A DNA stretch of 64,000 nt from Adineta vaga. Taxonomy: Eukaryota > Animalia > Rotifera. A program made the position numbers and the translations under genes. Below are positions 1-64,000 of the stretch, piece after piece (positions within the stretch are counted from its first letter, which is position 1; every line of letters begins with the position of its first letter). Location of the stretch: contig CP075494.1 of NCBI GenBank assembly GCA_021613535.1, forward strand, positions 9,610,001-9,674,000, written 5' to 3'. The notes under the pieces were generated by a model. It did not search any database and was not told where the DNA came from. It was given only the letters and a program-made list of their open reading frames with translations.

Positions 1-38
1 ACAAAAAAGAAGTTTTTATCGATTTTTTCAATCAACTT

Positions 39-1636
39 TTATGCATTATAACCAAGTAGACGTTGTACACTTGGATATCGCATTCGAACTGGCATACATT
101 TTTGTTGATCGATATAGAGAGTATTTTTTTTCATTTCGATTTCTTTTACTAACATCTGATGATCATCATGAAGTTTCTTTAAATTTGATTCTGTTTCACG
201 TAATTCACCAGTAAGACTATCAATTGATTGTGATAATTGATAAACTTCACCAATTAAACTAGAATAAGCATAAGAATAGATAGTTTTCTTGATAATTTCT
301 ATTTATTTACTGATCTTGTGCTGGATCATGACAGGATTCAATACCAGGTCGAGCACGTCGATCATTAAGACGAGTTTGTGCTACTTTAAGAGGTGCTTCT
401 TTTGCACGTATGGATGCACGAAGTGTATCAATCTTTTTCTCAGTTTCCGCTACAGCTTTTAATGTCTAAATTCATATGAATTATCAGTATGTTTTCATAC
501 CGAAATTGATTATAATGATCTATTACCTCACGCATATTATAGATCATTTTCTGCATAGCATCCGATATTTCTGCAATACGTCGACCAAATTCAGTTTCGA
601 CTACATCAGCTTGTTCACGCATATCACGTGAAATATCAGCAAGGATACTATCAATGAGTGAACGTAATTGTATTGAAGCCATCAATTGATTTTGACCATT
701 CACAATATTATCATGAGAATTTTGTGCCCAAGATTCAGGTGTCGATTGACTGAAAATGATTAGTATGCAATAGTAAAATTAGTTACTGCAAAAACAAGAT
801 TTACTTGTCATAATGTCGAGCAACACCTGGATAGAACATAATATCAACATCTTCATTACGGCGATTTGTTGCTTTAGCATCAGCAACTGCTGCTTCCCAT
901 TTATTGCTCCAATCCATTTCAAGATTTTGTTTGGCGTTACGATTAGCTCTGGTTTCAGGAAAAAATTGTATTATTTGAACGATTACAATGTATAATGAGC
1001 ATGAGCATATTTACCTAATTTGTTGTTCAGCAGTCATAATTGTTTGACGCAAGAGATTTTGTATATTATTAATGATTTCTACTTCTTTCATAAGAGCGAT
1101 ATCAACTGGATCATGAACACGATCTTCTCCATAACGACGTTCTCGATTAGTTAAACATTCAGTAGCTATATGGAGGGGAGCTTCTGTAGCATCTAATGAG
1201 TTAGTTAAACGTTTCTTTTGTGCAACAAGCAGATCAGTTTCATTTCGTACATCTTCAATCATTCGATTAAGTTCGAATTTCCAAAAATTAACATCATGTA
1301 AACTATAAAACAAAAACGAACATCGCGATATATAAAATTATTTCAAAGACAAACTTTTCAGAATAGAACTAACCGTTGTTGTAATTTTTTCGTTGATAAT
1401 GCTTGTGTTTGGTGGGATAGTGCAAGTGTTTCATTTTCCGTTCGAGTTGCTTGCCAACGTTGTTTTTCTGCTTCATCACGATCAGTAAATGTTTGATAAT
1501 ATTTTGCATAATTATTTTCATGCCATTCATTTGGATTATATTTATTCGAACGAAAACCAACGGTAGATACGCCTATACTTGATCCTGTTTGTCCACGATA
1601 ACTTGGATCGAATTCATACTTTTCTGTTGCTAACAT
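39..1636 (-). CDS. TEKT4: Tektin-4-like axonemal microtubule inner protein, 6 exons, complete
   Basis: Exons 1636-1374, 1302-1015, 948-805, 749-526, 465-311 and 258-39 join in frame via GT-AG introns. The N-terminus GFRSNKYNPNEWHENNYAKYYQTFTDRD and the segments LHDVNFWKFEL, LEMDWSNK and KEAPLKVAQTRL resemble tektin-4. A variant nonapeptide RPGIESCHD is present and the protein ends QRLLGYNA*. Confidence 0.9.
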
Positions 1637-1743
1637 TTCTATCAAATATGTAATACTAAATTAACTGATTAGTTAGAAAAGAAATAAGATTATTTAACTT
1701 TTTTCCTTGAAAAAGACTTATCGCACAAATATTTTCAATTGAC

Positions 1744-1756
1744 GTCACTAAGTAAC
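1744..1756. promoter_or_regulatory. Candidate RFX X-box upstream of the tektin gene, overlapping TGACGTCA at 1740-1747
   Basis: GTCACTAAGTAAC (reverse complement GTTACTTAGTGAC) lies about 110 nt upstream of the tektin ATG and resembles the palindromic X-box GTYNCY-N-RGNAAC found at ciliary genes. Confidence 0.5.
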
Positions 1757-3467
1757 AGACTTTCAAAACAAAGAGAGTGATAAAATACTATTACTCCATA
1801 TTCCGATGACATCTACACATTTCCAAAAAGTTTCGGAACTATATATTTTTCATTATCGAACAGGAGAATAAATAATATATAAATTCGAGAGAATAAATAA
1901 CAAAAAACGGTAAAAGAATGTGAGATTAGATATGAATATATGATCTTTTTATGTATTGTCTTAATTGTGGATGGATTTTAATTTTTATCTTTAGTTCAAG
2001 AAAATATTTTACAATTTTGCTAACTGGTTTATTGTTTCATATAAGCACAAAATTAAGCATTATGAAGGAAATATCTATCGAAAGTGATAATTCAGCGTCT
2101 TGTATTATAATTTGCAAATAAAAACTCGAGAGGTTGTAAATTGAATATAGAAGTGACGTACTCTCCATAAAAGAAATGATCTTCAGAAAGAATTGTAATT
2201 TGCTTTTGAGAATATCACGAATCATCAACGTTTTATTTTATATAGTTTTGATGACAAGAAACAGGTTCATCTGCTCATGTAATATGAAACATGATAGTAC
2301 ATATATAGTTTGGTGATCGATGGTGACTCAGAAACAATGTATTATTACAATTATGCAATAATAAAAATTCTTGCTCCAGTACTAACGCATGGTAGAGCAA
2401 GAATAAGATATTTTAAGATAGAATAGTGTTACCATTGTTGAGAATAACTCAATAGATATCAACGCAAATCGTATCATCTTACACCCTCAAGATGCACTGG
2501 ACTTTTCGCACATTCCAAACGAAAATCACTACAAAATATTTCTCAGTAGACAACAAATAACATTCTGCAAAAAATAAAAATAAAAATGACGGACAGTCAT
2601 CTGTATTTCTTTGTTATTCTTTTGCAGTAAAACAAAATTCAAGTTGCACATGTTTCAGTCTTTATTGTTAATTTAAGAAACGTTCATGTCTTTTGTATTA
2701 GTGATAATTGAACTAGATATAGAAAAAAAAAGTAATATTTCTAACAATTATCATCTGCATCACGTCGGGGTTTAACCTGTTAGTAATTCAGTAGGAATTT
2801 TCTTGAAATTGATGAACAGTTTGAAAGTAGATATTCGTTAATGAAGTGTATTAATGTACTTTAAAATAATTGTTTGTTGTTTCTTGCTATTAATACGTTA
2901 ACAATATCCATTTATCGAATAAGATTTTCTTTCGAAATATTACGTTCACATTGCTTCCATTACCATCACTCAGAACAGATAATAAATATTCATAGAGGTT
3001 CGAATTCTATAACTTGTTTGCCATATTCTATCATATAGATACGAATATCCATTGATTTTAATAATAAAAAGTTGTGTCGAAGATATAATTCGTCCATCTA
3101 GAAGATACACGCATAGATCGGTGTATGTATACTGTTAAAACTCGCCGGTATTGAATGCATTTAGAATCAAATTCTACGGCGCTGGTTTTTTTTCTCTTTC
3201 AAGACCTTAATACGTTTGTTTTTATTAAAAGCAATTCGGGATAAAATGAACAAACAATTATCCCGAAATGCGTATGAAAAAAAAACGAGCAAACAAAAAA
3301 AAAGTGAAAGAAAGATAATAACAAATCAAAGAGAAAAAGAAATGAACAAAGATGAATGACACAAAACGAGAGCCACCGGCAACAAGTGTTCACATATGAC
3401 TAGACTGACCCATTCTCTTGCGCAGAAGACTCTCTTTTTTTCCTGTCGTCGATGTTAGAATCCAATC

Positions 3468-6400
3468 TTATTTCGGTACAATTAGATCCAAATCTGCTTC
3501 TGTCAAAATTTTCGAATGCTTATGACGAAATGTTGGTTTAATCAATGATTTAGCGTCCATACGTACTGAAATATATGTAAGAAAAATTCATTCGAATATT
3601 CTATGAAATCATATTTGCTAACTGACCTGCATCAATATTTGAAAATTCTTTGGTTGCTAAATGTTGTGAAATACGTTTAGCAAACGATTTAAATAATTCC
3701 TAATAAGAGAAGTTCATTAATTTAAGTTTTGATTAAAATTAAGATAAATAGTTATACTTTAGATGAAAATCGATTAGCTTGATAAAATGGATTGAGTACA
3801 TCAACAACAACTTCTGATATAGTTTTGATATTCACAGGAAGCTTAATAAAATAAAATTTATCAGATCCCATAAGACAATAGAGATAACGATTTACAACTA
3901 TAGTACATATCTCTGAAATAAAAACTTACTTTGCTGTCACGAGCTTTTTTCGATGACGACGACGATGATGATTTTCGATTACTATTAGAAGCAGTAGTAG
4001 TGGATGAAGGATGATAGTCGTTTCGTCTTCATCGTTGATGACGTTGACAGTCGTTTGTTACTTGATTTTATGTCACCGGAAGAGTGACTTCGTTTTTTTG
4101 ATGATGTATGTTTGTGTCCTGTGCTTGAATTTAACGTTCCCGGTGGTAATGGTAAGGATTTCCGAGTCTTTGTTGGTGAAGTATCTTTCTTTTTAAGTGT
4201 TTTATTTTCGTTTGAATTATTCGTATTTAATAACGAACGAATGCGATCATCTAAACTTGGTTGTCGTTGAAGATTGCTATTTAATATTTGTTGTTCTTGA
4301 TCGTTGAGAAATGATGGTGATGAAGTTCCTTGTAATGATACAGGTTCTTCATTTGGTGATTGTATTGTTAGAGAACCAGATGGTTGTTCATTTAATTTTT
4401 GATGTAAAAAGTTTGACATCGATTCTAGACAAGTTTTTAATGTTCCACGAGCTTGTTTTGCTTTGACATCGAACGAATTTGTAGATAGAGGCGTAGAATT
4501 TCGACGATGACGATGGGTTGGTGATTGAGATTTAGCATTTGTTAAAGATTGATGAAGTACTTTAGATTTTTTTCGTTGACCATTGGGCTGTTTTAGTATT
4601 GAACCTTTTGGGGGAGCATCATTATTATTTGTGATATTTGGTTTCAATAGTGAAGTTTTATCTTGAGCTGGACTCATTGCTGATTTTGATGAAGATGAAG
4701 AGAATGAAGACGAAGACGAAGACGAAGACGAAGAGGATGATGAAGAAGAAGACGACGAGGAAGATGATGATCGTTTTCGAGTAGGTGATTTATTCTCGAT
4801 ATTTATAGGTGATAACGATGGTTGATTTGAATTATCTTGTTGTACTTCTTGTGGTTCGTTATCCGTATGTCCATTTGATTTAAGAATTTTTGTTTCGGGT
4901 TCAATAATTGTTTCAGTTTCTGAAAGCTTACGTTTCGTAGATGTAGGTGAAGATGTCAATTCAGTGACAGAATTTGTTGGCATCGAATCGACTATATACA
5001 AACTGGCATTGTTCTTGGTTGCTTTTGTAATTTCATTACACTAAAAAGTATGAATTATTTTGGAATGTAAAACAAACAACCGGAATTCTTTACTTTAGAC
5101 ATATATTTCATCTTATACATTGGTTCACTTTTCGTCGCAAGAAATACTTGATGTTCAAGCCAAACAGCTTTGTCCAAACATGTTTCTTCACTAAAGCATG
5201 AAAAAAGATATTATTTTGTCGATTTCTCTTTAATAAATTACTGTGCAAGACGTTGTATTTCATCATTGATAAAGTACTTTTCAATATTTTCAATTAATGC
5301 TTCTTTCAATTTTCGACAAACATGTTCACGAAGTTGAATAGTAACATTAGGCATTTTTCGATTATTTGGATCGATCAATGGACAATTAGCACTTGCTGTT
5401 GTCCATGTTTTTGATTTATTTTCTATTGCCTGAAAAATAGATTTTGTATTTTATTTAGACAGATACAACTCGTTTGATATTCTATTTTTTGAATTTTTAA
5501 TTACCGCTGCACGTCGTTTAAGTTCCTCTTGAACAAGTTTCGTGGCCATTCTTGCTGTTTCAGCGTCATTATCATCATCACGACGATAATTATCATCTGT
5601 ATTTCGATATTCACGTTCATCACGTCGATTAGCAACTCGACCACCTTCATACTGTTCTTCACTGCCTTCATTACGAAACATAATACGATTTGTTGAACGT
5701 CGATTGCTCGTATCATCGACTTTCTTTTTCTAAATAATCAGTGTACACATTCAATTTATCTTTCTTTCATCAATCAATTAAATTTACTTTTAAATTCTGT
5801 AAATTAGCTGAAACCAATTCACGTTGAGTACATACATCGCACATGGTTTCACATGGTTTCATCAACATATCACCAAAATAATTACAGATAACCAAATGTC
5901 GACATCTATACAAACAAACAATGAGAATCTTTTTCGTTATTTCTTTTTAAATGATAACATACTTAGCTTCTTCGCAATACTGAACAAGAGCATTAAAACC
6001 ATTTAGCATTGATGTTTTCTGTTCATCAGAAATTTTCTAAAAATATCAAATGAATCAAATGAACATGATTTAAAATGCTCTCTTACTTTTTCGTTTATTT
6101 CTTCATTAATAAGAAATAATTGTGTATCTCGTTCACGTGCTGAATAATACATTCGACAATTAGATCGATTTCCATCACGTCCAGCTCGACCAGATTCTTG
6201 ATAATAACCCGAAATCGATTTCGCCAAATCCCAATGAACAACAAATCTAATGATAATATTATTAATTTATATTTGAATAACATACTCTTTCGATTTCTTA
6301 CCTCACATCACCTTTATCAATACCCATACCAAAACTAATCGTAGCACAAATAATACTTGTTAAACCATCCATCCATTCTGCTTGAATTTGTGTTCGTTTT

Positions 6401-7624
6401 TCACTCGTTAAACCAGCATGATATGCTTTAACTGTACCAAATTTTTTTGTTTGAGTCAATTTATCAGCTAAATCGGAACATGAATTACGTGTACGACAAT
6501 AAATTATACCACTGATCGATTGTATCTATTGATAAAAGTAACATACAACAAGTTCGAAATATCATCAAATAAAGATATCTATCTTTACATCTGATGACGT
6601 CTTTGTTTCGTTAATAAATTCACATAGATTGACGAACGGATCATCGAATAAATCTTTGAATTGAACATCATAGAAAAGATTTGGACGAAACACTGATGAT
6701 TTAAATTCTAGCACTGGTTGTTTTAAATGTAAGGAACTAGAATTAAATAAGAAAAACAAAACTTGAAAAATTATCAATAGAGATGAATAACTCTAGAAAT
6801 ATACCTGTAGATATCTTCGATAACTTGTTGAGATGCTGTTGCTGTTACAGCAATACATGGAACATTACTTAGTTCATCATGTAATGTACCTAATTTTAAA
6901 TAATCAGGTCGGAAGTCATGACCCCATTGACTAACACAATGAGCTGTAAACACGAAAAAAGCAAATATTTGTTGCTTACAAACCAATGAAGTCTACCTTC
7001 ATCAATAATGAGATAATTCACTAGTTGACGTTGATGAACTTTTTTGATAATGGAAAGAAAACCTTGAAGAAAATAATAAAGGTGGTAAGAAAAAAAGCAG
7101 CTTATTCTAAAAAGAATCTCTTGTTACTTTGCGTCGCTGCAAGTTCTGGTGTTATATACAATAATCGCGTAGTTGGTTGTCGTTGCATCAGATCTCCTAG
7201 TACGATCTTTTTTTCTTGTGGACTCAAGGTTGAATTTAAAGTTCGAGCAACAATTTGCTTCTCATTTAATGCATTGACTTGATCTTGAATTAATGCTAAT
7301 AATGGAGATATAACCAATGAAAGACCATCTTCTTTATATACCGCAGGAAATTGATAGCATAATGATCTATGATAATTGTATGAATGAATAATGTTTAGTT
7401 TTCAATAAAATACGATACATACTTTCCAGCACCGGTTGGAAACGAAATGAAAACATCACTTTTCCCTAGAAATTAATAAATTAAATAAATGCTCTTATTT
7501 TTCTAAAGATACAAATAAACAAACCATGAATTATTGATAGAATGGCTTTTTCCTGGATATCAGATCGAAATTTTTCGAAACCAAATTTTTTTAAACATTG
7601 TTTCACTTTAATTTCTGTCGTCAT
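3468..7624 (-). CDS. RECQL5: RecQ5 helicase (helicase core, Zn-binding region, KIX-like domain, Ser-rich linker, C-terminal SRI domain); apparent +1 frameshift near 4010
   Basis: The spliced exons give [89 protein letters not shown] and CRH..C..C..CDVC. The KIX-like segment is [16 protein letters not shown]. The SRI-like end [32 protein letters not shown] is diagnostic for RecQ5. Confidence 0.92.
4688..4771 (-). repeat. Coding poly-serine tract (TCN trinucleotide repeat) in the RECQL5 linker
   Basis: A GAA/GAC/GAT-rich run on the + strand encodes about 28 nearly uninterrupted Ser residues on the - strand. Confidence 0.85.
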
Positions 7625-8682
7625 TGAAAATTCATCTTACGTTCTGTATTGATCTATAATAGATAAATAAAAACAAAATCGATAAGAGATATCGACTTGA
7701 TCAAGTATGAAGGTCAAATCAGGTGATTTCATACTAATCTACTGTCTGATGTAATAGCAAGGGATTGAATAGAAAAGTAAATGTTAAAGAATAGAACACT
7801 TTATATGCATCAATATATGGAAGACTTTCTATTTGACGACGTAACAGATTTTGTTTTTGTTAGTTTTAATTTAAATCTGAACGGTCATGAACTAAATCGA
7901 ATCAGATAATAATTCACAAAAGCAATAGCACCATCTATATAATAGAGATGAATCACGCACACGCACGTACGATGTAATTACGTGTCTGATTGGTTATTAA
8001 CATATCCGAAAGGTGGCATACAATATCATTAACATTTTAATTAATGATATTCAATAACAAATATTTGCTAGTTGATTTATACTCCAACTTATAACTATTG
8101 AACAAATGAGAAACAATTAAAGATCAATTAATTCAAAATTTCATTGATGTATTGAATAACAATCAGATTTTCATATCTATCACCATATGATTTCGGTATA
8201 AAATATGGGCAAAGCATATCCTGTCCCACAGATTTTTTCGTAAATATAGAATCTATTTAACATTCATATAGTTATCTGTATGCAATTCTTTACATAGCAT
8301 ACGTTATATTGAGTTCTTCAAATACAATCATATGACGACACCTTTCTTTTTCGTTTTCACAAGCGAAAGACTAAATTAACAAATCATCTACGTATTCTTC
8401 TATTCATCTCATGATTTATTTGCATAAATAATTACTACATTGTAATCCTAATAGAATGCAAATAAAATAGAGTCATTTTTCCATTGATTGCATCTGCCAA
8501 TCATGTAACCAATAAGAATCTTTTTCTTCCATAGATGTGACTCATCATCGGATGAGGTCATAGGATGTGACTTGATCAAATGCATCCAAGAAGCGTAAAT
8601 TGAGTTACACGTTTGTTTACGTGCTCAGAAAAAGACATGACAAGACTGATATAATTTTTCTGTTTATTACAAAATATTTCCT

Positions 8683-11600
8683 ATGTCAGCAGAATCAATA
8701 TTATTTTCAACAACTCGAGATAAAATGGTTCATAGTGATACTAATGAACAAGAATTAATTTCTTCAACAATTAGTGAAGATAGTCATACACCATTATCGG
8801 AAACAGTCACAACATTAGCCAGCAATGTTTATAAAGAATTAGAACGGATCATAAAGAATTTTGGTGAAAATAGTGTGAAAGATTTAATGCCCGTTATGAT
8901 TTCAACATTGGGTAACAGATCGATGTACTTTCTTTAATGTAGAAGAAAACCTTCTTTTTTTTGTCTCTCCTCAGAATCATTGGATAATGCTTTGCATGAA
9001 CGTGAAATTAATAAACTCGAAATGGAATCAATCAAAGAACAAAATGAACAATTATTTCAACAATATGAACGAGAAAAAAGTTTCCATAAAGAATATCAAC
9101 AAGTAATTCTCTTGAGAATAATCGCCTCTTTTTTGTCAAAGAAATTCTATACATTTGATTTATTTCATAGCGTTATTTACAAGTCGAAGATCATCTCGAA
9201 GAGATTAAACGAGAGAATGAAGAAAAATTACAAAGTCTTGAATCAATTGTAAAAATTTTTGAAATTAAAGCACGAAATGCATCAGATCATGTCGGAAGAT
9301 TAGAAGAGAAAGAAAATGATATGAAACAAGAATACAAACGTTTACATGATCGATATTGTGAAGTAAATTATATTCATATAAAGAAATTTGATCTCTTCTA
9401 TTCAATATTATGTATCTCTAGTTATTCAAAGCACATTGTGACTATATGGAACGAACAAAAATTTTATATGGAACAGATCGATTGGATCAATTACCATCTC
9501 ATTCTCCATCTCGGTTAGTTATTTAATAAACAAGCGAAAATATCTGTCGGGCATAGTTGATCGAATATTTTTCTTATTACTTACGAAGAAAATTAAATTC
9601 TTTTCTTTTTTTTAGTGGAAATCTTCAATTACCATCCACATCTCGTTCATCGAATGAAAAACAATCGAATATACCTGAGTCATCAACTGATGATGTCACA
9701 TCAAATCGTTCAGATGTATCTCTTACGTACGATTGAATTCATTCTTGTTAATCTTTTAAATAAATAATAGTTTTATTTCAGAACACAAGAACAATCTCAA
9801 CTTGGTACTGATTTTCAATCAGAAATACAAACTGCTGATGGTAAGCATACACAAACAGAATCAATGACAAGTAATGATGCAGCTGTCAATACAGGTAAAT
9901 TGTTTTATATTCAAAAGTCAAGAATCGAATGAATCAATCATCGATGTCTTTCCAGCTAAATTAGCAAAAATGACAATGATTGATGAGATATCTTTCAAAG
10001 AATTTGCATCAGGTTCGATAGATATTGTAAAATCAAATTCGATGTTGTATCTATATATATATATATATACGTGTATTGTAAAGTAATCTTGAGTAGAGAA
10101 GAGATTTCTATTGTTCTGTCTAGACGATGATAAGTCCTATCTTGAAAACTATAAACGTGGTAAGAAAAAACAACAACAACAAGTTTATCAGCTGATCCGA
10201 TCATCAATCTCATGCTTTGAATTCATATACCAACCTATCGCATGAGTTAACTAAAAAATAACAGGGATTTCTTTTTGTTATTTGATTGAACTAAACTGAG
10301 ATATTTGACATGTACCGCTCATGCTTTGCTTTTTGTATTTTGTATTTAATGTTTGTTTGTCTATGTTGCATGCTTTATAGAAATATTCTCCAAATTGCGA
10401 AGACTCAATCTTCTACCGAAACCGTTCGATGAACAACAATTCTGTGATATCGAAGATGAATTTGAACATTCAAATAATATGACAGGTGCTGGGAAGTAGA
10501 TTTAACTTCTTTTTTTTTCTAAAACATGTTTTTATAAAACAAGGATGAATTCTAATAATTTCATTGATTCTCTAATTAGATCCAACAGTAAGTGATGATG
10601 ATGATATATCCATTGATGATACGTATGTTGAAAAGATTTATTTCGAAAGAAATGTATGATGTATATTTTGTGATCTATAGGAAAAATTTGGAAGCATTCG
10701 ATAAAGAAACTCGAAATGATAATATTGATATATCAGATGTCGATGCATCAGCTGATTTATTCGGTAAGAAAATGAAACTTATTTATCTATGATTATTATT
10801 TTACTTCTTGTATAATATAGTTCGACAAAGTTTTTACGGTGAGATTTGATATTGTAATGTGGGATATAGGACTTTCTGTGCTCAACTCTAAATATTTTGT
10901 TTTGTTATGAAATATAAAATAACACTATTTCCTTGTGAATTTAGGTATGACAAAGGAAGTATCGAATTTAATTAAAGAAAATAATGAACTTTTGGAAACG
11001 AAGTATGTGTAAAGAGAATTCTCAAGAGAGAAAAGAAAACGTGTTCTATTCTACTTTTATAGAAATGCATTAAACGTATTGAAAGATGATCTACTCGTTA
11101 AAATTGAAGAATTATCAAAGTAAAAAAGAAAAGCAAAAGAAATGATTTTCTTTACAATAAAAGACAACTAATGATATGTTTTTAGTGAACAAGAAATCCT
11201 TCGTGAAGAAGTTGAATCATTACAAACAGTCAAAACTCGATTACAATCAAGGTAAATCTTCATATATTGAATTACAAATAGACAATCAACATTTCTTCTA
11301 TTCTTTTTTTTTCGTTAGAAATATCGAAGTTGAAGAAGAACTTCGGAAAATACGTGAAGAACTTGAAAAGAAAAAAGAAGAAGAGGTAAGAAGATTGAAA
11401 TCTAAACAACTTCATTGCATGTTCATATAATGTAGCCTACTAACATGTAAGTTACTTTTGCCAGATTTTGCTTGGCATAGTTGATTAATGCTCTATTGAT
11501 CTCTCTCTCTCTCTTTTGTTTTTGTTTGAATGATGCATGTTTGAATTAATTCAGGAAAATGTACCGACAGCAGATAGAAAGCGTTTTACTCGAATGGAAA

Positions 11601-14600
11601 TGCAACGTGTACTTCTTGAACGTAATCAGTACAAACAACGTTTATTTGAACTTGAAGAAGCTATTCATCGACAAGATGCATTACGTGCATCAAAACTTGA
11701 ACAATTACATGCATCATCAACAACAACTCATACAACTAATGATAGTCTTTTCGATCAAGTTCAAAGCAAACATCGACCAATGTTTCGAAAGATGTGAGTG
11801 AATATATCAATGTTGTCTTTTCTGTTCATATGAAATTGTGCGCATTCTATCTCTCTGTTCGGTACATTTGATATTTTATTTAGCTACCTAACTAACTTTA
11901 CTAATATCTCTGCATGATGTGATTAACCAACTGACCGAACAAATATATCATTGCATATTGTTTTCCTTATAGAAACCTTTGATGATAAGCAAAGGTACAC
12001 AAACGAGTACACATCATCATCATCAGCAGCAAACGACACCAGACAATACTTCATCTATGAATACAGTAGTTCCGAGTGAAACTACAGCTATTACGTCTAC
12101 ATCGAAATCTTTGTGGCGTATGTTCAGTGAAGACTGGCTACCCACAACCATTGTGCCCACAAATATTTTGGGCGTACCAGTTGCTGATATACAGAGTGAT
12201 TTGAGAGAGGGTACAACACAAATTTCTGAGTTGTAAGAATAAAAAATTTCAACGATTGATTTATTTCTCTTACATTTACAAGCATATGATTTATTTTCTT
12301 GTCTTTCTTGTTTAGTTTTTCGGATTTGTTTGGCAGCAACACCAAGGAACCTTCAACTAAACGTTCAATTCCTACGACTACAACAGCTACTCTAAAGCAT
12401 AGTTCAATAAATGATCAAATTGCACCTACATCTGTGACGAACGAAAATTTTTCATCAGAGCAAGCATTGCATGAAAAGTATATGACAAGATTATCGATGT
12501 TTATTGATCAATAATATTTCCTTACTTATTTAGTTTATCAATAGCAAACCAAACACCAACAAAACGTTCTGATCATGATGAAAATAATCGTTTCGAAGCG
12601 TATGGTTGGAGTATTTCATCAAAGAATCAATTTAAATCATCAGATCATGATGGTAAACTGCAAGTTAATGTTCCAATGCCGATTTATTGTCGACCAATAT
12701 TTAATATTAATGATATAACACAGGTAATACTAGGATTAAAATTCCATATCTCTCTAGTTCATATTCCATTTACAGATTTGGTGTGCTGTTGGCATTGATT
12801 TGAGTGGTTTAACATTAGAGTCTGAAGATACATCTGTTGATCAAATCAATAAACAATTGATTGAATCATATCATCAAATGGTTGATGAACAATGTTTAAA
12901 ATTATCTTCGATTATTTGGATAGCTGCTAAGTTAAATGATATGGCAATGATTACAGTTATTGATTCAAATAAACCAGAGAAAATCATTGATACATTCACA
13001 ATAGAAAATGCTATTATTTATACAATGGGTAGTGTACCAGGTAAAGTGAACGATTCTTTTTTTATGTCATTCGAAGAAAACTGTATTTTAGGTACATCAA
13101 GTACAGATTATACATCATTTGATGATTCGAAATTGATTGAAATAACATCAGCAGCTGGTAAGATGCAACTTAAAATCTCTTCAGAAGAGATATTTGAATA
13201 TTTTAGATGTCAAAATAACTCCTTGTACAGCAGCATCACTTGCTACTGGTGGAAGTAAGATTGTGTTCTCCTTTCCAGAATAATATTTCACTAAATGCTT
13301 ATAGATCGTTCCAATACTATCGAAATAGCAGAACAAGTTCTGCCTGATGCTTCTCAACCGAGTATGTTTTTTTTAATAATTCATGTATGTGATTGCGGAT
13401 GATATCTGACTATGGTTTTTTTTCTTTAGTTGGTGACGCAAATAAAACAAAGTATCCAACGGTTTGGTTAGGTTCAAGTGATGGATGGTAAGAAAAAAGA
13501 TAAAACATTGGAAATGTTTTTCTATTGATTGATCTAACCTTTAGGTTATACATTCATTCGAGTATCGGTGAACATCGAATTACAATTGGAAAAGTTTGGC
13601 TTCGTCATGCTATATATAGTATTGTGTAAGAATGAAATTCAAATCAGTTTTAATCGAAATACACTTTGTTCCATTTCGTTAGTCATACTCGTGGACGTGT
13701 TTTTGTTACATTAGCGAATGAGAAAATCATCGTATTTCATCGTGATTCAGGTAAAATGATTCCAAATCAATAGAATAATATCGTATTTGCGTTCGTATAT
13801 TAAGATGGCACATGGAGTTTGAATAATTTTCATTTAATTGTAACTGGTAAAACTCGAGAATCCGTTCGATGTGCTATTAATGTTGGAGATTCACTTTGGT
13901 GTGGAATCGCTAATCGTGTTTATGTTATTAATGTTCAAACATTAGAAATTCAAGTATATTTATTTCATTGGAACAGAAGAGAATTTCATCGTTCACATTT
14001 TTTTCCTAGAAACAATTTGAAGTACATTCTCGTCCAGAACATTCTGTTCAACATATGACTTGGTCGGGTGATGGAGTTTGGTTATCTATTCGTTTATCTA
14101 GTACTTTACAATTATATCATGCACATACATATCAACATTTACAAGATGTTGATATACAACCATATGTAGAAAAAATGATTAGTTAGTTTTTCATTGTTTC
14201 TTCATGAATAAAATATGTTTTCTTCAATTCTAGTTACGGAGAAAACAGGTCCATATTTTGTTCATATTAGTGCCTTAAATATTGCATGTCGTCGATTATG
14301 GATTGGTACTGGTAATGGTATTATTATATCAGTTCCCTTAGTAGACAGTAAGTCATATTTTCAATGAGAAATTTTTGTGGTCGGCATTGATCAAATAATA
14401 CATTATTTTCAGGTATTATATCTTCATCTAATTCAACATCGACAAAACCTGGTTCGGTTGTTCGTGTAAATGATCAAACAACATCTTCAAACTATATTCC
14501 ATATTGTAGCATGAACAATGCTCAATTATCTTTCCATGGTTATCGAGATGCAGTAAAATTTTTTGTTGCTGTACCTGGACAAACACCCTCGAAATCCTTG

Positions 14601-14786
14601 GTTCAGGATGAAACAATTTCAGAAACTCTAACAACTATTTCATCTTCATCACCCTTTGGTGATATACTTGTTGTCAGTGGTGGAGATGGATACATTGACT
14701 TTCGTCAAGGCAACACGACAGTAATCGCAGAGAAAACGAATAGAAATGTATCGTATCTTATTGTATGGCATTTGGGTTCAGTTTAA
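8683..14786 (+). CDS. MAPK8IP3: JNK-interacting protein 3/4 (UNC-16/Sunday driver/SPAG9 family), many exons with candidate alternative exons
   Basis: RH1: [33 protein letters not shown]. Leucine zipper II: [26 protein letters not shown]2: [29 protein letters not shown]. The WD40-like C-terminus includes [48 protein letters not shown] and [10 protein letters not shown]. The constitutive junctions are all frame-consistent. Confidence 0.93.
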
Positions 14787-15270
14787 TGATCAAAGACAGA
14801 TTTCTCACCTAGTCAATCTGACTGATACATTTACGTTGTTTACAGTGATGTATTTTTAAGCACGATTAATACTTTATACATATAATTGTTCGCTTCTCTT
14901 TATCTTATTATCTATTCTAGTTGTTTTCTTATATCTCTAGTTATTTATCATGTCTATGCGAAAACAAATCTATTTATTGTTTTGGATATTTAGATATGTC
15001 TGTTCACGTTTTGTGATGGGATAAATAAACTTTCTTTTAAAATTCAATAGATCAATCCAATATAAAATCATTTGATATTTGAGGTTGTAAAACATTATTG
15101 CTTATCTATCTAAAATTTATGTTGAGTTTGATATTTACTGAATGCATGAGTCATATAATGAAAGAACAAAGAGCAACATACTTTGTTCTTATCATCTGTA
15201 TCATTTTACATATGAAAGTAATATTCAACGTTAGTCTTTAAATCCATTGATTGATTTTCTAATTCTAAGT

Positions 15271-16101
15271 ATGAATAATAGTTCAAATTATATTCAATTT
15301 CAAGATCCAAACGAACTTCGTCAAGCTATTCGTTCGGGTGAATTTAAAGCAACTACCAGTAGTCAATGTCCACAATATATTCAAGCGAATATGGTGATAC
15401 TACCGAAATCTGTTTCGAATAAATTCCTTGAATTTTGTCGATCAAATCCACGAGCTTGTCCTCTTCTTGAAATGTTACCAGCTGGTTCGTATAAACCGAC
15501 TAAATTAGCTAAAACTGATGCGGATATACGGACAGATTTACCAAAATATCGTATTTTTGAAAATGGGCAATTGATCAAAGAAGTTACCGATATACAAGAA
15601 TATTGGAATGATGAGATGGTTACATTTCTTCTCGGTTGTTCATTTTCATTTGAAAATGCTTTACAACAGAATGGTATTCGTATAAAAAATATTGATGAAA
15701 AGAAAAATGTATCAATGTATAAATGTTCAAAAATTCAATGTCCAGGTCCACTCGAACATGTGACATTAATTGTTTCTATGAGACCCATTCGTAATGATCA
15801 AGTTGAATTAGCTAAGAAAATAACTGGAGAATCACATTTTCAAAAAACACATGGTGAACCTTTATATTGTGGTTATAATTATGTTGAAGAATTAGGTGTA
15901 AACAAAGATTTAAATCAAGTTGATTTTGGTGATTCAGTAACAGTCGATCAACAAACGGAAACACCTTGTTTTTGGTACTGTGGTGTTACAGGAATTATGG
16001 CTGCAATTGAAATTAGTCAAATGGAGAAAGGTTTCTGTATAACACATTCTCCGGGATATATGTTTGTATCAGATATTAAAGAAGATGAAGACATTTTATG
16101 A
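15271..16101 (+). CDS. Stand-alone DUF1445/UPF0317 putative hydro-lyase (D-glutamate cyclase-like, YcsI-like), intronless, 276 aa
   Basis: Motifs include QANMVILP, FCRSNPRACPLL, DIRTDLPKYRIFENG, FLLGCSFSFENAL, NVSMY, VSMRP, HGEP, FWYCGVT and ITHSPGYMFVSD. The first ATG is at 15271; the ORF track starts upstream at a TTG. Confidence 0.9.
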   Translation: MNNSSNYIQFQDPNELRQAIRSGEFKATTSSQCPQYIQANMVILPKSVSNKFLEFCRSNPRACPLLEMLPAGSYKPTKLAKTDADIRTDLPKYRIFENGQLIKEVTDIQEYWNDEMVTFLLGCSFSFENALQQNGIRIKNIDEKKNVSMYKCSKIQCPGPLEHVTLIVSMRPIRNDQVELAKKITGESHFQKTHGEPLYCGYNYVEELGVNKDLNQVDFGDSVTVDQQTETPCFWYCGVTGIMAAIEISQMEKGFCITHSPGYMFVSDIKEDEDIL

Positions 16102-16319
16102 ATTAATAAATTCTTTATTTAACTTTGAATATCAAAGAATAGCAAATAATATACAATTAGTTTATTGATAATTGTCGATGAACTTTATTCATATGATTTT
16201 GTTCGTATCAACATTGATTTCGATAGATCTTTACAAGAACATGAACTAATTGAAGACGAAATTGTTCTGATACACAGATATGTATATATAAAATGGACTC
16301 TATAACAATTTAATCTTTT

Positions 16320-16555
16320 CATGCATACCGTAAAGAAACAATAATATAAAATAGTAGATTTCGACAAGTAAACTTAGTTTAACGTAATTGTTGATGCCAT
16401 CGATTACATGAACAAGTTGCAAAAACTTGATCAAATGTTGTTAAGATGCTAAATTGTCAAAGATACCAACGAAATTTACCATAGAATATTGATGTTCCTG
16501 CAGCAAAATATAGCTATTCCCAAATAGAGAATTAATTGGTTTGGACAACAATGTA
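16320..16555 (-). pseudogene. Probable decayed class A GPCR fragment (TM3 to second intracellular loop)
   Basis: The minus-strand frame reads FAAGTSIFYGKFRWYL*QFSILTTFDQVFATCSCNRWHQQLR*TKFTCRNLLFYIIV. This resembles the S..CK.....LS(M/T)IDRYACT region of the GPCR at 35768, but with in-frame stops. Confidence 0.5.
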
Positions 16556-17534
16556 AATGTAGAGATTGTCAGTGTAAATCTATATTGATCGTAAACGAAC
16601 TTTTTTCTACCGAAATTAGCAAGAAAAATACTTTTTTAAACAATATTCTGAAAACTTCTTTGGTTAGAAGAATAAAACTTCTTATTTCTGTAAACAATAG
16701 CGAATCATTTTAACGTTCAAAACTTTGTTGAGAAGTAAATTCACTTCGTATAATTACATTTGATTGATGTCAATATCATGAATCCCTGATTTGTAACGAT
16801 ATTTAGATTTAGATTTTTATGAACTAAATGAAAAAGAACGAGGTAATTATGAAAATCGTGATTATTATAAGTTTTCCTACATGAATCATTTATTCAGAGT
16901 TACTCGCTTCAACGAACAATTATAAGATTAATTCTAATTTTAAAATCGAACGAAGATAAAAATATAATTCATTATTTTCAATTCCAATATCGAATCTATA
17001 AATCTGTGGCAACTACTATTAATATAGAAATACTGAAGATCCTTTGTACAACACAATACCAAGATGTCTTCGTATATATTCAACACTTTGACAATACTTG
17101 TCTATAGTTGTTATCAACAATCTATCTTTTCATGAATAATTTATGATTGACAAGTTTATATTGTGGAACTGACAAAGATGTTTTTTGTCATATGCGTTTT
17201 AATTCATATAGTGATATTGATAAACAAAATTACGAATGAAAGCAAAAGCAGAAGCGTATTTTGAGTGTATTATTTCATTATTGTGCCTTGATTTAGTTTC
17301 TAACTATTTTATTTCTTAGAATATAGAATATTAATAGACAGGTGTCGGCAGACATCAAAGAATAAATTCTAAAAGAATTTTTGAAAGTTTTGTTTCATCA
17401 TGTAAACTGAATAATTAAAAAATACGTGATAAAAAGAAGAAACTACAGTAATCTTCTACTATATTCTCATTTCTTCGATTTCTTTGAACGTGTATTGTCG
17501 AAAGGATTTCTGAAATTTGTTTTTCAAATAAACG

Positions 17535-18524
17535 ATGGCTATCATGATGTCAAATGAAACACGTACCAATGCAACAGTGTCTGATGAATCGTCATCATCT
17601 TCAAGTATAGGAATAATTTTATCACCAAGAACTCGTTTCTGGATTTTTCTTGCTTTTGAAATTCCATCAGTTTTCTGTTCTCTTTTTCTGCTCTACAATC
17701 TTATCTTTGATCGAATACAAAGAAAAGCACTCAATAATCATATCATCGTCGTTATTCTCATTTTGACTTTTCTTATGCTCATTATTGATTTTCCAAATTA
17801 TCTTACTGTTCTGTATTCTGGCTCTGTTTTGATACAGTCACCGGTGAACTGTTCTTTTTGGTTATTTGTTGACATTGCTGGCTTCTATGGAATTGGTATA
17901 TTAATGGCATGGGCATCGATTGAAAGACATATTTTAGTTTTTCATAATCGATGGCTTCATAATCGAAAGAATCGTTTTTTACTTCATTATCTACCCATTG
18001 GTTTAATCATTTTGTATCTTTGTATATTCTATACTATCATTATATTCTTTGCAGCATGTGAAAATGTATTTGATTATACACAATTTGTTTGTTCAGGTGC
18101 ATGTGTTTATCAATTTGAAGCTATTGCCATGACGGATGGATTTCTTAATGGTGTTATTCCATGTTTTTTAATCACAATATTCAATACTTTATTACTCATT
18201 CGTGTAATTAAACAAAAACAACGTCTTCGACAAAATATAGATTGGCGTAAATATCGGAGAATGATTATACAAATGATATCATGTACAGGACTTTTTCTAC
18301 TATTCGATTTGCCTTTAATGGGTCTTTATATCGCTCAAGCATTTGATGTACCCTACGGTGCAACGGGTCAGTTTGAAATGTTTGTGTACTTTCTTTCGTA
18401 TTTTATTATTCTTTGGATGCCTTTCGTATGTCTTGGAACATCACCAGAAATACTGATGAAATTGAAGAAAATTATCAGAACACAACGTATCAATAACTCT
18501 ATTACTATACAACGCACATTATAG
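17535..18524 (+). CDS. Intronless class A (rhodopsin-like) orphan GPCR, 329 aa
   Basis: It has seven hydrophobic segments, N-terminal NxT glycosylation sites, a TM3 Cys, ASIERHILVF (DRY-equivalent ERH), a TM5 Pro (VIPC), TM6 DLP and TM7 MPFV. Confidence 0.88.
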   Translation: MAIMMSNETRTNATVSDESSSSSSIGIILSPRTRFWIFLAFEIPSVFCSLFLLYNLIFDRIQRKALNNHIIVVILILTFLMLIIDFPNYLTVLYSGSVLIQSPVNCSFWLFVDIAGFYGIGILMAWASIERHILVFHNRWLHNRKNRFLLHYLPIGLIILYLCIFYTIIIFFAACENVFDYTQFVCSGACVYQFEAIAMTDGFLNGVIPCFLITIFNTLLLIRVIKQKQRLRQNIDWRKYRRMIIQMISCTGLFLLFDLPLMGLYIAQAFDVPYGATGQFEMFVYFLSYFIILWMPFVCLGTSPEILMKLKKIIRTQRINNSITIQRTL

Positions 18525-18977
18525 ATTTGACGGTTACACAATAGTTTTATTTTTTAATTCTGCTGTGTAAATTTTAAAATATGTTGTGTGAAATAATTTG
18601 AAAAAAATAAAAAGTACAATGATTTTCAATAAGGACAATGTTCAGATGTGAACACCAAAGAATATTACATCCAGACTACCTGGAACGATGAACATTTTCA
18701 TCTACTATTTTATAGTTTTCATTTTGACTGAGAAATTCACTACTCTGCTGTATACTTCTGCCATCTATCTGTGAGAATAATGATTGAGTAGATACATTCT
18801 TTCACAGTATCCGTTTTTTAGTTTTCTTTCGAAAGAAAATTCTTCTAGTTAGTTATTTCATTCATTCATTCCGTATTTCTTCATCTTCAATTCAATAAAT
18901 CTTCACAACAGTACGAATCTATTCTCAAATCCTGATTATTAATATTTCTAGATCACATCAATAATTCCTACTAAATA

Positions 18978-24233
<5,256 letters not shown>

Positions 24234-24876
24234 ATTGAATCATTTTCGGACACAAATTCATTTTTCTTTGTTTGTTCTTCTATGTTTTCTAAAAATCGAA
24301 TTTTGTCTTTTTTTTTCTTTATGACTTGTCTATATATTGTCCATTCGTGATGAGCACTATGATGTTTATCTATCTAGTTGTTAAACACACAAGGAAAATA
24401 ACAGAGTACTATCATATTGAAATAAAGCTTCACGTACAAAGAATTCTATGAACATAAAATGACTTTCACTCGGATATCCAATTACTATATATATATATAT
24501 ATTATAACATATCATTACCTTAAGTATACTGACTTGAATAGATATTGCGTTGACTACTAACGCCATCTATTGATCAACTACAAACTTAATATAGAAAAAT
24601 TGTCGATCTATTATTCTGATGTTTATTTTATCAATTCACATAGCTTTAGTTGAAGTTATTTTTCTGAATATTTCAATCCTAATCTTATCATTTGCTATAA
24701 AACGATCAATACGAAAGCCAAAAGTTCATGCTTATTTATTTGTTTTTTTTTCTTTCCTTTCCTTTCCTTCTATTGCGCATCAAGCAAAACCTCACATAGA
24801 GAAAAAGAAATGTTTTATCCAGGTGACTTTTTCTAAGAATAATAACCCAATTTCAGATATCTTCATACAGACCAAC

Positions 24877-26495
24877 ATGTCAACGAGCGCCGAAGAAAAA
24901 GCCGAAGTTGATGCACTTATTGCTCAATTAAGTTCCTCACAAGATAATGACAGAAAAACCTCATCCAATATAAGCAGTAGTCCTGATGCTACTTCATCTG
25001 AACGTAAACGCATCTATATTCGTCAAAATTCAGGATCGAATTCGAACAATCATTCTTCTGGTTCACCTACGGATGCACATAAACATTTGTTACAGAAAAA
25101 TGCAAAACTTTCTAAGAAGAATGATCGTAAATCAAGACAAGGTTCGTTCAGGAAATGAAAGGAAAATTTTGATTATATATTTACTTGATTCTATTTTCAT
25201 AGGGAAAGGTCGTGGTTTAGCTAAGAAAGGTGGTGGAGGTGGAAATTATACTTGGGGTAGTATGGGTTCCGAACTTCTCGACGAATATGCTGAAGACTTT
25301 GATGAAGAAGATCTGGATGATTTACAATATAATGAAGCGAAAGAAAAATTTCTTGCTGAAACAGCAACGGCAGCAGGACAAAGTCAATTAAAACCTATTG
25401 AAAACTTTGATAGAGATATTAAATTAATTATTGATGAATATTTTATTAATGGTGATGCAAATGATGTCGCACAATCCTTACGTAAATTTGATTTACGAAA
25501 ACATGGTGATGGAGAATTACTTGCCTATATAATTACAATAGCTTTAGAAAAATCGAATGTTCATAAAGAATTAATATCACGTCTTTTACATGATCTTAAT
25601 GGCGCTATATTTCGTGCAAATGATTATATTAATTGTTTCAATACATTATTGACAACATTGAATGATTTATCACTGGATAATCCTGAATGTTCTACTGACA
25701 TTGGTAAAAAGAAGAATTTTCTAACTTGAATATTTTCGAGATTATTCGATTGCTTTTTTCTTTCTCAAGGTAAATTCATTGCTCGTTCAATTGCCGATAA
25801 ATGTATTGATAATACGAATGGAAAATACTTCGCACGTTATAAAGGCAATGTGAAATGTGCGAAAATGCAAGCTGCTCTTGATAAAGCTGAGACACTTGTT
25901 TCTATGGGAGACTTTTATTTTCTTAATAATGTTTGGGGTGCCCGATCGAGTAAGTGTTTTTTTCTTCGAAATAATCGAATCTTTTGTTTGATTCTAGGTG
26001 GTTTTCGACCCGTGAGAGAATTAGCTGATAAAATGAGTTTTATTATTCATGAATATTATGATAGTGGTGATAGAGACGAAACAATTCGTTGTTTAAAAGA
26101 ATTGAATGTTCCACATTTTTTTCATGAATTCATCTATGGATTAATGGATTTCTGTTTGGGAAAAAATACTGAACGGTTAGTTGATTTTAAAATTCTAACG
26201 ATTCATCTATCCTTTATAATATTGTAGTGCCCAACAATTAACTATTGATTTATTGGAAACATTAACAAAAACAACTGTTATTACATATGATCAATTAAAA
26301 ACTGGTATGTTTCGTTTATTCGATGATATGGATGATATTCAACTAGATGTTCCAAATGTCTATGAACAATTACAAATCCTTATTAAACAATTAGATGAGA
26401 AGAAAATTCTCAATCAGGATATTATATCAAATATTCCTGAAAAAGGACGAAAACGTTTAACAAGCGGTGATGAAAATCCCAAACAAATCAACTGA
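24877..26495 (+). CDS. PDCD4: Programmed cell death protein 4 (tandem MA3 domains, eIF4A inhibitor), 5 exons
   Basis: It contains DRKSRQGKGRGLAKKGGGGGNYTWG, IIDEYFINGD, GKFIARSIAD, LKELNVPHFFHEF, DIQLDVP and a C-terminal GRKRLTSGDE. All junctions are in frame. Confidence 0.93.
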
Positions 26496-27469
26496 ATAAT
26501 CATGACAGTGTCAATTTTTAAGCAACAAAAAACCTTCAAATGATTTCTACAACTTTTTCTTTTCTCTCTCTGTCTCACTCTGTAAATTTACCTCTATATT
26601 AAATACAGTGACTTTCTTTTGTACATAATATTATTATTATTATTATTAAATAACGACATCGACACGCAATAGACAACATAGAATTTCAACGTTTTTTTTT
26701 CTTCTAGTGTCTTTGTATATATGAATAATTTGTCCTGGTTCTTTTTTTTCTTGTCAAAAATTAATTTGAAAATCATCACTCATCTTATTGTTTTATTCAT
26801 GTAATAAACTATAGTTTATTTAGCATATGTTCTCTTTTATTTCAAAAGACGAAGAAAAAAAAAAAGATCTGTCGATTATTTATTTACGTCAAAATAATTT
26901 TGTTTTTCTTCTAGATATAATCAATCATGATGAGATTTGTTTTGTATCATCATAAATAATTCATCGACAAGATCTGTAGAAAGTCTTTTATTATAAAATT
27001 GACGATTTTGAGTATACACTTAGACACTCAGTTTTCTATTTGATTTGCTCTTGAGAAACTTCATAAAACATCATTTCGTTTTATTCCTATTATATTCGAG
27101 AATCTGATGTTCGATTTCCTATTGATTCAGACAAGGTTAAATGTAGACATTCACAAATAATTTATACGAAAGAAAAAAACCTCCATATCTCATTTGTCTT
27201 CCTTCCATTTCTGTTGTTTCTCTATCGAAAATGTATTCGTTGAATTCATTAGATGCCGATTGAGGTGTAATTGAGAGCGTAAGTCATTCAATCGTTTGCA
27301 CACCTAAACGAAAGAAAAAGAGGGAGAGAGAGAGAGACAATCTGTTTGACGACAGTCTGTACTACGAAAAAAAACCGAAAGGCACATAGACAAATAATAC
27401 GCGCATGTCTTTTCGTCTAGTTCTTCTATCTTTGATTGAGACTATGTTTAATAATGTCAGAAAGAGAAG

Positions 27470-27489
27470 TACACACACACACACACACA
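27470..27489. repeat. (CA)n microsatellite, with a nearby (GA)n at about 27323-27336
   Basis: An acacacac... run is visible directly in the sequence. Confidence 0.85.
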
Positions 27490-27779
27490 TACATTTCTTT
27501 TCATCTCATTCTTTGTTATTATTTTTCTTCATAACATTCCGTTTAAGTTCATCTTAAAGTTATTTATCTGAATGTTATAAATCAAGTTTGTTCATAAAGA
27601 ATCTCACTTTTGATTAGAAATGAAAGTATGTCTATTTATTCGGATACTTTCAATGCTATCGTTTAGATTATTGTTAAGATTAAATATAATACATTTGTGA
27701 AGTTTTGAAGGCGAATTTAACAAACGATCGTGATTTCTTTAGATTATGTAATTTATTTTCTTGTATAATTTTCACAACC

Positions 27780-30137
27780 ATGTCCGTCCTTGTGCCATTC
27801 ATTCCATCATCAACAAATACTCATCATCACTATTTTTCTAATGGAAATTTAACTCAAACAAATAAACATATGTCATTAACAAATCGTTCAATATCAAAAT
27901 TAACGAATGACAATGAGAATGATCATGTCCCACTTGGTGTTGTTAATTCCATGAAACAACGTTTACTGGATAAAGTCAATGAATCTTTAATAACGAATAA
28001 TCATTCAACATTTACACGTCATTCATTATCAAAAACATCTTCACGTGTATCATCAGATGAAAATTTATTACAAACAAAGCCAATTATATCACCATTGAAA
28101 CGTACAACACGTCTATCGCGTAGTCAAGATAGTTTATTAAATAATAATAATAATGCCGAATCATTCACATCATATTTACAACCAAAACAAGATGTCGTCA
28201 TTGTAGATGCAAATATATCAAACGAAGAAAATATTCTAAATCATCGACATTCATATACGGAATTACATGTTGATGAAGTACCTAAGCCTGGTATGTATTG
28301 ATCAGATATGTATGATTCGTTGAATGAAACTATCTTCTTCTTTGATTAGGTACGGTTACAACTGTAAAGAATATGTTTGAACGACAAATTCGTTTAAGTC
28401 GATTCGATTGTGATAAATTATCCAATACGCCATCGATGTCAGCATCTTCACGTGTTGTCAATAATCAACATCATCGAGAAATTTTAAGTCCAAATCGTTC
28501 ACGTAGTATTTCTCCAAATGATATGGCTTTACGGCAACGTCGAACAGTTATTGTGCCAACAGCAATATCATTACCTGTACCTTCATCATATCCTGATGTT
28601 GTTATATCTCATACACCGCCAATACCAGCTCAAATTGAAAGTAATAAAAATTCGAATGAACAAACAACGAATGAAAATAAGAAGAAAGAGAGTCTATTGA
28701 ATGAAACGACAAATATGAATGCGGATCATAATCGTCCGAATCTTTTACTTTCAACAACTTCTTTGTCAGATAAGACCGATTATCAACCATTAGATTTTAA
28801 AAGTCGTTTAGCTTTATTTAATCAAACAACGGCTATAGTTAAAAAACCAATAACACATTCTCATCCTGCTCCTCCACCACCAAATTTTCTCACAAAACCA
28901 GTAGTCCATCATCATCATTCCGAAAAAACAGATCATCCGTCCGATGAAGTTGTTCGATCATTTGTAAATACATCTAAAGCAGTGACATTTTTTGGTGGAA
29001 CAAAACTAAATGATAATAATAAATCAACATTACCAACATGCATACCTTCTCCACCTATGCCACCAGCGATTGTTAAAGAAGAACAATCATCTGAACTAGT
29101 AACTATTGATTTATTATATGCACCAGATATTATCGGTGGAAATGTCAAATTAAATAAATCATCTCTTTCTTCAGGAGTGAAAAAAGTATATGAATACTTT
29201 TATTAACGATAAATTTTTATCGATATTTCTATATAATTTAGGATGCTCGAGTTCAATTTACTGACAATGTTCATACATTTGAATATCCATCATTCCATAT
29301 CGTTATGGCTGAATTTAGTAATAGTACATCAGATAATGACGACGACAACGACGACGAAGAAAATGACGAGGAAGAAAATGGAATCAAAATAGTTCCTATC
29401 ATTGAGACTATGAATGAACAAATCGATGATGTGAATGATGATGAACTCGAACAATTAGCACGTATTAATGCAGATTTTAATACAAGTAATCTTAGTGAAA
29501 AATCATTACAACCCAAAGGTATATATACATATATATATATTTCATATACAATCTTGATTTATTATTCAAGAATGCAAATGTTTCCTCCATCTTAGCTTCA
29601 ATGACTGTGACAGTAGTATAAATAATGAGATTTCCGTCTGATTTGTTATAAACGATGTTCTTTTTCCTTTATCGTTCTTTTTCGAGAATTTTCTTCGCTT
29701 CCTGTTAGTTTTCATTTGATCTTTTCTTGCACTCATTCTGAACTCAGAGTTCTTGTAAACAACATCTGACGTCATCGAGAGGAATAATTAATACAGAGAC
29801 AGACTGATGAAGAAGAAGAAGAAGAAAAACAAAAACAAAATGTATTGTAATCTAATAGAATGAATACCAAATAATATGTTCTACAGTAAGTAAGATGTTA
29901 GTTTTCTTTTCTATTTTAGGTACTTTACATACATTTCGTCCAACTCATCTTGATCAATATGAATTAGGTAGTCAACATGATTCTTTGCCATATTCGACTA
30001 CGTCAGATATCTTTACACGTGAGAATTATTTTCATCTTACAAATCATTCCTCATTTAAACAAAACAAATCACCATTTGAAATGACGAATAATATTCAATG
30101 GAGTACAATGTCAACAACTACAGATTTACTTTTTTGA
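27780..30137 (+). CDS. Taperin/phostensin-like PP1-binding, largely disordered protein, 4 exons
   Basis: Exons 27780-28290, 28350-29185, 29242-29518 and 29920-30137 join in frame. The splice product gives IIGGNVKLNKSSLSSGVKK|DARVQFTDNVHTFEYPS followed by an acidic tract. This matches the recalled phostensin/taperin pattern (IGG..L.KS.L...KISF.....TYQYPSE) with an RVxF PP1 motif. It ends TTDLLF*. Confidence 0.7.
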
Positions 30138-30302
30138 TTCATTTTTTCTTTCTTTCTTCGTTGTTGTAATTATTCATTTTCAATTAATGGAATTTAGACA
30201 GAATGTCAGTTAATCTTTATGACCTTTTTTCTTTTATAAAAATTCTTTCAAAAATGAAAATAACACATTTTTTCTTTATGAGAATAGAATTTCTTCTAGA
30301 TC

Positions 30303-32680
30303 ATGACGACTACGATTACTACTAATAATAATAATGATGATGATGATGATGATGATAATGCTTATAAGCAATTTCTTCAAACACATCAATTACAACTTAT
30401 TTTTAATAGCATACCTAAACATCTTTATCGACGTTTATATGAAAAAATGAAAAATGAAATTTTTGATAGTGGAAAATATTTTCAACTCTGTCCTGTTGAT
30501 GATGATGATGATGAATTAGAAAAATCATATAATCCTGAACGACGATTTTATGTTTCAACATTAGAAAATGTCGTTCTCGATCCTGAAAAAGATGAAAATG
30601 CAATTTTTCTTATTGATCATGCTTGGACATATCGAATTAAAGATGCACGAAATGATTTATATTCAATTTCTCAACTCTATGAACGTATGACATCATTAAT
30701 GAATGTTAATTCTGATGTTAAAGACGATGGTATTGAATTAATCTTACAACGAATGTGGAAATTTAATCAAACTTATACATTAACATCAACTCAAATTGAT
30801 CCAAATTTAGATGTTGAAGCTGCACAAGAACCTTATTGGTAGGTGATAAACAGAAGAATAAGAGAGAATCGTAATCTACCAGACAGAAATTGATTATAGT
30901 ACTGTCTTCGATGACATTCGTCATTTGTTTCTAATTAGTATAGATAAACAAAACGCGAATTTCTACCGAGTTTTCTTTAGGTATATCATGGATGAATTTG
31001 GTTCATCAATTCGTCATTCATCAACGAATGCAAATGTTTATTGTACGTCATTTTTCTTTGAACCAACTCAAACAATGTTTACACTTCTCTATCCAATTGT
31101 TCGTATCGAACAACCATATACTGAAATCTTTCGTAATTATGTTTATGATAATAGTAGTACATTGGATCGAAATATCAAATTATTACCATGGCATCGTGTC
31201 GGTTTTCGTAAAACAATACTTCGAAGTTTAACTATTGAAAATTGTCCGGATATGTTTACAAAGAAACTTCAAAATAGTGTAGAAATTTTCGAAGAATGTC
31301 ATAAAAATGATCACTATGATAAAATTCCAATTCATAACGAAAGAAAAACTCTTGACTCAAATCGTATACTTAAAGTTTATACTGATCATGATCTGATTAA
31401 ACAATATTTAACTGATGAACACTATCAATTGATTGATAGTTCTGATCAAGCTGATATTATATTTACAAAAAAATTGATAGACGATTTTCGTCAAGAAACT
31501 TTAGATACAACATTAGTTAATCAATTTCCATTCGAAAATATAATAACTAATAAAGAATTATTAGCATTAGTTTCTCGAAGATGGAAAGCATTATACAGGT
31601 ATGTGAAGAAAAAAAAGAACGGAAACGATATTGTTTAGTTAATCGAATAATTTAGACAAAGGAAATTTAAACTTTCAACAAATTGATAATTGAGGTGAAG
31701 TAATAGTTTGAAAAAAGAATACAAATTTTTTCTTCTCAGATATTTCGACTAATATTAACACACCATTCTTATAATTTGCATCAATAAAAACGATTCTGTT
31801 TTCAGTTCGACGACGATCAATGATGATCCATATATTGATTCACATGGAAGTCCACCATGGTTACCAACAACATTCATTCTCACTTATGAATTACCACAAT
31901 TTGCTGTTTATTTTCAAGTAAATCGAACTTTTTTCCATCTATAAAATGAATTCTTCGTTGTATTAGTATCGAGAAGATCAACAAATTGATAATACATGGA
32001 TAGTGAAACCAATCAATTTAACACGTTCAATTGATGTTTCAGTAACCAATCTATTTGATATGGTTATTCGTTTACCTGAATCAGGTTCGAAAATCGCATG
32101 CAAATATGTTTCAACACCAGTTTTACTTAAAATGCCTGATTTGAATGATGAAGGAGTGAAATTTGATGTTCGGTATGTATTACTTGTACGAAGTGTTCGG
32201 CCATTGAAATTATATGTTCAAAAAATCTTTTGGCTCCGTTTTGCTAATAAACCGTTTTCTTTGAAAACATTTGATGATTATGAAACACATTTTACCGTAA
32301 TGAATTATCGAGTTAATGCAGAATTACGACAAATGGATTGTGAAACATTTGTTGGTTTGTTCAATGAACAACATGGTGGAAATTGGTCGATGATTGAACA
32401 ACGAATCTTTCAAATGTTTCGTGAAGTATTTCATTGCGCAACCATTGAAGAACCACCATTAGGAATTGGTTCATGTATCTCCTCACGAGCTCTCTATGCC
32501 GCCGATTTAATTTTAGAATGGAATGATAAAAATCAAATTCAACCAAAATTATTGGAGATTAATTTTACACCGGATTGTCATCGTGCATGTACCTATTATC
32601 CAAATTTTTATAATCAAATTTTTAATGTACTTTTTCGAGATCAGATTGATGATCATGATGTTATCGATATTTCAGTGTAA
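30303..32680 (+). CDS. TTLL12: Tubulin-tyrosine ligase-like 12 (SET-like plus TTL domains), 4 exons
   Basis: It contains IFLIDHAWTY, MWKFNQTY, WYIMDEFGSSIRHS, VNQFPFE, PWLPTTF...ELPQF, WIVKP, KFDVRY, YETHFTVMNY, SRALYAAD and LLEINFTPDC. Confidence 0.95.
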
Positions 32681-32817
32681 TAGTTTTTGACAAAAAAAAT
32701 TCTAATAAATGATGGTGATGGGTTTACATCTAGTTGCATAAATTTTGAACTATGTATTGAAACATTTATTTTTTCTGAAAAAAAAGCACACAAACAATGA
32801 AATATAATCTAGATAGT

Positions 32818-34731
32818 TTATGTTGATAATTGTAATTTTTGAGTAATTCTATTGTATTGATCTTGATATTTCTTTAGTTTGTCATGATTTTCTCCATATT
32901 TCTGTTTGGCGATATTTATCGCGTCCGATGCATGTTGAACAGCTTCGTTATTTTGTCCAAGAGTATCGAATACTAGCGATAAATTTTGATGAATATCCGC
33001 AACTATTTCCAATTTTAATGAATTAGATTTTCTCGAAGCTTTTAATGCTTCTTGGAAAGATTTTAGTGCATTTGGATAATCGCCTTTAGAAATAAAGACT
33101 TCACCAAGATTATTCATTAGAATAAAAGCCATGGATAGATCAAGTGTGTGAGGATTGAGGACAATTTTCAGAGCATTAGTGAACGTTTTGGAAGCTTGAA
33201 CGAAATCATTTTGCTCTTTTTCAATCATACCAATATGTGCATAGATTCCAGCTAATGTCGAATGATTTACCGGCTTATTCTGTAATTCTCCATCCAAAGA
33301 ACTTCTATAATGAGAAAGAGCTCGAGAATAATCTTTAATTTTTTCATAAATATATCCAAGATAACGATGAATATTATTCGTATTCGATGTCGTTTTGAGA
33401 AGTATCTGAAAAATATCTTTAGCTTTATCTAATTGATTTGTTTTAATCATCATTCGACCTAATGTAGAAAAGTCATGTAAATTTTTATATTCATTTTGAA
33501 TTGAATTAATCCGAGCTTTCAGTTGTTCATGATTATTATCTATTAAAATCAGATGAATTTGCCATAGTTTATTCTCTTCAATTCTTTCGATTTGTGTAAT
33601 TTGAAAGATGGGATTTAATGAGAAAAGAATGTGTCGATCACTATCATGATAATAATCTAATTGATCTAAAGATACGAATGGAAATGATGATATGGTACGA
33701 TCGATTTCGATTCGAAAAAGTATTGATGTGAGATTTGAATCATTCGTAAATTGTTTAGCTAAGTTAAATGACGGTTGCCGATCGATGGTGGTTAATAAAA
33801 ATGTACGGAATGAAATGATATCGTTTATTTTCATATTGAAATTTTGAAATTGTTCATTTGAAATGACTTGATTATAATAAACAGTTAATTTTTCATGATC
33901 AGTTGATTTTGTATGTAAATCATTGATTTGTTTATGTAAATCTGAGATAAAGAAAGCGATTTTCACAAGAATTTCCATATCAACTAATCTTAAAGCTCGA
34001 TGAATCATAGCTGAAAGAAAACATTCTCGCGTGTACCATTCAATTGATGAGAATTGATTGTAACCATCATTTTCGAATTGAGTAATTCGATTTAATTCAT
34101 TCGCATTTCCAGCATAATGATAACGAGAAAATTCAATAAAGGATTGTTTCATCTCTTCACTTGATTCGCTATTGATTAAAATTTCTCTTAATAATAATGA
34201 ACAAGAAAATGGTTGATTTTGAATTTCATTTGAAAGAATATGAATGGATGTTAAATTATCCATTTCTTGACGAATATCTCGTCGAAATGCATCATGAATT
34301 GCTCGAAGATTTGTATAAATTCCTTTAATTTTTTGAAAATCTTTCGTCCAATTTTCGTGATCTTGACGATCGTTACAAGAAATATAAATTGAATAAATTT
34401 GTTTGTTCATTTCCAGTTTTCGAACTACATCTTTTCCTAAAGTATCTGATATAATAATACACAATTTTTCATCGTGAATTTCTTGAATAAACTGATAGAA
34501 ATCATTTGAATTTGAATAAAATTGCATTGTATTAACATAGGATTGAAATAAAGATAAAGACTTTTGATATTCAGTAATATTTTCATCTAATAAAATAAGT
34601 ATGAAGTTTTCCACTGTATTTCTTTTGAATATTCGATAAGCGAATTTATATTTGCCATGAAGAAAAAGATTTCTTTTCTAGACAGAAAGTTTTAACATTT
34701 GTGACAACACGTTTCTTTGTTCTGTTACCAT
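32818..34731 (-). CDS. ADP-ribosyltransferase-like domain plus C-terminal TPR repeats, catalytic motifs degenerate
   Basis: A first exon of ATG only (34731-34729) is followed by a 51-nt GT-AG intron, then exon 34677-32818 (MKRNLFLHG...VENFILILLDE). It contains WYTRECFLSAMIHRALR, FFISDLHKQI, SILFRIEID and ILFSLNPIFQI. About five TPRs follow (LGYIY....DYSRALSHY; MNNLGEVF...GDYPNALKSFQEAL). Confidence 0.85.
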
Positions 34732-35767
34732 AGTTTGTGGTTTCTTAGAAGAACAGAAAAAAAGACCTTTTTCTTTCTTCCTAATGCTTTCCTCCATCAC
34801 GAAAACTTACAACTACGATGAAGTTAACGTATTTGAATTTAATGGAACCGTTGTTCATTGCCAGTGTAGATATATACTCATCTCACTCACTATCAGTTGT
34901 CATAACTACGACCAAAATGGTTCTAATGGGTGTAATAGAATCAATAGCTATATTCTTCTATTGATTTTCAGAGTTAGAAAATATACCTAACGTCAAAAGG
35001 AAAAACAGTAAATGAATACGTTTCAAAATATATCAAGGATCCAACTTTCCCAGCTAACAAATGTCTCATGCATTCTTAGTTTTTGTAAACTGTAGAGCTT
35101 TTTCACACTGTATTTCAAAAACATAAGTTTGAGAAGAATGAAAGAAGATAATTGTATTGTTTGATTGTTTTTTACTGACTGTATGCATATTTTTGTCGAA
35201 ATGTTTTAATTAAAATACTAACACCATCATTTATTCTTCCAGTTCAGTTATCTTCCAATTGTACTGAAATTATCGACGTAAAAATTCTTCAGACGTAAAA
35301 AACAACTTTGTTTTTCTCAAACAATGAAATTTCTTCAAAATTTTATGCATAGATCATTCTGTTTGTCATCTTTAGTAATAATAAATGACAGTCTAATGTG
35401 TCAAAGAAGATTCAAAATAAAACGAATCAACGGTGCGAAGAAAAAATAAACTTGAAAACCTTTTCGAAAAGTAGATTCGTTTCCATGCTAGAATCTTAAA
35501 ATTGAAATATTCATAAGAACAGAAGATTTATGTAGGCGATTGTTTTGGATCTTAAGTTCATTTATATATTCATTTAAATTCGTGATTTTTGATTGTTTAT
35601 TAATTTCAAAACAGTTCTTCCTCATTCAACCTGAAAACGATTCTCTATCGTTTCTATCATCAAAAGAACTCAAAGTTTTTTCTGATTCTATATAAATTGT
35701 CTACTACAAAACGATTTCTTTTTCATATTCAACAGAAGACAAACATTTTCCGAATACGTCTTATTCA

Positions 35768-36822
35768 ATGGCTAACAACTCGTTTATTTGGAACATTTCT
35801 AACGACATGATTAATTTCAAACCAAAAATAATTCCACTCGAAATTGCAAAGTTTATGGTACATACTCTCTATACTCTTTTCCAAATAATCATTCCTATAA
35901 TTGGATTGTTTGGTTTTCTTGGTAATGTTATCACATTTCTTCAACCTGAATTACGTTCAAATACATGCATTATCTACATACTTTGCAGTTCTTTTATCGA
36001 TTTTGCTCGATTGGCCGTAACTATTTTTCCATTTTATTTTCAAATCAAATCCGAAGATCAATCTGTTTTACTCGCCTGGGATTATTCAGTTGTTTCATGT
36101 AAAATACTGTATTTTCTTATGAATTTTTTACCACAACTAGCGATCAATTTATTAATTTTAAGTATGATTGATCGATATGCTTGTACATTTCCTCTTCAAT
36201 CGCGAATGCATCGGCTCAATCAGTTAAAAATGGTTCCATTCATGATTACTGCAGCCGTTCTTATCAGTTGTATTACTTCAATCTATGGAGCAGTTCTCGC
36301 TTATATTCCAGTAGACAGATGCAACTATACTGATCTTCAAACATATAGCATCTTGAATATCTTATTTAATGGTTTAACACAGCCAATAGTGATGCTTATA
36401 CTCGTTTTGCTTACTTATCAAAATGTTCGTCGAAGTCGACAACGAGTAGTAAGTAAATGTACTGTATCGATAGTAAATTGTATTCGTATTTATTATAGGG
36501 TGGCGTTGCTGGAGGAAATCCAAATCAAGCTCGTAATCAATTTCTAGCAATAATTATTACTCAAGTATTAGTAACAGCTATACTTTCATTAATATTTCTA
36601 GCTGGACAAGTTTATGTCTTCTTTATTTACGATAGTATAAAAACAACCGAAGATCTCTATACAGTTTATTTTTTCTTCTCAATTACTTTAAGTTTATATG
36701 CAATGAATAATGCGAAATCATTCTTCTTTTCAATATTAACATCAAAAGTATATCGACAAACATTTATCAAAGCTTGGCAGAGATTATTTATTCGATTAAG
36801 ACGATTTATATATCATCGATGA
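35768..36822 (+). CDS. Class A orphan GPCR, 2 exons
   Basis: It contains GLFGFLGNVITF, SCKI and LSMIDRYAC. Intron 36449-36498 is followed by an exon encoding TM6-TM7 and helix 8 (TSKVYRQTF), ending TGA at 36820-36822. Confidence 0.88.
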
Positions 36823-37303
36823 AAGACTATTCATTTTTACATTGCAATGCAATGTTCACGATTTGCTTAATAAATAAATAAAGCTTCTAAGTCATAAATG
36901 TGAGATTGATTTACTTTTGTTTACGATTATAAAGTTTATTTTCGAATGTATAAATCTTGTTTGGTGTGATTTAGCGACCTCCATTGATTAATTTCATAAA
37001 TAGCTGAATGGGCATATTCTCTATCCAGTTGAACTATCAGATTGCTTTCTTGCATACATCATAGAAAAGAGCGCAACATATGGTTTTCACAATCCTTTTT
37101 GTATTATACGATCACGAATATAAAACGTGATTGACTTATCAGTCAGTATATGATTCGAAGTAATCACCTCCTCAAATGACATGTTATCTAAGCATTCTTA
37201 TTTCTTTTTATAGATGCTGTACCATTCTTTCATAGAATGATACCAAGAATTAAAGTCTAGGTTAAATCAAAAAAAGAAGTATTCACATTTTCAGAAAGTA
37301 CTC

Positions 37304-39722
37304 ATGACACTAACACATAATGAAAACCATTTTGTTCCTAATCATGGTGATACATATGAAAATGGTGTCGATGCTCAATCCATACCAACATCATGTGATC
37401 ATTCTCGTCAACTCAAACATTCATTGAGTGAAAGTAGCACTCCATCCATCAAAGGATGCTGTTTACAATCAATGAAATACATCAGTTTACGAGAAAAAAT
37501 CGATAAACGTATTGCAAATAACGAACGATGGTATTCATTGGAGTTTTTTCCTCCACGCACAGCAAATGGTGCAGCAAATCTTATCGGCTGGTAAGTAATA
37601 AATTTGTTTGGAATAATGCATTTTTGAATCTTGAAATAGTTTTGAACGTATGACTGTTGGTCAACCATTATTTTGCGATATAACATGGCATCCAACTGGT
37701 GATCCAGCCGGTGTAAAAGAAACCAGTTCTATGATGATTGCAAATACAATGTTAAATTATTGTAGTACGGATACAATGTTACATATTACATGTTATGGTG
37801 CAAAAGAAACAACAATGATGGAATATTTATCGAAAGCGAAAGAGTTTGGCATTCGTAATTTACTTGCATTGCGTGGAGGTAAATTTGAATATTTTTTGTA
37901 GATTTTATGATTGATAAAATGAAAAAAAAACCCGACTTGTTTAGATCCACCGGTTGGAGAAGAATGGGATCCGAAGAAAAGTGAATTTCGATATGCATCT
38001 GATCTTGTTCGATTCATTCGGCAACATTTTGATGATTATTTTATTATATGTGTTGCAGGTAGATTTTCATTCAATTATTGATAAACTTTCTTTCATGTAC
38101 AATAAGTCTATTTTTCTTTTCAGGTTATCCACAGGGACATCCTGATTCAGAATCATACGAAAAAGATTTGATTTATTTAAAGGAAAAAGTTGATTGTGGT
38201 GCAGATTTTATTATAACTCAACTTTTTTTTCAAGCTGAAACTTTTATTAAGTTTGAAGCTGATTGTCGAGCAATTGGAATTACATGTCCAATTATTCCTG
38301 GTATATTACCAATTCAAGTAATTCAGTTTTTAATGAAGAAAAAAGAAATATAATAGTTATATTTGATTTTCTAGGGTTACTCTAGTTTAAGAAATATTGT
38401 TCGATTAGCTAAACTTGATGTACCGAAAGAAATTCTTGATTGTATCGAACCTATGAAAGAGAATGATGAAGCTATACGAAAATTTGGTGTTCAAACATGT
38501 CTTGATCTTTGTCGTACATTGTTAAATTCCGGTAAAGTTTATGGACTTCATTTCTATACATTGAATCGTGAAGTTGCTACGATGGAAATTTTAAAAAAAC
38601 TTGGTCTTTGGTTAGAAGATCATTCATTACGTGCTTTACCATGGAAGAAAATATCGAATAGTCATGTACGTACAAATGAGAATGTTCGTCCAATCTTTTG
38701 GAGTATTCGACCAAAATCTTATGTTCATCGTACATTAGATTGGAATGAATTTCCTAATGGACGTTGGGGTTTATCATCAGCACCATCGTTTGGTATGTTA
38801 ACAGATTATCATTTATTTTATATGAAAATTGATGCAACAAAAGAAGAATTACTCGATGAGTGGGGCCATGAATTAACATGTGAAGAAGATGCTTGGAAAA
38901 TGTTTGTGTGTTTCATTGGTGGAGAAACGAATGGAACAGATAAAATTGTTCGACATTTTCCATGGATTGATGAAGAGATATCTACAGAAACGAATTTAAT
39001 TCAAAAAGATTTGATAAAGTATAATCAAAAAGGAATTTTGACAATTAATTCTCAACCAGCTGTAAATGGAGTTAAAAGTTCAGATCCAACGGTCGGTTGG
39101 GGTAAAGCGAATGGTTATGTTTATCAAAAAGTAAGTAGTTTTTGTTTGGAAAGAAACTCTTTCACCTTCGAATATGACTTAGGCTTATTTGGAATTTTTT
39201 ACAAATGAAAAAAATATTCCAGCATTACGAGCTGTTTTACAACAATTTCCTAATGTCAATTATCATTTTGTGAACAAATCGGTAAGTTATTTCTTTTGTC
39301 TTACTCAATTAAATTTCTTGGATATTCGTGTAGGGAGAAATAAATGAAACAAATACAGATGATGAACAACCAATCGCTATAACATGGGGAGTATTCTCCG
39401 GTAGAGAAATTATACAACCAACAGTCGTTGATCCTGTTAGTTTTATGATTTGGAAAGTAAGAAGTTTGTCTATTAGTTCGATAGTCTTGTACGAAACATT
39501 TTTCTTTGTCATTAGGATGAAGCATTCAGTTTATGGATGGAACGTTGGGGTAAATTATATGCCGTTGATTCACGTTCTTATTCAATTATCCAACAAATCT
39601 CAAATAGTTATTATTTAGTTAATCTAGTCGATAATGACTATCCTCAAGGTTCTTCACTTTGGTCAATATTAGATGCAATGTTTGACTATCAAAAATCCAA
39701 TCCGAAAGATACAGACTGTTAA
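37304..39722 (+). CDS. MTHFR: Methylenetetrahydrofolate reductase (eukaryotic catalytic plus SAM-regulatory domains), 8 exons
   Basis: It contains [91 protein letters not shown] and IIQPTVVDP. Confidence 0.97.
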
Positions 39723-39866
39723 TGATGATGATAATAATAATAATAATAATATTTTCTTCTTTTTTTCTATTTTAATATATATAATAAATATTGATTTTTG
39801 GCGAATGAAAAAGTGATCGAATGATAAGAAAGTTAGATCTGAATTTTTGTTTTCAGAAAAGAAAAG

Positions 39867-42314
39867 ATGAGTCGAACAACATTTTTAAATGTTGATGATA
39901 CCAAAGCTGGTATGGAACATTTGGATAAAGAGAAAATTAATAAATTAATTCAAGAAGCATCAAAAAGTAGGTTGAATTATGTTTCTCATTTTACAACGAA
40001 TAGATTTATTAATATAGATTCGAAATTTTTCAAACAACAGCAACGTCGAGAAGAAGTAGGATTTGAATATGAAGTCAGATTGAGAATAAAAAAAATCTTT
40101 TTAGGATAATCGTCGACGAATTGACGTGAAATTATCAAAAATCAAATCATTTACTTCTTTTCAAATTGAACAAGCAGAAAAAGCAGTAAGAATATTATTT
40201 CAATCTGTTTTCATATATAATGAATTGTTTTCTTTTGATTACAAGGCAGATCGTTATTTAAATCAATTGGATAAATCTCGAAATTTATCTCGAACATTTT
40301 GTCATATCGATATGGATGCATTCTATGCCGCAGTCGAAGTAAACAAGTTCAATTATTTAGTTGTATTTCATTCTTGTTATTCTAGATGCGTGATAATCCA
40401 GCACTTCAACATATTCCAATGGCTGTCGGTGGTGAAGGCATGTTGGTAATCCTTAATTATTCAATTTATGTTTTCAAAAAGTTAGAAAATTTTATTTTCA
40501 TAGTCAACATCAAATTATTTAGCTCGTCAATTTGGTGTTCGTGCAGCTATGCCTGGTTTTATTGCTCGACAACTTTGTCCAAATCTTGTTATTGTACCGT
40601 GTGATTTCGAAAAATATCGAATCGATAGTTCAAAAGTCATGTAAGAGATCGATCGAGACTACATCCTTGAATTTTGCTTGTTGATTTACATTTTTGAAGG
40701 AAAATTATCAGCGAATATGATGATAATTATGGTTCGTGTGGTCTTGATGAAGCATTTGCTGATTTGACAAATCATTTACAAATACGAATGATATCATCTG
40801 AACAACAACGAACATTTCCTAAAGATGTAATTCTTATTGATTTGGGTTGAAAGAATGAACTTGTATATTTCCTTATAGGAAAATTCAACAGAGACAATAA
40901 TATTTGGTATCACAGCTGAAGAAACTGTTCAAGAAATGCGACATCGAATTTATCTCGCTACACGATTAACAGCTAGTGCTGGTATTGCATGCAATATACG
41001 TTTAGCAAAATTATGTTCTGGTAAGCTATTACAAATATTCATTTATTTGATTTTTCTAATCTATAAATTTATAGATATCAATAAACCTAATGGACAATAT
41101 CAATTAGAGTCAAATATGAATGTTATCTTAAATTTTATTCGTAATTTACCAATACGAAAAGTATAATACATTCTTTTATCTAGTGATAATAATGATGATG
41201 ATGATAATGATTTAGATCAAAGGTATTGGAAAAGTGACTGCTCTTCATCTAGAATCTCTTCATATTGAAACTGTTAATGATATTTATTTAAAACGTGGTA
41301 TTTTAAAACTAATTGAATATTCTACAACATTTGATTTTCTCATGCGTGTTTGTAATGGTTGTGGTTCGACAGCTATTGAACATGATGATATACAAAAAAG
41401 TGTCGGACATGAAACAACATTCAATAATACAAATGATTCATTAGAATTGATAAGAATTTGTCAAGAATTAGCAAAGAAAACTGTCGATGAATTAATCACC
41501 GATCGAATTCTATGTAAACGTGTAACATTGAAGATTAAAACTGTAAATTTCGAAATTTTAACACGATCAAAAACACTTTCGTCGTATACAGATTCGTTAA
41601 ATATTATTACAGAAAAAGCAGTGGCTTTACTTAAAAATGAACTCGATCAAGATCTTGAATTGCCAGCATTACGATTAATGGGTAAGATATTGAATTTTTT
41701 ATATCTAACATGAGAATCATAGAAATAGATTACTATTCAGATAAACTATTTTCTTCATTTATTAGGAGTTCGTGTTTCCGATTTGAAGATGAAAAGTTCT
41801 GATCTACCAATTCTTCAATTTTTCTCCAAACAAGATACTACAACAAATACGGAAAATGCTCATGATGTGATTGAAGATATTGATGATAATGACGATGAAG
41901 CAGAAGAGTTTCCTTTGGATGAAAATCAACATATGGACAATTGTCATACAAAATTAATTCATAATCAGGAGGATGAAGATTCAAATTCAGGTACAACAAT
42001 GTGTCCTGTATGTCATAAAATGCTTTTAGGTGATAATGATAAGATTAATCAACATATTGATTTATGTTTAAATGGTGAAATGGTTCGAACAACAATCAGA
42101 GAAGAAGATCAACGAACATCACCTCAATTAAATCATAATAAACGGTATTTTATTTCATGTTTCATTTGACTCGAAATGATTGCTTTACTTTTATAGTATT
42201 ATTTCGACTCAATCGAAATCAACACCACCAGCAAAACGACAACGAAAAAAATTGAATTTAACACCACCGCGTTTAAATGGCATTGATAATTATTTTTTCA
42301 AAAAAAATGATTAA
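39867..42314 (+). CDS. POLK: Y-family translesion DNA polymerase kappa with UBZ4 finger and C-terminal PIP-like box
   Basis: The N-clasp reads [27 protein letters not shown]. Catalytic motifs include [65 protein letters not shown] and [10 protein letters not shown] single UBZ4 ([12 protein letters not shown]) and the end [12 protein letters not shown] follow. Confidence 0.95.
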
Positions 42315-42700
42315 TAGTCTTCTTCTATGTCAGATAATTGTATTCTACTTATATTTTTATTTTGGATCTTTTTTTGTTGTTCATTTCGTTTTCTTTTCAT
42401 AACAGATTAAATAAATGTTTGATTATATGATGAAAAATTCAAAATATACAATCAATATGAACAGATTATTAGCGACACCTATGATAAATATATATATACA
42501 TTAATCGAGAACAAAAGACAATTCTCTAAATCTATCCATCTATCTATCGATATGGAACTAATAAAAACGAGATAACCAATACCTGTTATGTATATTCTAT
42601 AGAATTCAAATTTTCGTTTGTTTCAAATACATTCATAAATATCTCATTTTTCATACACTAATATTTTGCAATCATTTCTAGACATCTATTTCGTTTCATC

Positions 42701-45212
<2,512 letters not shown>

Positions 45213-48200
45213 TTTTGTTTTCCGAAACATGATTTCTTCTTGTTTATTAGTATTTTTTTTTTCTTTCTTTCTTTCTTCTTTTTCGTTTATGTAATACCAA
45301 GTGATATACTTCTAGATGTTATTATCAACGAAAGATTTGTCTTTTTTTTTTGTTATTTTATAAACATGAACGTTCTATCTTTAAAAGATTAGGTCGAGTC
45401 AACATGTTCTTATATCTTTCAAATATCATATCATCTGATGACATGTAATCATTTACGAAGATCAGGAAAGAATCCTGATGAGTAACTGTGTGTTATGGTG
45501 AAACTAAATGGTTCATTGTGACCTTTTTCGAAGAATGGTTGCTGTAGTAAATAAAAATAATATTAGAAAATATCTATCTGTATGTTACTGATGAAATCTT
45601 TTTCAACATACCATCTTACATATATATATATATATGTATGTCATGTTCGGAGTTAATACATCAACTAGATTGAACTTTGAAAAACATTAGTAATTTCTCT
45701 TACTATCTTTAGAAGCGTGAATAATGTTCTGGTTTGCATTTAGTTTAATAGTTTTAACAGATGTGAACGTTCATATTAGAGTGTTTATTTTCATAACAGT
45801 AAGTAGAATTTGTTTAGCAAATACTTCATTCTATAGAACATAATACACAATTTCGAAATCATCTGATTTACAAAAACAAAATTCAATATTCTCTGATGTT
45901 CTATACTTGAAATGTCGCTTTCCTTTTCTTCAGGATAAAAATACGATTATTCATGAGTACATTTTTTTTTATTTCCCTTGATATATTTACAAATTATCGT
46001 TTTCGATGATAGGTTTTTTTACTATGAATAGGAAACAGATAGGATATTACTTGAAGACTTCAGATTATTCTCGTAATCATCTTTTTTACTTCGAGTCTCG
46101 CGAGGTATAATCATCTTTTTCTACCAAATGTTCTCTATAAACGACACATATGGTCTCGTTTTTTTTTCCCAATATTCACATCTGTATTTGTAGATAAGGT
46201 TAAAGTTTCCTTTTTCTTTCTTCATTCAATTAAACATGACGTTAAATTTCTTCAGTGGAAATATTTTTACCATTGTCATTCTTATGAAAAGTACATGTAA
46301 TTAGTGTAAAAAATAATGAGAATTTCTTAGTTTTTAATCAACAGGTATCCAAATGGTTTTGTCATGCTTAAGAATATATCCAAGAATTCATTTAATTTCA
46401 TCATATAGAGATAACGCATGTCTAAAGTTCCTTCATTCGCATTTGACTTCTAAAAGAACAACTTTATTTCCAACGTTTCTTTCCTCCCAAAAACATCTTC
46501 TGCTGTATTTCGTAATTAGTTTATCGACGGAAATGTTCTTTCTTTTTTTCTACTTAAGAACAATTTACTTTCGAACGCATATTATCATAGTATCAACTTG
46601 ACACTACTTCACTACTAGAAAAGTATGATATTGAAAGTACAATCATTGTTAAAATAGACATAGATTCTGCTAATTTACCTTTTCAAATTCCGTCTAAGTA
46701 AAAGAATAATTGAAATCTTTTAGAAATAGATCTACATTTTGTTGAATTACCTATAGGTCATCTAATAAGTGTATTTTCTGATGGAGTAAGATTGATTATT
46801 TTGTTTTACGTCATTGACATGATTGAGTTTAATGAGTTGATCTTCATTTTTTGATTTCGATGGCATACAATTAGAAGACACTCATTACGTGTGTAACATA
46901 TATAAAGGAAAAGATCTTTCCGTCTGATGCAAAAAAGAAAATGATAAATATCATGATATATTATTAGATTATGTAGGTGCAAATTTTGTCCGATATTTTT
47001 CATATAAAAGTCATAATTTACTTGAAAATATTCTGCTTTTATTAGACATTTCTACTTTGAGCTGTTTAATGAAGTATATGTATCATTATTACAGAGACAA
47101 AAGACGGATTTTATTTTTAGGCAATAAAACATCTTTATGAGAAAAGACCAGTATATCATGAACAAATTAAATAGATCTTCGATGTAAATGAATATTTTCC
47201 CTTCTATAGTTTTATATTCTTTTAATCTCTAGGTATTCGATGACAACGAAGTTGGTAGATGAATAAAATTTGCTTTTTTGATAATTTATTAAACAAATGA
47301 CAAAACGGATAGGGGTATGTATATATATATATATGTTTCGTTTCAATCTTGTATAGAATTCTTGTGATAGATTTATAAAAAGTTAATATGAAGTTAAAGA
47401 TTTCTTCAAAGAAAAAGCACCTTATGATCGACATAGGATATGTTATCAAACAAATAAGAACCAAGATTTTCATTTAATTAAGAAGTAATTCTTCATTTTC
47501 CGTCTGCACGTTTTCTTTTTAATTACATTTGATATATTTATGAGAAAAGAACTCTTCTTTCACTCTTAAGTACAGATATCATCTTAGATAGTATAGATTA
47601 CATCTGGTCTTTTCTAGATATTGTTGTTTTTTTCATTGACTATTTGCGCATTTTTTTTCTCCATAGTTGCATGCAGATTAATCGATGAAAAATCTACAAA
47701 ACGTTTTTCTCTCTGATCTTTTTGTGATTAACTGACATATTGCTACAATTGCTTTCTTCTTTTTTAAATTTTTATTTCTTTGATTCCGAATGAAAACATA
47801 TTTGTGGAACAATAAATGATTAAGATATTGATTTTAAAGAGAACATTTAGTAGTAAAACTTGAAATCGTTTACAAATAAAAGAAAGATTGGTTTCCTTTT
47901 CCTCTATTTCCATTAGTATTTTATTGTCAGGTATGTAGCAAAAAGAAAGCACTATTATAACTAGTTAAAATAAATGGGAAAACGAGAAAAAAAGAAAGTC
48001 GTATTTTTGTTTTATTTTTAGTAACATCGATTTCTCTAACCTTGTCAATCTTTGTATGTACTTGAAGGCATGTTTTTTTCTTTAATTCGAATAATGAACA
48101 TCAATATGCGTTGTTCCAGGTTAGTTAGTCAATTTTGCGTAGGCATACTAGTCAGTCATTAATAGCAGAGAGATTCGCACACGCACAAACGTGCTTCTAT

Positions 48201-49907
48201 TGAGTTGTTTTTCTTACAGATATCAGCATGATGTTGCGTTCTTTTTTTCTTATGTGGTGAATTAAATCAGGAATTATTTCTCATAGACTGACTACTTCTT
48301 TTGTAATCGAATAAATCCGACTTTCGTGAGAAGATATCGTCTGCTCTTTTCTTTTAACTGTCACGTTAATAAAGCGAGGTCGAAAATGACATTCATTACA
48401 ATCATTTATAATAGGAGTCAATAAGATAATCCTAGTCGATGAAATCATTTTGTTTTCTATTCGTCATTAAAATGAATAGGATTTTCATGAGTTAATTAAT
48501 TCGATGTTAGCTATTAGGAAAATGAAGAAAAAAAAAGATCATTTCATGATTACTGCGAGTTAGATGTAAAAATAGAAGGTTAACATATAGGCATTTTATT
48601 ATTTGTTATAGATGAATTAGTTTATATAAAACGATTGATATAACAATAGATTGGTTCGAATAAAAATGTTATAAATATCAATTTCAAATAGAATCAGTGA
48701 AGTTGAAATAATTAAATCAGATATAGATTAAACCTATTCCAGAAGAATGAATAACATGAATGTAAGTAGTATATTATCGAGCTGTTAATATTTCTGTAAA
48801 AGTCTAGATTATTTTTATATATTGCCAGATACAAAAGACGATACGAACATTTTATAGGCAGTACATTCTCTTTTTTTTTTAATAAAACAGTAAGTTGTAT
48901 TTTTATATTGTATATAAAATATGATATATCAGAGCTATTACACATCATAGAATTGAAATAGTGTAGGTGAAAGAAATGCATTATGTCGAACTCATTTAAT
49001 CTTGAAACTCTATAATTTACGTTTTAAAATTGAAAGATAAAAAAGAAAATGATCGCAATTTTCTTATGTTTATAATGAACGAACTCGTTCACTCACAAAA
49101 CATCACGTTGAGACAATATGCACTTGAGGAAAATGCGTTTTGTTGATCTTAATTATGAGAAAAAATGTTGAAACTGACTTTCTTCAACTTACTTCACGTT
49201 TTGTTATAATTGAAAACATGAATAATAGATATAAGAAAGAAAAGATCTTGAATATCATAGAAAACAAATAAGTATATACCTTATGAAATATATATTTAAT
49301 TGTTCGGAGAAGTTTTTTTTTTCATCGTAAATAACTAAGAGATTAAAAGTCAAGTTTGCTATTCATTGAGTTGACTATTGAATTATTAAAGAATATGTTC
49401 CATTGTAATAGAAGTTCTCTCATGCAATGATCGCTAGTTAAGTTTCTTTCGATGATGATGAAGCACTAAACGATTTTCTATTGAGAAGAAAAAGAATTAA
49501 TAAATAAAATAACAACAGAAAGGGAAAAAGAACATTTTTTGACTTGTCTCCTCCTTCTTCTATTTCGAACAGTAGCGTTCATCATTGATTAGCAGATATG
49601 ATTAGATTTCTTTTCAATCGTGATCTTTTCCATTGTAAGAATAACAAAGCTTGAACTGATTCATATTCACATTGTTCTCAATATTCAAATGAGAAATGTC
49701 ATTTCATCCTAAAAATAACTTGCACTTAGTTCTCTCCTTCTATCTTCAATACTGATCTATAGGAGATAAATTGAACTCTTTATGTGTTTTCCTGTCTTTC
49801 TAGATATAAATTATTGTATTAATTTGACATCTTTGTCTCTTTCTCTCAATCGTTTTCTAATCACTTAATGTTAATTATTATCTAACATATTTATTCACTC
49901 GAAGACA

Positions 49908-51206
49908 ATGAATGAGTATGTATTCATTTCACAAGTATTTTGTTTTTCTAATGAAATTTTTTTCAAGCTTTAGTTCACTAGCGAATGATTCTTCAACTCA
50001 AGAATGGGAACCATTACTTTTAATCAATCGAATTATTTATCGTGGTTATTTCTTATTTCTTATCATTGCTGGTACATGCGGAAATCTTCTGACTGCTGTT
50101 ACACTCCTTCGAGCTCGTTTACGTAAATATACAGCATGTCAATATATGGCAGTTTGTGCATTATTGAATATTGGTGTTTTATTAACCAATACTTTAAATA
50201 TGATGTTAACAAATGGTTTTGATATTCATTTACGTAGTCAACTTGATTTCACTTGGTGCCGAGCGAATACATTTGTTGCTCAATGGATTCGTGGTATGGC
50301 ATCCTGGATTCTTGTTCTAGTTGCATTTGATCGTTTTCGACAATCTAAAACTATTCAACGTACACAGAAAAAGAATGATTATACAGTTCTTATATCCATA
50401 TGTATAACTGGTTTTATTCTTTTGATATTAAATTTACATTATCTTCTCTTTACTGGTTACAAAGTTGATTTATTAGAACCTACGGAATTTTTAGCATGTG
50501 TTTTCAATAAACATAGTAATGATACCATTCAAAAATTTTTTGCGTCAACCAGTACATGGCAAGAACTTGTCACATATATTATTCTTGTAAGTAGATTGTA
50601 GAAAAGCTTCTGATTATGTTCATAATTTTGAATGTTCTTTTTTTCTCTTTCTAGCCATGTATTTTAACATTGATCTTTAATATATTTATCATAAAGAATT
50701 CCTTTTTATCTCCGATAAACAATGAACATCTGAAATCTCGTTCAAAAAGTCGAACACGACGTGTAACAACCATGTTACTTGCATCTCATATTGGTTTCTT
50801 AGCTCTTGTTGCTCCTGCACAAACATTTATTGCTCTTTCATTCGATCCATTACTTAATATGCAATCGAATGAAGGTACAAAATCATTTATGATTAAAGGA
50901 AATATCTATCAATGTTTAATTAATACATATTATGCAGCATCGTTTGTATTCTGTTTTGCTTCATCATCCATATTTCGTCGAGAAATTGATAAATTATTAA
51001 ATAGACATTATAGACCAAAACATTCATTAATCAGTGGTGTAAGCGAAGCATATTCACCGCATGAAAATCGACCATTCTTACAGAAAAAACGAATTAGTGG
51101 CGTGAATTATTCGAGTAGTAGTCCACAAGATGAACATAAACCTCAAAGAAGAACGCACAAAAGATCAACTGAGTCAACGATTGACACAGATGCATTTATA
51201 CAATAG
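49908..51206 (+). CDS. Class A peptide-receptor-like orphan GPCR, 3 exons
   Basis: Exon 1 is ATG AAT GA|gtatgt (49908-49915), followed by a 52-nt intron. The next exon gives GTCGNLLT, WCRAN, SWILVLVAFDRF and NLHY. After intron 50587-50654 come LPC..LIFN, RRVTTMLL and SSSIFRRE. Confidence 0.88.
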
Positions 51207-52071
51207 AAAATTCTCTCTTTTTTTCTTCTCACGTCTGATGTAGTGTACAATAATGATGTTGTTGTTTTCTTTTTCTTCTTCTCTTTCATTTTGTTATTTG
51301 TTGTTAATCGTCTAAATATTTTATAGAGTTCTAGTTGCCATCGTAATATCTGTCTAATGAAAAATGATTTTTTTATTTCTTTGAAATTCGAAATCATCTT
51401 CTAGGACCTGTTTGTATATTTATATATAAATATTTGCTAAGATGATTGACAAATAAAACTTCAACTTAAACAAATTAATCTTACGAAAATTATAATCATC
51501 ACACTTGAATATTAAATAAAGTATGTTTCATCAACATAAGAAAAATACTGTTAACATCTATATGATATTTACTAGACGAACTTGTTTTGCTGCTTCAATT
51601 AAGAAATGAGAGTACTCAATTATCCTTTAAAATATGCGGACAAAATCACAACAATGTATTACGAACTTTTAGATGAAAGCTAACAAGTGAACACGTAGGC
51701 ATGTGTCATACAGTACTGAAACAAGAGGAAAAAACATACAACGATGCAAGTTTTGTTTAATTGGAAAAGAACTCAAATATCCTTATTTGGATAACAGTGT
51801 AATTAGAAAGGAAAAGGTTGTTGCGCTGGTACGGATGTCTCTTGAATGCATGATTTTGAAAGAGGAAATGACATGTTTATATCCTTCTGAAAGTAAAAAT
51901 TAATGTGAAATTTATAGATTTAATAAGAAACCTATCTGTCGAAACCGAAGTGTATTATAGAAAATATACAAAGATATCGTATCTGAAATCTCCATTGAGA
52001 ATTTTGATTAATATTTTCTACAGTTTAAATGACATATGAATAATGTATATGAGAAAAAAGATGTAAGTCTA

Positions 52072-54245
52072 TTATTTCAATCGTAAATCTGGTGCTTGTT
52101 GAAAAATAATTCCAAAAACAAGCATTGTTCCTATTAGAAATAGAAAAACAAACAATCGATCAACAACACGTCCTAAGATTTGCCATTCTTGTCCAATAGT
52201 TGTATTATGTTCTTGTTGTTCATATCGACGTTCGTTTTGTTCGATAAGTTGATAAATATAATGAACCGATGCTTTGAAATTATTGTTTTCATTTGATTTT
52301 TGTTTTGCAGTATATGAACGAAGTACAAGTGGAATTGATGGTTCATGCTTATGATCCGATGAGATGATGGTAATCTTTTCATGGTCACTAGAATCTTCAT
52401 TGAATGTTAATAGGCCATTTTCAGATGATTTTGACTCATTTTTATGATTGATTTTCGTTCGTTTGTTGGCGGGTGATGTTGGTTTTGACTAATAAAAAGA
52501 AAGGATTGAAAATGAAAAGTTTCGTTTTGCTTTTACCGTAGGTTTTTGTTGTTTCTGATACCGAACGGGAAGATCAATATTCATAAAAAGAAGTTTAGGT
52601 ATAATGAAGAAAAATAGACGAGAAATCCAATTGGGTACAGGTTGTAAATAATGTTTACCATGATGATAGAGATTGAGTGATGCAACTGACATTGCTGTAG
52701 CAATACTGACAATGATAATGGCAGAGAAATAGTATATACCTAAACGAAATAAAAAAAAGAAAATATTCAATTTTCATATGTTTAGTAAGATATCGGTTTA
52801 AAAAGATAATGATTATAAATATAAGTAATAGAGAGTAGTAGGATTTAATCTTGAATAAGAATCAAATTAAAATAGAACTCGTTAGTTAGATTTGAGATTC
52901 CTGTCACGTTTCTTATTTCTCGACTAAAATTACAATGATATCATCACGTTTGATTAGAACGTCTTATTTACTTACCAATTAATGGCAATGAATCCGAATT
53001 GGGTGGCATACTATCTGCAACTAACATAAGAAAAACTGTCATCGAAAGAAGTGTTGTAACACCAATTGAAACTTTTTCACCTAGATAAAATGAAAAATAA
53101 AAGTATATCATAAATAATTCAAAACTAGTGATCATCAAACGAACCACTATCAGAAGGAACGCAAAACCCAAGAAAAGCAACAATAGTAATAAGAAAACAT
53201 GGAAGAATCATGTTGAATACATAAAATAATGGACGACGACGCATTTGTATCGTATAAGTTAAATCAGGAAAAGTTTCTGGACCTAAAATATTTCATAGAG
53301 AAATGATTCAATGTAATCTTTCTAACTTACAGCATGAATATTTAACAACATTTTTCTTCACGTGTAATCGAACGATTTCCCATTCTTAAAATCTAAATTT
53401 TGAAAATAACATGAAGAAATAAACTATTTATTTACCTGAATTAGCCATGAAATTGGTCAAATCACCCGATGGTGATTTTGCTGACAGATCAATTCGAGCA
53501 CTATCGTACGTCCATGATGCAAATTTCAATGTACAATTTTGTTCATCTATTTAAAAAATCACAACTATATTCAAATATAAATAAACATTATTATTCTCAC
53601 CAAATGGAAAATATCGAACATCAATTGAACATGAACTACGAAATATACCTGTAGATAACCATGTTACTATACCTTCAAATGAAACCATAACATTAGTAGA
53701 TATTTGACTCAATGATGCAAGATTATCCGCATTCTAATGAATACATAATTATTTCTAAGATAATTATCCTATGTTTAACACTTACATTATAGAGAACAAT
53801 ATCAGGCAACCAAACTTTATCATATTTAATATGTAATAAACTAACATTATCCCAATTTGATGGATTCCATCTTAATTTTGGATCAGGCCAGATCTGTTCA
53901 AAAGAATAATAGTAATTAAAAGAAAACCTAGAAAACATTCTTACCATAGTTAACCATTGATTAGTTGTGATAATTTGATTTTTTTCATCGACATCAATTA
54001 ATTGAGCAAGAGATAAATCAAATGAAACATTGGTGACATCAAGATGATGTAAAGCAGGTCGAACTGATTTATCATACACAATTGAATTTAATAAAGTTCG
54101 TATTAGATTCATTTCAACATCATTCTTTATTCCTACACTTCATTATAATTGATCGTGAACTAATAGATATCTTATCAAAAACTCTACCTGTAACTAATGA
54201 ATAGATTAAGAGAATCTTAAAAGTTGTATCAAACCGAATCAACAT
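52072..54245 (-). CDS. Nicotinic acetylcholine receptor alpha subunit (alpha9/alpha10-like), cation-selective signature
   Basis: It has a signal peptide, [31 protein letters not shown], the Cys-loop [15 protein letters not shown] and SWTY. Loop C reads YSCCPETFPD (vicinal Cys). Further motifs are [15 protein letters not shown], the M2 segment [18 protein letters not shown] and the M4 segment [13 protein letters not shown]. Confidence 0.93.
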
Positions 54246-54548
54246 TGTCGACAACAAATCTATGATAGAAGAAATGATTAATGAAAGAATTTGAGATGCA
54301 TATAAAATTAACATTCTGATTTCGATTATTTGCAAATATTCTTGGAATGCTAACGTTTATTATCGCAGAATGATACAAAGCGATTTAATTATCATCACAA
54401 ATTAGATTCCTTTAACAAGAATAAATGAATCTAATCGTATACACATGATTTCCCTTAAATAGAAGTAATGAATTATTAGAAATGCGAAATAGAACTTGAT
54501 AAGCAGAGGTCGCTCTTCAGCAGAATGTTGTTCGATTATTCTATTCCG

Positions 54549-54562
54549 ATTGTCATGACAAT
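54549..54562. promoter_or_regulatory. Candidate RFX X-box upstream of RIB43A
   Basis: The perfect 14-bp palindrome ATTGTCATGACAAT lies 85 nt upstream of the RIB43A ATG and is close to the X-box form GTTGTCATGACAAC. Confidence 0.55.
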
Positions 54563-54646
54563 ATGTAGTTTCAATGGTAGAATTTTATTTCTATTTCTTT
54601 TTAATTTCCATAGAATAGAAGTCAATAAGACTAACGATTCTTCGAT

Positions 54647-56290
54647 ATGTATAAACTCGATATTCCATTGAACTTACAAGATAAAGCTGCTATCGAACGT
54701 CGTCGACGAGCGGAAGAAGAACGACAAGGACGTGTATTCAATTCGAAATATCGACAGATCGGAGTTCGTTGCTATAGATTCAAAATCTTATTTATAATCT
54801 GTTTTATTTTCTCCTCTCGTCTTGATATAGATCGATAAAGAAGCACTCGATGAACAAGTTCAAGATCGAAACTGGTTAGAAGAACTCGAACAAAAACGAG
54901 CCAATGCATTCGGTAAAAATCAAAACTCATTGAAAACTATACGATATTTGTCGTTGATTCTTTAGCTCAAGATGCTATTCGAAATGATAGGATTGCTCAA
55001 TTACTTGAACAACGACAAGAAAATGATGAAAGAGAATATAAACAATCTCTAAATGAATATCGTGCTATACATCAACAACCATCTGCACAAAGTATTTATT
55101 TATCGAAACTTTTCCTAAGAAATTTTATGAAGAAAAATATTTTTTCAATAGGAGAATGGGATTTAAATGATCCTGATTATTTAAAAAAAGATATGCCAGC
55201 ACGTGTATCTGATGATGATCCACGTTGTGGTCCAGCAAGTTTACAGAAATTTCAAGGTGAAGATCTTAATTCACGTGCGCGAGCAAAATATCAAAAAGGA
55301 CAATTACGTGAATGGTCACGAATGCAACAAGAAGCTCAACAACGTGCACAACAACAAGAACAAGCAGCTGATCGATTATTTAATGCTAAACAAAATGATT
55401 TAGATCAACGTGCTTTAGAACTTCAACGAGCAGAAGATGAATGTCAAAGAGCTATTAATCAATCGATTAGAAATTATAATGATGCTTTAGTAAGTCTAGA
55501 AAAATATATCCTAAATAACGATCGACAGTGAAAATTTTACGTTTACTATTTTTTCATGTGCCTACCAGTCTTCTCATGTGAATCTACTAATCAAAATATG
55601 ATTACTAAAAAGAGAAAAAAAGAACATTCCAATGAATTCCTGTTCATTGTCCCATATAATTATAACTGTTAGTTATTGTTGTTTTCTTTACAACTATTTT
55701 TGACACATGACTAGAACTTCCTTGTACGAAATAAAATATTTATCTTATTTATTTTAGTTGCGAGAAACACAAGAACGTCGTGCATGGAAAAAACGACAAG
55801 AAGATTATGATAATTATGCAGAAATGGCAAATATGATATCTTGTGATTTACTAACAGAAAATCCTGATCAAGCAATCAGTCAATTCGGTCCACATCGTGT
55901 TGTACCAGATCGATGGAAAGGTATGAGTGAAGATCAATTACGTCAAATTCGTGAAGAACAACAACAACAAATCGAAGAGAAAAAAGTAATTTTTCAAGTT
56001 GCTTCAATTGTCCATAAGATCTTTCTTTTTCTTTATTTTAGCGTCGTGATGAAGAAGAACAACAACGAAATAATGAATGGGATCGACGACGTCATGCTGA
56101 AGCTAAAGCTGGCATGATTGTGGAAAAACAATTGGAATATGAACAACATATATATGATCGAGATGTTTACAATGACAATCAACGTTTAGCAAAAGAACAA
56201 CGTAATCTCAAAGAATATCTTGATCGTGTTGTTTATACAAATCAACCGACAGCAGCATATCATTTGCAGTTTAATACAACATCAAGATGA
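54647..56290 (+). CDS. RIBC2: RIB43A-like coiled-coil axonemal ribbon protein (RIBC1/2), 6 exons
   Basis: It contains MYKLD....AAIERRR..EEERQGRVFN.K.R.IGID, REWDLNDPDYLKKDMPARVSDDDPRCGPASLQKFQGEDL, DLLTENP and PDRWKGMS. It ends YTNQPTAAYHLQFNTTSR*. Confidence 0.93.
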
Positions 56291-56828
56291 AGTCATGAAT
56301 GTAAAGCGAACATTTACATTGAATTATATTTTGAAAATATTCATTCGATTTTCTATTTCACAGAAATAAATTAATTTCATTACATATTAGATTGATAATC
56401 TTCTTAATATAGATTTTCAATGATACCGTCAATGTTTATATATAAGAGTTATAGAAGATTAACCAGAGTGAGATGTACTCGTATCAAATAAGAAGTTTAT
56501 TCCTTTATCTGAGCCTATAAATTAAACCAATATATTCAGTTAATTTTTTTTCATGATGCTTCGTTGAAATAGTTATCATCATTGCACACGAAACTCATAT
56601 GAGAATATTATCAGATGTGATTTATAATAATATAAATTTCTTTCGTTGCTCTATCTTATCCCAAGAGGCATTCTTATATTTAAAAATAAACCACACAATG
56701 ACGACAAAGAGATGTTCAAAAAAGAAACAACTAAATAGATGCGGTAACAACACGGTCACACAAACACGTAACAAATATAAAACTGGTTGTTTCTCATCAT
56801 GGCTTGACTAAAAACATAAAACTGTTCT

Positions 56829-57857
<1,029 letters not shown>

Positions 57858-58200
57858 GATCAATTAATCACCTATAGAAATCGATAAATAATAATCCTTC
57901 TCCTCTTTTTTCCAATATCTCTCTCTCTCTCTCTCTCGACACGACTACTCTGCTAACGTGGTTTTCCTATGGATTGGTTGATTAATTCTATCATTAATTT
58001 ATCGAAGAATTTTTCTTCTATGAATCATTCAATGAATTTTTTTCTCCATTTCTATGAAATTAAAATTAAAATATGGACAAATTTCAGCGAGAAAATTTGT
58101 GACAATAGATGTCGACACATTTGCCTGTCGTCCATTATTTTTAAATGAACGATCTATAACGGGTAATATAAACGAATATAGAAACAATATTCGATTCAAC

Positions 58201-61200
58201 ATGGGTGATGATGGTAGACATCATCATGAATTTCGAGCTCGACGTGTCGATGGAACAAATCCTGATGGTAATATTGCGAAAGACATCAATTCTATCATTT
58301 ATTCCTACCTTTGTCTACATGTTTAATAAGGTTTGGAAGATGCTGCTGCACAAAGTCGTCTTACACATGATCGAATGTCAGCAGAAGAATCTCGATTATT
58401 TCCAGACATTTGTAAAGGTGATATTAAACGACATAAAGCATTCTTAATTATTCGAAATAATATCGTAAGTAAAACATTATTTTTATTGTTTTTTACTTGA
58501 GTTATAATGTGATTATACAATGTACAGTATCTACAATTCTATTCAAGATATATCAATCCTTTCGATTGATCATTGAGAATGTTCGAGAAGTTTAAAATGA
58601 TGATAGATATATTTGTTTAGAGACATATTTTTATTCTAGCTTCGAATGTGGTTTGATGAACCTCGTGTTCAACTTGTATTGGAAAAAGTCATGGAAAAAT
58701 TGACTCAAGTTGAACCGCAATATGCTACTGGTAATAGAAATGGTCTAGCTATTTTTGTTTTATTTCTATAGTATACTTTTTGATAAATAGAAGAACGTGT
58801 TCTTGCTGGAAAAATCTTCCTTTATCTCGAACGTTACGGTTATATTAATTTCGGAGTATTCAAACGGATTACGATTCCAATTGGAAGTCAGTTTTGGAAT
58901 AATTCAGTTCGACATATACATATGAAATACGATTGATCTCTAGGTAAAAAAGAACAACCACGTGTTATTATTATTGGTGCCGGTATTGCTGGAATCATTG
59001 CTGCTCGTCAATTACAATATTTTGGATTTGATACTATTGTTCTTGAAGGACGCGTAAGTACTTCTCATGAATAAATCATAGAACAAACGATCATCTTTCG
59101 TATAGAGTCGAGTTGGTGGTCGAATTGCAACATTTCGAAAAAACGGTTTCATTGCTGATTTAGGCGCTATGGTTGTCACAGGATTAGGTAACTATAATCT
59201 ATTTCTATTAACTTAAAATATCTTTTGTACATTCGTTTTAGGTGGAAATCCAGTTTCAGTATTACAAACTCAAACAAATCTTGATCTTGTACCAGTAAAA
59301 CATAAATGTCCAATGTATGAATGTTCACAGAATGTGGTATGTCAAATTTTCCTAAATATCTCCCGGAAAGTTTCATGTTTTCTTTCAGTTACTAAATTCA
59401 TTTTTAAAATCAGTTGACTTAATTCATTTCCGACGTCGTTATCTTCGGGTTAATAGAATCTCTAATATTGCCTTCTTTTGGGTTTTTAATTCGAATTTAA
59501 AGATAGATTAGCAAAACTAAATTTTGTTTGTTTGTTTTTTTCTTTTTTCTCTCGTGGAAGGTACCAAAAGCTAAAGATGAAGTTGTGGAAAGAGAATTTA
59601 ATCGTTTATTAGAAGCATGTTCATATTTGGCACAAACACTCGATGAAGATATTAATGGAAAGAAACAACCATATTCATTAGGTGATGTTCTTGAACAATT
59701 GATTCGTGCACAAGAAAAAGCTGTTCGAGAAAAATATCTTCAACATCTACGAGAAATAACAAAAATGAAAGAATCACTTCGAACAATTTTAACATCTGTA
59801 AGATTTATCATTCTCTTTCTTCACCAAAAAAGAATAATTCAAAATTTATTTATTCTAGATGTGTGAAATACGTAATAAATGTGTTACATTACATAAAGAA
59901 TATTCCGATGTTTTACAAGTACCAGATAATGGAAATGTACTTGAAGAATTTGTTATACGTGATGTAGCTAAAAATTTAGTTATTACCACAGAGGTTAGTT
60001 TATTAAAACTTAAAATTAATGATTTCATGTGTATTGATTGGCTTTTATGCTTATTGTAGGATTATACTCGTCTTGAAACTCAAGCTGAACAATTGAAAGA
60101 ACAAATTCGTGTTGCAGAAGATAATCCACCACCGTATGTTTTTGTTTTTGATAGAACATAATCATGACGGAAATGATCTGTTGATATTTTAGTCGTCTTT
60201 ATCTAAGTGTAGCTGATCGTCGTATTCTTGATTGGCATATCGCTAACTTAGAATTTGCGAATGCAGCACCATTAAATTGTTTATCATTAAAATATTGGGA
60301 TCAAGGTAAATTTCATACGATATATATCATGCTTATCATGCTTATTTATCTTTTATCATTGTTTAGATGATGAATATGAATTTACCGGTTGTCATTTAAC
60401 TAGTAAATAAATCAAAATGATTGTAGACGATGAAATATATCTTTGTTCTATTCAATTTAGTACGTAATGGTTATTCGATTTTACCATTGGCTCTGTGTGA
60501 AAATCAAAACATAAAATTAAAACGTTCAGTAAAAAAAATTACTTACAATAAAACAGGTAATATCTATTAATATAATAACAATGCAGTCATACATAGTACT
60601 ATATTCTTTAGGTGTTGAAGTTATCGTTACCAATACTGAAGATCCGAAAAATGAAATACCTGAAACCTATCGAGCTGCCGCAGTACTTGTAACTGTACCC
60701 TTGGGTGTATTGAAAGAAAATATAATTCAATTTGATCCACCATTATTGGAAGAGAAACAATCAGCAATTGATCGACTTGGCTTTGGAAATTTAAATAAAG
60801 TAAAATTTATCTTCTTTATTTTTGATTTTGTAATATAAATGTTCCATTTAGGTGGTTCTGTGTTTCGATAAAGTATTTTGGGATTCTAATCATACCTTAT
60901 TTGCACATGTTAATGCTTCGACATCATCACGTGGAGAATTGTTTCTCTTTTGGTGTTTTACAAAACCACCAGTACTTATTGCTTTAGTTGCTGGTGATGC
61001 AGCGAATGTTGTTGAATGTGCAACAGATGATGTTATTATTGGTCGTACATTAGTTGTTCTAAGAAATATTTTTGGTTCAGCAGCTGTCCCATCAGTATGT
61101 TGAAAACATTCCTGATGATAAAATAGATTTGCTTTCTTGTAGCCCAAAGAATCATTAGTAACACGATGGAAATCAGATCCATTCGCACGTGGTTCTTATT

Positions 61201-61477
61201 CATATGTTGCTGTTGGTGCTTCAGGTACTTTGATTTCTAATGCTAAACAAATAAAATTGAGATCTTTTTGATTTGTTATTAAGGTGATGATTATGATATT
61301 CTAAGTCGTCCGGTTGAATATCCCGGTGATCGGATTCCACGATTATATTTTGCTGGTGAACATACGAATCGAAATTATCCAGCAACAGTTCATGGTGCAT
61401 TATTAAGTGGTTTACGTGAAGCTCGACGTATAGCTGATGCTTTTCTTGGCTCGATCTATGAAGTTTCGGCACCTTAA
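58201..61477 (+). CDS. KDM1A: Lysine-specific histone demethylase 1 (SWIRM, amine oxidase, Tower)
   Basis: It contains [102 protein letters not shown] (catalytic Lys kept), ARGSYSYV and [24 protein letters not shown]. Confidence 0.96.
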
Positions 61478-62446
61478 ATCTATCTACTTTCCTTCTTTTT
61501 TTTCTGTTTAATGTAACATTGACATTTCTCTGTTGTATATTGAATACTACGTACATAGAAAAAAACAATAGAATACTATTTTAGATCGTTTTTCTCTGGA
61601 TAAACAAATTTCAATAACTCAAAAGATTGAATAGCATTGTAAATGATGTGGATATGATACATAAACGCTATTTATGTGGAATTTGTGTTTCATTATACAT
61701 AGTACGAGAGTAAAAAGTCGATTAGTTTCATAATTGATGTATTGAATTCTCAAATTGTTCAAAAGTTTTGATTCGTTGATCTTTGTTCTATCGTAAAGAA
61801 ATAATTGCTGATAATGATTCAAATTCAATTCATTTAAATCGCTTTTCAGAATAAATATTCATATGCTGATGAACATACTATAGTAGACAACCTTCAGTAT
61901 ACATCTTTCATAAAACAATATTTACTTAAATACACTATTTGTTACAATATTTGCTCAACTACAATCATATTGAAATTTAATGTCTTCCATCTATTGTATG
62001 ATTAATTTAAAGTTATCCTTGATAAATTCAATACAATAAATGCATTCTTTCAAAATAGAAGACCTTCTTTTCGAGGAATTTTGTTAGCTAAAATTTGACG
62101 GTAATAGTTATGGGTCAAATTATTTCATATCCGGATGCATGTCATCAGTTTTTGACCTTTTCATATGTTTGAACGAACGAACAAAAGTATGATACAAAAT
62201 AGATTTCTTTTTATTATAATGTTGTAAATAGGAATGACGATGAACATGAAAAGAAAAGAGAAAGAGAAAAAAAAGACTTGTTTCAAAGGGTAAGAATGCA
62301 GCAAGTGAAACAAGAGAAAAGTCAAGCAATAGAGCATAGGTTAGGTTTGGAATGTTTGATCTGTGTGAAATTAATATCTACATGACGTTGATTGAGAAAA
62401 AAGAAAGAACGAAACAAAAAAATGAAGAAGATATTTTGTTTAATTT

Positions 62447-63807
62447 TCACAATGTAGTCGGTTGCGCTGCATACATTGTTGGATGATGATAATAATCAGA
62501 TGAGGACGAAGGAACAAACGCTGTTTGTGGTAATTGCGATGCATAATAAGCATTTAATGCTGCTGGATTATCACCAAAACCTTGATGCATTATCAGTGTA
62601 TTTATCGCAAACGGTGAATAACCAGGAAATGTATGTGGATCAAACGGCATCTGATTAAATTCACACTGTTCCTGTTTAAGTTGTTTAATACCAACAGTTG
62701 TTCCTGTTGATAAAACTTGTAAATCACGAGTATCTAGTGATTCTAAGGATTGCTGTTGTTGTTGTTGTTGTTGTTGCATATACATAGGTCTTTGTTGTTG
62801 TGGCATAAGTAAGGATTGTTCATCACATGATTTTTCAGATGCTGAAGAAAGTGGACTTCGTTGTCCACTACCTGTGGATGTTGTTGATTTATCTAAACTA
62901 TTATTTATTCCATTACGTCGACTATTATTATTTGAATCACGATCGTGTTGTAAACGTTTTGTACCTATTCAAAAATAAAGATTTTTCATATGTTGCAATA
63001 GCTATGTTTTATTATTTACGAAAAGAATTACATTTAAAACGCTTTTGTCGTCGAAGATAACAGCCATTTTCAAACATATTTGTTGCTTCTTGATGTAACG
63101 CCCAATATGAACCTTTACCGGGTCTATATAGAAAACGACATGTGTTCAGTTAGACAGAATACATTGTACATAACATACCGATCAGGACTTCGTGGTACTT
63201 TAACAAAACAATCATTAAAACTTAATGAATGACGAATAGAATTTTGCCATCGTTGTTGATTTTGACGATAGTATGGAAATGAATCCATAATAAATTGATA
63301 AATTTCAGACAAAGTGCACATACGACTTGCTGATAATTGTATTGCCATTGTAATTAAAGATATATAACTGTAACGAAAGAAAAGAATTAGTTAAGATATG
63401 TCTGGAAAAAATGTTTTTATTCAATAATACCTATATGGTGGTTTTGCACACGCATTAAAATTTCGTCTGTAATTTGCTCCAGCTGATAATGCTGTTGAGT
63501 TATTTGTTATTGATTGTTGTTGTCCATTGGCTATAGCGGATGATAAACTGTTACTAGTTTTGTCGGTAATTTGTTCATTTTGATAACGTGCTTGCATAAT
63601 ATTTGATGCATTTGATGGCTGTTGATTTCCATAAACCATTGATAAAGATGTTGGTGATAATGATTGAACATTATTGTTGACTAGTTGCTGTTGATGATGA
63701 TGGGATGGCGGTAAAAGTGAATATTGACCAATATTATTTCCATAGGTTGATTGTTGGTAACAACAATTTGTCTGATAATTACCTGGTGTTTTGGGTGATG
63801 ATGACAT
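62447..63807 (-). CDS. FOXA: FoxA (forkhead/HNF3) transcription factor; start may lie in an upstream exon
   Basis: The forkhead reads [73 protein letters not shown]...[18 protein letters not shown] region-II-like SPFAINTLI and a poly-Q tract are present. The ATG at 63807 follows a TTTACAG acceptor. Confidence 0.94.
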
Positions 63808-64000
63808 GGAAACTGTAAATATATCAAAAAAAGATCTTTTTGTCAATAAAGTTATTTATATTAGTTTTGTTAATATGTACTTATAATCTTTTTCTCGCTC
63901 CCTCTTTCTCTTTCCCTTTCGGATTTTTTTCTTCTCTTACTTTGTTTTAATTTTCTTTAAAAAAGATCGTTTTATGTGTACGGTACGTGTATGTGTATGT

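Follow-up and report, generated by a model that had tools for sequence, protein, structure and literature searches.

Two unrelated, singly spliced exons and a conserved exon-intron stem at the RH2 position of a JIP3/4 gene in the bdelloid rotifer Adineta vaga

Introduction

Mutually exclusive exons of non-homologous sequence and mutually exclusive exons controlled by RNA structure are both known. Among the latter, the closest likeness to the locus presented here is found in ATE1 exons 7a/7b (R1R3/R3R4), for which the sections of PMC7797038 consulted describe an element in the inter-exon intron that pairs at the 3′ splice site of the upstream exon and hinders it; according to the same sections, the ATE1 exons are duplicates, with a single element in competition for the two acceptors. 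The model of structure-based exclusion in PMC6071210 also rests on exon duplication. Unlike ATE1, the locus studied here has unrelated exons and a pairing partner within coding sequence, and no second partner was found in the gene copy analysed. Among the former, C. elegans egl-15 5A/5B, unc-32 4a-4c and tom-1 14a/14b, as covered in parts of PMC4165533, are likewise unrelated, differ in length and keep the downstream frame, and the 3n+2 exons backed by decay are a further likeness; some worm clusters are regulated by RBFOX and ASD-2 proteins. Those parts mention no exon-intron stem for these clusters, unlike what we report below, and give the egl-15 intron as 14 bases, against 130-193 bases for the intron between our two exons. 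The main text of PMC4165533 does not contain "unc-16".

JIP3, JIP4 and Sunday driver, in the relevant sections of PMC7615804 and PMC12772503, have the order RH1, leucine zipper II (LZII), RH2 and WD40 with an FFxxL-like motif after RH2, and the gene studied here has the same arrangement. In human JIP3 this motif, defined in those sections of PMC7615804, binds RH1 and blocks dynein activation, and in fly Syd helix 1 of RH2 is required for Rab2 (PMC12772503, same sections). The syd/SPAG9/MAPK8IP3 genes are, in the portion of bioRxiv 10.64898/2026.09.05.749416 used here, a hotspot of recurrent alternative splicing adjoining LZII; the neural 18-base microexons described there add six residues, whereas the switch presented here exchanges a whole domain. 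Unlike the known JIP3, JIP4 and Sunday driver forms, the form carrying exon B (form B) drops RH2 and rebuilds FFxxL from a foreign exon. A preliminary description of the locus had proposed a switch between two non-homologous exons, of a kind not known to have been described for this family. The literature we searched, mostly outside subscription journals, agrees: it returned no RH2 swap in JIP3/4, no published form that drops RH2 and rebuilds FFxxL and no bdelloid case.

Results

The gene lies on the plus strand of a 64-kb stretch of A. vaga DNA, the whole of which is called the window below. By joints and translation, the upstream common exon U (11319..11385) encodes the end of LZII and ends in phase 0, and the downstream common exon D (12316..12477) starts in phase 2. 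Between them are exon A (11555..11793), assigned to the Rab-binding RH2 domain by translation, Pfam, a PDB match and joints, and exon B (11973..12232; translation, joints), with 86 codons, 31% Ser+Thr and a conserved 3′ half, both running from phase 0 to phase 2. Lengths (239 and 260 bases, both 2 mod 3), coordinates, acceptors, donors (GTGAGT and GTAAGA) and frames were re-derived as first claimed. Translation of U-A-D and U-B-D stays open through the next two exons, inclusion of both exons brings an early stop codon at 11980-11982, and skipping of both loses the frame with a stop codon at 12358-12360. The JIP3/JIP4 domain order RH1, leucine zipper II, RH2 and WD40_2 is present by Pfam (relatives P0002, P0008, P0012 and P0015; P0001).

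Exon A matches residues 521-566 of human JIP3 (PDB 8pr2, E 1.9e-11), in keeping with the RH2 identity proposed earlier, and has a weak match to Pfam RILP (E 2e-4, below the curated cut-off). The two exons indeed show no detectable homology: BLASTP returned no alignment, profile comparison gave a probability of 0.6% over nine columns, and DNA matches were of low complexity only; an origin by exon duplication was rejected on the BLASTP and profile results. Over nine residues the central part of B resembles the end of A plus D, but not significantly so. We rejected dual coding of exon A: the +1 frame, although open in the window, holds 1-2 stops in all other printed loci.

Exon B found no match in Pfam and no confident fold with AlphaFold (mean pLDDT 52, pTM 0.13, from a shallow alignment of seven rows); the ESM Atlas gave no usable match, and Rfam returned a single match at chance level. 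Homologues of exon B are present in proteins of Adineta, Rotaria and Didymodactylos and at 12 of 19 metagenome loci; L019, matched only over residues 45-72, and P0061 and P0062, which are apparent chance motif matches, were left out of the count. The homologue searches found none outside bdelloids. All nine printed rows have an exon B that is 2 mod 3 in length and stop-free, with an early stop if A and B are combined. Conservation of the frame in other rotifers had been suggested as a check, and the open frame, phases and splice sites are kept in other bdelloids, which indicates more than chance. For most blocks of A and B, the share of codons with synonymous change is 10-17%, rising to 46% over the last 12 codons of A; the corresponding values are 18% for U, 25-32% for a pair of exons further upstream and 56% where D begins, blocks U0, E and F having been left out; the low values of A and B may be read as mild support only, U also being low.

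Splicing was followed in five transcript-like runs covering this gene copy (X1-X4 and X12), which come from two studies and consist of assembled contigs. Their RNA status is an automatic guess backed by GT-AG joints, which the DNA-like run X10 lacks; X5 and X6 hold too little of this gene copy and were left out of the counts. In all, the analysis covered eight of 19 listed runs. Such contigs lose rare forms, and their depths cannot rank forms. Four junctions had been put forward for checking, of which 11385>11973 (U>B), 11793>12316 (A>D) and 12232>12316 (B>D) each occur in 5/5 runs; the fourth, the direct 11385>11555 (U>A), is weaker and occurs in one (X12). Exons A and B each occur without the other between U and D, and the contigs of none of the five runs contain the A>B joint 11793>11973 or the U>D joint that would skip both. 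Rare forms are lost from contigs and A+B messages to decay, so the lack of an A>B joint is no proof of exclusion at the splicing step. The concern that B might never be spliced in, or only as a poison exon together with A, is answered by U>B and B>D in all five runs and by U>B>D, which is open and observed without A. The second gene copy of A. vaga, known only from pieces in the genomic-like run X10, has a direct U>A joint in X12 and X5.

Entry to exon A is frequently unproductive. An 11-base microexon with AG/GTAAGT flanks (11436..11446) leads into A in three of the five runs (X1, X2 and X4) and shifts the frame, with a stop at 12393-12395, and the U-A intron is retained in contigs of four (X2, X3, X4 and X12), against one run with the direct joint. 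The mutually exclusive pair proposed initially thus stands insofar as either exon is joined singly, but it is not a clean two-way switch, since the microexon and the retained intron lead to further products that are unproductive or truncated. One X1 product reads through the A-B intron although exon A is entered via the microexon, so that the acceptor region is usable before the intronic arm of the stem described below has been removed, and one unspliced molecule can contain both A and B. A microexon of the same length and place occurs in L001, L002 and L017, frame-shifting candidates of 22 or 25 bases in L004, L005 and L018, and an in-frame 21-base candidate in the second gene copy; no candidate was found in L006 or L011. 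Use of the microexon without A or B, as a third option that keeps the frame, is open by translation, but it was rejected, its joint being present in 0/5 runs. The same gene has an 18-base microexon directly before LZII.

The A-B intron carries an antisense copy of the first 30 bases of exon A. In the resulting helix (Stem I), complementarity and folding place the 5′ arm at the start of exon A (11557..11584), and complementarity and alignment place the 3′ arm at 11840..11869 in the intron, with an invariant core at 11859-11869. Its energy is −30 to −36 kcal/mol, equalled by 0/300 shuffles, and it appears in both minimum-energy and centroid folds. Stem I is found in 13/13 exon-B-bearing rows (10 distinct sequences) and is missing at 4/4 loci without B (z −1.1 to +0.2), which represent one or two loss events; co-loss of stem and B is partly trivial, because the B-less loci lost most of the intron. 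With 11 bp in 8/8 it is the longest conserved helix of the U-to-D region, and only one of nine tested exons of the gene pairs with its own downstream sequence in this way (next best z −2.5). Covariation is thin: 93% of cells are paired and two pairs show changes on both sides; the core of 11 bp is nearly invariable, and the score was reached by 18/500 shuffles. The stem of the window copy begins at exon base 3 and leaves the AG uncovered; at most other loci it reaches as far as the G of the acceptor. Like docking/selector or ATE1-type systems, the locus has conserved pairing at the splice site of an alternative exon or across it, and Stem I likely masks the exon A acceptor.

A second, crossing stem hiding exon B was strong in only one of ten loci (L015, −35.7 kcal/mol, 0/200 shuffles); it was not strong in the other nine and not above shuffles in the window. 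Its intronic half is visible in L007. Steric hindrance by a short intron was rejected, with an A-B intron of 130-193 bases and introns of about 52-67 bases spliced in the same gene.

Short motifs lie close to these elements on the same strand. TGCATG is present 5′ of the microexon (11416..11421; GCATG occurs in this intron in 12/15 sequences) and, by sequence and comparison across loci, directly 5′ of the exon A acceptor (11534..11539). Cross-locus comparison also places ACTAAC or ACTAAT followed by TGCATG (11891..11916) 61-82 bases 5′ of the exon B acceptor, a pair present at all exon-B loci and at 0/4 loci without B, with one further occurrence in the window. We take TGCATG to be an RBFOX-type motif, and ACTAAC/ACTAAT is presumably a branch-point or STAR-type motif.

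The B-to-D junction encodes FFxxL (12231..12328), the first Phe from 12231-12232 plus 12316 and the rest from 12317-12328, and the A-to-D junction has I or L in place of this first Phe. A complex of the RH1 dimer with the B-D stretch of P0002 was predicted at 0.34 against 0.01 for the best control, a weak score that may be memory, like complexes having been solved. Runs shared at least 55% of their contacts, with a partner pLDDT of at least 45, a mark reached by 51/78 solved and 2/108 mismatched pairs; scores of 0.60 or lower comprised only 5/78 solved pairs and all 4 passing mismatches. With FFxxL at its junction, form B would be Rab-blind yet still locked: it is predicted to lack Rab binding and keep FFxxL autoinhibition. 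The "Rab-uncoupled adaptor" of the preliminary description holds in that RH2 is absent from form B, from which we infer the uncoupling; it does not amount to a released adaptor, because the B junction retains FFxxL and the zipper for Arf6 and kinesin light chain lies upstream.

Discussion

Joints, frames, conservation, and a complementarity lost together with exon B lead us to the following reading, to which we give a probability of roughly two in three: A and B are spliced singly, the conserved stem likely masks the A acceptor, and U then joins B to give an adaptor predicted to be Rab-blind and FFxxL-locked. With the stem standing, U would skip A and join B; if splicing of the A donor to D came first, the 3′ arm would leave along with B, the acceptor would be freed and U could join A, an order that would explain why the U-A intron is so frequently retained. 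Double inclusion would create the stop and lead to clearance by nonsense-mediated decay, and RNA-binding proteins at the ACTAAC/TGCATG elements would likely bias the choice by cell type. Having RH1, both leucine zippers and WD40, form B would remain able to bind Arf6 and kinesin light chain.

Could A and B instead be independent cassettes that look exclusive as their stop-bearing forms degrade, with TGCATG- and ACTAAC-binding proteins setting inclusion and the stem secondary? Both exons are 3n+2, the motif pair before B is as strongly conserved as the stem, no partner stem hiding B was found in the window, and in the relevant part of PMC4165533 14 of 19 non-3n C. elegans clusters depend at least partly on decay. 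We nevertheless find this unlikely, as it leaves unexplained why an intronic 11-mer is invariant and perfectly complementary to the start of A, with two compensatory pairs, and the same contigs contain stop-bearing microexon+A and retained-intron forms, so that decay here leaves some such messages in place. These very forms may also point to a dosage switch, in which they would leave most cells with no RH2 form or a truncated one, with B as default product and the RH2 form made only in some cells or stages. Such a switch is compatible with masking by Stem I and not exclusive of it, and we regard it as possible: U>B is in five of five runs, the direct U>A in one, microexon+A in three and the retained U-A intron in four, and the 11-base microexon recurs at three other loci, with 22- or 25-base candidates at three more. 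Against this, assembly of contigs can lose one of the two paths through a small bubble, and the lack of the direct joint may then be artefactual; depths of contigs are unable to rank forms, and no candidate occurs in L006 or L011, the one in the second gene copy being in frame.

Two further readings concern exon B. An internal AG of exon B (11988..11989) allows A to join a B shorter by 17 bases in frame, which would make B a linker insert after RH2 and not a replacement; this AG is kept in 9/10 loci and the acceptor is used by NCBI models such as P0004-P0007, P0012, P0014, P0032 and P0033. The joint 11793>11990 occurs in contigs of 0/5 runs, however, the AG, which forms part of a Ser codon, is missing from L007, and the models place the A-B join at three sites (P0002, P0004, P0015), as do predictors forced to fit both exons; frequent joining through 11990 is thus very improbable. 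Least likely of all, B would also act as an alternative first exon for a WD40-only protein starting at its fourth codon, where models P0001, P0003 and P0054 begin; in X1 one contig starts at 11825 and enters B, and contigs of the second copy run upstream of B in X1, X2 and X4. U>B in every run and the conserved acceptor speak against it, the X1 graph branches at the exon A donor, consistent with intron retention, and the ATG is unconserved, being absent in P0002, P0008 and L011; the refuting outcome of an alternative first exon, named in the preliminary description, is thereby answered.

Beyond masking of the A acceptor, we consider more speculatively, and doubtfully as a whole, that one short region sets three adaptor states, with a self-removing stem enforcing the order of splicing. 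Form A would be Rab-gated; form B, a bdelloid invention rebuilding FFxxL, Rab-blind and locked; and products of the microexon or retained intron would be truncated ahead of both FFxxL and WD40 and unlocked, comparable to the active JIP3 1-560 fragment. A crossing second stem would render the switch bistable in the other gene copy.

One stem would here serve two unrelated exons, with one arm coding, and it is gone when the exon is lost, whereas the ATE1 (PMC7797038, as above) and PMC6071210 cases rest on duplication. The Stem I region offers a small minigene (<1 kb) for order-of-splicing control. For the JIP3/4 family, form B, which is retained by several bdelloid families and by the two gene copies alike, would amount to a natural construct with the FFxxL lock but not the Rab site, and it would make the release of JIP3/4 autoinhibition by cargo GTPases directly testable.

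An either/or exon pair in the JIP3/4 gene

According to the splice joints, positions 8686-14790 hold one JIP3/4 motor-adaptor gene. It appears as two in the public annotation, where model P0001 begins at exon B's fourth codon. The preliminary description proposed that exon A (11555-11793), encoding RH2, and exon B (11973-12232) are non-homologous exons, either of which joins the upstream common exon U (11319-11385) to the downstream common exon D (12316-12477). Lengths, phases and splice sites of both were reproduced in the sequence; exon A aligns to human JIP3 residues 521-566 (E 1.9e-11), and exon B shows no similarity to exon A in sequence comparisons and zero Pfam matches. On translation of the spliced forms, either exon singly gives an open frame across the next two exons, double inclusion a stop at 11980-11982 and double skipping a stop at 12358-12360. 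Exon B corresponds to the first part of a protein model from Adineta vaga, with identity across 97% of the exon.

Of 19 sequencing runs listed, 8 were aligned to the window; all are assembled contigs and thus show the presence of forms, not their absence or level. GT-AG joints for the window gene copy were present in five runs (X1-X4 from one study, X12 from a second), and all five contained the expected U>B (11385>11973), A>D (11793>12316) and B>D (12232>12316) joints. The A>B, U>D (both exons skipped), A>11990 and microexon>D joints were each found in 0/5 of these contig sets, which report presence only. The direct U>A joint, also anticipated, stood in part, being listed in X12 and missing from the listings of X1-X4, where small-bubble removal during assembly may conceal it. 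Entry to exon A in X1, X2 and X4 is by an 11-base microexon (11436-11446), which together with A shifts the translated frame to a stop at 12393-12395; contigs read through the U-A intron in X2, X3, X4 and X12, and through the A-B intron in X1. Together with the single listing of direct U>A, the microexon entry and both kinds of read-through speak against a simple binary switch. X10, which runs through introns without GT-AG joints and behaves as DNA, contains a second, diverged gene copy with both A and B; all that X5 contributes is the U>A joint of the second copy, and X6 shows next to nothing.

Conservation and loss of exon B

Exon B homologues were found in 15 proteins among 55 candidates and, by profile scoring, in 25 among 7,989 proteins; every named one belongs to Adineta, Rotaria or Didymodactylos (all Bdelloidea), in protein searches blind to any exon left unannotated in other rotifers. 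Among 1.84 billion representatives, a profile search returned 9 matches, 7 exon-B-like and 2 chance-looking. A metagenome scan with exon A as query gave 19 loci: 12 with exon B (L007 in part), 4 without it, where the A-to-D intron is 52-63 bases, 2 that stop inside exon A and 1 weak partial match. Conservation of the exon B frame, a check suggested beforehand, is borne out in nine rows and locus L015, being open and 2 mod 3 with conserved acceptor and donor. Taking these data together, we consider A/B a real, conserved, transcript-supported either/or pair, with a probability of about 0.9.

In a tree of 14 rows, built without L012-L014 and L017-L019, the four B-less loci nest within the second-copy clade (100/98), and exon B would have been lost among them in one or two events. 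Bdelloids carry an ancient genome doubling, with which the two gene copies are consistent.

A conserved RNA stem and a proposed mechanism

Although the A-B intron is variable in both length and sequence, one 11-mer in it (11859-11869 in the window) is invariant and matches the reverse complement of bases 3-13 of exon A. The full duplex (stem I), between the exon A start and this intron, reaches -30 to -36 kcal/mol in 13/13 B-bearing rows (the window and 12 loci, 10 distinct sequences), with 0/300 shuffles equally strong; in 4/4 B-less loci, given 160 downstream bases, it was no better than shuffles. It is the longest conserved helix from U to D (11 bp in 8/8 aligned sequences), and exon A alone was positive among 9 exons of the gene tested for such downstream pairing. 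Its 28 pairs include 16 invariant and 2 altered on both sides, and 93% of alignment cells are paired vs 34-52% when slid; the covariation score is modest, being reached by 18/500 shuffles. For the window, both the minimum-energy fold and the centroid fold contain stem I (pair probabilities 0.49-1.0 for six sampled pairs), which begins there at exon base 3 and extends to the acceptor's G in nine other sequences. We consider it likely that stem I is functional.

In L015, a 24-base inverted repeat (2158-2181 with 2511-2534) lets the 5′ part of the A-B intron pair with the exon B end, crossing stem I; this second stem is strong in only 1/10 sequences, and a remnant of 6-8 bases persists in several first-copy loci. 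All B-bearing loci carry an ACTAAY-then-GCATG pair 54-82 bases upstream of the exon B acceptor, which the four B-less loci lack; these are putative RBFOX, STAR and branch-point motifs.

The joints, frames, conservation, complementarity and co-loss of exon B with stem I are observed; in the proposed mechanism, stem I would cover the exon A acceptor, and U would be spliced to B. Splicing of the A donor to D would remove exon B and the 3′ arm of stem I, leaving U free to join A. Frequent U-A retention fits this order, since A>D is the sole listed exit from A in X2-X4 and X12; X1 does not fit a strict splicing order. At its length, the A-B intron does not fit simple steric exclusion. A+B messages, which carry a stop, would be expected to undergo nonsense-mediated decay. 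In worms, such decay is common for non-3n exon clusters (PMC4165533).

In ATE1 exons 7a/7b, an intronic element likewise hinders 3′ splice sites, but those exons are duplicated and have one shared pairing partner (PMC7797038). A published model derives exclusive-exon structures from duplication and acknowledges non-homologous pairs (PMC6071210), which make up 7/29 clusters in C. elegans (PMC4165533). Literature searches, mostly outside subscription journals, turned up neither a JIP3/4 isoform that exchanges RH2 nor an example from bdelloids.

Other exons and neighbouring genes

A preprint describes the JIP3/4 family as a hotspot for neural microexons (bioRxiv 10.64898/2026.09.05.749416). An 18-base in-frame microexon at 10821-10838, directly upstream of LZII, is included in X1, X2 and X4 and skipped in X3 (loose contig ends); its six residues also occur in Rotaria models, and it resembles the neural syd microexon of the same preprint in size and side. 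The intron before exon A holds an in-frame 21-base microexon candidate in the second copy, L007, L008, L009, L010, L015 and L016, encoding a hydrophobic 7-mer (IF-acidic-hydrophobic-F); models P0046 and P0050 carry a similar insert, and the first copy has at this place a frame-shifting 11-, 22- or 25-base microexon or candidate. Between LZI and LZII (10144-10476), further probable alternative exons lie near 10140-10160 and 10380-10485; their flanking introns are long, a TGCATG stands at 10367, and the combination of these exons that is included or skipped varies among relatives' models. Rotaria second-copy models P0043, P0044 and P0047-P0049 (1,450-1,530 residues) have an extra PF17822 domain and are possibly gene-model fusions.

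Downstream of the gene, the + strand carries two long open frames free of introns, 15235-16101 (288 codons stop to stop) and 17532-18524 (330 codons), which by eye look like a small enzyme and a seven-transmembrane receptor, respectively. A RecQ-like helicase gene, also by eye, lies head to head with JIP3/4 at 5238-7640 (- strand).

Predicted consequences for the protein

In human JIP3, the FFxxL autoinhibition helix at 570-582 binds to RH1 and prevents the activation of dynein, the fragments 1-560 and 1-185 show activity, and the Arf6 partner site is LZII (PMC7615804); Rab2 binding by fly Syd requires RH2, and kinesin light chain is bound through LZII (PMC12772503). Here, FFxxL is interrupted by the intron preceding D. 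Its first residue from B is Phe in every model joining the B end to D, and from A it is Leu (Ile in the window). Forms with the microexon or a retained intron would terminate upstream of both FFxxL and WD40.

Structure prediction of exon B alone gave no confident fold. When an RH1 dimer was modelled with the B-D stretch from the relative's model P0002, the predicted complex scored 0.34 vs 0.01 for the best control (contact agreement of 55% or more, partner pLDDT of 45 or more), like complexes having already been solved; it lends weak support to that stretch lying on RH1, low passes of this kind in the benchmark having come from 5/78 solved pairs and from all 4 of the mismatches that passed. 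With Phe supplied by B at the D junction and RH2 absent, form B is predicted to lack the Rab site while retaining the lock, and we lean slightly towards its being a Rab-blind, still-locked motor adaptor.
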